Assembly (NCBI RefSeq): GCF_000143415.4
Contig: NW_003314262.1
Coordinates: 3,420,405 to 3,484,404, forward strand
DNA from: Selaginella moellendorffii
Lineage: Eukaryota; Plantae; Lycopodiophyta
Direction: 5' to 3'
DNA: 64,000 nucleotides
Notes under the pieces: generated by a model
Databases searched by the model: none
What the model saw: only the letters and a program-made list of their open reading frames with translations
What the model was told of the DNA's origin: nothing
Shown here: piece by piece, positions 1 through 64,000 of the stretch
Layout of the letters: the number at the start of each line of letters is the position of its first letter
Numbering within the stretch: position 1 is the stretch's first letter
Program-made: the position numbers and the translations under genes

Positions 1-28
1 CTACGCCAGATGTGTAACGCGTACCGGA

Positions 29-217
29 CTACAATCGTCTAGAACTCGAAACGAGGTACTCGAAAGATCTTTGGTATTTTAGTTCTCGTTCTCGTCATCG
101 TTTTTCTCTCTCGCAGGTAGCGAGTTGTTGCTAGTGGAATTGCCAGCTACAATCGTCTAGAACTCCAGGTACTCGAAGATCTTAGCGTTCTCGTCATCGT
201 TTTGTCTCTCGCAGGTA
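29..217 (+). repeat. Tandem duplicated exon/micro-intron unit, probably in the INH3 5' leader
   Basis: CTACAATCGTCTAGAACTC...GGTACTCGAA...GTTCTCGTCATCGTTTT...CTCTCGCAG occurs twice; GT..AG spans 56-116 and 169-214. Confidence 0.6.
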
Positions 218-519
218 TCGGTTCTTCGAATTGTTGCTTGAGTGGGGATTGTTCTTCGAGCTTCTTGGCGTTTGGATCGGAGTGAGTCGTCTGTTTCCAT
301 CGATCGAGTCGAGCTTCCTGTGATTTGGATCGAGCTTCTTGTCATTTTGATCGGATGAGTTTGTTTGGAATGAATGGAAAGAAAGACCAAATTTTAAATC
401 GTTCGAATATTATTTGTCGCTCGAGTTTTAAGTTTTAGGGTTCTTTGAATCGAGTTTAATGTTTTAGGGTTCTTCAGTGGTGGGATCCCAATTCTCGCGA
501 CGGGGGAGGTTGGATTTCG

Positions 520-879
520 ATGGCGAGCAATGGCGCGGCATCGTCATCGAGCGCGACAGCGACGACGACGGTGACGCTGCAACAGCCGCGGCAACCGGAG
601 AGGCTGACGCTGCGCCTGGCGCCGCGGCGCAAGAAGAAGGTGAGTTGGAAGGCGGACACTGTCGACAACGAGTTCTTGGACAAGAAGAGCTCCAAGATTT
701 GCTGCATTTTCCACAAGGAGGAGGAATTCACGGACAGCAGCAGCAGCGAAGACGATGGCGATCCGGGCGATGAGAAGAAGAAGATGAAGAAGAAGGAGAA
801 ATTGGAACGGAAGAGCTCGAGAATGGATGGATCGTCCTCTTCCAAACACCATGAACACCACGAGTGTTGTAAGAAATAA
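520..879 (+). CDS. INH3: Protein phosphatase 1 inhibitor-3 (PPP1R11/Ypi1 family)
   Basis: KKKVSWKADTVDNEFLDKKSSKICCIFHK, with the RVxW-type motif and CCI motif, followed by an acidic/Ser tail. Confidence 0.93.
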   Translation: MASNGAASSSSATATTTVTLQQPRQPERLTLRLAPRRKKKVSWKADTVDNEFLDKKSSKICCIFHKEEEFTDSSSSEDDGDPGDEKKKMKKKEKLERKSSRMDGSSSSKHHEHHECCKK

Positions 880-948
880 GCTAGTCTCGGCCGTCGGTTG
901 TTTCGAATCCAACGGTCCTCGTGCTTCTTGACGCCAAGGTTTCTGGTG

Positions 949-2123
949 ATGGCGATGGCGCTGGCGCGCGCCCGGGTAGCGCATTTTGCGAGAGGCGCGG
1001 CCGGGATCGGCAGCGCGCATCACAGGAGGTAATGTGATCCATTTCGATCGATCGATTCTTCGTTGCTGATGGAAGCTAGGGTTTATCAGGGGCAATACGA
1101 CCTCTATTCACGACTTTGATCTGTTTGGCAAAATGAAAGAGAGCTCGGGGCGCGTCGCCGTGGATGCGTAAGTTCTCTTTTTTTTACGGAAACTCCATTG
1201 GTTTCTTTCTTTTGCTTGAGGTTCTTTGTTTCTCTTGAGTTTTTTAAGAAAAAACTTGAGCCCTTGTTTTCCTTCTTCTATATTTTTTGCTTTGAGAACT
1301 TCTGTGTTTATTTGTTTCTCTTGCGTTTTATGAGAAGTTTGAGAACTCGAGCTCTTTTGTTTTCCTTCTTCTAGATTTTTTGCTTTGAGAACTTCTGTGT
1401 TTCTTTGTTTCTCCTGCGCTTTTTGAGAAGTTTGAGAACTTGAGCTCTTTTTATTTCTTTCTTCTAGATTCAACTTCGTTTTCTTTGTTTCTCTTGCGAT
1501 TTTTGAGAAGTTTGAGAACTTTAAGCTCTTCTTTTTTCTATGGTGTTTTTTCTTTATGTTAATCTTTCTCACTTCTGTGCAGACTAAGTGAGGAAAGCTT
1601 CTCGGTGGATCAGGTCGAATATTTCGATTCAATCATATGCCTTAGCAAGTTTGTCCTGTCATGGACTCCGAAAACGTTTGAAGAAATCACCCCCGAAAGG
1701 TCTGTTTTCCTTTCTTTTCCTTCGTGCTAGTTTCTCTAAACTGAAACGATCGTCTTTGCAGCTTGGCGATTGTTGATCTACTGACTCCAACTCCAGGTTC
1801 TCCACTGAAACACTCCAGCTCTCGCAAACTTCTCTAATGTTTTCTCCATCTCCACAGAGATCTTGGTGCTCGGAACCGGGAACACGACGAAGTTTCCCAG
1901 CAAAGAAGTGAAGGAGTTTCTTAAATCCAGAAATATCAAGATCGAATCCGTCGATTCGGTACGTCTCGTAACAATTCCATTTTGTCCTCACTCGCAAAGT
2001 TTTTCTCCCTTCAAACAGAGGCATGCTGCCATCGCATTCAATTTCATGAACGTCGAGTGCCGCGACGTAGTGGCCGCAATGCTGCCTTGCGGCAAAGAAC
2101 CCGAGCGCACCCATCCTTTCTAA
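949..2123 (+). CDS. NDUFAF3: NDUFAF3/Mth938-domain complex I assembly factor, 6 exons (949-1028, 1090-1167, 1583-1699, 1762-1796, 1858-1958, 2019-2123)
   Basis: GT-AG splicing keeps the frame: FSVDQVEYFDSIICLSKFVLSWTPKTFEEITPESL...PEILVLGTG...IESVDSRHAAIAFNFMNVECRDVVAAMLP; Arg/Ala-rich N-terminus resembles a transit peptide. Confidence 0.88.
1255..1545. repeat. About 90-bp minisatellite (about 3 degenerate copies) in NDUFAF3 intron 2
   Basis: Repeated TTTTGCTTTGAGAACTTCTGTGTTT...GAGAAGTTTGAGAACT...GAGCTCTTTT. Confidence 0.85.
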
Positions 2124-3352
2124 GAACATGACACACTCCTTCGTCGCCAAAAGGTGCGTTTGCTCGATCCAATCCATCAATCACTTCAAGGATTCAGTCA
2201 GTACCAGAGAATCGAATTTTTTTTTTCTCCTGCCTTTTGCACACTCGTCAACTCTGCAGTGCCAAAACGGTGGAGAAAAGGAGAGAGAATGCAAAAAAAA
2301 TGGAGGAAGAAAGCTTAAGTTACAATATAAACTGGCCCGACGCGTTCGTCTCGAGCGAAAGGAGAATGGGCAAAACGAAAAGAAAACAAGGAACAAGCCA
2401 CGTACGGTGGACTGGTGCGTTGACTGGTGCTGGGATGGCGTTGGCTTGTCGCCCTGGGGCGCGACAGGGAGAATATCCCCCGGGAATACTTAATTCTCAG
2501 CGAGAGTGGAACACGTTACAAAGTCTTCACGCAATCTAACTGAGGTTGCCGCCGTTGCTTTGGACAAAACAAAACAAAACAAACAAAGAGATGGAAATCG
2601 AAATCCTGAGCTCTAAGTTAAGGTTTAAAGTCTAGTAATTAAACTGGTTGGGCATTTGCAACGTCTTGGCTTTAAAGGCAAAACATTCGTACCAGCATTC
2701 CCCAAAAGATCTACCGGGGCAAATACGATACGTCAGCCACAAGACGAGAGACGGTCATCAAGGGTATCATTCTTTGGTGTGAATGCGAAGAAAGAAAGAA
2801 AGAATCGCACACATTTGCATTGTCCCCCTCGGTTGCACAAACCATGTAAAAAGTATATGATATGCGGTCCACATATAAATTATCGTGCGCATGCATGGTA
2901 CGCATTATAGCGGACACAACCGGATTTTCTTTCCATTCTTTTTTCCTCTTTTTTTCTCCTTTTGTCAGAATCAAAGTGTTTTTTCTTTTTTGGCTCTCGC
3001 ATTGGTCGTGAGTGAGCGGACGAGTGGCCGGAACGGGGTTGAGCGACAATTTGATAATTGGGCCATCATAGGTGAGAAATGGCCACCGTTTCCCAATCAA
3101 AATAAAAATGGAGTAAGAGGAGAAAAAATGGGCCACAGAAAAGATGTGGATTTTCCCGGGCCCGCCACCAAACAAAGCCCGGGCGTCATCCGTGACATGT
3201 CCACCGTCATCCGTGACGCCACCCTTCACTTGGCGTGCACGGCAGGCCTCCCTCACGGGCGCACGGGAGTGGACGGGCCACGCCCGTCGGCCCGTCACGG
3301 CCGCCAACTGTGTGCGAAACGACGTGCGGAATATTTCATATGATGCCGTGTA

Positions 3353-3381
3353 GAATATTCCCTGCGCCGCGGCGAATATTC
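3353..3381. promoter_or_regulatory. P1BS (GNATATNC) pair
   Basis: GAATATTC at 3353 and 3374. Confidence 0.6.
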
Positions 3382-4415
3382 GCGCGTTTGACACGAGGTG
3401 TGCTGCTCTGCAGTAGCTTGCCTCTGGTGCGAAGCAACCGTGGGAGGCTTGTTTTTACTTTTTTTCCACTTCGTTTGTTGTTGTCCATCATCATCACTCA
3501 TATATCTTGTGCATGTGCTATTGAGGCAGACGAGGCAAAAGTGGATAGAGTTTTGTTGACACATCAAAGTGTAGAGACCAAGCCAGTGTTACGGCGGTGA
3601 CACGGGCAGATTAGATTCTACTCCAATTGGGCCTGATCCTTGCATCTCGAGTGCAAACAATTGCCCCCATTGTACAGATGGCTTTAGGGGAGAGAGATAA
3701 AGTTTTTAGTCGTATTAGAGGTTCTACCAACATGCCAAGGCACTTCATTCTGCCGAGCCAGCGAAGAAACCTTTGATCCAACAGCAACAGCAAGTGCAAG
3801 GATTTGGCGAGACTTTGTTGTTGTTGCTTGACAACTGGCGAGCGCTGAGAGAAACACCCACCCAAAAAAGAATCAAGCCTCTTGTCTTTCCACATCGTAC
3901 AAAAGAATGTTGCCACCTTCGGGCAAATGCGGGCTTCCAAAGGCTTTCACCACGAGATCGCATATAGATCTCTCCTCTTTCGTTTTCAAGTTCCAGTCTC
4001 CGGCTAAGTGGAACATACAAGTAAAGTGCGCCACCTTTACAAGGAAAGGGGAGATGCAGTTTTCATTTGGTCAACACGGCAGCCTTTTGCATTACAAGAC
4101 TAATTTATATTCTCTTATTCTACGCGAAGATTCTCGCTCTCCATTGTAGTGTGTGTTGTTTATGTGAGGCGCATTATAGACGGGCTATATAGGAAGGGAG
4201 AAGTCCTCCAGAATCATTCACTCTCTCACTCTTTCATTTTCTCCGAGAGGAGAAATTGGGTGTTGGTCTTTGGGCAAGTGCCGAAATGTTTGGAGGGAGC
4301 AATGGCAATGTTTGTTGGGTGGTCGGATGGGTTTGGACCCACAATTGCTGGTGTGAGGATTGAATGCACGAGCCCAGAAAAAAACCCAAAAGATTGGCGT
4401 GCTCCAGTGTGTATA

Positions 4416-4418
<3 letters not shown>

Positions 4419-4448
<30 letters not shown>
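4419..4448. repeat. (TG)15 microsatellite
   Basis: Direct reading. Confidence 0.95.
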
Positions 4449-4452
<4 letters not shown>

Positions 4453-5034
4453 CAACGCAAACGCGGGAGAGAGACCAAATTGCAAAAGGGAGGAGCGATG
4501 GATGAGCGCTTGCTTGGCACTGAGTGTGCTTTTCGGGGCTTTGAAAGGCGACTAGACAGTGGAATGGATTGCGAATTCCATCCCCCAAATGGATTGATGG
4601 AGCTAGAGAGTTGTGGAGGGGATTGGGATAGATTTTCCTTTTTTTCTCTTCTTTATCTTGTCTCTTGCATCACGCTGCTGTCACCTTTGCTTTTCCTGCC
4701 CTAATCTTGGGCCGTTGACGGCTGTGACGCCAAAGGTGACGGAGCCCGCCACTAGAAACGCTACGAGCGGGCGATTGATTCGAATTGGATCCGGGATTGC
4801 CGTTGTCTGTCCTCTCCGGGCAGGCAACAACGCATTCTTGTGCCCCGCCGGGAAAAATGAATGCCGTGGTTTTTCCTTGGCCGAATTATTGCACTGCTTG
4901 GCTTGCTAAAGCCCAACAAAAAAAAAGAAAAGAAAAACGGAGATGCTTCCAGTCAGGAAACGCCTCAACCCTAAAGAAAATCCATCCGCCACCCGACCGT
5001 TTTTTGTCGCGCGCAAATAAATTCAAAGGTCAAG

Positions 5035-5092
5035 GAATATCCCCCGCACGGAGGGACGAGAGCATATTCCGGTAAAGACCAGAAGTATATGC
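5035..5092. promoter_or_regulatory. P1BS triplet
   Basis: GAATATCC 5035, GCATATTC 5062, GTATATGC 5085. Confidence 0.65.
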
Positions 5093-5930
5093 CGTTGGTT
5101 CATCACTAGGTTTTTCACCGGCAAGCAATAGTATAAGTGGTAGGCTTTCTCGTAGTCCCTTGCTGTGGCGTGGCGGAGACTCCTGTCGTGGTAAAACGGA
5201 AAATGTACCGTGGGCAAACTTGGAGGGTTACGTGCAATCAAGGGGAAGGAGTTTGCTCACACGCGAGCGGGCGAGCAAGATAGAGATCGGCGAGAGCGAG
5301 ATTCCATTTGCGCCAGGGGAATCATCCCGCTTGTTGGGGTGGCATCAAACACGGAATCTAGCTTAGTCTGCTGTTGCTTAACGAGGGAACCAGGCGAAAA
5401 CATGCACCGTGCAGTTAGAGCCAATCCCTTAAAAAAAAGAAACCGCGAAAAAAAAGGAAGTATTATTTTAAAAATGGAAGGATGGAACACTCACAATCTA
5501 TACGCCACTGCTGCCCCCTGCCAGGCTTTTCCCTTTGGGCTTTTGTAGCTTGGAAGATTGGGAACAAAAGTAACACCAAGGTGTGCAATCCAAGAGAAAA
5601 ATGTTACTTTGAAGCAACCCCTATTAGTATATTCGCTTGGGGATCGATCTTTGCTCCATCCCCATCGATCAATCCATGCCAAGAACTTAGAATTCACGAA
5701 GTATAACAAACCTGGAAAGGCGTGCCACCACGGTCATTGTGTTTGTGTGTGTTGGAGCGATGATCCTTCCTTCCAGATCCAAGCTGTTACTTAGAAGCAA
5801 TCGTCCAGATCGCTCTTCTAAAGTCTCGCTAGGGTTTCTTTTCTACCCGCGTTTGCTCACCAAACTTCCATAAACCCCTCACGGCAAACAAACATGTTGG
5901 ACCTGTGTTCTCCGCGAGGAGATGCCGCCC

Positions 5931-5963
5931 GGATATTCCGCGGCCACTCGGCCGGGAATATTC
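5931..5963. promoter_or_regulatory. P1BS pair
   Basis: GGATATTC 5931, GAATATTC 5956. Confidence 0.6.
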
Positions 5964-6270
5964 GCCGGCCGGGGGACGTTTGACCCGCGCCCACGTCAGC
6001 GTCAGGGGAGCAATTACCCGGGGCCGGTAAACCCCGGTTGTCAAACGTTGTAACGAATCTACGGCTCGCATGCTGCCACAGTGGCGGGGATATTGATGAC
6101 CCCGTGACCGCCGTCCATGTCAACGCCGCCTAGACGGCCGAGATCTGGCCAGCTCGCGGGAATAAAAAAGTACATTCCGTATGGTGGATCCGACGGCGCC
6201 CGCTGGAGGGTGCCATCCAACGGCCACCAGCCGACGGCAAAAGAAATGGGTTGTGTGTATAGTGTTGGCT

Positions 6271-6414
6271 ATGGTGCTTGTCCTCTATCGGGGTTTGTTG
6301 TGTATTCTTGTTTCCTTCTTTTTTAGGGCGTGTGTTGAAATCCTTGAGAGTCTTTCCGTGTTGCGGAGCGATCATAGGAGCCAGATCGCATTTCTTGCAA
6401 GCGGCAGTGGATGA
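6271..6414 (+). other. Candidate peptide uORF upstream of the MYND F-box gene
   Basis: ATG 6271 (in frame with ATG 6181) to TGA 6414; ends ...CVEILESLSVLRSDHRSQIAFLASGSG*. Confidence 0.35.
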
Positions 6415-6635
6415 TTCCCTTACTCTTTCCTTTTCTTCCTCTTTTTGGCCGATCTTGAGCTTTTTTAGCTCGCAAGACGCGATTTTCCTGCCCTTGCCCG
6501 GAGGAAAGGATCAAGATGAGCTCCGGATTCCCGCGACGCGCCTGGCAGGAGCGCTGTGGATCGAAAATCCGCCCGGAGCGTTCTTGAATCTTGTCGCGGC
6601 GCTAGTAGCATTCGTCTCGAGGACGCTCATCGCCA

Positions 6636-8403
6636 ATGAGGACGAGAAGGGGGAACTATCCATCGCCGACGGACGGCATAATCTTTAGCATCAAGCCATA
6701 CTCTCACAAGCGCCAGCGCCAGGGATCCTTCGACGCCGCCGAGCGGCCATGCAAGTTCTCGCGCGTCGCCGGATCCTCCAGGAAATCCACCACTCCATGC
6801 GCCTTCGATTTTGTCCCAGACGATCTCCTTGTCGACATCGCCATGGCGCTGGTCTCCACCGCCTCGTCGCCGGCCGATCTCTTCAACATGATGCTCATGT
6901 GAGTCTCGATCTCTCGAAATATCGCTCCTCTCGCTCGATCTCTTCCGAAATATCGCTCCTCTCGCTCTCCTCGCTCGATCTCTTCCGAAATATCGCTCCT
7001 CGCTCTCGATCTTTCCCCGACTCATCGCGCGCTGTGTGTTCTTCCAGATGCCGGAGATTCTGCGCCGCCGCGACGCATCCACAGGTCTTGGCCAGAGTAT
7101 CGCCTCAAGCATTCGCTGTCAAGGCTGGGAGCTGGTCCGCGGGATCGCATCGATTCCTCAAGCAATGCGCCGACGTCGGCAATGTGGAAGCGCTCTACAC
7201 GCTGGGAATGGTGAGTGAAGAGTAGCAATCAGTGTGTGAGAGAGTAGAGATCTCTTCTTCGTTCCATGCTTGGTTTTGGTTCAATAGCATAGGTTCCATG
7301 CTTGGTTTTGGTTCCTTAGTCGTGGATTCGTTGTTCTTCCTTCTCATGATAAGTGGTCTTTTGATGGGCAGATTCGCTTCTACTGCTTGAACAACAGCAG
7401 CGGCGCCTCATTGATGGCCAAGGCGGCGGTGGCGTCGCACGCCGCGGCGCTCCACTCCCTGGCGGTGATTCACTTCAATGGTAGCGGCGGGCGGCGAAAG
7501 GACAAGAACCTCAAAGCCGGGGTGGCGCTGTGCATGCGAGCGGCGTCGCTGGGTCACGTCGACGCCATCCGCGAGCTCGGGCACTGCCTCCAGGACGGCT
7601 ATGGAGTTGTGAAGAACGTACTCCAGGGGCGGCGGCTGCTGCTCGAGGCCAACGCCCGGGAGGCGGCGGCGGCGGTGGCGGCCGCCTTCCCCAAGAACCT
7701 CATGGAGCTGGCGCTCAAGCGGACTTCTCGGACAGGCTGCGCCAGCTGCCCGCATCACAGGTTCTTCACGCTGCCGCCGTCGACCAAGGCGGACATCTTC
7801 CAAAAGGCGGTCTTGGACAGCGCTGGGATCGTCGCTGGTGGTGGTGGTGGTGGTGGAGGTGGTGGTGGTGGCGCTGGCGGCGGCGCCACCAATGCGAGTG
7901 CAGCAAATGCCATGGAGCGGCACCCGGTGTTCAAGCTGCTCCAAAACGGTGGCTGCGCGCTGCTGAGCGACTTCGGCTGCAACGTGCCCCCGGCCAAGGT
8001 GCACGTCGCCAACAAGTTTCTGGTGGAGTGGTTTGCGCTGCACCCGACGTCGGCGGCGGGGCTGCGCCTGTGCTCGCATGCAAACTGCGGGCGGCCCGAG
8101 ACGAGGCGGCACGAGTTCCGGCGCTGCTCGGCGTGCGGCCGCGTCAACTACTGCTCGCGGGCGTGCCAGGCATTGGACTGGAAGCTGCGGCACAAGTACC
8201 ATTGCATCCCGGTGGCCGACTGGGAGAACCGGGAGGACAGGCAATTGGACGGGGAGGAGAACCAGCGCGGTGGCGACGAGGCGGAGGAGGAGGAAGACGA
8301 GGAGGATGGCGATGACGACGAGATGGAGATTGGTCGCCAGGATAATCAACAGCCAGGGGAGGAGAGTCACGCGTACGATCTAGGAGGTGAGGATCACAGG
8401 TGA
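6636..8403 (+). CDS. F-box / Sel1-like (HCP) repeat / MYND zinc-finger protein (At1g67340/At5g50450 family); exons 6636-6898, 7048-7210, 7372-8403
   Basis: MRTRRG start, FDFVPDDLLVDI F-box-like segment, GNVEALYTLGMIRFYC, HAAALHSLAVIHFNGSGG, CSHANCGRPETRRHEFRRCSACGRVNYCSRACQALDWKLRHK. Confidence 0.93.
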
Positions 8404-8823
8404 GACGAGCGAGAGATTGAGATCGAGAGAGAGAGAGAAGTGGGTTTTTTGGTTCTTCCCATCTTCTTCCTCCTCCTCTGTTAGCTCTCGAGGCACGCAC
8501 GCACGCACACAACAAACTCGACACACAGATTGGATCGCCATCGCCATCGTCGTCATCGTCATCGACAAGAAGAGACGATCGATGGGGGGAATTTTTTTTT
8601 GCTCTCCCTCACACATGGAAACCGGGGAGGCGAGAGTTTTGTGTGTGGATGGATCCGTTAGTTGGGACTCTCGCCAAAGCGGTTATAGAGAAGAGAGAGA
8701 GAGAGAAGAGCTCTCTCTTGTTAGTCCAAAAGGAGGAGGCTAGCTCACACAAGCTCACAAGTTTGTTCTTTTCTCTTTGTGGTGTGAAGAAAAACAGTTT
8801 TTTCTCGTGTCATGTGGCCTGGA

Positions 8824-8877
8824 GCATATTCGAGGGGATATCCTTCGATATGGTATATTCCATGGACGCGAATATGC
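8824..8877. promoter_or_regulatory. P1BS quadruplet downstream of the MYND gene
   Basis: GCATATTC 8824, GGATATCC 8836, GTATATTC 8853, GAATATGC 8870. Confidence 0.65.
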
Positions 8878-8892
8878 CAGGGGATTCTCTCT

Positions 8893-11107
8893 TTAGTAGT
8901 CTGTAACGCTCGGGGTTCTCTTGTAGTACTTGTCCCGCAAGAGGTTGGTCACGTTGTTACGTTGGCAGCCTTCCTCGATCATCCGCCTGTCCACCTTCTT
9001 GGCGAGGTGGTACTTTTGGCTCCTGCAATAGGCATCAATGAGCGCGTTGTAAACGTAAACGTTGGGCTTTTGTCCCGCCTTACGAAAGTCCTGTAGTGTT
9101 GGGTGCGTGCGTGAGAAAAAGGAAAAGAAATGCGCAGGCAGGAGAATCAAAATCCTGTATAGAGCATGGAACCACGGGAGGAAGTACTTCGGTCATGCTG
9201 CGGAGATGACCCACGAAAGAGAAAGAAAGGATGGTGGATCTTGTGAAGGACGAAGGAGAGCTACAAGGAATGAAATGAATGAGATGAATGAAAAGAGAGC
9301 TACAAGGAAAGTAGAAGAAGATGGAGCTAATGAGAGGAGAGCTACAAGGAAAGAGATGGAGCTTACAAGGAATGGAAGAATGAAAGGAGATGACGCTTAG
9401 AAGGAATGAAAGAATGAAAGGGAGCTACAAGGAGAAAAAGAATGGAAGAATGGAAGGAGAGCTAAAAGGAACTTAGAAGGAAACGGAGCTTACCCGATAA
9501 ATGTTCCTGGCTTGCTGCCACATGAGCTCCTTCCCGCAGGCTCGGATGAGCGATGCCACGACGTGAGTGTTTGGAACGCACCGCCGCTGCTTCATGTGCT
9601 CGTAAAGCCTCAACGCTACCTCGACCTGCTTGGCGTTCTCGCAAGCCACCAGCAGCGGACCAAACGTAACTTCGTTTGGAGCGATCCCGGTTTGCTCCAT
9701 CTCCTGGACGAGTGAGAGCGCCGCTTCCCAGTTCTTCGACTTCTGGCAGGCGACCAGGATCACGTTGTAAACCTCCCTGTCCAGCTTCATCCCCGACGAC
9801 TTGACGCTGTGGAAGAAAAGCATCGCTCGATCAAACTCCCTGGCCGCGATGAGGCCGTTTAGAACCGCATTGACGGTGTAGAAGTCGGGCGCCACCCCGG
9901 ACGCCTTCATCCGCGGCAGCAAGTCGAGAACGATCTCCCACTTCCCTGCCTTGCCGAGCGCTCGCATCAAAACGTTGTACGTGACGATGGTCGGCTTGCA
10001 ACCGGACTCCAGCATCTCCTTGAAGAAGGTGAGAGCGACGAGCCAGCGTCCCTGCGTCGCGCAGACGCAAACCAGGCCTCTGTAGATTCCATCCGTCGCC
10101 TTGAGGCCCTGTGAGTTCATCCGCGCGTAGGCGTCGAGAGCCAAGTCGGCCTGGTTCGTCTGGACGAAGGTGCTCACGAGTAGGCAGTAAGTTCCAACGT
10201 TCTCGACGCATCCTTCCTTTCGCATCCTCTCCCACGTCTGGAGAACTCTCTCCAGCTTGTGGCCTCGCCCGTAGGCCGCCAGCATCGTGTTGTACATGGC
10301 GACGTCGGGCTTGAGCGAGCCATGCACGACGAGCTCGCTAAACATCCTGTGAGCCGACTCCCAGCCTTGGACGTGAGCCAGCGCTCGCATGACGGCCGTA
10401 TAAGTGTAGAGCGTCGGGGCCACCCGATCCTGCTTCATCCTCTCGAAGATGGCGATGGCGTCGGCCTCGTCGCCATCTTTCATGAGTCCGGTGATGAGAG
10501 AGTTGTAAGCGTTGGCGTGGATACCTCTCTTCCTGTCGCTCAGCCATTCCAGGACTTTGAAGGCTGTTCTTCGTCGGCCAGCTCTCGAGAGCTTGATGAC
10601 CAGCCAGGATCCTGTGTCCTTGGTTATCGCTCGCCTAAAGCTTTCTAGAACTGGAGCAACGGGATCGTCAGCTCCCAGCCTGCGAAGAGCGTCGTGAAGC
10701 CGCAAGAAATCATACTTCCCTCCAGCAGAAGTAGCATAGCGGCGATAAATGGCTCCTATCAACTTCTTCGTGTCATCTGTTTGATCCGATAAGCTAATTC
10801 TACTCGCAGCTATTGGCCCCCGATCTTCTTCACAAGGAACAACCTTTGGTGTGAGATTTTTATCTGCCACTACACTGCTTTCCTCTCCCACAACAACTGG
10901 ATTTTGCGCTGGATTCTCATAGAAACCGCTAAACATCCATTGGAAGTTCCCGACAATCGCATTTCCGGTCGATGCTACGTTCTTGGCGTCTGCTACATTG
11001 CTAGCACGACCTAATTTCCCCCCTCTCCCCGCGTCTATCACCGATCTAGAGATGAAAGGAATGGCGATACCTGGCAGCGCATTTTGACAGCTTCCAATCG
11101 CCCACAT
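8893..11107 (-). CDS. P-class pentatricopeptide repeat protein (At3g29290/EMB2076-like); exons 11107-9494 and 9090-8893
   Basis: Tandem 35-aa P motifs (YNSLITGL, YTAVMRAL, YNTMLAAY, YCLLVSTF...); GT-AG intron joins a final PPR exon; start codon uncertain. Confidence 0.9.
9250..9470. repeat. GA-rich degenerate repeat (GAGCTACAAGGA units) in the PPR intron
   Basis: Four GAGCTACAAGGA copies plus variants. Confidence 0.75.
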
Positions 11108-11691
11108 CAGCGGCAGCGCCCCCTCACATCGCTGGAGGGCGCAAAAGCAAAATCCCCGCACCACAAGAACCCTATCTATCCGTTAGCGTTTTTAGGGCTC
11201 CTCATTTTCAAACATTCGGAATATTCGCCGGCATCCATTCAAACCTCCCGGTAGTCTTCGTTCTCCTTTTGCTTGCGAGCGACGCCACCATCAAAAGATT
11301 CAGGCGATTGCGAGCAACGCAAATCAAGTTTTCTTGTGGTGGATTGACTGGTGCTTTCGTGTAAGCTTCTCGCTCGTCATTGCGATTTCCAAAGAGAACG
11401 GAGGGCTTTGGGAAACTTGCGAGGACAATTCAAACAATTTGCCCCTGGATAGAGGAAGAAACTCCGGCCTTCACGCAACCTAGCCCTTTGTGATTGCTCG
11501 CATCGAGTGCGTTGGTAAAAAGGAAGGTGTGTGGAAGGAGGAAACCCCCAATTTCTATCTGTCTATCTATTTTCTGGGTGGAAGTCATAGGCATAGCCAT
11601 TTGCCAAAAGTTTTGTCAATGTTTGGTTGCATGATTTCGCGCCCTCCAACAATGATTTTGATCCGTGGCAAACTAGAACAAGACTTCTTGC

Positions 11692-13250
11692 ATGCTTTGG
11701 AAGCACGCCAGCAAACTTCGCTACGAGGCAAATCTTGCGATTGAAAGATATGGAAAAGTTGGCGCCGTCGCGGACGCGCAAAGGGTCTTTGACGGGATCG
11801 CCAGTCGCAACGAATACTCGTGGACGCTTCTCATGCAGGCTTATGTTCAGAGTGGGCATATTGGCGACGCGATGCGGGTGTTTGAGAAAATGCCGCGGGC
11901 TAATGTTGTTGCTTGGAACGGGATAATCGCGGCGTGCAATCGCAACTCTTGGTGCTCGGAGGCGAACGATCTGTTCTCTCAGATGCCGCAAAGGAATGAC
12001 CTATCGTGGAATAGCATGGTTTTTGCTTATGCCTTCGATGGGCATTTGGATATTTCCATTGAAACTTTCAATAAGATGCCTTGTTTCTTGGAACTCGCTA
12101 ATCGCAGGATTAGTACTAGCTTGGAGTTTTGATTACGCTAAGGCAGTTTTTGACGGCATGCCTGATCGTACTATCGTTTCCTGGGACACTTTACTCTGGG
12201 CATATTCCCAGAGCCGGCATATTTCCAACACGAAGATTCTTTTTGATCGAATGGCGCAGCACAGTCCCCTCTCGTTCGCAGGAATGGCAATCGCTTGCAT
12301 CAACGGCGGAGATGCAGCTTCCGCAGATGGAATCTTGTCCGAAATATACCGCTTCTTAGATGCTCCTGCGGGAAACTCTGTCTTAGTAGCATATACCCAT
12401 CGCTGGGATCTGGACCGAGCAAAATGCCTCTTTGACAGAATGGACGGCTGCGATGTGGCCTCCTGGACGGTGCTGATGCTGGCATATACCCACTCTGGGC
12501 ATCTGGAGCACGCAGAGAGAATGTTCGCCGGGATGCCCAAAAGAGATACGGTGGCTTGCAACATTCTTGTGATGGCCTACGCGGCTAATGGAGATTCCTC
12601 TCAAGCGATCAGAGTTTTCGAGGATATGAAAGTGAGAGACGCTGTCGCTTGGAACACGATGATCGCTGCTTGCGGCCACTGTGGCGAATCCAACAAGGCC
12701 GAGCTCTTCTTCCACAAAATGGCTCGCCACAACACCGTCTCTTGGAACTCGTTGATCGCGGCGTTTGGACAGTGCGGCCACGCTGAAAAATCCGCCGAGC
12801 TCTTCCGGAGAATTCCACTCCGCAACGATATGTCGTGGAGAGTCCTCGTTGCCGCGTATGCTCACAACGGGCACTTGTCCGAAGCGGTGGAGTCTCTCCG
12901 GGAGACGCTGCTCGATGGCTTGTCACCGGACGAGGCTACTTTCGTGGCCGTTGTCTCGACGTTGGGCCATGCCGGGCGCGTGCTGGATGCTCGGAGGTTG
13001 CTTGTCTCGATGGTGTTCGACTTCGGATTGGAGTTGTATCTGGAGCACTACGTGTGCATGGTGGACGGGCTCGGGCGGTCCGGAAAAGTGAAAGAGGCCG
13101 AGGAACTCATCGCCAACATGCCCTTTCTTGATACTGACATCGTGTGAAAGCGCTGCTTGCTGCTTGTCGGATTCACACTGACCAGGAGCGAGGAGCTCGT
13201 GTAGCTCAGCAAGCACTGAGACTGGAGTGTTCGGCGCCTGGAGTCTTGTC
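11692..13250 (+). pseudogene. PLS/E-class PPR pseudogene
   Basis: S-type repeats; frameshift near 12085 and a 1-bp loss near 13145 (the E-domain WKALLAACRIH is out of frame). Confidence 0.8.
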
Positions 13251-13386
13251 ACAGCTGATTTTTTAAGTCTTAGTTTTCCCTGCAGGAAATATCTCAGCGT
13301 GTTTCACGAGAAATGAAAACTCACGTTCTTTCCCTGTGTGGTTTTGCCAACTGAGATTCATAATCTCGTGGGTTGTGTCAATGACT

Positions 13387-14944
13387 TCACAAGGACACTG
13401 ATAAAGAAGAGGTTCCAGCGCTAGCGAGGTCGGCCCCGTCTGCATGACCACTTGTCACTGCATTGCTCAAATACAACAAAAGAGTACCTTTTAAAAATCT
13501 GGATAACGAGTCTGCCACGGCTGTAGGCCTCTCAACATGTGGTATATGACCGCAGTCGCTGATAATCTCGAGCCGGGAATTCGGGAGATCCACGAGAAAT
13601 TTCTGAAACGAAGAAAACACCAAAGGAAATAGAAAGTAAAAAGTAAAAAGACAGCGTACCTCGGCATTAAACGTTGGAACAATAGTATCCCGCTCCCCCC
13701 ATATCAACAGAGTTTCCTTGTCCACCTACAAACAACACAAACTGTATCAACTGCACTCGGTTTCGATGTAAATGCTGCGCGCACCTCACAACTACAAAGT
13801 CATTCGAGAGGCACCTGTGGTATTTGAGAGACGACGTTATAACCTCCACTAATCATGAAATCGACCAAAGCATCGGCCCATCCTGGCATAAGGCAGTGAA
13901 GTCTTCCCACCTGGCCGAGAATAAAGTGCTCCTTTTAGCCGCGAGAAAAACTTTGTACTACGTACCCGAATCAAGTCCATCAACGAGCTATAATTCAGGC
14001 CTTTGAAAATTAATAAGTTCGCATATGCACGGAGAGGCACACTCTTCAGAACAGCTGCCTGTTCATAAATGTTGTCGCTTAAGAGAACTTTAAGGAAGTT
14101 GTTTTCTTACCCCTGCGTACAAAAGCGATCTCGGAGAAGTGGTGAGATTTCCCAATCCTTCTGCATAGCCTTGAGCATCAATCAACACCAGCTTAGACAC
14201 CTGCAAACGAGAGTAAGTGTTTGCCTATCTTTCGAGTGTATATAGTGTACGCACCATCTCCGGATAAGTTGCAGCAAGCTCGATAGCAGCCGCACCTCCC
14301 AAGCTCGGGCCAACGACTATGGCTGGCCTTCGAATATGAGATCTCCAAAACTGAGGAATCAAGCTAGTTCTATATTAACTTTCAATTCGAGAAGCTTACG
14401 TCATATAGATGCCTCGTCTTTGCTTTTGCACCGTATGACGAAATCTTTCTCTCTGGCAGAAAGAAGAAACTTTATCGAAAAGTGAAAAAAAGGAGAAATC
14501 CAAAGTGGAAGAGAAAGTTACCCGACGAAGAAAATCCCCAGCCTAGAATATCCACAGCCCAAGGCTCAAGGCCAGCATCTTCAAGCAAGGGAAACGCCCG
14601 CCTCCATTCCAGGCAAGAGCTGATCAATCCCGAAAGTTGAGCGCTAAATCACAAAAGAAATTTACGAGCTAGCTCAATCTTACCTGTCGAAGCCATGCAG
14701 GAGCAGCAGTGGACTTGCATTGGATCGAATCACTCCCGGCGTGACACAGCTCGTCAAGATTGGCGAGGCGCTCAGCTCCGTCTGTGAAACTAGAGATTTT
14801 CCTCGCGAATTTCCATAGCTTAGAGCGCCTTACCGTCACTGGCAGCCTCTTGATCCTCGACGCCATGATCCGCGCAGCTTGCTCCTTCAAATGCGAGGCC
14901 TCCGGGGGCAAGAACGAGGGAAATTTCACCCCCAAGTCAGCCAT
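13387..14944 (-). CDS. Alpha/beta-fold hydrolase (multi-exon)
   Basis: Spliced motifs LLLLHGFD.SCLEWRR, AVDILGWGFS, VGPSLGGAAA nucleophile elbow, LLIWGERDTIV, DCGHIPHVERP. Confidence 0.88.
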
Positions 14945-15322
14945 AGCCGCGTCTCTAGAACCCTAGAAATTTAAAAGCTCTGGAACGCCCCATCCAACCG
15001 TTGAAGCTTACTAGAAGACGAAGCGAGCCGTCCGATGCTTTGTGTGGCCAACGTGACGATCAACGGGCTTGGACGTGCCACATCACGGCTCCAATATATA
15101 AACACCAGCAAGAGAGAATGTAGCGCTAGGGTTTTGTTTCAAACGTGAGTGCCACGGCTATGGCGGTGTCCAGATCGGGGGCTCTTGCTTCGTCCCCACC
15201 GCCCTTCGCAGGTGCAGATTTTCGATCTGTGGTAGATTCTCTTGCTGATTCGTGACCAGCAGAGCGATTCGAGGTTTTTAGGGCGTGGGAATCGGTCTTA
15301 GAATGCTCGTCTAGGCCATTCC

Positions 15323-16760
15323 ATGGCACGGACGTCGGTAGTCTTGCAGGACGATTCAGGGCAAGTGGTCGGGAGTCCCACATCCACGGCAACGCCTTCC
15401 CGATCTCGATGCATCACAGAGACTGTGAATGGATCTCACCATTTCACGATCCATGGCTATTCCCTGGCCAAAGGGATGGGCGTAGGGAAGTACATTGCGA
15501 GCGACACATTCACGGTTGGGGGCTACCAGTGGGCGATCTACTTCTATCCGGATGGGAAGAACACCGAGGACAACTCGCTCTACGTGTCGGTGTTCATAGC
15601 TCTGGCAAGTGAAGGGACGGATGTGAGGGCGCTGTTCGAGCTGACGCTTCTGGATCAAAGCGGCAAGAACAAGCATAAGATCCACAGCCACTTTGATCGT
15701 TCGCTGGAGAGTGGTCCTTACACACTGAAGTATCGAGGCAGTATGTGGTAAGTTTTTTTATTCTTCTTCCTTGAGTTGCATGGGACTAAAAAATGTTTTG
15801 GCTTTGCAGGGGTTACAAGCGCTTCTTCAGACGGGCCGTGCTCGAGACGTCCGATTTTCTGAAAGACGACAGTCTTTCAATCACCTGCACGGTCGGCGTC
15901 GTAGTTTCCTCCATGCAAGCCTTGAAGCAACACTCTTTGTTAGTTCCGGAATCCGATATTGGCCAACATTTCCTGTCTTTGTTGGAAAGTGGTGAAGGAA
16001 CGGACGTTAACTTTAACGTAAAAGGGGAGGCATTCAGTGCTCACAAGTTGTTACTGGCTGCGAGATCCCCAGTGTTCAAAGCGCAGCTGTTTGGACCCAT
16101 GAAGGACGAGAATGGTGACGTGATCGAAATCGACGACATGGAACCACCTGTCTTCAAGGTAAAGAGCTTCTTTTATACACATCTGACTGTTTCTCACGCA
16201 ACTTTTCGTCCCCTTTGTTTGATAGGCCATGCTACACTTTATATATAAAGACAGTCTGCCCGATACCAACGAGATGACAGGGTCTTCGTCACAGTCGACG
16301 GCGACGATGATGGCTCAGCATTTACTCGCAGCCGCAGATAGGTTTTGCCTGGATCGTTTAAGACTTTTGTGCGAGTCCAGGCTCTGTGAACAGATCACTG
16401 TTGACACAGTGGCGACTACGCTTGCGTTGGCAGACCAACACCATGCATCTCAGCTCAAAAATGTCTGCCTCAAGTTCGCTGCTTCCAACCTTGCAGGTCT
16501 GGCGCCTCAGTTAAGCTTTGCAATGTGTAGCGTGTTGTCTAACTCGGGAGGCTGGTTTGTTTTGTTTTTTGACAGTGGTGATGCAGTCTGATGGTTTTGA
16601 GTACCTGCGTGAGAGCTGCCCGTCATTACAATCCGAGCTCCTCAAGACGGTCGCGGGAGTAGAAGAAGAAGCCAAGGCTGGAACAAAGAACAGGACCGTC
16701 TGGACGCACGTCGCAGATGGTGGCGACGGATTGGGAAGGCGCGTGCGGCAAAAGATCTGA
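15323..16760 (+). CDS. BPM: BTB/POZ-MATH domain protein (BPM family), 4 exons
   Basis: MATH segment [44 protein letters not shown]; BTB segment [21 protein letters not shown]. Confidence 0.96.
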
Positions 16761-16924
16761 CGCTGCCCACCGGCGGCGTCAGTGAAGATGTTTCAAGGCT
16801 CTTTTTAGTGATGGAAGCTCGCCCAGGACCTCTACGAGAAAACCTCCGGTCAGTACACATTGAGTTTCCATTTTGTGAGATTTCAATGTGCTGATCACTA
16901 GGAGAAAGGTTGCTGTGTCGTTGT

Positions 16925-18910
16925 ATGATACAGATTTATAAAGGGCTTCCCTTGATGCAATTCTCCAAAGCGTACCAAGAGCCGCTCGACGATACTGTGG
17001 TGTGGCTGGAAAGGAAGAAGTGGGTCGACTCGGCGGTTTACTCGGATCTCCTCAGGAAGTGTGGAAGCTCGAAATCGCTGACGCTTGGGATACGTGTTCA
17101 TGCACATATCATCCAGTGTGGACGTGATCGAGAGACTTACATCGGGAACTATCTCATCGAGATGTATGGGAAGTGTGGCAAGGTTGACGAGGCACGCAGG
17201 GTGTTTGAGGCCATCCTCGACCGCAACGTTTTCTCCTGGAACTTGATGATCGCGGCGTATGCCCGGCATGGGCATAGTAGGGACGCCTGGGAGGTGTTCC
17301 GGAGGATAGACTTGGAGGGTGTGAAGCCGAGCAGGGTCACCTTCTTGGGTGTGCTGGATTCGTGTAATGGTGCCAGGGGCCTGGCAGCGGGACTGGAGAT
17401 CCATGCCAGGATGGTGGAGGGGGGATTTGAGTCGGACGTGGTGGCTTGCACTGCTCTATTGAATATGTACGGGAGGTGCTCGGGGGATGCAAGAGCAGCT
17501 CGAGCGGTTTTTGATGGTATGGAGGTCCGGGACTTGGTTTCGTGGAATGCCATCGTGGTTGTCTACTCTCAGAAGGCACAGTGTGAGGAGGCAGTGAAAC
17601 TCTACCGGCAGATGCTGCTCCAAGGTGTGCAGCCCGACGAGTTTGTGTTCAGCAGTGTCATCTTCGCATGCTCGGATCCGAAACTGGCCGCTGAGGGGTC
17701 GAGCGTTCATCGAAATGTGATGGAAAGTGGACTCGAGTCTCACGTCGTCGTCGGTAACGCACTGCTTCACATGTATGGGAAGCATGGGAACTTTGGGGCT
17801 GCAAGGCGGGTTTTTGACAGGATAGAGAACAGGGACGTCATATCTTGGACTGCGATGATCGTTGCTTACTCCCATTCTGGTCAGGGTCGAGCCGCCTTGG
17901 AGGTTTTGGAGATCATGCGAGCGCAGAGAGTGGAGCTGGACAGAGTTGGATACACAAGCGTCATTGATACGTGCACGAGCCTTGGAGCTCTGGAAGAAGG
18001 CAGGCGTATTCACTCGCAAATCGCGAAGCAGGGATTGGAAACCGACGTCGCGGTGGGAAGTGCGTTGGTGAACATGTATGGGAAGTGTGGTGACTTGGAA
18101 GATGCGAGAGCAGTGTTTGCGGGAATCGAAGGGAAGGATAGGTGCGCTTGGACGTCGATGCTTGGGGCGTATGCGCAACATGGTGACGGAGACAGAGCGT
18201 TCCAAGTCTTTCAAACCATGGACTTGGAAGGAGAGAAGTCCGATCCTATCACTCTGATATCGGTGCTTAGCGTTTGCTCCGACAAGTCCTCGGCCTTGTC
18301 ACAGGGAAAGGCAATTCACTCGAGCATCTCCGGGAGCGGGCTCGAACTGGACGGCCTCGTAGCTACTGCTCTCATCGACATGTATGCGACATGTGGGAGC
18401 TTGCGAACTGCTCGAAACTTCTTCGACGCTATCCAGGCCAAAGGCGACGTAGTGCTGTGGAGTGCTATAATCTCCGGCTACTCACAGCATGGAGACTGGG
18501 AAGAGAGCACAACACTCTTCCGGCTCATGCAGCTAGAAGGACTGGAGCCGGACAACAGGACGATCACAAGCGTCTTATCAGCATTTAGCCACGGTGGTCT
18601 CGTCGATCAAGCGACCGAGTGGTTTGGAACAATGGTGGAAGCTTGCGACATGAAGCCAGCAATCGACCACTATATGTGCCTGATCGATCTGCTGGGAAGA
18701 GCTGGATGTTTGGAGGCCGCGGAGCTCGTGATGAAGAGAATGCCTTGTAAGGCTGATACGGTGGCTTGGACGACGTTACTTGGCTCGTGTACCACTCACG
18801 GAGATGTTCACAGAGGTGCTCGAGCAGCCGGACAGATGCGAGATGACTCTGGAGCTTATGTTTCACTGCGAAACATCTGCATCGAGCAGAGCCAAGCGAG
18901 AAGAAGCTAG
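16925..18910 (+). CDS. PLS-E class PPR protein (no DYW)
   Basis: Uninterrupted P-L-S triplets (MYGKCG...VFSWN), E motif WTTLLGSCTTHGD. Confidence 0.92.
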   Translation: MIQIYKGLPLMQFSKAYQEPLDDTVVWLERKKWVDSAVYSDLLRKCGSSKSLTLGIRVHAHIIQCGRDRETYIGNYLIEMYGKCGKVDEARRVFEAILDRNVFSWNLMIAAYARHGHSRDAWEVFRRIDLEGVKPSRVTFLGVLDSCNGARGLAAGLEIHARMVEGGFESDVVACTALLNMYGRCSGDARAARAVFDGMEVRDLVSWNAIVVVYSQKAQCEEAVKLYRQMLLQGVQPDEFVFSSVIFACSDPKLAAEGSSVHRNVMESGLESHVVVGNALLHMYGKHGNFGAARRVFDRIENRDVISWTAMIVAYSHSGQGRAALEVLEIMRAQRVELDRVGYTSVIDTCTSLGALEEGRRIHSQIAKQGLETDVAVGSALVNMYGKCGDLEDARAVFAGIEGKDRCAWTSMLGAYAQHGDGDRAFQVFQTMDLEGEKSDPITLISVLSVCSDKSSALSQGKAIHSSISGSGLELDGLVATALIDMYATCGSLRTARNFFDAIQAKGDVVLWSAIISGYSQHGDWEESTTLFRLMQLEGLEPDNRTITSVLSAFSHGGLVDQATEWFGTMVEACDMKPAIDHYMCLIDLLGRAGCLEAAELVMKRMPCKADTVAWTTLLGSCTTHGDVHRGARAAGQMRDDSGAYVSLRNICIEQSQARRS

Positions 18911-18914
18911 CAGG

Positions 18915-19690
18915 ATTCCTGGCCACGTTTTGGGATCTCTGGTCGGTCAGGAGTTCGTCATCGTCTCGGAGATCCTGATGGAGCCTACAGGCGCTCAAGA
19001 CAGTGCAATTTTGAGGAGCAGGGCTTCCAGCTTCCCAGTTCTTGCGAGAAGATCGATCACGCCCGCACATATCCAGCTCCTGCATCACTCCATGATCTTG
19101 CTCCATCCTAGCGAGGATCTTGGCTCTACCAGGCAGACGAGCTATCGGCGAGAAACCGTCCATTCGCATCTCGTGGAAGAGCTCCAGAGCTCGCTGGCTA
19201 TCACCGCTCTGGGAGTGAGCCTTGATCATACTCGTCCACATCTCCCCGCAAGCTACGTACATGGTCGCCAGCCCCGTCTCTACGATTGGATCCGGGGTCT
19301 TCGAGGATGGACTGGTGGATTGCTCGTCCCTGGGAGAGCGAGCAGCAGGAATCCAGAGCGCTGGCCACCGCAGCGCTGCCCAAGCCAATGCCTTCCAAGT
19401 TGAGGCTGTGGAAGAGATGAGGCTCCATGGACTAGAAGTCTTCCAGGCCGCCATGCTTGCCGTAGACGTGGAGAACGTTGTGGATGGCTTCGTCGGGCTG
19501 GACGCCGCTGGAGTGGAACAGACCATAGAGCTCTCGAGTCTCTGGCAACTCTGGAAAGCGGTGGCGAAGCTAAAGGCGTCGTGCTTGAAGCCGTGGAGCT
19601 GCTGCGCGAAGAGGTGGAGATGCCCGGCTCGGCTGCGAGAGGAGAAGAGGAGGAAAGTGTTGGGATTGGCCTCGGCGGCGATGAGTGAGT
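18915..19690 (-). pseudogene. Degraded PLS PPR remnant
   Basis: Fragments in different frames: SQGRAIHQSIL, VETGLATMYVACG, WTSMIKAHSQSGDSQRALELFHEMRMDG, LSACRLH. Confidence 0.75.
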
Positions 19691-19699
19691 GCTTATTTG

Positions 19700-20840
19700 G
19701 ATGTCCTCACCAGTGGGAGAAGAATCGCTCACTTATGGTACTTCCTCCAGCTCCTGGAATCTATAAACTTTTTCTACACTGGTGAGGGTCATGAGCTGAA
19801 ATTCAGATGTGCTTCTGGAACTGGACGTCCGTTCTTTCTCTGCTGGAGTGATATACAAAATCCCACGCCTCAAACAGTCGGCCATGAAGCAACTCAAGAA
19901 AACTCATGGTTCGATCTTCTAAAGCTTGCTAACGCGTCCAAGTTGCTGGTACATATACTATTAGTCTAGCACTTCGATTGAGATGCCTTGATGAAGTCTC
20001 TAGCTACTCAGGATATGAACAATACTGTTAAACTGCCTAAAATTTAACTATCGGCTGCTTACCATTCAGATATGGGAGAAAGCTCTTCAGTTCTTTGCGC
20101 CATCCTCCTCTTAAATTTGCCGACTAGCGGTCAATCCTGGCGTCATCACTGTCATTGAGCGTTTTGTTACTTCCTGGATCGAGGAGAGATGGAGACCTTA
20201 TGCTTCGAGCGTTAGAGTGTGATCACATCAACGGGAAGTCGTCAATTGCCATAGCTTTGTGTTGGTAACAACTTTGAAGCTCGTTTTGAACGATTTATCT
20301 GATTGATTTTATTATCTTGCCTATAGAAGAGCCGCTCTCCCGTGTTGCGGAGGATGCTGGACGAAGTTCCTACACAAGATGGTGTTTTCTTGGGCAAAGG
20401 GTGTATCTCCCACTTCGTGAACTTTACAGGGGCCGTTTCGTGAACTCGCATAAGCTCGCACTCGGGCAGCTTGAAATGCTCTTGCACGCTGGTATGTTTG
20501 TGCGATATTGTGGCTCCAAGGTTTGTTGCTCCAAATTGTTGTTCACATTGCAGCTACTTGTGGGAGATTCCATTCATGGCAGCTGCAGTGGAAGCGATTC
20601 TAAGAATGAAGTCTAGTGAACGAGAAAGCAAAACAAACGTTTGAAAGGGGATAGTCAAGCATCTCAAGGCAATTGCTTGCATCAAGCCTTGCGCATAATA
20701 CTTGAGGACAATGAGCATGGTTGTAAAATGCTTCGCCAGGAGCATCAGTTATGATGGTGTTTTGCAAAGTGAGAAATACCTGCAGCTGGTTCAAACCCCA
20801 TCGGACTATATGAAACGTGCAGGCACCTGAGGTCAAGAAA
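19700..20840 (+). pseudogene. BTB-domain gene remnant, copy A
   Basis: Nucleotide similarity to 21280-21860 and 22970-23545; FFYTG, VVNCHSFVLV, QLEMLLHA. Confidence 0.6.
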
Positions 20841-21069
20841 CTGCTCGTTAACTTCTTGTAAGATTATATAGTTGTAGTGTTTCATTAATACACTCTAGAA
20901 TTTGCAAAATATATATCATATCTGTATAACATTAGAGAATCGCATTCGGCATACAAGTTTTGTGGCGGGAGAAGAGACGATGAGAAGTTAAATTTTAGCG
21001 TTGGAGGTCCTAATGTTTTAAAAGTATTCATATTCGATCTTAGTGAAGACATCTATTTCCTTTAATTGA

Positions 21070-23545
21070 GAATGATTTGAGGGTTCCATGTTTTTTTCCG
21101 TGAAGGATCGATCGCGTTTCACGGATGTGGCTGTCTTCTCGAAAGATAAAGCCGCGTCCTGCCGCGCTCACAAGCTCGTGCTCGTGGAACGCTCTCCACA
21201 GATTGCAGCGCATCTCACTGATGATACTTCCTCCATTCAACTCGAGGTGCCCGCCACTGTGCTCCAGCAATTTCTAGATTTTTTCTACACTGGTAAGTGT
21301 CGCGTTTACTTGTTACTGACGAGCATCATCTATTGAAATTCAGAGAAACTCGTGGAACTGGGCGTGCATTCTCTGATAGCTATATTCTCCGCTGGAGGAT
21401 ATACAAAATCCCAGGCCTCCAACAGGCAGCAGTGAACCAACTCATGGCTTGAACTGGCTCGATCTTCTAGAGCTTGCTAACGCGTCCAAGCTGAAGGTAC
21501 ATATGCTAAACAAAGCTAGCACTTTGATTGATCCATCGATGATCAGGCCTTGATGAACGATATTACTTTTCGAGCTGCTCGGGAGATGAACCATAACGTT
21601 GCACTGCCTGGCTATTCAAAGTTTAAGACCGACTACCCACTGCTGACAATTCGGATGTGGGAGAAATCTCTTGAGTTTTTTACACAGCCCTCCATGGATT
21701 ATTGCCGATCAACTGCGCAACCTGGCGTCGCCGTCGCCACTGACGTTGAACTCTTTGCTACTTCCTGGATCGAGAAGAAAGATGGAGACCTTATGCTTCA
21801 GGCCACCGCACAGCCACCAGATTGTGATCACATCGACGGGGATAGCTTTGTGCTGGTAAACTGTGCTATGTGCGGAATGGAGCCCCTCGGAGTCCACCAG
21901 GTAGCATGAAGAGTTCGTCACCCTTCCGTGTAGAGTTGCCAAGCTGAATCTCACTGGTTCCTTATCCCACCCAAAGGCATCGGAATTGAGCTTGAGTCTC
22001 CAAGAGACGGTGTTGCTCCTCCTCGGCCTCAGCCCGGTGTGCGTCCTCATCCTGGTGCTCTTCTCGCCGCTGCTGGTGATGTTCATGCTCTTCATGCTGG
22101 GGATCGCGGGGCTGGCCCGATCGAGGCGCCGGCTGGGGCGTCACAAGGAGGCGCTACAAGCACCACAGCACTGGCGATGGATTCTTCTGGGGCGACGATC
22201 TGGTAACAAGCGGGAATGAAGGGCTGGAGAGCGAGAAGCAGCAAAGGGTGAACCGAGTATCAAGAATCTCGAGGACCGCAGGCCGCTGGAAGCTCCATTC
22301 CTGGGAATCGACGACGCCTGGGCGGCTCCTCTCGATCCTTCCTCCTCTTGGGACGGATTGGACGATGACGACGAGGACGGTTTCTTCCCGGACAATTGCG
22401 GCACGCGCAGCGATGTGTCCGACCTGGGGGATGAAAACTCCGGGAGTCTAGAGGTTTGGCAGCAGCAGAGAATTGGCGGCACATAGCTTAGTTCCTGGAG
22501 CTAGGCTCAACTTCCTGTTCCCAGAGAGCTCTAGCCAGCAAACCATCTTGAGGTGTGCCACTTAAGTATTTGGCGCCATGCTTTGAGGACCATTCCCAGT
22601 ATTCTGCGGTGCTTCCCCAAGTCACAGCCAAAGATCTTGAAGAAAAGCTGTGGAGTAGCCGGAGTAGCTCGATCGATCCGTAAGCCCTGGAGAAAGCGAG
22701 AAAAAAAATTATGAGCCAGAAAGGATCACCAAAAGAAAGCGCTTCTTACTAGGATTCTTGCTTAGATCAAATATTTTTCCCAAGAGAAAGAACCTTCTGA
22801 TCCGTCTCCGATGAGAATGTGTCCACCCATACCCATCGGGCTAGCATATGTGGCATCCATGAGGCATCCAAATGACATTGTTGAACCAATAGAAAATTGC
22901 CACATGGACACTGTATTGCGAGTGAAATTTGCCACAGTAACATCCACTTTTTTACAAATTGCACGCCATAGGAAGTCGTCAATTGCCATAATTTTGTATT
23001 GGTAACGAATTTGAATCTCATTTGAAAGACCAATTCTATTGTCTTGCCTTATATAATATTATATAATAGCCGCTCTCCCGTATTACAGAGGATGCTGGAG
23101 TTCCTTTAAAAGATGATTGCTCTGATAATCTCCCACTTTGTGAACTTCCTTTACATGGGCCGTTTCATGGACTTTGACAAGCTCTCAATCGAGCAGCTTG
23201 AAATGCTTTTGCACGCTGGTAAGTTTGTCGTGCCTCCAAGGTTTTTGCACGAATTTGTTGTTTACAATGCAAGTGGCTCTGTGGGAGATTCCCTTCCCTT
23301 CATGACAGCTGCAGTGGAAACGATTCTGCAAGGCTCGATGCAAGAAATTGCTTTGAGATGCTTGGTTTTCCCCTAGGTTTGTTTTGCTTTCTTGTTCACT
23401 TCACTTCATTCTTGTAACTTGAGGCAGGCCACGGTTTTAAATCGAGCATCAATTTTCATTTCTTGAAAAGTGAGCAATACAGCTAGTTCAAACCCATCCA
23501 CAAAAACTCATCCGAGTGTATGAAACGTTCACGAGGTCAAGAAAT
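21070..23545 (+). pseudogene. Tandem-BTB gene remnant, copy B, interrupted at about 21865-22970
   Basis: FTDVAVFS...AHKLVLVERSP...QFLDFFYTG; frameshifts in exon 2; resumes GAAGTCGTCAATTGCCATA at about 22972. Confidence 0.65.
21865..22975 (-). pseudogene. F-box/PP2 (phloem protein 2 lectin) gene fragment
   Basis: ILIGDGSE|GLRIDRAT, SRSLAVTWGSTAEYWEW, VCWLE, TVSWRLKLNSDAFGWDKEPVRFSLAT. Confidence 0.7.
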
Positions 23546-23725
23546 GGTCCTGCGTCTATAGTTCTTCTTTTTAGATTTTGTAGAAAATTTAAGATTAATT
23601 ATACATGCTCCCCATCAGTCACAGTAAATGACACCAATCCGACGGTGGCGCTGGCTTAGGGGTCCCACGTGGACGGCCGTCGGACCGCTCGTAGTTTTCT
23701 TCGCAACAAAAGTCTGGGTCTAGGC

Positions 23726-25121
23726 CTAGGCCGGTGTACAAGTTTGACGTTTTGGGTGGTGGCTCTTTTTCTCCTGCTTGTGCAGCTCAATCACTGACAA
23801 GTAGTCGACAGTGAGCACCACTCGCGGCGGAGTAAAACCGGCGGCCTTGGCGAGCGCCTCCAGATCTTGCAGGCTTCGCTCCTTGCCTCCCGGGCAGCAG
23901 GATAGCATCAGCAAATCCATGGCCAATACGTGACGAGATCCCAAGTCGTATTCCACGCCGCTGGGCAGCACGGCATCCACGATAACGAGCTTGCCATGGC
24001 TGGCCAGCGATTTGTGACAGTTCCCAAGGATCTTAAGGCAGTCATCGTCGCTCCAGTCGTGAAGAACCAGCTACAAGCAAAAAGAAAGAAAAGCTCGCAG
24101 GCTGACTAAAGCAAAAGAGCAAGGAAGTCGTTCTTACTTTGATCAAGAACGTATCTCCTTGTGGGATCTCGTCAAACATGTCCCCGGCGACGTGCTTCAC
24201 ACCTATAGGTAGAACACACAAACTTTCCTTCTTAGGCCAAAGAGGAAAATCTAGGAGGATAAAATCTCCCCAAAAGTTCTAAGATCACGGAGGATAGTTC
24301 CTAGCATAGCGAGATATTCTACCAGGCAAAGGAAGAACGAGACCATCGCTTCTTCAAGGGAACTTACCAGCGAGCTCTGGAGCTCGGGCTATAACGTGGG
24401 GAAGATCGAAGTTAATCGCGTGCTGGATGCTGGGATGCGCGGCCAGAATGTCGCGCAGCGCGACGCCGACACCCCCGCCGACGTCCACGATCGTGCCGGC
24501 ACTGGCGAATCCCCGGTACTCGTCCAGGATCGCGGGCAGGAAGATCATCGAGTGATCGCACATTGCCGACGTGAAGAGGCGATCCAGCCGATTGCTGCGC
24601 GACGCGAGCTGGAAGAAATGCTCGCCGCCGTGCGCGAGCGAGAATGGACTAGTCTGCCCGCCGCTCAGCACGGCATCGGCCAAGAACTGCCACGGCCGCA
24701 TCAAGATCTCGTCGTGGTTGAGGGAGATCCACGGCGCCAGTGACGCGCCACGATCGTCCTTGAGGAGGAAGCGGCAGAGATTGGTGAGGCCGTAGCGCCG
24801 GATGGCCGCCGGGGCAGGATCATCGCGCTCGACGTCCTCGCGAAATATCCCCCTGCTCGCAAGAACCCTTAGAATGCGATTCAGGACAATGCCGCCCAAC
24901 GCCGGGCTTTGGCATCCGGGGATCCTCGCGACGATCTCTGCCGCCGAGAGCATCGCGTCGCATCCCGCGCTGGCGATGATCTGGAACACGTCCAACCGGA
25001 TCGCGGCAGTGAGCGCCATGGGGACGTTGCACAGCAGCCCCAGCTCCATGATTCGCTGCCGATCCTCGTCGTGGATCGTCCGTGGCGCCGGCCAGATCGA
25101 ATCGCGCGAGGCCATTGGCAT
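23726..25121 (-). CDS. COMT: Caffeic acid O-methyltransferase-like plant OMT; exons 25121-24368, 24202-24138, 24070-23726
   Basis: VDVGGGVG SAM motif, NFDLPHVI, GDMF, LHDWSDDDC, PGGKER; substrate not determinable from sequence. Confidence 0.92.
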
Positions 25122-25269
25122 GGAGAGAGTCTGAGGGAGGAGGAGAAGAAGTGGGTTTTTTCTAGTAGAGAAGGAGGCAAGTAGCATCGATTCTTCTTCA
25201 CCGTCGCTATCATCTGACCCAGAGGCGGGCTGTGTGAAAACTCCACATGGATTGGCTTGGAGCTGGCAC

Positions 25270-27650
25270 TTTTTAACTTAAAAAATGGTGAGTATTGTTT
25301 TAAAATATAAAAATACAATCTAAATAATAATTTATCTTTGTCTTTTATATTAATCTTACCACCATTTTGCTTCTTTTTATTACTCGCAATTATCATCTAA
25401 AGGATGGACTGTTATGAGCTATTTGCTGCAGGACTAATCTGTTTTTTGGAGCTTAGTATCAATATTTACTATTGGATTTTTATTAACTTGGATATCTAGT
25501 ATATTTGTAAGTTTATTATTTAGATTAAGTTTGTGTTTATAAAGTATAAATGTAGATGTTTGAAATATGTTTTTAATGTTTATAATATTATCAATACCAT
25601 CTATCATAAAAAGTTTCAACCAAGATATATTGTACCCAGTTAAAGGTTGAAATAATCCTAAAATTCAAGAATAAGAATAAAGGGTATCTTATTATTGGCC
25701 TAGTGTGCCATGTGGTAGATAAGAAAAAACATTCACTGAAGAAAACAACTTCTTATAAAGAATTGTGTTTCAATACAATGGTGAAAGGCTAATTAATAGT
25801 TGGCATAAAAATGGTGAAATATGGTTTTTGCAATAAATATGAATATAAGTAGTATGTGTCCTAAAGATAAACTTACAAAGCTAATAGTGTAAAGACACCA
25901 AGTATTTCATTGGAAGATATCTTGAATAAATCCAAATGGTTAATTCATAAAATCCTTACCAAAGGAAACAAAGTTGACATAGCATAAAATATAAAGTATA
26001 GAAATAAAGTGCTTCGACCAAATATGGATGAAGGTGTAGAATCACTAATAATGAGTTATAGGACAAGATAACTATAAGGACAACTAATTAAAGATAATGG
26101 GATTTAACTTCTCAAGACTATGTGTTAAGACAAAAAAAAAGTTGGATATATTCTTTAACGGATAAACTATTTCTATTATGATATAGTAAGTCATTATTAT
26201 AGAAGGAAATACTCATTTCCTAAAAAGTCCATTATTAGAGCATAGAAACACCTAAAATACTAAGAAGGTGTTTAGTATTATAAGAGCAATAGATAATGCC
26301 CAATGAACTAAAGATTAAAGAAAACTAGAAATTGGGAAGTTTTATCTATTCAAAATGAATAAGGTCAAAAGGATTTTCATATGGCTAGCAATGGGCATAT
26401 GAAGGTTCATAAGTAATAATGTTAATCTTGGTGTATGAAATTATAGGTTGAGTGTATCCAAATTAAAGCACCACTTCCTAAGTCATAGAATAGATTTATC
26501 CCTAAAAATACTTATTAAAGGGTGAGTAAGAAGTGCAAAGCCCTTTTAGCATAAAGAAAAATAAGCTAAAGGAATGTATAGACCAAGAGTAAATAATAAA
26601 TTAATAGAATAGAATAATAAGAATCAAAGGACATAAGTAAGAATTGCTATACAAATTAAAAGTGGGGAATCAAGTATAAGCTTGAGGGTTTGTTACTTGC
26701 AAATATGACACTATAAAGAATCTAAAGTATAAAAGTGATCATATTAGATTAGATAGAGCATAAAGTTTGTGAAGGGAAAGGCTTTAATAAGCTAAGGGCT
26801 AGAGTCCCTTTAATGTACTTAAATAAATTAGTCTCCAGGAAGCTGAGTACAAATGGTTTATAGGCATATGTAGAATCAAAGTTATACAATAAAAGTGTGG
26901 TTTTGAAGCTTGTTATAATGCAAAATTATCAAGATTAGAAAAGTAAATTTCACATATTCAAAATGATGACTTTGAATGGAAGTTAATATTTGATGACTTA
27001 CATACTTATATGTAAAACTATGTTACACTAGCTAAATGACCTATTAAGTAAGATTAGCAAGTTAAAGTAATGTCCTTTGAAAAAGTTGACTCCATAAGAG
27101 AAGGCTCATAAAACCAAATATGGAGGAGTCAATGCATAATTATAAATTAATTATCAAGTTCATCAAATGAGATAATTTAGAAGCTAGGAGGAATAAAGTT
27201 CTTAAGTTGTAACTCATAGTATGCATATAAAAGAAAAGCTAATTAATATTGTATAAGCAACTAAAGAGAACGATTTGAGAAACAATTCATAAAGGTTTAA
27301 ATATAAAAAGAAAAGGTTTATGAATAAGAGTGCAACCCTTTTTTTAATCGGTTAAAGGTTTTAGAATACTTGAGGTTAAATGTCCTTGAATTTGAATAGT
27401 ACTAAGCTGAATAACCTCTCGAGAAGTCTAAATTCAGAAATTTACATTTGGTATCAGAGAAGTCTCAGGTCCGATTCTATTTATTACTAAGAGAATCATA
27501 CCACATATTAAGATTGACATTTAGTAAGTCTAATTTATTTCCAACTAGATTTAATTTGAGGTGTAAGATGTCAAAAGAGAAGGGATCTTGGGAAAGCTAC
27601 AACTCTCAACTTTTGTTCACAAGGGTGTGAATTTGTAGGAAGTGGGGTGG
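25270..27650. mobile_element. Old, AT-rich decayed LTR-retroelement remnants
   Basis: Abrupt AT-rich, CpG-poor block with no ORFs; ...TTACA followed by the tRNA-iMet PBS TGGTATCAGAG at 27449-27459. Confidence 0.6.
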
Positions 27651-27863
27651 TGTCGCGAATGTGACTTCGGGTATCGAAAGTTACCTGTCAGCCAGTCCTT
27701 ACGGACACTCTTACCTTACTGCCACGACGGCAGGAGGTCGGTATTGCTGGACCCGTTATTAGTCTCCACCTAAGCTAGTTGAGAAACTGGTCCTCGCGTG
27801 TGCACTTGACCAGATGGGCATAAGGACGGAATTCCTAAGTGCTATTAGTCAAGCATACTTGAC

Positions 27864-30800
27864 TGTCGCGCATGTGACTTCGGGTATCGAAAGTTACCTA
27901 TCAGCTAGTCCTTACGGACACTCTTACCTTACTGCCACGACGGCAGGAGGTCGGTATTGCTGGACCCGTTATTAGTCTCCGCCTAAGCTAGTTGAGAAAC
28001 TGGTCATCACATGTGCACTTAGACCGGAAGGGCACTAAGGAAGGAAATCCTAAGTTGTCATTTAGTCAAGCAGACTTGACACGGTGATGAGAAACTCATG
28101 ATGTTGGCTTGCACTTGCTAGTGTTGGGAACCCCCGCGATATTGAGCTTGGTTCCTCAATATCGCTAGATGATAGCTTACCGTGTCTGCCAAACACCCTC
28201 GCTATCATGCCCTTTGTGTTAGTCTCATTTTAGTCCCAAATGCTATTTATGGAAAGTGTCCAGATTTGCTCATTTGGCATATCTACAGAATGTAGAGATC
28301 GGCCTGAACACAATGGTGTTCGTCCCGTGTCCAAATTCGCATTCTAAGGACATTCCATATTTAGTATGTTTCGAGCTTGTCCCAGAGACTAACTCCTGGT
28401 ACTAAGGGAGGCTTGGGGTGAAAGCCCAAAGCGTGTGTTCCTCAAGGGGGGGGGGGGCTATGGGGGGTTCCAAATGTATAGTAGGGATAGTGGGTAGGTC
28501 GGGCATGGCCGACCAACCTGAGGCATAGTCTAGCTCCCGCTTGCGTGCCTGTCCTTGTTCTGCGTCCGGCTTGGGTCTAAGCCCAAGTTCCATTCCATGC
28601 TAGTTGGTGGAGTACCCATATCCTCGCGTTAGGCCACCGGTATGCCGAAATAGCACCAGACTCTGTTTGGCTCCGTTTTGCGTGCTGGTCCTGGCATTGG
28701 GATGCTGGTTGCTCTAGGACTGTTCCAAGTCGCTTCGGGCCCCTGTCCCTTCGCTCCTTGGGCTATATGCTCAGGAGTTGCTCCGTGGTCCGGTTCCATC
28801 ACTCCTTGGCATCACGCTTGGGAGTTTGGCACCGTTCCTTCGTTCAGTGGCCCAAGGCCCTGAACCTCGGGTTCCTGTGGACACGTGGCATGGACACGTG
28901 GCATGTGACACGTGGCATCTGTCACGTGGCACAAAGAGGGTTTAGGTTCCGCTTCGTGGTGTTATCCTATGGTAAATCACCATAGGATAAAGGGTCAAAA
29001 CCACGTGCGCTACATTTGGTATCAGAGGATGAGTCTCAGCGAGTACTATTCAATGAGATTGGGCAACTAGTCTCGTTGCATACGCAGAGATGAAAACGAT
29101 GATCCGAGTGGGTACACGTTTTGGTGTAAAGGCTTCGCAATCGTTCCTTGGGATAGGTTTTGGGTTACCTTGTTGTACCTTATGATGTGAGCTTGCGCTT
29201 GGGCTCATAGGATGGTTTGGAGATGTTCCGTTTGCATGAGTTTGAGCTTGGGCTCGTGAGTGAGGCGCATTAGCAACTCAAGGTTGCACTTTGAGTTGGC
29301 AGGATTAATGTTAGCCTATCGTTGGTTCCATGAGTTATTCCTTGTACCATGGGTGAAAGCAAACCTACCTGGGTTTGCTATGAGTGGCAAATAGGCTGGT
29401 CCGTAGCTGTTTAGCACGGCACTAGTGGATCCTTCCTAGGCATGATTATAAGTGGATCAATCAAGACTATAAGGGAATAGTCTATTGGTTCAAGTAATTA
29501 TCGCCGTGCTCTCTCATAAACTTTTCTTTGATTGAACTGAAGGCAGTGCGAAAGCAAGCTTGAGGTTTGGTCAAAGATGAGACCGAAAAGAGAGTCATCG
29601 AGGACGGAGGATCAAATACGTAAATCATTTTCTCTTCTTGGAGAGATGATTTGCAACGAGGTGTTAACTCATTGCTTGTGTTCACATAATGCAATCAAGA
29701 GTCCCTACCTTGATGCATGTTGGAAATGATGGTCTTACAAATGGTGAGTTATGGGATGGATAGTGGTGTAACACTAAACCATTTTGTCTAGGCTCGCTAT
29801 TGGAAGACTTGGGTTGCAATGCTCAATTCTTTTCTGGGGAACCTTGCTATTGCTCCTTGAGTAGTTTGGTGTTGGATTAGTGTTGAGTTTGGTCGGAAAG
29901 AGGGTGGCATGAGCTTATCTGTGTTGTGAACAAAAGTTGGTGGTATTTGGTGTCGTAAACCTCTATTGGTGGAGTGTGGCATTTATGTTGCATTTTGTCG
30001 AATCGAGTTGGCATTTGATACTCACATAAATATTTGAAGTAATGACATAAGCTTTGCTCATTGCGTTACTCAATTGATGATCAAGTCATTGTGATTTATA
30101 TCATATCCATGTGATAATGAGCAATGTGTTTACGAAGTTGCTTGGATAAATGATGATCAACCCCAAAGTGGTTGGTGGAGAAGCTAGTCTACTTGCACGA
30201 AGTAGCATTGTAGTAGCTTTGACTGGATTCTCAATGGTGGTCCATTATGCTAAGCTTATGTTGGTACCTTGTTTCCTTGAGGGTTTGCCCATAAGGTGTT
30301 GGGAATGGGTTGTAGCATTCATTTGCTATAGCTTATCTATTGATCCGTTAGCACTTCGAGTAGATTATTGGATGGAGAAGGTGTGTAGTTGGGGCATTGA
30401 CATCACTAGCACTTGTGTTAGTGGAAGTGGCATTGTTATTTCAAGTGATGAGGAATTTTCCTGGACCTTGATTTTTCATGTCATTTATCTTGTTAGTGTT
30501 TTGGCTTCACATTGAATCTTGAAGGTGGTTGAAGAAGAGTGTTAGTGCAATGTGGATATCCGAAGATGTGGTCTTCGTGATCAAGCCTTGGATGTTCATT
30601 TTGCACTTTGCGGATGTCAGTGTTGGATGTCGGTTATATGGGCAAAGATGTTCGATGCTTAAGCATGTTGTTCGATCATGAGAATTTGTGTTGAGGTGAG
30701 CCTATGTGAAGTTGTTGGTAGGAGGAAGTTGGTGAAGTCTTGAAAGTTTGCAATCCTGGACTGAGAGTCATTCTTTATCTAGGATGGGAAATTTTCCACA

Positions 30801-33800
30801 AATTTTCTTAGACTTTTCCAATGGCTAATCTATTGATCATTTTGTCCGAAAACCATTCCATTTTCGAAAGCCAGTACAAACTAGTGAAGGGGTTGGAGTT
30901 GACTTCGGTTGGCTTAGATCTTAGTAGGTAGTTTGTATGATGCGGCCCGAAAGGAATGCTAACTTTTGGGGCTAAAGCAATTGAGTTGGATAGAGTCTGG
31001 AGTTGGTGTAGAAAAGTGGCTGTTGCGCTTTTCTAAGAAAGGTGACCCTTGTGCCTTTCTTTTATAGTGTTGTGCTTGGTGATAGTTTGCACCTTGCATT
31101 TCGTTAGACTCTATGAGAGTAGTGAGCTCTCACTGATCTTGACTTGGTCTTGGTGGCCCTGCACCTTGGCTGAGGATGGTGATGTCCAACTTAGTTGTTT
31201 GAGGTTGAGATGTTGGTACCCGTACTATAGCTTTGTCTATGAGGAGGTTGTGTACCGATATGAGTCCATCTCATGGTCTTCACTTTAGTTTCGACTGAGT
31301 GTTGATCACATAGCTAGCCTCTTCAAGGCATGCTTAGAGCTATTGACTAAATGCATTAGTGAGCTTATTGCGGTTGAGTTGGATTCGAGTGGTCATTTAG
31401 TTTGTGCTTGTCTATGAACTTTTATCTCGTACCTGGGGTATTATGTTCATGTTGGACAAGTATGTGACTCGATGATATGAGTTGGTGTTTGGGTCTTGTG
31501 AACGCAAGTTGAAGAGTGATTGTTAGTTGCTTTGCGACTAGTGATTACTTGTAGACTTCATCAAGGACAGTTGACACTTGCTTTGCTCGATGATGATTTA
31601 GCAGTGATGGGCTTGCTTTACCGGATGGTGTTGCGGAGGATCGTGTCGTTAGACTTGCATAGGTTTTCTATGTTAGTATATCGATTCTATCTCTGTCGAT
31701 ATCATTTGGTTACATTTAGTCCGTGGTGTTGGATTTCATTGAGTCTTGGATGTGGTGATTCACTCTTTGATGAAATGTTATCTGTAACTGAGTATTGCTG
31801 AAGGATTGGTCTCGGATACTAAGCATAGTATCTTCGACTTTGGTTAGCTTGGTTGCTGGAAAGCTCCGAGTGGTGATTCACTCTTGCTTTCTTCTAGCTT
31901 TGTCCTGATGTTGATGGCATTGAAGTGATGCCTTGTCATTGATATTGTTGATATTGAGATCTGAGTGAAATGAGATATCCTTCCAAGGATTGATATTGAG
32001 TTTCATTAGTCTTGATGAATATAGTGTTGATGATTTGGCTAAAGCTTTGTGTTGTTGGCATTCGTGCATTTGCTAGTTAGCAACTGTGTTGACGTTCAAA
32101 CGAACTGAGTGGCAAGTTGAGTTAGTTGTGTTCTAGACGAGATTATTTAGTAGAGGGTTGAGCTTTAGCTTTTCCTTGAAAAGTGATTTAGTCGTGGACT
32201 ATGCTAACTCTACGAGAAGAAGAGTTAGTGATCGATATTAGAATGTTGAGTCCTTGCTGGATTTGAGTTCGGAATATAGCAATCATTAATGATTCTTTTT
32301 GAGCTTGTTATGAAGTGAGTTACGTCTTGCTATAGATGGATTCATGGAGGATCGTTTGATGATCACTTGTTAAGCATAGCTTCGTTATGCTTAGCTTTTG
32401 GATTGATGCAGAAATGCTCTTCATTAGCTTTGGCATTATGAAGTTTGGCTTATGGATGTGTTGAGGAAGATATTGTGGGTTGCACCATGATTTCTTCTTT
32501 AGCATTGAAGTTAGCTTCTATGAGACTCGTGATCATTATTAGGCAAGACTTAGTTATAGGCTTCTTCGAGCTTTTGGTTCTTGAGTTTTGTGCTCATTGT
32601 TCCATTTGTTAGAAGTTGTTGGGGAAGGCATTTTGGCTCATTAGCTTCGATGTTGAAGTTAGTATTTGCATTTAGCAATCATTGGTGATGATTGACTATC
32701 ATCTAGGAAAGTTGATTATCCTTGTCGAAGGTTTTGCTTGATTATCGTTGATCTAGATTGATTTGCTATTCTTCGGGATGGTGGATTCCTTCTAAGACAA
32801 TGATTCTGCATATCTCTTATTGATGGGATGATTAATGATCTTTCATGATGGTTAGTTGTTCTCTTTGATAGCTTTTGGCTTTTTGCAATACCACCAGTTG
32901 TTTGTGGTTTGCTCTGGATTGGTCTCTTGGGTTTGATACGTTAGTAGGATGTTGCTAACACTTGCTTAGGCAACTTGAGTTCCTTGGTATTGTTGACTGG
33001 GATCTATTCAGATTGGCTTTTGTGATAGTTGGCAGGAATGAGTGTTTGTTGGTCTTACCACATTCATTTTCTTCTGTTGATTGTTGCTAGAGTTAGTTTT
33101 GATAGATTTGGATGTTATTTCCTTTGGGTGATACATTCGCGAGCATTGTGCTTGTTAGTCAATGATACTTTGTGTTCTTTGAGTTCTCTCTAGTAAGTTG
33201 TTGGCTTACTGTCTACTATCTTCGATAGTTAAGTTTCATCATTGAGTTTCCTTGATGATATACTAGCTATTGAATTTTGTTGGATGGTCATTCCTGTGTT
33301 TGCCAAATTATGATGATCTTGGTGGTTCCTATCTACAATACTACTAGTTTATCGGATGATAACTTGTTTAGAATACTTTTGTGTTCTTCTCTAAGATATA
33401 ATCACTAGTAATTACGCTTCTTAGATATCATTGTTTATGACTTTGATATAGTCCCTATATATTGATCTTTGAGTTTGGGCCAGTATAGGCAGACTGGCTT
33501 CGGCACTTCATGTGCATGGTGAAATCTCTAGTCATGGGGTAGCTACTGTCGACTGGTCACATAACCCGCCTCTTTGTCGATGTTCCTTATTCCGTTGAAA
33601 GGGCGTGACCGTGTAAACAACTCTAACTGCCTGTTTACAGTAGTCTATCTAAACCTTACCGACGGGTTTGGTTTCTTTGCTTAGGAGGGTAGGGGCCTCT
33701 GGCTTCTCTCTCTATGTTCCTGCGGGCAGGGCATATCACACTTTTGTAAGCTGGGTGACTCCCAGAGCAGCAGGGGTGGCTGACTCCGTTGGTCATTTCC

Positions 33801-35148
33801 TTGTCGGCGACGGCCGGAAGGTGTCTGAGCTGGTAGCGCATCCGCGTTAGACAAAGAGGTTACCCCCTAACTCATTTAAGTTGGTGCATTTCTCACATAG
33901 TGTGAGTACCGTGAACTTTTTATGGAGTTGTTTCCTTGGCGGTATTCTAGACTCGAGTATGCATCGACGAGGACGTCGATCTTCCCAAGGGGGGGAGAGT
34001 GTCGCGCATGTGACTTCGGGTATCGAAAGTTACCTATCAGCTAGTCCTTACGGACACTCTTACCTTACTGCCACGACGGCAGGAGGTCGGTATTGCTGGA
34101 CCCGTTATTAGTCTCCGCCTAAGCTAGTTGAGAAACTGGTCATCACATGTGCACTTAGACCGGAAGGGCACTAAGGAAGGAAATCCTAAGTTGTCATTTA
34201 GTCAAGCAGACTTGACACGGTGATGAGAAACTCATGATGTTGGCTTGCACTTGCTAGTGTTGGGAACCCCCGCGATATTGAGCTTGGTTCCTCAATATCG
34301 CTAGATGATAGCTTACCGTGTCTGCCAAACACCCTCGCTATCATGCCCTTTGTGTTAGTCTCATTTTAGTCCCAAATGCTATTTATGGAAAGTGTCCAGA
34401 TTTGCTCATTTGGCATATCTACAGAATGTAGAGATCGGCCTGAACACAATGGTGTTCGTCCCGTGTCCAAATTCGCATTCTAAGGACATTCCATATTTAG
34501 TATGTTTCGAGCTTGTCCCAGAGACTAACTCCTGGTACTAAGGGAGGCTTGGGGTGAAAGCCCAAAGCGTGTGTTCCTCAAGGGGGGGGGGCTATGGGGG
34601 GTTCCAAATGTATAGTAGGGATAGTGGGTAGGTCGGGCATGGCCGACCAACCTGAGGCATAGTCTAGCTCCCGCTTGCGTGCCTGTCCTTGTTCTGCGTC
34701 CGGCTTGGGTCTAAGCCCAAGTTCCATTCCATGCTAGTTGGTGGAGTACCCATATCCTCGCGTTAGGCCACCGGTATGCCGAAATAGCACCAGACTCTGT
34801 TTGGCTCCGTTTTGCGTGCTGGTCCTGGCATTGGGATGCTGGTTGCTCTAGGACTGTTCCAAGTCGCTTCGGGCCCCTGTCCCTTCGCTCCTTGGGCTAT
34901 ATGCTCAGGAGTTGCTCCGTGGTCCGGTTCCATCACTCCTTGGCATCACGCTTGGGAGTTTGGCACCGTTCCTTCGTTCAGTGGCCCAAGGCCCTGAACC
35001 TTGGGTTCCTGTGGACACGTGGCATGGACACGTGGCATGTGACACGTGGCATCTGTCACGTGGCACAAAGAGGGTTTAGGTTCCGCTTCGTGGTGTTATC
35101 CTATGGTAAATCACCATAGGATAAAGGGTCAAAACCACGTGCGCTACA
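27864..35148 (+). mobile_element. Full-structure LTR retrotransposon with no coding capacity (LARD-like)
   Basis: LTRs 27864-29014 and 34000-35148; TSD TTGAC on both sides; PBS TGGTATCAGAG at 29017; PPT AAGGGGGGGAGAG at 33987-33999; internal ORFs at most 121 aa. Confidence 0.92.
28882..28930 (+). promoter_or_regulatory. Four tandem ABRE/G-box (CACGTGGC) in the 5' LTR (also 35016-35064)
   Basis: CACGTGGC at 28882, 28895, 28909, 28923. Confidence 0.75.
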
Positions 35149-35523
35149 TTGACCTAGTTAGAGAAACTCATTCGTTGACTTGCACTTGCTAGTGTTGGGA
35201 ACCCCCGCGATATTGAGCTTGGTCCCTCAACATCGCTAGATGATAGCTTACCGTGTCTGCCAAACACCCTCGCTATCATGCCCTTTGTGTTAGTCTCAAT
35301 TCGTCCCAGATGCTATTTATGGAAAGTGTCCAGATTTGCTCATTTGGCATATCTACAGAATGTAGAGATCGTCCTGAACACAATGGTGTTCGTCCCGTGT
35401 CCAAATTCGCAATCTAAGGACATTCCATATTTAGTAAGTTTTGAGCTTGTCCCAGAGACTAACTCCTGATACTAAGGGAGGCTTGGGGTGAAAGCCCAAA
35501 GCGTGTGTTCCTCAAGGGGGGGG

Positions 35524-35768
35524 NNNNNNNNNNNNNNNNNNNNNNNNNNNNNNNNNNNNNNNNNNNNNNNNNNNNNNNNNNNNNNNNNNNNNNNNNNNNN
35601 NNNNNNNNNNNNNNNNNNNNNNNNNNNNNNNNNNNNNNNNNNNNNNNNNNNNNNNNNNNNNNNNNNNNNNNNNNNNNNNNNNNNNNNNNNNNNNNNNNNN
35701 NNNNNNNNNNNNNNNNNNNNNNNNNNNNNNNNNNNNNNNNNNNNNNNNNNNNNNNNNNNNNNNNNNNN
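35524..35768. other. Assembly gap (N run) inside the solo LTR
   Basis: Run of N following a poly-G tract. Confidence 0.99.
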
Positions 35769-36087
35769 GATGCTGGTTGCTCTAGGACTGTTCCAAGTCG
35801 CTCCGGCCTCCTGTCCCTTCGCTCCTTGGGCTATATGCTCGGGAGTTGCTCCGTGGTCCGGTTCCATCACTCCTTGGCATCACGTTTGGGAGTTTGGCAC
35901 CGTTCCTTTGTTCAGTGGCCCAAGGCCCTGAACCTCGGGTTCCTATGGACACGTGGCACGGACACGTGGTATGTGACATGTGGCATCTGTCACGTGGCAC
36001 AAAGAGGGTTTAGGTTCCGCTTCGTGGTGTTATCCTATGGTAAATCACCATAAGATAAAGGGTCAAAACCACGTGCGCTACAAGTGG

Positions 36088-37427
36088 ATTATAAATAACC
36101 AAAAAGAATGATTTTAAAGATAATTTATAGAAGTTTAAATATAAAAGAAAAGAGCCCATAAACCTCCAATATCCTTTTTTTGATCCCCACCAAATCCTCT
36201 CTAATCAATAACACTAACACCACCACTAGATTAGAGCTTGATGACATTTGGGACTTTCACACCACATATCCATACAATAGTTATTAAGTAAGAAAACCAT
36301 TTTCTTCCTTTTCATAATAAAAAATTTCAAAACAATATTTTGAAATATTACGACCTAATGCAAGCCTTGTGGGTACTCTCACTGCCTTTACCACTAATAT
36401 GCCTTGGTCACATGGCTAAAATTTCATTAAGCCACACAAAGTATCCAAGTAGGTAATACCACCCACATTTGGATTAGAAGCCTAATCTCCCAAAAGAGAT
36501 AAAATTGATTCTTGAATAGTTCATCTTATTTGTCCATTTATATTCACTTTAGCCTTAGACTCCTAAGTATTTATATTATCACCCACTAGATGTGTAAAAC
36601 TTTTTTTTGTCATATTGATTCTTTTAAAGTTTTTCCCCCTACTATTCTATAGAAACTTACTAAACTCCTAAGGTTTGGGAAATGATCATTTAAAGGTTGA
36701 ATATATCTGGCCCCGGATATGCCTATCCCCAAATATGTCTAACACTTCAAATACTTGGTTTTCAGTGGGGTGAGATGATTTTGACATTATTCCACTTTGA
36801 GATTTTGGGTTCTAAATTTTTGTTTCAACACTCCTAGGTATTAGTCATTTTAATGTCCCTTTTTAGAGATTTGTTATCAATTGTTTCATACTCATTGTTT
36901 AATCACTTCATGCTCATTGTTTAATTGTTTTATGCTTGTCCCTTAAACCCTTTGGAAATTTCACTTCTACTCTTTACTTTTTGTGTTAAAGCTTTTAGTC
37001 TAAATGTGTTATGCTTGATGGTCTTCCATCTTAGTGCACCTTTGGCTTAACTCTAAAACTAGTCAAAGAAAACTCAAGTATGTAATCATTAAAGAAAAGT
37101 TTATCTTTTATCCCCCGCAAATGTATTATAAATGTTTATCCAACTTTTTATCAACTTCTCTTCTAAAATTCTTAATATAATTATATATTAATCAATTATA
37201 TTAATAAATAATACTAAATAAAAATAAAATAGTAAACTAAAAATTGCTATATATAATATGCAGAAAAGGATTTTATTTATATTATCATAATTTATTAATA
37301 TAAGTGCATAGAATATGGAAATAGGTTTACACTCCTGCTTATATATAGAAATGGATAGACCAAATTCAGTCCTAAATAGATAGTCTATATGCTATATTAC
37401 TATAATTAGTATATTATATAGACATTG

Positions 37428-37472
<45 letters not shown>

Positions 37473-39500
37473 GATCCTCCCATCAAAAAGTTAAAAAGGT
37501 AACGAAGTTAGATGAAATATTTAGAGCTTCTTTTGAGTGATTATACACTTCTACAAGAACTTAAAACTCTTACAAAATCATTAATATAATTACTAACAAT
37601 CATGACAGAAACAAAATCCAAAGCCATGGTATACAAGTAAGAAATTTTGGTGAAATAATTGCAATTTTGTGTGCAGTATCTAAATGCTCAAATTAACCTT
37701 AAAACTATAACTATGAACCAAAGCAAAGTATGTCGAGCGCAACTATAATCCACAAGACATTGTTGTAACAAATGATGCATCTTGTTATTAAAATAGCATA
37801 TTGACCATCTTTTGAAACCACCATTAACTTTGACCCATGACCTTCAATAAAATATATCCTTGCATTTTCCTTTTGATTAGTTTTCAAGACATGTGTTAAC
37901 TTGAATTTACAACCTTTGTCCTCATATAACACCAATATGGGAAGTAAAATTCACTCTATTCATCCTATACATTATGGCTATTAACTTTTCATATTCTTTT
38001 CTCCATTGTTAAACTTGGGTCTTTCTTTATCCTCTCTTTAAATGAAAAAAGTTTAATTCTATTAATTCATTGCACTTGTCTTCATCTATGTTTAACTTCA
38101 CTCCATTATCAAATTTATTTACCCTCACTGTATCAAGGCTAAATATTTCATTCAAATTTGTTACACTCATTTTCACTCCACAATCTATACATTTGTGTTT
38201 GCTTCATTACTATATCTACTCATCCTCATAGGTAAGACTCCTATTTATCCCCTCTACTCCCTCTTAAAAAAAAAAGTTTGAAGCATTGGGGCAAAAAAGA
38301 AAAAATGAAAAAAATTGAAGAAACATTATAGAAGAAGAAGAAATGAATAAAGAAGTATTGAAAGAAGCATTTTCAATAGTTGTCAAAATAAAAATGGATA
38401 AAAAAAAAGAAATATGCTTAAAACTTGGATAAGAAAGGACCTCCTATTATAAGAGACTCCATCCAAGAAAAAAGGCTAAAGACCAAGAGATATATTATTA
38501 TAAAATACTTTAGCCAAGCCTAGATAAGTAAACTACTCTATATATTCAACCTTTTTAGTATGAAACTCAATATTTAAGATGGGAAAATCAATAAAAAAGT
38601 TCATACTCTTAAGGAAATAGAAAATTCATTAGTAATAATAGTAACATAAAGACTCTTACATTAGAGGAAATACACTTGACCCAAAATTTTAGCAAAATTA
38701 ATTTAACCTTTGGAATAGAGGAATACTTAATATCAGAAATAATCAAAAACTCTACTAAAAAAGCAAAAACAAAATTCTCAACTTCATACATATGCAATAT
38801 CCAAATATGATAAGGATAGAAAACACTCAATTTAACACTATACTGAGAATAAAACTCATAAGAGTAAAAAATGACCAAATGATCAACATATTAAGAGAAG
38901 GAAATATTGTAAATATGGAAAAGGCATTGCCAAGAAATAAGAAAATGTTGTAAGAGAGTAAAAGGCAAATAAAAAGGATCATGTGGCAAATTAAGGATTA
39001 ACACTTACTCAATAAAATCTCCAATTTGTCTTCATAATTATCTCCAAAGCAATCAAATTCTTTATTAGTAGAAATTCACTCAAGCTCAAATATCATCTTT
39101 TTATAAACTCAATCCCCAAACACCCTTCAAGAACCAGACTACATTATTTATAACTTTTCAATTAATATCACAATCATACTCTATATTAATAGGAGATTGG
39201 CAAGAAATCAAGAATAGGAGAAATCATGTAATTATATTCTAGGAAAGCTAATAATGACAATACATCAAGATTTGAGCAACATCAACAAGATCATGCTATA
39301 TATCACCAAAAACTCAATATAAAGATAACATAACCACAAGAACAATATGACAACCACAACACGTCATCTGCAGCCTTGGATGGCATATTTTAGATTTGGT
39401 GAAAGGATAACATATATCTAAATTTAAAAGAGAACAAAGGAATAAAAACAAAAGTATGATACTGAATACTAAGCAAATTACTGTTAACAAACTATGCTCT
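36088..39500. mobile_element. AT-rich decayed repeat sequence, family not assignable
   Basis: Very AT-rich, CpG-depleted, no meaningful ORFs; (TA)n at about 37436-37467. Confidence 0.45.
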
Positions 39501-39534
39501 CTAAGGACAAATTGCAATGCCCTCTGGTTTGCCC

Positions 39535-39900
39535 TCAACCATCAAGCATAACATGAAGCTTGATAACCTAGTCCTACATGTAAGTTGGACAGATAGGATG
39601 CTAATTTGTGGACAAGTTGGAATTGCATGTAAGTATGAGATCTTTCTCTTTTTCCTTCGCTGCAGACTAGGTGATAATGTAGTCTTGGGTGGCCAAGCAG
39701 GTGTTGCAGACTACATAGACATCACTTCAAAGGTCCTACTTCCTGATGTTGTCAATCTTTCTATCCAGGTCCAAATCACAGCGAAAAGATTCAAACATTA
39801 CTGAGCTGGTTTCTTTTCCCAGTTCAGTTGCAAAAGCTCTCGTGCATACTGAAGTCACAGGTGCCCGTGGGCAATCGGTGGTGGCTTTGCGAAACTTTTG
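39535..39900 (+). pseudogene. LpxD-like (UDP-3-O-acylglucosamine N-acyltransferase) intron-containing fragment
   Basis: KLDNLV...LICGQVGIA|RLGDNVVLGGQAGVADYIDITSK|VQITAK hexapeptide repeats; truncated and frameshifted. Confidence 0.7.
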
Positions 39901-40045
39901 TGGCAAACATCCAATGTGAGAGATTGGCAAGAGCTTGTTGACAACACCAAGCTCGCTCTCAAGCTCAGCAACTGCATAACCTCGCTGGATCACCCCTTCA
40001 AGGATTGTTTGGCGCGACTCCTCAAATATACATCAAAGTTTTTCC

Positions 40046-42004
40046 TCAAGTGTATCTTTTCCTCCATGCGTCGAGAATCGTGGTCCATGTCACGCTATTT
40101 GGCTGGAATGGCATTCTCCTCGCTAGAGCAATGGCATCCTCGACGTTACTGGCACGGCCAAGAACGTCGATCATGCAGTGAAAGTGCTCGATGTGAGCAG
40201 CCACCCCAAACTTGGACCACATTCCATCCAAGAATTCCCGTCCTCGATCGAGAATCCCAGCGTGACTGCACGCCGCGAAAATCTCTACAAAGGTGACACT
40301 GTCCGGATCCACGCCTTGCACTCGCATGCTCCGAAACGCTTGGAACGCAGCGATGGCGTCTCCTCGAGCGCCATGTCCTGCAATCAAAGTATTCCATGCC
40401 ACAGTGTCGGGAGACGCAATGGAGCTCTCAAACACAAGCTCGGCGACCTCGACGCTCCCGCATTTACAGTAGAAGTCGAGCAGGGAAATCGCCACAGGAC
40501 TCCCTTCCAGTCCCTGCCGGAGAATCTGTCCGTGGAAGAGCTTACCGAGCTTCAAATCTCCCAGGTTCCCGCAAGCTTGCAACAACGCAAGAAAGGTTTG
40601 AGAGTTGGGAGCAACTTCCATGGCCGCATAGCATTCCAACGCAAGCTCGTCCTCACCAATGTAAACACATCCAAACAGGAAAGAGTTCCACGAGACTACG
40701 TCGCGATCTAAGATCTTATCAAATACCCGGCGTGCGTCCACGATCAAGCTTCCACACTTGGCATACATATCAACCAGACCGCTAGCAAGCGATGGATCTC
40801 TCTCCAGGCCAAGCTGCGAGATCCACGAGTGGATTTTCATTGCTTTCTCGAGAGATTCTACGTCTAAATCCCATCTCTTGCGTTGTTTCTTCTCGGCAAT
40901 TACGCTACAAGCCTTGATAGCGGCGAGGCAAGCTAAACGATCGGGTTTAAATCCTTGTTCTTGCATGGAAGAGAAGAGATGCAAAGCTTCTTCTCCATCT
41001 TGGCTTTCCTGAGCATAGCCTGTGATGATCGATGTCCAGGAAACGATGTCGTGCTGCTCCATCGAATCAAACACCCTGCGAGCATCCTCTAGACTTTCAC
41101 ACTTGGCATACAAGTCCACCATCGCGTTCGCCAAGTGTAAATGTTTCCCCGCCTCCAACTTGAAGCCGCGAGAGTTTGATGCGTGAAAGTGAATCGCCAT
41201 GGCTCGTTCCAAGCTCTTGATCTTCACAGCCAACGACGCATCAATCTCCTCTCGCGCTGCCAGACTAGAGCAAGCTTTGACAGCAGCGAGAAAACTCGAG
41301 CAATCTGGATTGATCATAGCAGCTTCCATCTGCGAGAAGAGCTCCAGAGCCAAATCTTCCTGCCGGTTTTGAGCGTATCCCAGAACCAATACCGTCCAGG
41401 AGACAACGTCGTGGTTCTCAATCCCATCGAAAACTCGCCAAGAGTCTCTCATGCTTCCACACTTGGCGTAGGTATCCGCGAGACAAGTTGCCAAACGAGC
41501 GTACCGCGAGAGCATGCTATCCGAACTCTTGGCAGCTCGAGCGTGGATCGCCATGGTTCTCTCGAGCAGCTTCATCCTCCCCGCGAAGAACTTCCCATTT
41601 TCGATCCCTGCTCGTTCTCTCTCGTCCAGAATCACGCAAGCCTTGAGAAGGGCCAGGAGAGTGGGGCCGCTTGGATCGCAGCCACTTCTTTCCATCTGCG
41701 AGAACAAATCCAGTGCTATCTCCGGAGCTCCATTCTGGACGTAGCCCACGATGAGCGCAGTCCAGCAAACCACGTCTCGCTGCTCCACCCCCTGGAAAAT
41801 CCTCGCGGCTTCGTCCAAGCAGCCACATTTGGCGTACATGGCCACGAGAGCGCTGGCGATGTAGATGTTGGCCTCTCCAAACTTCTTGGAGGCCGCATGA
41901 TGGATCTCCCTGCCCCGTGCAAGATCCTTTGTCCTAGCGCATACCTTGAGCGCCGCTAGCAGCGAGTGTATGGACTCTGATCGCGCGGAGCTCTGGAGAA
42001 TCAT
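40046..42004 (-). CDS. PLS-class PPR protein with long insertions in L motifs; E domain truncated
   Basis: 652-aa ORF, repeated MYAKCG..DA..VFD...DVVSWT; ends WTTILDAWRKRYT*. Confidence 0.88.
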   Translation of the reverse strand: MILQSSARSESIHSLLAALKVCARTKDLARGREIHHAASKKFGEANIYIASALVAMYAKCGCLDEAARIFQGVEQRDVVCWTALIVGYVQNGAPEIALDLFSQMERSGCDPSGPTLLALLKACVILDERERAGIENGKFFAGRMKLLERTMAIHARAAKSSDSMLSRYARLATCLADTYAKCGSMRDSWRVFDGIENHDVVSWTVLVLGYAQNRQEDLALELFSQMEAAMINPDCSSFLAAVKACSSLAAREEIDASLAVKIKSLERAMAIHFHASNSRGFKLEAGKHLHLANAMVDLYAKCESLEDARRVFDSMEQHDIVSWTSIITGYAQESQDGEEALHLFSSMQEQGFKPDRLACLAAIKACSVIAEKKQRKRWDLDVESLEKAMKIHSWISQLGLERDPSLASGLVDMYAKCGSLIVDARRVFDKILDRDVVSWNSFLFGCVYIGEDELALECYAAMEVAPNSQTFLALLQACGNLGDLKLGKLFHGQILRQGLEGSPVAISLLDFYCKCGSVEVAELVFESSIASPDTVAWNTLIAGHGARGDAIAAFQAFRSMRVQGVDPDSVTFVEIFAACSHAGILDRGREFLDGMWSKFGVAAHIEHFHCMIDVLGRASNVEDAIALARRMPFQPNSVTWTTILDAWRKRYT

Positions 42005-42189
42005 TCCAGGAACATTACCTAAATGTTATCACTTAAACATGATACCTTTGAAAATAAAAGATGCTTAAACGAAGATTCTACCTTTACAAACAAGCCCTGC
42101 TACATTTTCCATCGAAATGGTTAGCGTGCACAAAAAACTTTGACCAACACACGGTCTTGAATGAGAAGTTCTGTGATAAATACCTAGCA

Positions 42190-42935
42190 CTAGTAGAGAA
42201 CTATAGATTAGAGAAATCGATTGGGGGCGGAGGGCAAGCGATGGCATTCTGAAGGAGTGATGAGGTTTTTGCGATCAAGACAGTCCATGGGTCCGATGGG
42301 CTGTTTGAAGCTCGAGTGATGGCTATGCTAGAGGTGTCACTCAAGGGTTTGGATGAGTCCACTTTGAGCAGATCGTACGAGAAGAGCCCAATCAGTACGG
42401 GGAGGTGTACCACCTTGTTCTTGAGCCGTGCAATTGCAGCCTTCACGACCGGATCAAGTACAAGGGGCAGCTTGATGAGGAAGAATCTGCAAAGATCGTC
42501 ATAGCTCTCACCATGACATTAAAGAGAGTTCATGATAACGAGATCATCCACTGCGATCTGAAGCTTGCAAATGTTTTGCTGAAGTACCCGTGACCTGGGA
42601 AGTTCTATGTCCCAAAGGTGTCCGACTTTGGGACGGCTTGCTGGATAAAGGATCCATGGAACGAGTGTGGCGCTGGGACGTGGGATTATAGTGGTGCTCG
42701 ATGCTTAATGGTGCTATATCACAACCAGGATGTGTGGGGATTAGGGATGCTGCTTTACACTTGTCTCATCTTGTCCATTCCCAAATATAGATTTGGAAGT
42801 GGTATTTAAAAATGCACGCAAGAGAGATCGAAGGTTAAGGAATTTCCATCACAATTCTATGGATTGGGATAGCATTCCATCTGCAAGGCAGCTTATCCAA
42901 GGCATGACGGAATTGGATTTTACTTTGGAAATGGT
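42190..42935 (+). pseudogene. Ser/Thr protein kinase pseudogene
   Basis: IGGGGQAMA, FAIK, IIHCDLKLANVLL, SDFG, DVWGLGMLLY, split by stops and frameshifts. Confidence 0.85.
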
Positions 42936-43725
42936 ATCTATAGAAATAATTTTGTTCTTATATAAGGACCATGTAAATCTTATATAATGCAAGTTGAATT
43001 AAAAAAAAAACAAAAAGTTTGCTCTGTCAATTCTAAATATATTACTTATATCTTATAATTAACAAGAAGATTCACTTTGTCCTTGGATGGGCCGGGTGAT
43101 GGAGTAGCCTGACCCTGGATGAACATTTCATTTCCGATTCTGATCCACACTCGTCGGTCTATCCGGGCACTTCTCATTCTGGCTGTCGATGCATTGAAGG
43201 ACCTCCCGGAGACACGCTGCCTTGGAACAAGCTCCCAAGCTCGGCCTGCTGGTTCATCACCGAAAACGAGCCCAGCGTGGAACAATTGATGCTGGTGCTC
43301 ATCAAAATCACGAGAAGTATCCTTCCACGAGCCATTTTCCTCCACTCCAATAGCAAAACACTAGCTCTTCCCTTTGTCTGATGTTAAAGTTTTCTAGCCT
43401 TAGCAAGTTACCATGTAAGTTGATATAACAAAGATCCATAGGGAAGGACAAACCAATTATATAAGCATACGTTTGTCCATTTCATGTATAAAATTAGCAA
43501 CAGGTGTAAACTTGCTAGTGATTTTCGCCAGCTCAGCTTTATAGGACATGCTGGTGTTGGCAATAGTTGCCCCGGTGACATGTTTTGTAGCGGCGTATGT
43601 TATGTAACCCGCAGTAGTGGCGATGGTGGCGTGCACGGCACGGCCTTGCTGTAGTGCTCCAAAGTTGAGGAGCATCTCTAATGTCATTGATTGAAAAAAT
43701 TGGTGAGTGGCACAGCAGCTGGGCG

Positions 43726-44302
43726 TGGAATGTTTCCTGTTCTGGGTACAAATTCCTATGAGCTGCATATAAGCTTGTGGTTGTGGTTCGGTCCCAAAAT
43801 TTGGATGTATTGTATTCGCCTGAGGAAACGTTAGCATATACAACACTCAAACGGTGATAACTTTCTCCATCACTATGAAGCAAACATGTGCGCAATGCAA
43901 GAACCTGACCGTCACGGGTTGCTATAACGGCTGCAACATATTGTGCAGGTGGTGTGTGCACCTGATATGGAGTATAATGTAATAATTACCAAGGAGAATT
44001 ATGTGGTGTTTGAGTTTTGTTCATGAATAAATTACTCAAAACTCTACAACCACGCCTGACTGGGCTATGACCAGTGGTTTTTATCAGAATTTTGTACATA
44101 ACTAAAACATTCTGAATATTATGCATTGAATTTGCTTGAGAGCCTGAAGACGAATGCTGTCAGATTGGATTTGATTAATTTGAATTTATTCAAGATGGCT
44201 ACAATGACATTAGAGATGGACAACATTCCAGTTGACTCTTTTTTACATTTCCTCCTAAGGCTTTAGTTCATTTAGGGAGTCGAAAATGTACTATTTAGCT
44301 TT
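43726..44302. repeat. Direct repeat copy 1 of 47161-47740
   Basis: Near-identical about 580-bp block beginning TGGAATGTTTCCTGTTCTGGG and ending ACTATTTAGCTTT. Confidence 0.92.
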
Positions 44303-44390
44303 CATCACAAGATTCAGCGAGAGCATTGAAGTGGCAGCCCTGAAAAACAAGAGCCATTATGAGGAGACAAACCAGCACAACAGGCTTCAT
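44295..44390 (-). pseudogene. Truncated copy of the Cys-rich peptide gene in the left arm
   Basis: MKPVVLVCLLIMALVFQGCHFNALAESCDES*. Confidence 0.8.
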
Positions 44391-45020
44391 CTTGTTGTTG
44401 ACGAGAAACAGACTAATGAACTTGGAACGAACAGATGAGGATTGGCGAATTGAGGAACGACACTCACCAATTTATAGCAAGGGACTGTAAGCCAGAGGAC
44501 AAGGAAAACATTCAGACTGAAAGGCTGCCGGTGCGTTCAGAGTGAACTAAGTCTGTTCTCGATAAGAACAAACGTGTTGAGATGGAATAAATTACTGCAA
44601 CAATATGAAAAAACAAATTCTGTGTTGAATGTGATAGTACATGCTCAATAGTGGAAGTTCCAGTGTTCCACTATTGAGCATGTACTATCACATTCAACAC
44701 AGAATTTGTTTTTTCATATTGTTGCAGTAATTTATTCCATCTCAACACGTTTGTTCTTATCGAGAACAGACTTAGTCTACTCTGAACGCACCGGCAGCCT
44801 TTCAGTCTGAATGTTTTCCTTGTCCTCTGGCTTACAGTCCCTTGCTATAAATTGGTGAGTGTCGTTCCTCAATTCGCCAATCCTCATCTGTTCGTTCCAA
44901 GTTCATTAGTCTGTTTCTCTTCAACAACAAGATGAAGCCTGTTGTGCTGGTTTGTCTCCTCATAATGGCTCTTGTTTTTCAGGGCTGCCACTTCAATGCT
45001 CTCGCTGAATCTTGTGATGA
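44302..45020. repeat. Long palindrome: 355-bp arms (44302-44656 / 44666-45020), 9-nt loop
   Basis: Arms are reverse-complementary; 3 mismatches seen. Confidence 0.95.
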
Positions 45021-45171
45021 TGACGACAAAGCCTGCACTGGCAAGATATATGGGAAACTTGGTGGTCATAACTGTCAGAGGAAAGGTGGGAAGCAGTATG
45101 GATACCAGGGCAATTGTCTGCGTATCAACAAGGCGATCGGACTTGAGGGAGGATGCTGCTACTTGAGCTGA
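44932..45171 (+). CDS. Secreted cysteine-rich (defensin-like) peptide 1
   Basis: Hydrophobic signal peptide; mature pattern C-x6-C-x12-C-x13-C-x12-CC; TATAAA at 44846; intact paralogue present. Confidence 0.8.
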   Translation: MKPVVLVCLLIMALVFQGCHFNALAESCDDDDKACTGKIYGKLGGHNCQRKGGKQYGYQGNCLRINKAIGLEGGCCYLS

Positions 45172-45254
45172 ATGATTCAGAATGACTTGAAAATGAATAA
45201 CCATAAATAAAAGTTTGTTGGTTTTTGTCTTGAACACTTTCAATAACTGCCCTG

Positions 45255-45490
45255 CTCGCGGCTTTGAACAGGAGCTGCGCCAATCTGGAGCGCATCACGG
45301 ACCATCACTTGTGCTCTGGCACGTCTTCAGCTTTGTGGAACTTCCAGAGTCGTTCACAATGCGGGCTGTCTGCAAGTCCTGGTATGATGCTGTGCTCTCT
45401 CCTCGTTTCGCTCAGCTGTACAAGGCTACGAGCCACCGCTCGAACCCTGGGCCCTGCTCAGGCTGCGGACAGATCCGCCTATTGACCAGC
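45255..45490 (+). pseudogene. Duplicated 5' fragment of the adjacent F-box gene
   Basis: Matches 45800-46030 (...MRAVCKSWYDAVL). Confidence 0.8.
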
Positions 45491-45787
45491 TTCGTTTGCT
45501 TCTTACAAAAGTCGTGTAGAAGCTAAGAGCTATCATGAGGAAACAGACCAGAACAACCTTCACCTTCATCTTGTCGCTACAGAGCCGATCCAGAGCACTA
45601 AGAGAAACAGTAGCCTCCGATCCCAACTCACTGTCGCGGTGCCTTGCCCTTCCAACAAGCAAGCTCTACAGCCTTTCTACTGGCGGCCAGCTCAACCTCT
45701 TGTCTGCGCCCGTATCTGCATTATCTAAGCTTGTAGTGCGGTTCCAGCTGCACTACGTTTAAAGTCAAAAACCCTAATAGCGAGTAA

Positions 45788-47110
45788 ATGGGGAGATGGG
45801 GCGCCTTTGAACAGGATGGGGGTCGCTGCGGCAATCTGGAGCGCATCACGGAGCCATCGCTTGTGCTCCACATCTTCAGCTTTCTGGGTCTTCCAGAGTT
45901 GTTCACATTGCGGGCTGTCTGCAAGTCCTGGTATGATGCTGTGCTCTTTCCTCGTTTCGTGCAGCTGTACAAGCCATCGCTCAAACCCTGGGCTGTGCTC
46001 AGAGTGCGGACGGATCCGCCTGTTGACCGGTAAGCTTGCTGCTTTCATCATGATCGTTGAAGCAAGTGGCTCTGTAGGGAGCTTCGCTATGACGAGGAGC
46101 ATTTTGATTATGGCACGAAGCTAGAGAATCACACCGAGCTATGGCGTCCACACCTGAGCTTGAACCAACGTAAGAGATGCAGTCTTCCATTGGGCCCATC
46201 AGGTTCGCGTTTCGTGGGCTTGTGTTCTTCCAATGGACTTGTCTGTGGCATGCTCATGGAACATAGAGACTCGGTGACTTTAGCTGTGGGAAACCCGATC
46301 ACCAACATGTGGAAGGCACTACCGCCTGCTCCAATTGCCTCTCCGGATCGTCCACGCCCAGCCTACCTCAACATCTCCATGGAAGCAGAAATAAACGCAG
46401 ACAGTAGCTCTTACCAGGTCGTGATACTGTACCAGAAGTACCAGACGCCTGTTGAAGGCCCGACAGAAGATGATGGTGACGACCAAATTTGCTCACTGCA
46501 GTACGAATCAGAGTCATGTTCTTGGCATGAAGGCCCGCTCTTCAGCACTTCAAACTCATTGGGATCACCTCTCCGAGGGTGTGCTTTCTTCTACACTGGG
46601 GAGAACATATTCCCAGCTTACGATCCGCATTCCAGAGCTTGGTCTCATGTAGCTATCTCGCCACCAGCACGTACCGAACAAGAACAAGAACAGGAAGACG
46701 ATAGCTGGGCAAACTGGTCTTTTGGATACATAGGTGCCTTCATGTACAAGGGGAAATGCTACTGGGCATCGTTCATGTTCAATGCAGAGACATTTGAAGA
46801 CATTGGAGTGGCAATCTGGGAGATGAAACAGGAAAACTCAACGTGGGTCTTGGTGTCGCGGATTCTGTCCACGGACCTGTTTGGACCCAATTGTTGTTCG
46901 TCAGTGGGGGACAAGGATATGACCGTGAGGCTGGTCGAGGACACCGCTTTCATCTCGGTTTTCTATAGGAAGGAAAGCCATGGGGTGTGGCCTCCTGTTG
47001 CGTACGACTTTCTTCTGTCCAAGTGGTATACTTGCTGCATGGAGAACATGGAGAACGAGGATATTGAGTGCAATTATGTGGTGATACCCAGCCTAACTGC
47101 CAAGCCTTAA
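45788..47110 (+). CDS. F-box protein with kelch/FBA-like C-terminal region; exons 45788-46029, 46078-47110
   Basis: LVLHIFSFLGLPELFTLRAVCKSW F-box; 48-nt in-frame intron; CSSNGLVC...VGNPITNMWKALPP. Confidence 0.87.
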
Positions 47111-47160
47111 CAGGATCTCCATATGTAGGAAACGAGAAATTTTCAGATCATACTAGTGAA

Positions 47161-47740
47161 TGGAATGTTTCCTGTTCTGGGTACAAATTCCTATGAGCTG
47201 CATATAAGCTTGTGGTTGTGGTTCGGTCCCAAACTTTGGATGTATTGTATTCGCCTGAGGAAACATTAGCATATACAACACTCAAACGGTGATAACTTTC
47301 TCCATCACTATGAAGCAAACATGTGCGCAATGCAAGAACCCGACCGTCACGGGTTGCTATAACGTATTGTGCAGGTGGTGTGTGCACCTGATATGGAGTA
47401 TAATGTAATAATTACCAAGGAGAATTATGTGGTGTTTGAGTTTTGTTCATGAATAAATTAGTCAAAACTCCAAGTTCCCCAAGGAGGACCCTTACAACCA
47501 CGCCTGACTGGGCTATGACCAGTGGTTTTTATCAGAATTTTGTACATAACTAAAACATTCTGAATATTATGCCTTGAATTTTTTTGAGAGCCTGAAGACG
47601 AATGCTGTCAGATTGGATTTGATTAATTTGACTTTATTCAATGATGGCTACAATGACATTAGAGATGGACATGACTCATTTTTACATTTCCTCCTAAGGC
47701 TTTAGTTCATTTAGGGAGTCGAAATGTACTATTTAGCTTT
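47161..47740. repeat. Direct repeat copy 2 of 43726-44302
   Basis: See copy 1. Confidence 0.92.
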
Positions 47741-48061
47741 TATAGCTACTTGAAGTTTTCCCAACGCATGATTTAATAATGCCCGCTACACGTGGTATAA
47801 TAGTATTGCCCCAGCCCAGGCTTGTAGGGTAACTTCGTAACACTAAAAATTGGGATGTTGCTCCTCCATTCATGACTCATTTCATGTTGATTAGTCTGTT
47901 TCTGTTAACAAGTCTGCTGAGCAACAAGATGTTACTTACTTATTCTTGCACTGATTTGGAGTTAGTAGGCTTTGTTTTTTGCACTTTCTTGATTGAACCT
48001 TGATTTCAGCCTTTAAACCTTGTAAGAACTTTGGTGCTTTTATTTATAGCACTATGAACAA

Positions 48062-48152
48062 CTCTGGAAGACCCAGAAAGCTGAAGATGCGACGGATCCG
48101 TGATGCGCTCCATATGCGATCCTGTTCAAAGCCGCCCCATCTCCCCATTTTC
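48062..48152 (-). pseudogene. Inverted F-box 5' fragment
   Basis: Reverse complement resembles ATGGGGAGATGGGG...TTTGAACAGGAT...CATCTTCAGCTTTCTGGGTCTTCCAGAG. Confidence 0.7.
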
Positions 48153-48239
48153 TCGCTCAGGTGCACCTAGGGCAGTTATTGTTCAAGCCAAAAACCAGAT
48201 TTATTTATGGTTATTAATTTTCAAGTCATTCCGACTCAT

Positions 48240-48479
48240 TCAGCTCAAGTAGCAGCATCCTCCCTCATATCCAATCGCCTGGTTGATCCGCAGACAATTG
48301 CCCTGGTATCCATACTGCTTCCCACCTTTCCTCTGACAGTTATGACCACTAAGTTTCCCATATATCTTGCCAGTGCAGACTTTGTCCCCAGGATTACAAG
48401 ATTCAGAGAGAACGTTGAAGTGGCAGCCCTGAAAAACAAGAGCCATTATGAGGAGACAAACCAGCACAACAGGCTTCAT
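48240..48479 (-). CDS. Secreted cysteine-rich (defensin-like) peptide 2
   Basis: 79-aa paralogue of 44932-45171 with all Cys conserved. Confidence 0.8.
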   Translation of the reverse strand: MKPVVLVCLLIMALVFQGCHFNVLSESCNPGDKVCTGKIYGKLSGHNCQRKGGKQYGYQGNCLRINQAIGYEGGCCYLS

Positions 48480-48939
48480 CTTGTTGTTGAAGAGAAACAA
48501 ACTAATGAACTTGGAACGAGCAGATGAGGATTGGCGAATTGAGGGACAACACTCACAAATTTATGGCAAGGGACTGTCAGCCAGAGGACAAGGAAAACGT
48601 GGAAAATGTTCAGACTGAAAGGCTGCCGGTGCGTTCAGAGTAGACTAAGTCTGTTCTCGATAAGAACAAACGTGTTGAGATGGAATAAATTACTGCAAAG
48701 TGAGTCTGACAATATGAAAAAACAAATTCTGTGTTGAATGTGATAGCACAAGCTCAATAGTGGAACACTCGAACTTCCACTATTGAGCATGTACTCACCT
48801 TTGTTCATACAATTATGATAATCAAATTTCCCAGACATTTGGGATTGAAAAACGAGAGACGTCATCACAAATCAGTGCCTGCATGCTAAGATTAAATCTA
48901 ATATTGCCAATCCAGGTAAAATCTAGGCAACCTTGGGAT

Positions 48940-51210
48940 GTTGAGGGGGGGTCTGATCTACCTCGATTGCCAAACCCTGAGCACAAGACAAGGAGCTGCT
49001 GCTGCCCCTAAAGGTTATGTGGAAGAATGGCTGCAATTTGTTTGGGTGACCTATGGTTATCTAGACATATCATAGTGAATTTGGTTGATTAATATTCAAC
49101 ATCATTTTGAAGCTTTTAAGAGTTTGAGGAGCAAACCTTGCGTATCATCTAAGGATCACAAGGCAAATATTGCAAAAAGAGTTCCATATCAGCTGCATGG
49201 ATGCTGCTCAACCTTGAATTTCGAACTTGCAACATTAAGGTGCCTAGGTTTGGTCAGATGCTTGCATATTCTGGATTGCCAATGTTGTGTTCAAAGCCGA
49301 ATATCAAAAGAGGTCCTAAAGCTCACAAGAACATGCAATACCTGGAAAGTTCACGACAACAGCATTATAAACAACACTTTCAAGATGGAGCACTTTAAGG
49401 AGATTTAGTTCATTCAACAGCTCCAATGGTAGCAATGGATCCACATTTGCTCACAATTCTTCTAAGATATTATGGCTACAAGGCAGAAAATCGCTGCCAG
49501 CATTTTACAAAGGTAAAAAAGTTGTTGAGAGGGTTTGGAGTGCTAAATTCAGCAATGCAGTCAAGGTATTTCCTCCTAACTTTGCATGATGAAGCTGATT
49601 CATGGTTTGCTATGGTGAATATGGAATCACCTCCTCTACTCATGATGCTCAAGATCATGTTTTTGAAGTGGTTTGAACCTACAATAACAAAGGAAATGGT
49701 AATGATAGAGTGAGACGCATTCAAACAAAGACCAAATGAATCTATCCAAGCCTATAATGAGAGAGTTTAGGTGTATGATGCACGGTGCCAAGAATATGGA
49801 GTTGATAACAACAGTCTATGAATGGTGAAGTCTTATAGAGACTTTTTGCATTCAATTTTAATAGGTGAGTTTGGTACAAAGATCCATCAACATTGCAAGC
49901 AACAATGAAAGAAGCTATTGCGCAAGATAAAAAGCGATTGCAAGAACTAGGGCCTATTATCAACAATGTGTACCATGCTTAACTGCTTCCACAATCACCA
50001 TGCTTTCTACCTTAACAACAAAGGAGTCATCATCAGCAAGAGCAAGATATGCAAGGATCTCAAACTACCTTCAATGCAACATATCTATATCAAGATGTAA
50101 CTACTAGACAGAGTCAGCAGTTTGGGCAGCAATAGGCATATTCATAATCAAATAATTATCCATCATACAAACCTCCATGGTTATTGTGCATCACAACAGC
50201 ATTCAAGTGATTACAATTCATACCAACATCTTTGTTATGCATGTGATGAATACGACCATGATGATGAGCATTGTGCAATAAGGCAATGGATCTACATAAA
50301 CATTGGTTATGATTAGTTAGCAAACACTTGGCCAACTTCATCAAAAGCACGAGGGGTCTTCACACAATTGTTTCTTGACAGTTGCCTTCTTAATCTTGCA
50401 ATGGCTAGCTCCATTAATTACTTTATTGATTGCCTCAACCACTTCAGTTTTATTTGAATGTTGTGGTTCCAACTAGTGCTTAAAGATTGAAAACTTAGAT
50501 AAGTTCCTAGGTTATCCAAGCATACATGTTAATTTTGACTTTGGTTTTGGAAGTTTTTGTTGAAGATGATTTTGATTTGCTTGGGTTTTGTGCAATAGAG
50601 CTACCTTGCAATGAGTTAAAGGTTGCATCTTATAACTTGATAGAGGATGGTTTTCATCAAGCAACAACTACTAAAAAGGTTGAACATCTACAATAAGATT
50701 TAGTTCCAACCATTTCAAGTTTAACAATCAAGCTAGTGACAACTACTCTTAGCTTCCAACCTTTATAGAGTTGTTTTAAGGATGTGAAACAAGTACTTCA
50801 TATTTTTTAAGCCTTTATTTAGGTGTTTGTTGCAACATCAACTAGTTTCTAGTACAAAGATTGGTTTGGACTAATCAAATACAATATCAACAGGTCTTAT
50901 TCCACTACTAAATTTTTTGACAACAACATCAATAGTTTTTTTCAAGCAAGCTCCTCTTGAGTGACATTTACAATAAACTCTGACCTCAATGACTAGTTTC
51001 AAGCAAGCTGATTCTATTTTGCATTCACAAGTTCTTTACCAGCGACCCAATAGGTTTCAACCACTTCATTACACTCAACTAGCAAATCACTTAACAAGAG
51101 GTGTTTTCATCAATTTCAACTTCATCATGATGTCATTGGTTACTTGGGTTTTTGTACAAATGGTCCATGTTGTCAACTTTTCTCGAGCTTTTCACAATGA
51201 TGACAATTCC
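48940..51210 (+). mobile_element. Decayed retrotransposon gag region
   Basis: YFLLTLHDEADSWF...MFLKWF gag-like segment; CYACDEYDHDDEHC zinc knuckle; many stops. Confidence 0.65.
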
Positions 51211-51712
51211 CTTAGTGTTGGCAATAGTTGCCCCGGTGACATGTTTTGTAGCGGGGCGAGCCTATGTTATGTAGTCTCCTTATTTTCCCGGCGCTAACTT
51301 TTTTTGTGTAAACTTTGATCAGTTAGAAAAACTGGAGCTCGTTCCGAGTCAGAGTGTAAGCTGCTCGGAAGCTAATCAGTCTTGATTTGAACAGATGGCT
51401 TCTGGTTTACGAGAAAGGCGCCAGAGAATTGACTGTTTACCAAGCGTGAGGGAGAAGAACACTTCTATCAAAGTTGGAACACAACTATTCAGAGATTAAT
51501 AATTTATAAACACAATTTATCAAATAGAAGTGTTTTAAGTACTAAAACATGTTTTTATATAGTACATTAATTGTATCAAAGCACTATGTTAGTTTATCGT
51601 GTACGTTTAAGTTAAAAACAAAATTGCCGTCCACTTCTTCTTATTAATCAAGAATGGCATAGCATGTATTGAGTGAGTGGATTCTTAATTTGGGGCTTAT
51701 ATTTCTTCAAAG

Positions 51713-52066
51713 ATGACTAGTTCAGTATTCTTTCTTGTCTTCTTAGCGGTTGCCATTCAGGTAAATGAGAATTTTATCACTGAAAAGATTAAGAAGACTA
51801 TAACTTCTTTTGTATGCTAGGTGCAAGCATGCGGGCAATTTAGAAATTCCTGCAGTGAAGTCCATGTGTCCAAGGACGGCACGGTCACTACGAATTGTGC
51901 TTCCAAATTGACTCTCACATTTGGTGGCTCGCCTTTTTTCCTTTGCAACGATGAAGGTTCTGTCTGCAGCTATGAAATCAAACATGGAAAACTCGAAGTT
52001 GTAGACCTGGATACCTGTATATCATTTGTCACAGATCATCTGGAGGCTTGTGACCCATGCGCGTAA
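51713..52066 (+). CDS. Secreted 97-aa cyanovirin-N-homology (CVNH)-like protein; exons 51713-51760, 51821-52066
   Basis: Signal exon MTSSVFFLVFLAVAIQ, phase-0 60-nt intron, then CGQFRNSCSEVHV...TTNC...CNDEGSV...DLDTCI. Confidence 0.6.
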
Positions 52067-52120
52067 TTACAAAGGATGTAACTTCTATAGATGATATCAA
52101 TGACTACGTGTTAAACAGTA

Positions 52121-54268
52121 CTAATCTATACTCAAGGTTTGAGTGTCTTTGGAAGTCTGTGTGTAGGAATTTGCGAGCATGACATAGGGGCCGCACTCAC
52201 CCGACTCACGACCCGCAAACAGATCCTTGGCAGCAGCCTTGGCACCGAGGAAAGTCTCCCCGGTGGCCTTGCAAGCCGCGAGCAGCGTCGTCCACGCCAC
52301 CGCGTCCGCCTTGAACGGCATCCTCTCGATAAACCTCTCAGCGTCGGCCAGCCTGCCGGAGCGCGCCAGCAGATCGATGATGCACAAGCAGTGCTCCGCG
52401 TCGGGGAGAATGCTGTAGTCGCTGGTCATGGATCCAAAGTAGGCCAGCGCCTCGTCAACGAGCCCAGCATGGCTGCACGATGAGATGAAGATGATGAAGG
52501 TGACGGCGTTGGGTGTGTGGCCCTCGAGCTCCATCCGGTGGAACAGATCCATGGCGCGCGACCCTTTGCCATGCTGCGCATGAGAGCCGATGATCGACGT
52601 CCAGGTGACGATATCAGTGGCGGGCATCCGATTGAACACCGCCCTCGCGGTCTCTAAGCTCCCGCACTTGCCATACATGTTCACCAGCGCGGTCTCGAGG
52701 AAGCAGTCGAGCTCCACGCCACTGGTGGCGATGGCGGCGTGCACGGCGCGGCCTTGCTGTAGCGCTCCAAGGTTGAGGCACGCGTCGAGCGCGCTGACGA
52801 AGGTGATTTGGTTTGGGCGGAAGCCATCAAGGTTCATGGCGTGGTAGTGGTGGAGCGCCTCGCGGAACATCCCGTTCTGGGCGTAGGCGCCGATGAGCGC
52901 CGTCCAGGAGATCACGTCGCGGTTCTTCATGGCGTCGAAGAGTGATCGGGCGCCGCCAACGCAGCCGTGCTTGCCGTACATGGTCACCAGTGTGTTGGCG
53001 AGGAAGAGATCTTCCTCCAGCAGCGAGCTCTCGGCGAGGAGGCGCTTGACGTAGTCGACCTGCGCGAGGGTGGCGAGGCCTACGACGATGGTGCTCATCG
53101 TGAACTTGTCCGGCTTGATCCCCTCGAGCTGCATCGCCTGGAAGAGCGTGAAGGCCTCGCCGTGGCCCTGGCCATTGTGTGTGTAGGCGGCCAGCATCGC
53201 GTTCCAGCTGATGATATCTCGCGCGGTGAGGCGATCGAACGCGGCTCTAGCTTCGTCCAAGCTCTTGCACTTGGCGTACATGGTGACGAGCGAGGTGGCG
53301 ACGATGGTGTCACTGGTATCCATTCCCAGGCTGCGGATCACGCAGTCGTGGAGACGCCGGCCTTCCTTGAGAGCTCCCACGGCCGAGCATGCATTGAGAA
53401 CGGTCGAGAGAGTCTGCGAGTTTGGCCGGACTCCATGGAGGAGCATCGCGGCGAAGACCCGGATCGCCTCCCAGCCCTCTCCAGCATCGATGCACGCCGC
53501 CACCATCGCCGTCCACAGCCCAACGCTGCCGCTCACGTCGCTGCCGGAGAGTCCTTCTCTTTGATCTTCCTCGCTAGCCGCAAGAGCCGATTCAAAAGCT
53601 TGTCTGGCTTCGTCCAGGCTCCCGCATTTCCCATACAAGTTGACGAGCCCGGTTGCGACGATCAAGTCCGAGAGAAATCCCGCGCTCGCCACCCTCTCGT
53701 GGACCTTTCTCCCCTCTACGACGTCCGCGAGCCTCGTGTAGGCGCTGAGCGCGGTGCTAAACGTAAAGTTGTCCGGTTGCACGCCCTCCTGGTACATGGC
53801 CTTGAACATTCCCACAGCTTCCTCCAGATGCCCGTTCTGGGCATACGCCGAGATCATCACGTTCCACGACCGCCGGTTTCTTTGCGTGATTCGGTCGAAC
53901 GAGAGACGTGCATTCTCGACGCTGCGGCACTTGCCATACATGGTGACGAGCAAGTTGCCGAGGTGGACGCCCTGGTCCTGCCCAGACGCGGCCAGGAGAG
54001 AGTGAAGTCGCTTACCTCGGGCGATGTCTCGGGCCCTCGCGCAGTCGTGGAGCTGCTCGGCGGCGAGCTCGCCATCCAGCAGGGGCGCATTGGGCGATGG
54101 ATCCTTGGGCTGGAAGAACGACGACGAGGCATTGCTCGTCTCCTCCGGCAAGCACTGCTCTGCGGCAACAGCACCCATCTCGCTCCGTCTTCTTCTTCTT
54201 CTTGTTGAACTTTCATGATCGCTTCTCGAGAGTGCCGCCACTGTATTTGCAAATGCCGCGGCTTCCAT
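52121..54268 (-). CDS. PLS-E class PPR protein (no DYW)
   Basis: 715-aa ORF of PLS triplets, WTTLLAACK, PYVMLAN. Confidence 0.92.
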   Translation of the reverse strand: MEAAAFANTVAALSRSDHESSTRRRRRRSEMGAVAAEQCLPEETSNASSSFFQPKDPSPNAPLLDGELAAEQLHDCARARDIARGKRLHSLLAASGQDQGVHLGNLLVTMYGKCRSVENARLSFDRITQRNRRSWNVMISAYAQNGHLEEAVGMFKAMYQEGVQPDNFTFSTALSAYTRLADVVEGRKVHERVASAGFLSDLIVATGLVNLYGKCGSLDEARQAFESALAASEEDQREGLSGSDVSGSVGLWTAMVAACIDAGEGWEAIRVFAAMLLHGVRPNSQTLSTVLNACSAVGALKEGRRLHDCVIRSLGMDTSDTIVATSLVTMYAKCKSLDEARAAFDRLTARDIISWNAMLAAYTHNGQGHGEAFTLFQAMQLEGIKPDKFTMSTIVVGLATLAQVDYVKRLLAESSLLEEDLFLANTLVTMYGKHGCVGGARSLFDAMKNRDVISWTALIGAYAQNGMFREALHHYHAMNLDGFRPNQITFVSALDACLNLGALQQGRAVHAAIATSGVELDCFLETALVNMYGKCGSLETARAVFNRMPATDIVTWTSIIGSHAQHGKGSRAMDLFHRMELEGHTPNAVTFIIFISSCSHAGLVDEALAYFGSMTSDYSILPDAEHCLCIIDLLARSGRLADAERFIERMPFKADAVAWTTLLAACKATGETFLGAKAAAKDLFAGRESGECGPYVMLANSYTQTSKDTQTLSID

Positions 54269-54418
54269 GGCCTTCTCATCACCACCTCTCGTCTCTCGCG
54301 CGCTTCAAGGTAGCCAGTTTACTTAAGTTGACCAGCATTTGACCAGCTGTCGAAGCGTCCAAGAACGAAAAGATAATGAATCCACTAGCTCTCTCTCTCT
54401 CTCTCTCTCCAATGGCTT

Positions 54419-54700
54419 GGGATATTTCGCGAGGACGACCAGCGCGATGACCATGCACCGGCCATCCGCGCTACGGCTTCACCAATCGCCTATTCAACGA
54501 CGATCGCGGCGCGTCGCAACCACGACGAGATCTTTAATCAGTTTCTTGGCCGATGCAGACTAGTCTATTCTCTCTCGCGCACGGCGGCGAGCACATTTCT
54601 TCCAGCTCTCGTCGCGGCCTCTTCACGTCGGCAATGTGCGATCACTCGATGATCTTCTTGCCCGCGATCCTGGACGAGTACCGGGGATTCGCCAGCGCTG
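54419..54700 (+). pseudogene. Fragmented inverted copy of COMT exon 1
   Basis: LFTSAMCDHSMIFLPAILDEYRGFASA identical to the 24.5-kb gene, with internal deletions. Confidence 0.9.
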
Positions 54701-55356
54701 CCCGCGCATCCAGCTCGCCAGGGAGAGAGGAAGATATGGAGAACTTGTTTGGTGCCAAGAGTGTATTGAAATCGTGCCTGGCGACTCAGCAACTTTTTGT
54801 GGAATTTTCAGCTGGCTGACTTTGAAAAGTTGGAGCTCGTTCCAAGTAAGAATGTGAGTTTCTCTCACTTGGAAGTTAATCAGTCTTGTTTTGAACAGAT
54901 GGCTTCTCTGGTTCATCACCAAAAATGACCAAGCCTGGAAAATCGATGCTGCCACTGATCAAAATCACGAGCACGATGGCGAGAAGTATCCTTCCACGAC
55001 TCCCGCAACAAAACTCTAGCTCTGCTGCTGATATGATTTTTATCGTTGTATAAAAACCAAGTGACTTTCAGTGCTCGCGTCTCCAGAGAAGTGTGTCCTT
55101 CTCCCTCGGGCTTGGTAAACAGTCAATTCAGTGGCGCGCGTGCTCGTGGACCCAGGCCGAGATTGGAGGCAGCGCAATTGCATCGACAGCCAAGTTGAGG
55201 AGTGCCGTCTTCGAAATGCTCATCCAGGATCAGCCGAGGGACAAATGCGACTAAAAGAAGTCCATGGCAATCAAAACGAATTGACTAAAATACAGGAAAG
55301 TGTTTAAAGGACTCTTAAAAGAGTGGAGGTGAGTTTTATTTTTTGCCAAGTAGCTA

Positions 55357-56764
55357 TGGCTCGCAACATCATCGCCGCGCCGCCGTCGCCTTATGGAGAG
55401 CACAACACGAGGAAGAGCACGAGGCCACCGCCGCATCATCGTCGGGCGCATCCGCCGTCCCCACCAGAGGCATCAGCAAAGCCCATGAGGCACAGCAGTG
55501 CCACAAAGGCTACAGGGCAGCAGCCGCTGCCACCTTCTTCCACAACAACCACTTGGCTACCGAGGAGGTATGGGCCACCGCCACCTTCTGCTCACGACTC
55601 CGTAACGTGGCAACCAAGGTCACCATCGCCACCATCGCCTGGCTGGAGCTCCTCCTCTATCGCTCCGCCTCCGCCAGCATTGTCGTCACCATCTTCAGCA
55701 GCAGTAGCAGCGTTTGTCACACCGCCTGGGCTGCTCGCGGCAGGCATCATCATGTTCCTGCTTGCTGTGGTGGCCATCGTCAGCAGCATCTGGATAGTCG
55801 TGAAGAGGAGAAGAAACAACGGCAAGGTCCTGGTGCACTTCATCGGGAGCAGCCATCTTCCTCGCGGTGCCAGCAGCAGCAATGGCAGCGAGAATACCTC
55901 GTTCCCTTGAGCGTGATTGAGGACTCACGTCTCAGGGACAAGCTCAATTCCTTCGTTGAAGAGAAGCTCAATTCCTTTGTTGGAGAGAAGGAGCAGCAGC
56001 AGCTTGGAGAGGAGAAGCAGCAGCTTGGTCGACTGTCGCAGCTAAATGCCAACAGGAGAAAAGTGGCTGGTCCTCTAGTCTTGAGGCCTCCAAGGCGACT
56101 ACCACTCCTACCTTCGGCATTTCTCATGGTGGATCCAATCTTTGGTGCACCAGCTCAAGACCGCCTGCTGCTGCCAATTCTGGAGCTGTCTACTGCCTCA
56201 ATGGAGTACCAACGTTTGCCGTTTCTCGGTGTCTACCATCCTACGGTGGATCCAATCGTAGCACCAGCTCAAGACCGCCCGCTGCTGCCAATTCTGGAGC
56301 TGTCAACTTATCAGGGAGCCTCATTGGAGTACCAACCTTTGCCGTTTCTCGGTGTCTACCATCCCACGGTGGATCAAGTCCGGCTGCTGCCACCAATTCC
56401 GGAGCTGTCAACATATGAGGACGAGCCGCCAAAGACTGATCAGGTCCAGCAGGGAGCCTCGGTGGAGTACGTCCATGGCCCTGTTCCCTTGGAGCAAATA
56501 ACTTCGCAAGGTCGGGGGCACGAGGATCCAGTGCCGAGTGTTGCACGTCCAAGCGTCAACAAATGTGACCAAGGAGACGTTGTGGATCCAGTGTCTTGTC
56601 CTGGCATTGTGTTCGATCCTGGAGATGCTATCGCTGCTCGGCTAGCGACAGCAGCAGAGAAGCGAGCGGAGATGGAGAAGGAGATCCACAAGGCCATCCG
56701 TGACGCGTGCATCGCCGAGTGTGAGCGGCTCGAGGCGAAGCGCAACCGCCACAGGCAAGTCTAA
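55357..56764 (+). CDS. Pro/Ser-rich single-pass membrane protein with internal repeats, possibly frameshifted
   Basis: Pro-rich segment, TM LLAAGIIMFLLAVVAIVSSIWIVV, KRRR; a second frame is open to 56764 with about 40-aa repeats. Confidence 0.5.
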
Positions 56765-57288
56765 AGTTGTGTTGATAGAGTATGACTAATGGAGGTGTTA
56801 TAGGAACCGTAAGCTTCATCGGAGAAGCCCGAGGTTCAGTCTGGAACATCACGTTTGGCTGCTGACGTGCACAACTCCTTGCCCAAGGCCAATACGAGCC
56901 TTAAGGTACCATTTTTTGAGTGAAGGTTAACGTTTGTTTGAACTAGTTTTCCACCGAGGAGGTTTAACGCTGCAGCCCGGAGCTTAGAGGCGAAACGAGG
57001 TACGCTTTTCCAGTCGTTTTGGATTCATCATATGCTCTGGTTTGCAGGCGGGATGAAGAATCACAACTAAACGGTTTTTCTAAACCGCATTAGTGCCGGA
57101 GCAAATAGCTCCCGCATTCAATCAAAATTTCAATATCTGGAGTGAAAAGAGATTGTCATCGTCAATCATACTTGACGATTGCAAGTCAGGCTCAGAAAAG
57201 GTTGCGCTTGGATTGCCAAGAAATTCACAGCTGAGAAAGAGATTGAAGACACGGACGATTATTGAGACATTTAGATTGCTTTGTTTAA

Positions 57289-57958
57289 GGGGACTTTTGC
57301 ACTCACTTTTAAATTGAAGTTTTTAAATTAAAGGATTTTAACCTAATTTAAAATTTTAATGCTGTTCTGCATTTACTCATTATGTCTTTACCAATGAAAA
57401 TCCGTTCACATAACCATTTATATTAGGTTATTTAATCACACTTAGTATCTTCTATGCTACAGTGACTGTGGAGGTGCTGTGAATCCCCACAGCTCCAATA
57501 TATTGGGAGCGCTCTCAAGACCCTAGTAGGTAGCGATTGCAGCGATTGAGTGCAATTGATCGATGGGTAGCAACCAGAGTCCTTCACAACTCTAGTAGCG
57601 TAAGGATTGATTGATTGCATAGCTCGAGCGATTGATTGGCACATTGACAGCACCCTACCCTTCTCGATCTTAGCATCGTCTTGCGCAGAGAAGAAATTGA
57701 AAAGGGGACTCCCTTAAGAAATATTCTTGAATATTTTAATTCTAATGCTAGAAAAGTGCAGCATTAGGATTTTAGGGAAAAATACAAAGGAAATGCTAAT
57801 TTTACCATTAGTTTAATTTAATGGTAATTTTTGGTCTGAACGAGTTACCATTAAGTTAAACTATTAAATTAGAATTTCCAAAAACTAATGTAATAGCGTG
57901 GTGGTGTGAACACATTACAATTAAATTAACTTATTTAATGGTGGGTGCAAAACGCCCC
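57289..57958. mobile_element. Tourist/PIF-Harbinger-like MITE
   Basis: TIRs GGGGACTTTTGCACTCAC / GTGGGTGCAAAACGCCCC (15/18 match), TAA TSD on both sides, AT-rich interior. Confidence 0.75.
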
Positions 57959-58930
57959 TAAATCACTAGAACTGATTTGAAATTTGAATGGAAGGTTATA
58001 ATAATATTCTCTAATACAAATAGATATAGCATATTCTAGATATAAATAATACGTGCTCATTTTTCCTGATTCATAATTTCTAATACGCATAGATATTAGC
58101 ATATTCAAGATACGAAACGTAAAAAATATGAATAATAATAGCTAGATGAAACGCTTTTTAAATGCTTTTCATTTGAAAGTTGAAAAACAGATTTGTCTTT
58201 TGGGGATGTAAGGAATGTATAGAAACAATTCCAGGCATATTTTTTATATTAATTGTAACAGTTGTGATGTTCTACTCTTAAACTTTTCTATTTAATTAAC
58301 AAGAATAATTTTTTTAATTTTAAATTAAACTAAAGTTACAGTTTCAGATTAAAATTAATAAGATATTAGGAGTATTAAATAATGCTTGGACATTCTGGCA
58401 TATTTTAAGAGTTGATATACATTTAGAAACATGTCTCAGATCATGCTCACAAAAGTCAATTATTTCACTAAGTACCTACAGTGCATGCAATGCAGCACAA
58501 TCCAGTACAATGTACCTTATTCCCTTCTGGCCATGCCAACCATTTAGTGATATGGCAACTTCCCATACAATAATCCAGCTTCAAATTCAACATGAGAATA
58601 AAAGTAGGTGACAGTATAAATAAAAATCCTACTTTCTCTATTACTGTAAATCCATCATCTTTTTCTAGTAGCTCCTTAGATCAGGGAAAAAGATCACCAT
58701 GTCCAAGTAAGTTCTTTAAGTTATGTTAAAAAAACATTCTCGAAATTATGACCAGGAAAAAGGAGCCTGTATTGAAACTAGCAAACCAAAAAATATACAA
58801 GAACTCAAAGTTTGAGAATATACCAAGAGTATGCAAGTAAAAAGACCCTTTTGTCGTCGTTTTGTATTCAACAAACATTGGTTTTCTGTTTCTTTGGAGA
58901 GTGGAGAGTGGAGTGGAAGCTTCGTCAGTC

Positions 58931-60686
58931 TCATCCTCTCATCCGTTTGGCTTGCTGTTGGTGCTGATGAAGGGTCAACTCCGATGCAGCTCTCTTGCCG
59001 TCGTGTACAAACGGACACTTGAGCCCGTTCCTGCACCCCTTCGGCGTGTTGAAATACGCACACGTCCTGCTGTTGCGTGCCCTGCTCATCCCCTTGTTCC
59101 CTGTCTCCATCCCCGGAACCAACCCATTGCCATAGTAACCATTCTGGTTTCCTGCGAGACCACCGCCACCACCACCACCACCACCACCACCACCATTAGC
59201 ACCGTGTTGCATGACAAGATCCCGGAAGTAGAGCTCGCTTTGCCTCGTCAAATTCTGTTGCTGCTGATGTTGCTGCGGCTGCGAGGTGGGATACATAAAC
59301 TGTTGCTGCTGCTGCTGCGGTTGAACCATCATCGGACTCTTGTTCATGGCTGAAAACCCCCCGAAGATCTCATCGCTCGTCGACACCGAAGCCCGCTGAG
59401 CTTGAAAGGGACTGACCCAAGCCGGAGCTGACGACGAAGAAACCGAAGCTGTCCCTGGAGGAGCCGGAGCTGGAGCAGAACCAGAGCTAGAAGCAGCCGG
59501 CGGGGATGATCCGAGAGAAGGATGCGGCGGCGGCGGTGGCGGGGGATATGAAGAAACAGCAGCCGCCGCCTCTGAAAAACCCATGGACGAAACATTTTGG
59601 GTGATGGTGCTAACAGTGGTGGAGTTACTGGTTAAGTTCTTGACTCCTGCCACCAATTGATTCGGAGGCACTGAACCATTTCCATTTGATGTATTTACCA
59701 ATGAATTGTTTCGTACACCCGAAAGGGTCTCAACGAGCGACGGGTTTGCTAGCAATTGTAAAAGCAGGCTTGGGTCTATGGCGCTGCTCACAGCCGCCGC
59801 CGCCGCCGCGGCCGCTGCGACACCAGCACCACCGCAGTAGCTTCTCGCGGCGGCGGCGGCGGCGATGGCGGCCTCGTTAGAAACTGCCGTGTGGTTAAAC
59901 CCGTAGCTGTTGTATGGCCTATCACACCCAGTTTTACCTTGCCCCGATGTGGAGGACGAGGAGGGTGCCTCGTCCCCGTCCGAGTCTTCGTCCGGAGCTG
60001 ACACGGGGATAACCAACACTAGCCTGTCGTCCAGAGGGGGCTGGATCTCATTTGGAGCTTCCGAAGGACTGTGGACACAAAGACTTGGATTAGCGGGCCG
60101 GCCGAAACAGCGAATTGAAACAGGGAAAGAACTAGGGACTGACCTGCTGGGGATCGCGGTGGAGCGTGGATACACTGCTTCTAGAGTTTTGGTCTCCCGT
60201 TGTCGCTGGATTTCTACCTCGCTGCTCCCTTCGCCAGCTTCTACGTGCCACGAGGAATCTAGTTCGATCTGCGAAAAGGGTGGAAGTTTAGAAAGAGCAA
60301 GCGAGATGGGCGATGTTCCACTACCTTTTGGGGGGACTTCCAGGGGATAGCGGCAGCTACAGAGGCAGCAACAAGCTCGGCATCGGTCTTCAAGCACGAA
60401 ACCACGCCGCCGCCAAATCCCGGAGGAAGATCATCGGTTCTTTGCATAAAGGTCGACGTTTTCCCTTGGAGCTCGTCTTGGTCTTGTGGAATTCCGGCAC
60501 GAAAGGGAGCGTCTTCCGCGAGAAACATGCGCACCTGGAACACACAACCCTTTTAACATACACATTCACAAAAAGAAATCACGCTTGCCATCTTACCTGA
60601 CAAAGATGATCCGCCGGTGCCCATGAAACCCTCTTTCCCCTCGAACGCCGGAGCCTAGTCGGGGGATTTTCGTGTGGCCGCATCAT
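58931..60686 (-). CDS. CCCH zinc-finger protein (plant C3H6/C3H45-like), multi-exon
   Basis: KRVSWAPADHLCQ|VRMFLAED, DDLPPGF, WHVEAGEGSSEV...LEAVYP, C-terminal CAYFNTPKGCRNGLKCPFVH. Confidence 0.88.
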
Positions 60687-61128
60687 CGCCAGGCCCCCAA
60701 ATCCCGGGGGCAACGAAGTCGTGGCCGCCATTCACAAAATCGAGGCTAAAGAACTAGACGAGACGCTCGATTCGCAAAGGAATTGCCTGCTGCTACACTA
60801 GGAAATCCTATCTATTTCTCAAGAAAACAAGAAAAAGGGACCAGATCTGCTCCAAAATTTCTCCCAGATCAAATCCTCAGAGAAAGAAACGAGACGCAGC
60901 ACAATGGCGCTACAACACGCCCTCGCCTTGCCGTCGCCCCGCCGCTAGGGTTTCATACCGGACGCCATAGCCACCCAACAGTGCTAAAGACACGATAGCC
61001 ATGCGATTTCCCCGTGTGCCGCTTAATCACGCCATCCAACGGCTGCCAGCACGAAACATGGACGGTGCAGATTGAGGCCAATCGCCAGCCCTAGTCACTC
61101 GCAGCCGTTGGATTGAGGGGCTGGTGAT

Positions 61129-61138
61129 AAACCCTAAT
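61129..61138 (+). promoter_or_regulatory. Telo-box in the RPL14 promoter
   Basis: AAACCCTAA, typical of ribosomal-protein promoters. Confidence 0.7.
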
Positions 61139-61185
61139 TCCCAATCCAAGCCCTCGACAGCGCAAGGCGGCTGCGGCGTCTGGCA

Positions 61186-61869
61186 ATGGTAAGTGTTCTT
61201 CGCTTTGATCCTGGATGCGGGAGCTCAGATCCATCGCATTCCCGGATTGTAGGGATTCAGGCGCTTTGTCGAGATCGGCCGGGTCGCCTGTATCAACTAT
61301 GGCGAAGATTACGGCAAGCTCGTGGTGATTGTGGACGTGATCGATCAGAACAGGGTAAGCCCAAGCTTGCAAGCGCGCTGTAGAGGCTAGACATTGTGGT
61401 TTTTTTTCCCAGGCATTGGTCGACTACCCCGGCATGATCAGAACGAGCATGAATTTCAAGAGACTGGCCCTCACGGACATCAAGATCGACATCCCCAAAA
61501 TGCCCAAGAAGAAGAACCTCCAGGCAGCCGTCGAATCTGCTGGTGAGAGCCTCGCTTTTCCTCTCTTCTCTTTGTTCTTTCCTCTAGTTCCAGTACTTAC
61601 AAAAAACTTCTTTTTCTCTCTTGTTTCTCTATAGAGGTCCAAAAGAAATGGGAGAACAGCTCGTGGGGACGCAAGCTCATCGTTCAGAAGAAGAGGGCTT
61701 CCCTGAACGACTTCGACCGCTTCAAAGTCATGGTCGCCAAGGTCAAGGTACGCAAGAGCAATAGCGTTTCGTGGTTTTCTCGGAGTTCACGGGTTTTTGC
61801 TGTTGCTTTTCTCAGAGGGCCGCGGTTGTGAGGCGCGAGCTTTCCCTGCTGAAGAAACAAAAGGCCTAG
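61186..61869 (+). CDS. RPL14: 60S ribosomal protein L14 (eL14), 5 exons
   Basis: M|[34 protein letters not shown]|ALVD...[15 protein letters not shown]. Confidence 0.97.
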
Positions 61870-62271
61870 AGACGCATTCTTACGCTCTAGCGAAGTTTTG
61901 TTTTGGTGTTGGTCGTAAGTCGTAACCAGACAGTGTTTCGTTTCTTGTAACACAGCCTTACATTTTGGAAGAAAAGAAAGCTCTCTTCGATTCTCTTCGC
62001 CGTGGAAACCTATGGAAACAACTTTGGAGCCTACGTGGAAACCATGATCGAAACAACTTTAGCTACGAGAATGACGAGAGGAGCTTTACTTTGGTGTCTT
62101 TACGTATCAATCAACCAATCAATCAACATTACAGTGGGAACACTTCTTTGTTGCGTACGTTTAATCACAAGGGAAGAATCGTCTGACGGTATGTTGCCTA
62201 AAGCGGCCGCGTGTGCTGTGTGTGTGTGTGATCATCAAATCAACTTTGATCTTTCATCGTCTCTCACCTAA

Positions 62272-64000
62272 CTAGTGGCGACTTTTCCAACTGGTCCGGG
62301 CTCTTACAATCTCGGATCCACCCGTCTGCATCCGGAGGAGATGAATAAAGTCAAGCTGGGAAGGTGGCGCGGCTGCCGCTGCTGCTGCTGCCGCTGCTGC
62401 TCCATTGATTGCCAGATGCCCCCCCCGCTCCGGATGCGTCAGAGACTCCACCATATCGGATTTGCTGCACTCGCGCCGGTACTCGAGCGTGATCCCAACC
62501 AGGTGGTGGCTCTCGAGAATGTTCTGGGGAAGACTCTGCGCGTCCCATGGAAAAAGAAAGGAGTAAAGAAAAGAGCGAGCGAAGACGAAGACGAAGAGAT
62601 CAATTAAGCAAAACGAGCAAGGCCAGGAAGACCAACGGAGAGATCACGCAAAAGAAGCAAGCCGGAAAAAGATGCCAAGGAAGGAGAGCAAGAGAAAGAA
62701 GCAAGCCGGAAAATGAAACCAACGAAAAACGAACTTTGAAGAGATGAGAAGAAAGAGCGAACAACGAAGAGATCTAGCAAAGATCAAACATAGAAAAGAG
62801 AGCACGAGAACAAAGAGATCAGGCAAAAGACGCAACAAACAACCGAAGAAAAACTCGGCAGGCCAAGAGTAAAACGAAGAGATCACAAGGGAGAAAAGAC
62901 CGACCTCCATCATCCAGGTGAGATACTTGACGTTGTTTACGTGCTGGTTCATGTCCAGGTCGCTGTGCCGTGGCTGCGACAAGAGAAGAAACTCTTTCAA
63001 TCTGCGCTAGCTTTGCAAGATCAAGACGCTTTTACCGTGAGGTTGGAGCGGATGTAGCGCGTGTTGCTGTTGTCCAGCTTCTCAATCTTGGAGCACGACT
63101 CCTCGGGAATGAAGGCCGTTCTGGAGAGGAACCACGGCGAGATCTCGGCCCGGACCAAGTCCGGCATCTTGGATAGCCGTCTCGTGTCCTTGTGCATCAT
63201 CACCCAAGTGCTGCAAAACAGAAGCGAAACAGAAGCTTGAGAGACAAGTCCAACACTCCTTGGACACAACACAGCATCCAGGACAAAGAAAACACGTAAA
63301 GAACAGGGTGGTAGAGGGCGGAGAGAACAAACCTGGTGGCTCTTGCGAGAATGGAGCCCGTCTTGTAGTCGCGAACCAGCCAGTCCCGCCGCATGCCATT
63401 CTTCCCCGAGGCTCCCACCCAAGTATCAATCTCGAGAGCGTTTCCCCTGTAACGACGAAGATGGAAGATCTCCGCGAGTAAGAACACGAAGAAGAAGAAG
63501 AAGAAGAAATGGCGATGGTGGAGGAAATGAAACGTACCAGGCTGGATACCGCTCGACTTGCACTTGCATGCGCGTCACGACCCAGATGAGATTATTTCTT
63601 ATCATCTCATGCGTTGTGCCAAACCCGTTCCCGGCCAGCCCAGAGATGAGAACGTGATTCAGAGCTGTCTCCTGCAACAAAACGCCAAAGGTAACCACAA
63701 AAGCCTCCGAAGAACACGAGAAAGAAAGGAAAAGAAAAGAAGAAAAACAAACAAACAAGACATGCGATCGCGCTTCGCCGATCGATCGATATCTTTCGGA
63801 CCAACCAATCGATCGCTCGGGCAAAAGAGAGCGAGACAATGTCGAGAGTTTTTTTTTCTAGTACCTGGAAGAGATTGAGAAAGGTGTCGAGTGTGGCCGT
63901 CTTGTCCGGGCCGACCTCGTAGGAGCGCACCACGAACGTTTGCCGGTACACCACTCTCTCCACCAATCGCCCCTGCTTGAGCGTGTCCACGCCGCCGCCG
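62272..64000 (-). CDS. FATB: Acyl-ACP thioesterase, FatB type (5' end outside the window)
   Basis: YRQTFVVRSYEVGPDKTAT, QETALNHV, GKNGMRRDW, DLDMNQHVNNVKY, LEYRREC. Confidence 0.93.

What the first reader, a model, noticed from the sequence alone, without database searches (positions are those of the whole stretch)
2471..8877. MYND F-box gene bracketed by 13 P1BS boxes in tight clusters: candidate phosphate-starvation-controlled ubiquitin-ligase module
Seen: GNATATNC at 2471, 3353, 3374, 5035, 5062, 5085, 5627, 5931, 5956 upstream and 8824, 8836, 8853, 8870 downstream. At equal base frequencies about 1.6 would be expected in 6.4 kb. Most lie in pairs to quadruplets 12-27 bp apart, within a 4.5-kb intergenic region that is unusually long for this window. 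Established: GNATATNC is the binding site of PHR1-family MYB-CC factors. Inference: this F-box/Sel1/MYND gene is a strong direct PHR target with both 5' and 3' enhancers. I do not know of this link being described for the family, but have not searched.
Basis: partly seen in the sequence, partly recalled or inferred. Interest (0 to 1): 0.75.

Follow-up and report, generated by a model that had tools for sequence, protein, structure and literature searches.

The report
P1BS arrays around spikemoss F-box gene
In the spikemoss Selaginella moellendorffii, four tight clusters of the plant phosphate-starvation DNA motif surround an F-box/MYND ubiquitin-ligase gene. The clusters are real and far beyond chance, but only one sits where a promoter of that gene should be, relatives of the gene lack them, and no phosphate response has been shown.

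Summary
All 13 GNATATNC sites lie at the stated coordinates, against 0.8-1.6 expected. They form four tight clusters plus two singles. The excess is specific to the exact motif: 13 of 28 ATAT-core 8-mers here carry the G..C flanks, against 16 of 288 in the rest of the window. No other tight pair occurs in about 86 kb of other S. moellendorffii DNA that I sampled.

- Only the pair at 5931/5956 (-705/-680 from the ATG) is placed like a promoter element of the F-box/TPR/MYND gene.
- The clusters at -1.6 kb and -3.3 kb lie in a 4.5-kb stretch with no called gene; the median gap here is about 480 bp. That stretch has no coding, Rfam, miR399-mimic or repeat signal. Two 750-bp segments in it are unusually alike between the two haplotypes.
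- The 3' quadruplet lies 16 nt past the stop of a convergent PPR gene.
- The S. moellendorffii paralogue and the Marchantia, Diphasiastrum and Nymphaea relatives have no such clusters.
- No paper found links this family to phosphate.

The scan has already noted P1BS arrays at other loci of this genome. Expression and PHR binding are untested.

The parts
949..2123 (+). Upstream neighbour, a DUF498 gene (171 aa). Its 3' end bounds the gap.
   Evidence: Gene call in L001, converted with L001 = window + 9481.
2471..2478 (.). Single P1BS (GAATATCC), 348 nt after the DUF498 stop.
   Evidence: kept in the other haplotype.
2874..3623 (.). Segment of low divergence between haplotypes (0.53% against 1.8% for the gap as a whole) that spans cluster 1. 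It is GC-rich.
   Evidence: Poisson P = 0.003, but the window was chosen after seeing the data.
3329..3381 (.). Cluster 1: near-site GAATATTT at 3329, then GAATATTC at 3353 and 3374. It lies about 3.3 kb upstream of the F-box ATG, and a TATA-like CATATATC follows at about 3499.
5035..5092 (.). Cluster 2: GAATATCC, GCATATTC and GTATATGC, about 1.6 kb upstream of the ATG. A TATA-like AGTATAAG follows at about 5131. The third site is lost in the other haplotype through a 10-bp deletion.
5124..5873 (.). Second low-divergence segment (0.67%), directly downstream of cluster 2. It is a candidate unannotated transcript or a regulatory block.
   Evidence: P = 0.008, window chosen after seeing the data. 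No coding score, no Pfam hit, no unusual RNA folding.
5627..5634 (.). Single P1BS (GTATATTC), 1009 nt upstream of the ATG.
5931..5963 (.). Cluster 3: the proximal pair GGATATTC and GAATATTC, at -705/-680 from the ATG. It lies about 200-240 nt upstream of a TATA-like AATAAAAAAG at about 6161.
6636..8403 (+). F-box/TPR_27/Sel1/zf-MYND gene, 485 aa, 'F-box protein At1g67340'-type. Exons: 6636-6898, 7048-7210, 7372-8403.
   Evidence: Gene call. Each exon is 98-100% identical to the allelic protein P0001. Pfam hits.
8824..8877 (.). Cluster 4: a quadruplet (GCATATTC, GGATATCC, GTATATTC, GAATATGC) in the convergent 3' zone. All four sites are kept in the other haplotype.
8893..11164 (-). Convergent PPR gene. 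Its stop codon lies 16 nt from cluster 4.
   Evidence: Gene calls; Pfam PPR hits.

Best explanation
The locus, S. moellendorffii GL377566.1 at about 3,422,875-3,429,281, carries four independently arisen arrays of the PHR-type MYB-CC dimer site.

Most likely these are working binding sites for the plant's PHR1-like factors. The three GAATATTC sites could also bind its NIGT1-like repressors. When phosphate is scarce, PHR is released from SPX-InsP8 inhibition and binds the arrays. The proximal pair, about 700 bp before the ATG, would then raise transcription of the F-box/TPR/MYND gene. That gene encodes a substrate adaptor of an SCF ubiquitin ligase, so the turnover of a still unknown target would become coupled to phosphate status.

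The distal arrays (-1.6 kb and -3.3 kb) and the 3' quadruplet would act either as extra enhancers of the same gene or as promoters of unannotated non-coding transcripts.

Shown here: the motif arrays, their specificity, the gene model and the lack of conservation in relatives. Inferred, not shown: PHR binding, phosphate induction and the choice of target gene.
For: - Exact sites and enrichment.
- Motif-specific enrichment: 13 of 28 against 16 of 288 for the G..C flank, and ATAT against 15 other palindromic cores.
- Half-sites are mostly GAAT (14 of 26), unlike the background sites, which are mostly GCAT.
- The clusters are not copies of one another or of any repeat, which fits selection on the motif itself.
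- The F-box gene is the only called gene that faces the gap.
- The proximal pair has ordinary promoter geometry.
- GNATATNC is the PHR1 dimer site, GAATATTC is also a NIGT1 site, and S. moellendorffii has both families (PMC11082045).
- Among about 25 sampled gene starts, no other gene has two or more sites within 1 kb upstream.
Against: - There are no expression or binding data for this species.
- Nine of the 13 sites are more than 1 kb from the ATG or downstream of the gene, in a genome with gaps of about 0.5 kb.
- The paralogue has only two lone sites. Marchantia has none and Nymphaea has none upstream. Diphasiastrum has three distant sites in AT-rich DNA.
- No paper in the library links this family to phosphate.
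- Keeping 12 of 13 sites between haplotypes is what 1.7% divergence predicts anyway.
- Earlier scan notes say the motif is frequent in this species' promoters. My 150-kb sample did not show that, but the sample is small.
Confidence: 0.5

Rival explanations
1. The distal clusters 1 and 2, and perhaps the 3' quadruplet, are promoters of unannotated phosphate-starvation-induced non-coding transcripts. These would be tandem lncRNA genes in the 4.5-kb gap, or an antisense RNA from the convergent 3' zone. They would not be enhancers of the F-box gene. This reading can coexist with the proximal pair controlling the F-box gene.
For: - The gap is nearly ten times the median spacing.
- Each cluster is followed within 40-120 nt by a TATA-like box.
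- The 750 bp directly downstream of cluster 2, and the block around cluster 1, diverge 0.5-0.7% between haplotypes, against about 2.5% in adjacent gap DNA and 1.55% in exon 3.
- An AAATAAA lies just before cluster 2, where a transcript from cluster 1 could end.
- No ORF in the gap has coding potential or a Pfam hit, so any product would be non-coding.
Against: - There is no transcript evidence. Exact-product look-ups of two gap ORFs found nothing.
- There is no Rfam hit, no miR399-complementary site and no unusual folding.
- The low-divergence windows were chosen after seeing the data.
- The one published lncRNA GFF for this species that I tried to read was truncated in the held copy.
Confidence: 0.3
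2. The arrays bind a different GARP or MYB-related factor with an overlapping core, and report another signal than phosphate, such as nitrogen status or the clock. Candidates are NIGT1/HHO on GAATATTC, or RVE/CCA1-type factors on AATATC.
For: - GAATATTC is a documented NIGT1 dimer site (PMC11082045), and three of the 13 sites are GAATATTC.
- Several sites contain AATATC or GATATT.
- Earlier scan notes report such clusters at genes with no obvious link to phosphate; I did not test those notes.
Against: - Ten of the 13 sites are not GAATATTC, yet all fit the looser PHR consensus.
- The enrichment requires both the G and the C flank, as expected for a symmetric PHR-type dimer.
- No site matches the full evening element.
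Confidence: 0.15
3. The clusters are non-functional: chance, or a by-product of mutation or repeats.
For: None positive. The only support is that no function has been demonstrated and that the arrays are not conserved in relatives.
Against: - 13 sites against 0.8-1.4 expected, with a maximum of 4 in 1000 shuffles.
- The excess is specific to the motif.
- No similarity to repeats or transposable elements, and no duplication between clusters.
- The sites sit in GC-rich rather than AT-rich, low-complexity DNA.
Confidence: 0.05

Closest known systems
P1BS-containing promoters of phosphate-starvation-induced genes controlled by PHR1/PHL MYB-CC factors (Arabidopsis, rice)
   Same: The octamer GNATATNC is identical. 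Sites occur in multiples spaced 12-27 bp apart. One pair lies a few hundred bp upstream of a probable transcript start. PHR1-like proteins exist in this species (PMC11082045).
   Different: Most sites are far from the only called gene, or lie 3' of it. No phosphate response or PHR binding is known here. The gene family has no published phosphate link in the library searched.
IPS1/At4/Mt4-type phosphate-starvation lncRNAs (P1BS-driven miR399 target mimics)
   Same: P1BS clusters are followed by TATA-like boxes and by several hundred bp of non-coding DNA that differs little between the two haplotypes.
   Different: No miR399-complementary motif is present (0 matches with up to 3 mismatches). No transcript evidence exists, and the two candidate units share no motif.
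Other dense P1BS arrays noted by this scan in S. moellendorffii (PHR-like gene, XIP aquaporin, GFT1/CBS shared promoter, DIPP-type Nudix)
   Same: Same genome and same motif, far beyond chance. The notes that compared relatives found the arrays lineage-specific, and all of them left the phosphate response untested.
   Different: Those arrays pack 3-9 sites into one short promoter. Here four smaller clusters are spread over 6.4 kb, and three of them are not in a recognised promoter. These are AI notes that I did not re-test.
Arabidopsis F-box protein At1g67340 / At5g50450 family (F-box + TPR/Sel1 + MYND zinc finger)
   Same: Same domain order. Identity is 63-64% to the Diphasiastrum and Marchantia members over exon 3, and NCBI names the allelic protein 'F-box protein At1g67340'.
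   Different: The N-terminus is longer (485 aa against about 380-435). The F-box match is below the Pfam cut-off. No member's substrate or phosphate regulation turned up in the library searches.

Membership tests
P1BS / PHR1-regulated cis-element array | Sequence GNATATNC (imperfect palindrome) | tested here: met
   13 exact sites. The enrichment is specific to the G..C flanks and the ATAT core.
P1BS / PHR1-regulated cis-element array | Located in the proximal promoter of the regulated gene | tested here: inconclusive
   The pair at -705/-680 from the ATG fits. The other 11 sites are 1.0-4.2 kb upstream or 3' of the gene. The transcript start is unknown.
P1BS / PHR1-regulated cis-element array | Bound by a PHR-type MYB-CC dimer | not testable with these tools
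   Needs EMSA, DAP-seq or ChIP. PHR1-like proteins in the species are known from the literature only (PMC11082045).
P1BS / PHR1-regulated cis-element array | The associated gene is induced by phosphate starvation | not testable with these tools
   No S. moellendorffii phosphate-starvation transcriptome turned up.
F-box/TPR/MYND proteins (At1g67340-type) | N-terminal F-box | tested here: inconclusive
   F-box-like PF12937 scores 19.2 bits (cut-off 24.3, E = 0.001) at residues 60-101 of the allelic protein P0001. Relatives carry PF12937 in the precomputed domains.
F-box/TPR/MYND proteins (At1g67340-type) | Central TPR_27/Sel1-like repeats | tested here: met
   TPR_27 scores 43 bits, above its cut-off of 27. 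Sel1 scores 23.8-25.4 bits, below its cut-off.
F-box/TPR/MYND proteins (At1g67340-type) | C-terminal MYND zinc finger | tested here: met
   zf-MYND scores 32.4-35.2 bits against a cut-off of 22.7.
IPS1/At4-type target-mimic lncRNA | Conserved motif complementary to miR399 | tested here: not met
   No match to the miR399 core on either strand with up to 3 mismatches.
IPS1/At4-type target-mimic lncRNA | Transcribed, phosphate-induced, non-coding | not testable with these tools
   The absence of coding potential was shown. Transcription could not be assessed.

The most novel reading that the evidence does not exclude
A lycophyte-specific phosphate-starvation locus in which PHR-type arrays drive two things. 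One is an SCF adaptor of the F-box/TPR/MYND family, which would be a new ubiquitin-ligase branch of phosphate signalling. The other is two tandem non-coding transcripts, plus a possible antisense RNA, in a plant for which I know of no reported miR399 (from memory, not checked here). These would be phosphate-responsive lncRNAs working by a mechanism other than the IPS1/miR399 mimicry of seed plants.
Probability: 0.12. Interest if true: 0.65.

Novelty: new member of a known kind. Interest (0 to 1): 0.33.

Why it matters
If the arrays work, they would add an uncharacterised and deeply conserved F-box/MYND adaptor to the phosphate-starvation regulon of an early vascular plant. They would also mark a compact, testable locus, with four separable motif clusters, for asking how PHR-type control is wired outside seed plants. 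The conserved blocks with no called gene next to two clusters would be candidates for phosphate-responsive lncRNAs in a lineage for which I know of no miR399/IPS1 report. As it stands, this is a well-supported cis-element observation with no functional data, and it is one of several such arrays in this genome.

Tried and rejected
- Repeat or transposable-element origin of the clusters: rejected. There is no similarity within the region, to the rest of the window or to other loci, and the clusters align only through the motif itself.
- Hidden protein-coding gene in the gap: no support. Fourteen ORFs have no Pfam hit. The best codon-usage score is 0.035 bits per codon, against 0.32 for a known exon.
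- Known RNA family, miRNA hairpin or miR399 mimic: nothing found.
- Trait shared by the gene family: rejected.
- Conservation between haplotypes as evidence for the sites: uninformative at 1.7% divergence.
- Transcript evidence: exact-product look-ups found only the genome records. The lncRNA GFF supplement of PMC9118565 is truncated before the Selaginella sheet.
- Two look-ups of long window ORFs to obtain gene calls for the middle of the window failed, as did one for a Ceratopteris relative.
- The bacterial promoter and terminator scan is irrelevant to a plant.
Exons were searched one by one, by reference.
- Literature searches for a link between F-box/MYND and phosphate found none.
Full report
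**Origin of the window.** The window is Selaginella moellendorffii assembly GCA_000143415.2, scaffold GL377566.1, starting at about position 3,420,405. This follows from exact-product look-ups of two window ORFs and from the names of the best protein hits.

**Gene calls for this stretch** (window coordinates):
- Ypi1-type phosphatase inhibitor gene, 520-879 (+).
- DUF498 gene, 949-2123 (+).
- 485-aa gene, 6636-8403 (+).
- PPR gene ending at 8893 (-).
- Nothing is called between 2124 and 6635.

**The observation.**
- For 2471-8877 the mononucleotide expectation is 1.4. A thousand local dinucleotide-preserving shuffles give mean 0.77 and maximum 4.
- The spacings inside clusters are 21, 27, 23, 25, 12, 17 and 17 bp.
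- All seven adjacent pairs of 30 bp or less in the 64-kb window lie in this region. None occurs in a further 86 kb of S. moellendorffii DNA that I sampled: the rest of the window, 9.5 kb upstream of it, and the 21.8-kb paralogue locus.
- The excess is specific to the motif. In the region, 13 of 28 8-mers with an ATAT core carry G at position 1 and C at position 8, against 16 of 288 in the rest of the window. With fifteen other palindromic 4-mer cores in the same GN-core-NC frame, the counts are 0-6.
- Half-sites are mostly GAAT (14 of 26). The scattered sites elsewhere in the window are mostly GCAT.
- A near-site (GAATATTT at 3329) extends cluster 1.
- The clusters are not copies of each other or of any repeat. 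BLAST within the region, and against the other loci, finds only the coding exons of the paralogue and relatives. Pairwise local alignment of the clusters finds only the motifs themselves.

**The gene.**
- Exon by exon, the three exons (6636-6898, 7048-7210, 7372-8403) are 98-100% identical to P0001. NCBI names P0001 'F-box protein At1g67340 [Selaginella moellendorffii]', and it is encoded on scaffold GL377581.1, the other haplotype.
- Pfam finds TPR_27 and zf-MYND above their cut-offs. Sel1 and F-box-like are below their cut-offs but in the expected places.
- The family is found across land plants. The best hits over exon 3 are 63-64% identical (Diphasiastrum, Marchantia), and there is one S. 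moellendorffii paralogue at 58%.

**Placement of the sites relative to genes.**
- The gap of 4512 bp is the second largest of 26 gaps in the fetched gene calls; the median is 478 bp.
- Only the pair at 5931/5956 has ordinary promoter geometry for the F-box gene. It lies at -705/-680 from the ATG, about 200-240 nt upstream of a TATA-like box at about 6161. The pyrimidine-rich stretch that follows looks like a 5' UTR.
- Cluster 2 (5035-5092) is 1.6 kb upstream and cluster 1 (3329-3381) is 3.3 kb upstream. A TATA-like box follows each of them within about 40-120 nt.
- The 3' quadruplet (8824-8877) is 421-474 nt past the F-box stop, but only 16-69 nt past the stop of the convergent PPR gene. It very probably lies inside at least one 3' UTR.
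- 'Bracketed by enhancers' is therefore one reading among several.

**What else is in the gap.**
- Fourteen ORFs have no Pfam match.
- A codon-usage log-odds trained on local exons gives at best 0.035 bits per codon. A held-out PPR exon scores 0.32, and a deliberately frame-shifted exon scores -0.30.
- Rfam gives nothing credible.
- A sliding-window fold finds no miRNA-like hairpin, and the 731-nt block after cluster 2 folds no better than shuffles on either strand.
- There is no miR399-complementary site.
- Two segments are unusually alike in the two haplotypes. Segment 2874-3623, spanning cluster 1, diverges 0.53%, and segment 5124-5873, directly after cluster 2, diverges 0.67%. Adjacent gap DNA diverges about 2.5% and exon 3 diverges 1.55%. 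Poisson P is 0.003 and 0.008, but the windows were chosen after seeing the data.
- This is suggestive of constrained elements, either regulatory blocks or non-coding transcripts. I could find no transcript evidence either way.

**Conservation of the arrays.**
- The other haplotype keeps 12 of the 13 sites. The site at 5085 is lost through a 10-bp deletion, and the site at 3374 changes at an N position. At 1.7% divergence this is what neutrality predicts.
- The S. moellendorffii paralogue has only two lone sites in its 2.5-kb upstream gap.
- The Marchantia relative (Mp1g18040) has no site from -4.6 kb to +0.6 kb.
- The duplicated Diphasiastrum locus has three lone sites 3.1-4.1 kb upstream, in 39%-GC DNA.
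- The Nymphaea colorata relative has no site in 5 kb upstream.
- The arrays are therefore a feature of this locus, not of the gene family.

**Is the motif simply common in this species' promoters?** Earlier notes of this scan say both things. Dense arrays were reported at a PHR-like gene, an XIP aquaporin, a GFT1/CBS shared promoter and a DIPP-type Nudix gene. In my own sample of about 150 kb and about 25 independent gene starts, no other gene has two or more sites within 1 kb upstream, and no other tight pair exists. The sample is too small to settle a genome-wide claim, but in it clusters are not commonplace.

**Literature.** GNATATNC is the PHR1 dimer site, the GAATATTC subset is also bound by NIGT1 dimers, and S. 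moellendorffii has members of both subfamilies (PMC11082045; bioRxiv 10.1101/2022.04.15.488190). Searches for F-box + MYND + phosphate starvation, for At1g67340/At5g50450, for Mp1g18040 and for 'HCP-like ... MYND' returned nothing that links the family to phosphate. I found no S. moellendorffii phosphate-starvation transcriptome.

**Verdict.** The mechanism I think most likely (confidence about 0.5) is that PHR-type factors bind these arrays and that the proximal pair makes this F-box/TPR/MYND adaptor gene responsive to phosphate starvation. That the distal and 3' clusters serve unannotated non-coding transcripts rather than, or as well as, the F-box gene is a serious rival (about 0.3). A different GARP or MYB-related factor (about 0.15) and non-function (about 0.05) are less likely. 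Nothing about expression or binding is shown. I file this as a new member of a known kind, a putative PHR target with P1BS arrays, and rate its interest as moderate to low until strand-specific RNA-seq with and without phosphate is available.

Noticed in passing
window 47111-52120: This is the only gap larger than the one studied (5010 bp, between two convergent genes). It holds three isolated GNATATNC sites (47269, 49264, 50136) and no called gene.
   Followed up: no
window 11219: A single perfect GAATATTC lies 55 nt upstream of the PPR gene's ATG (11164, minus strand), in the short divergent promoter shared with the next PPR gene. It is kept in the other haplotype (L003 14552).
   Followed up: partly
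window 6891-7032: Intron 1 of the F-box gene consists largely of 31/40-bp tandem repeats (TCGCTCCTC...GAAATATCGCTCCTC).
   Followed up: no
window 7831-7881: A (GGT)n tract encodes a poly-glycine run in exon 3. It differs by a 6-bp in-frame indel between the two haplotypes.
   Followed up: partly
window 6517-6588: A 23-codon upstream ORF lies in the presumed 5' UTR of the F-box gene. The other haplotype has an 11-bp insertion at its end, so it is probably not conserved.
   Followed up: partly
window 1217-1529: Three to four tandem copies of an 80-93-bp unit lie inside the span of the DUF498 gene. They give a lysine-rich spurious ORF on the minus strand.
   Followed up: no
window 9254-9478: Five copies of a unit of about 24 nt (AGGAGAGCTACAAGGAA-like) lie between the last two coding blocks of the PPR gene, presumably in its intron.
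   Followed up: no
window 3374-3400 and 5956-5995: In clusters 1 and 3, GAATATTCGC is followed within 2-20 nt by CGTTTGAC (a W-box core, TTGAC). TGACG/CGTCA motifs lie nearby. This may be a composite element.
   Followed up: no
window 4416-4451: A (GT)n microsatellite in the middle of the gap, with a 4-bp length difference between haplotypes.
   Followed up: no
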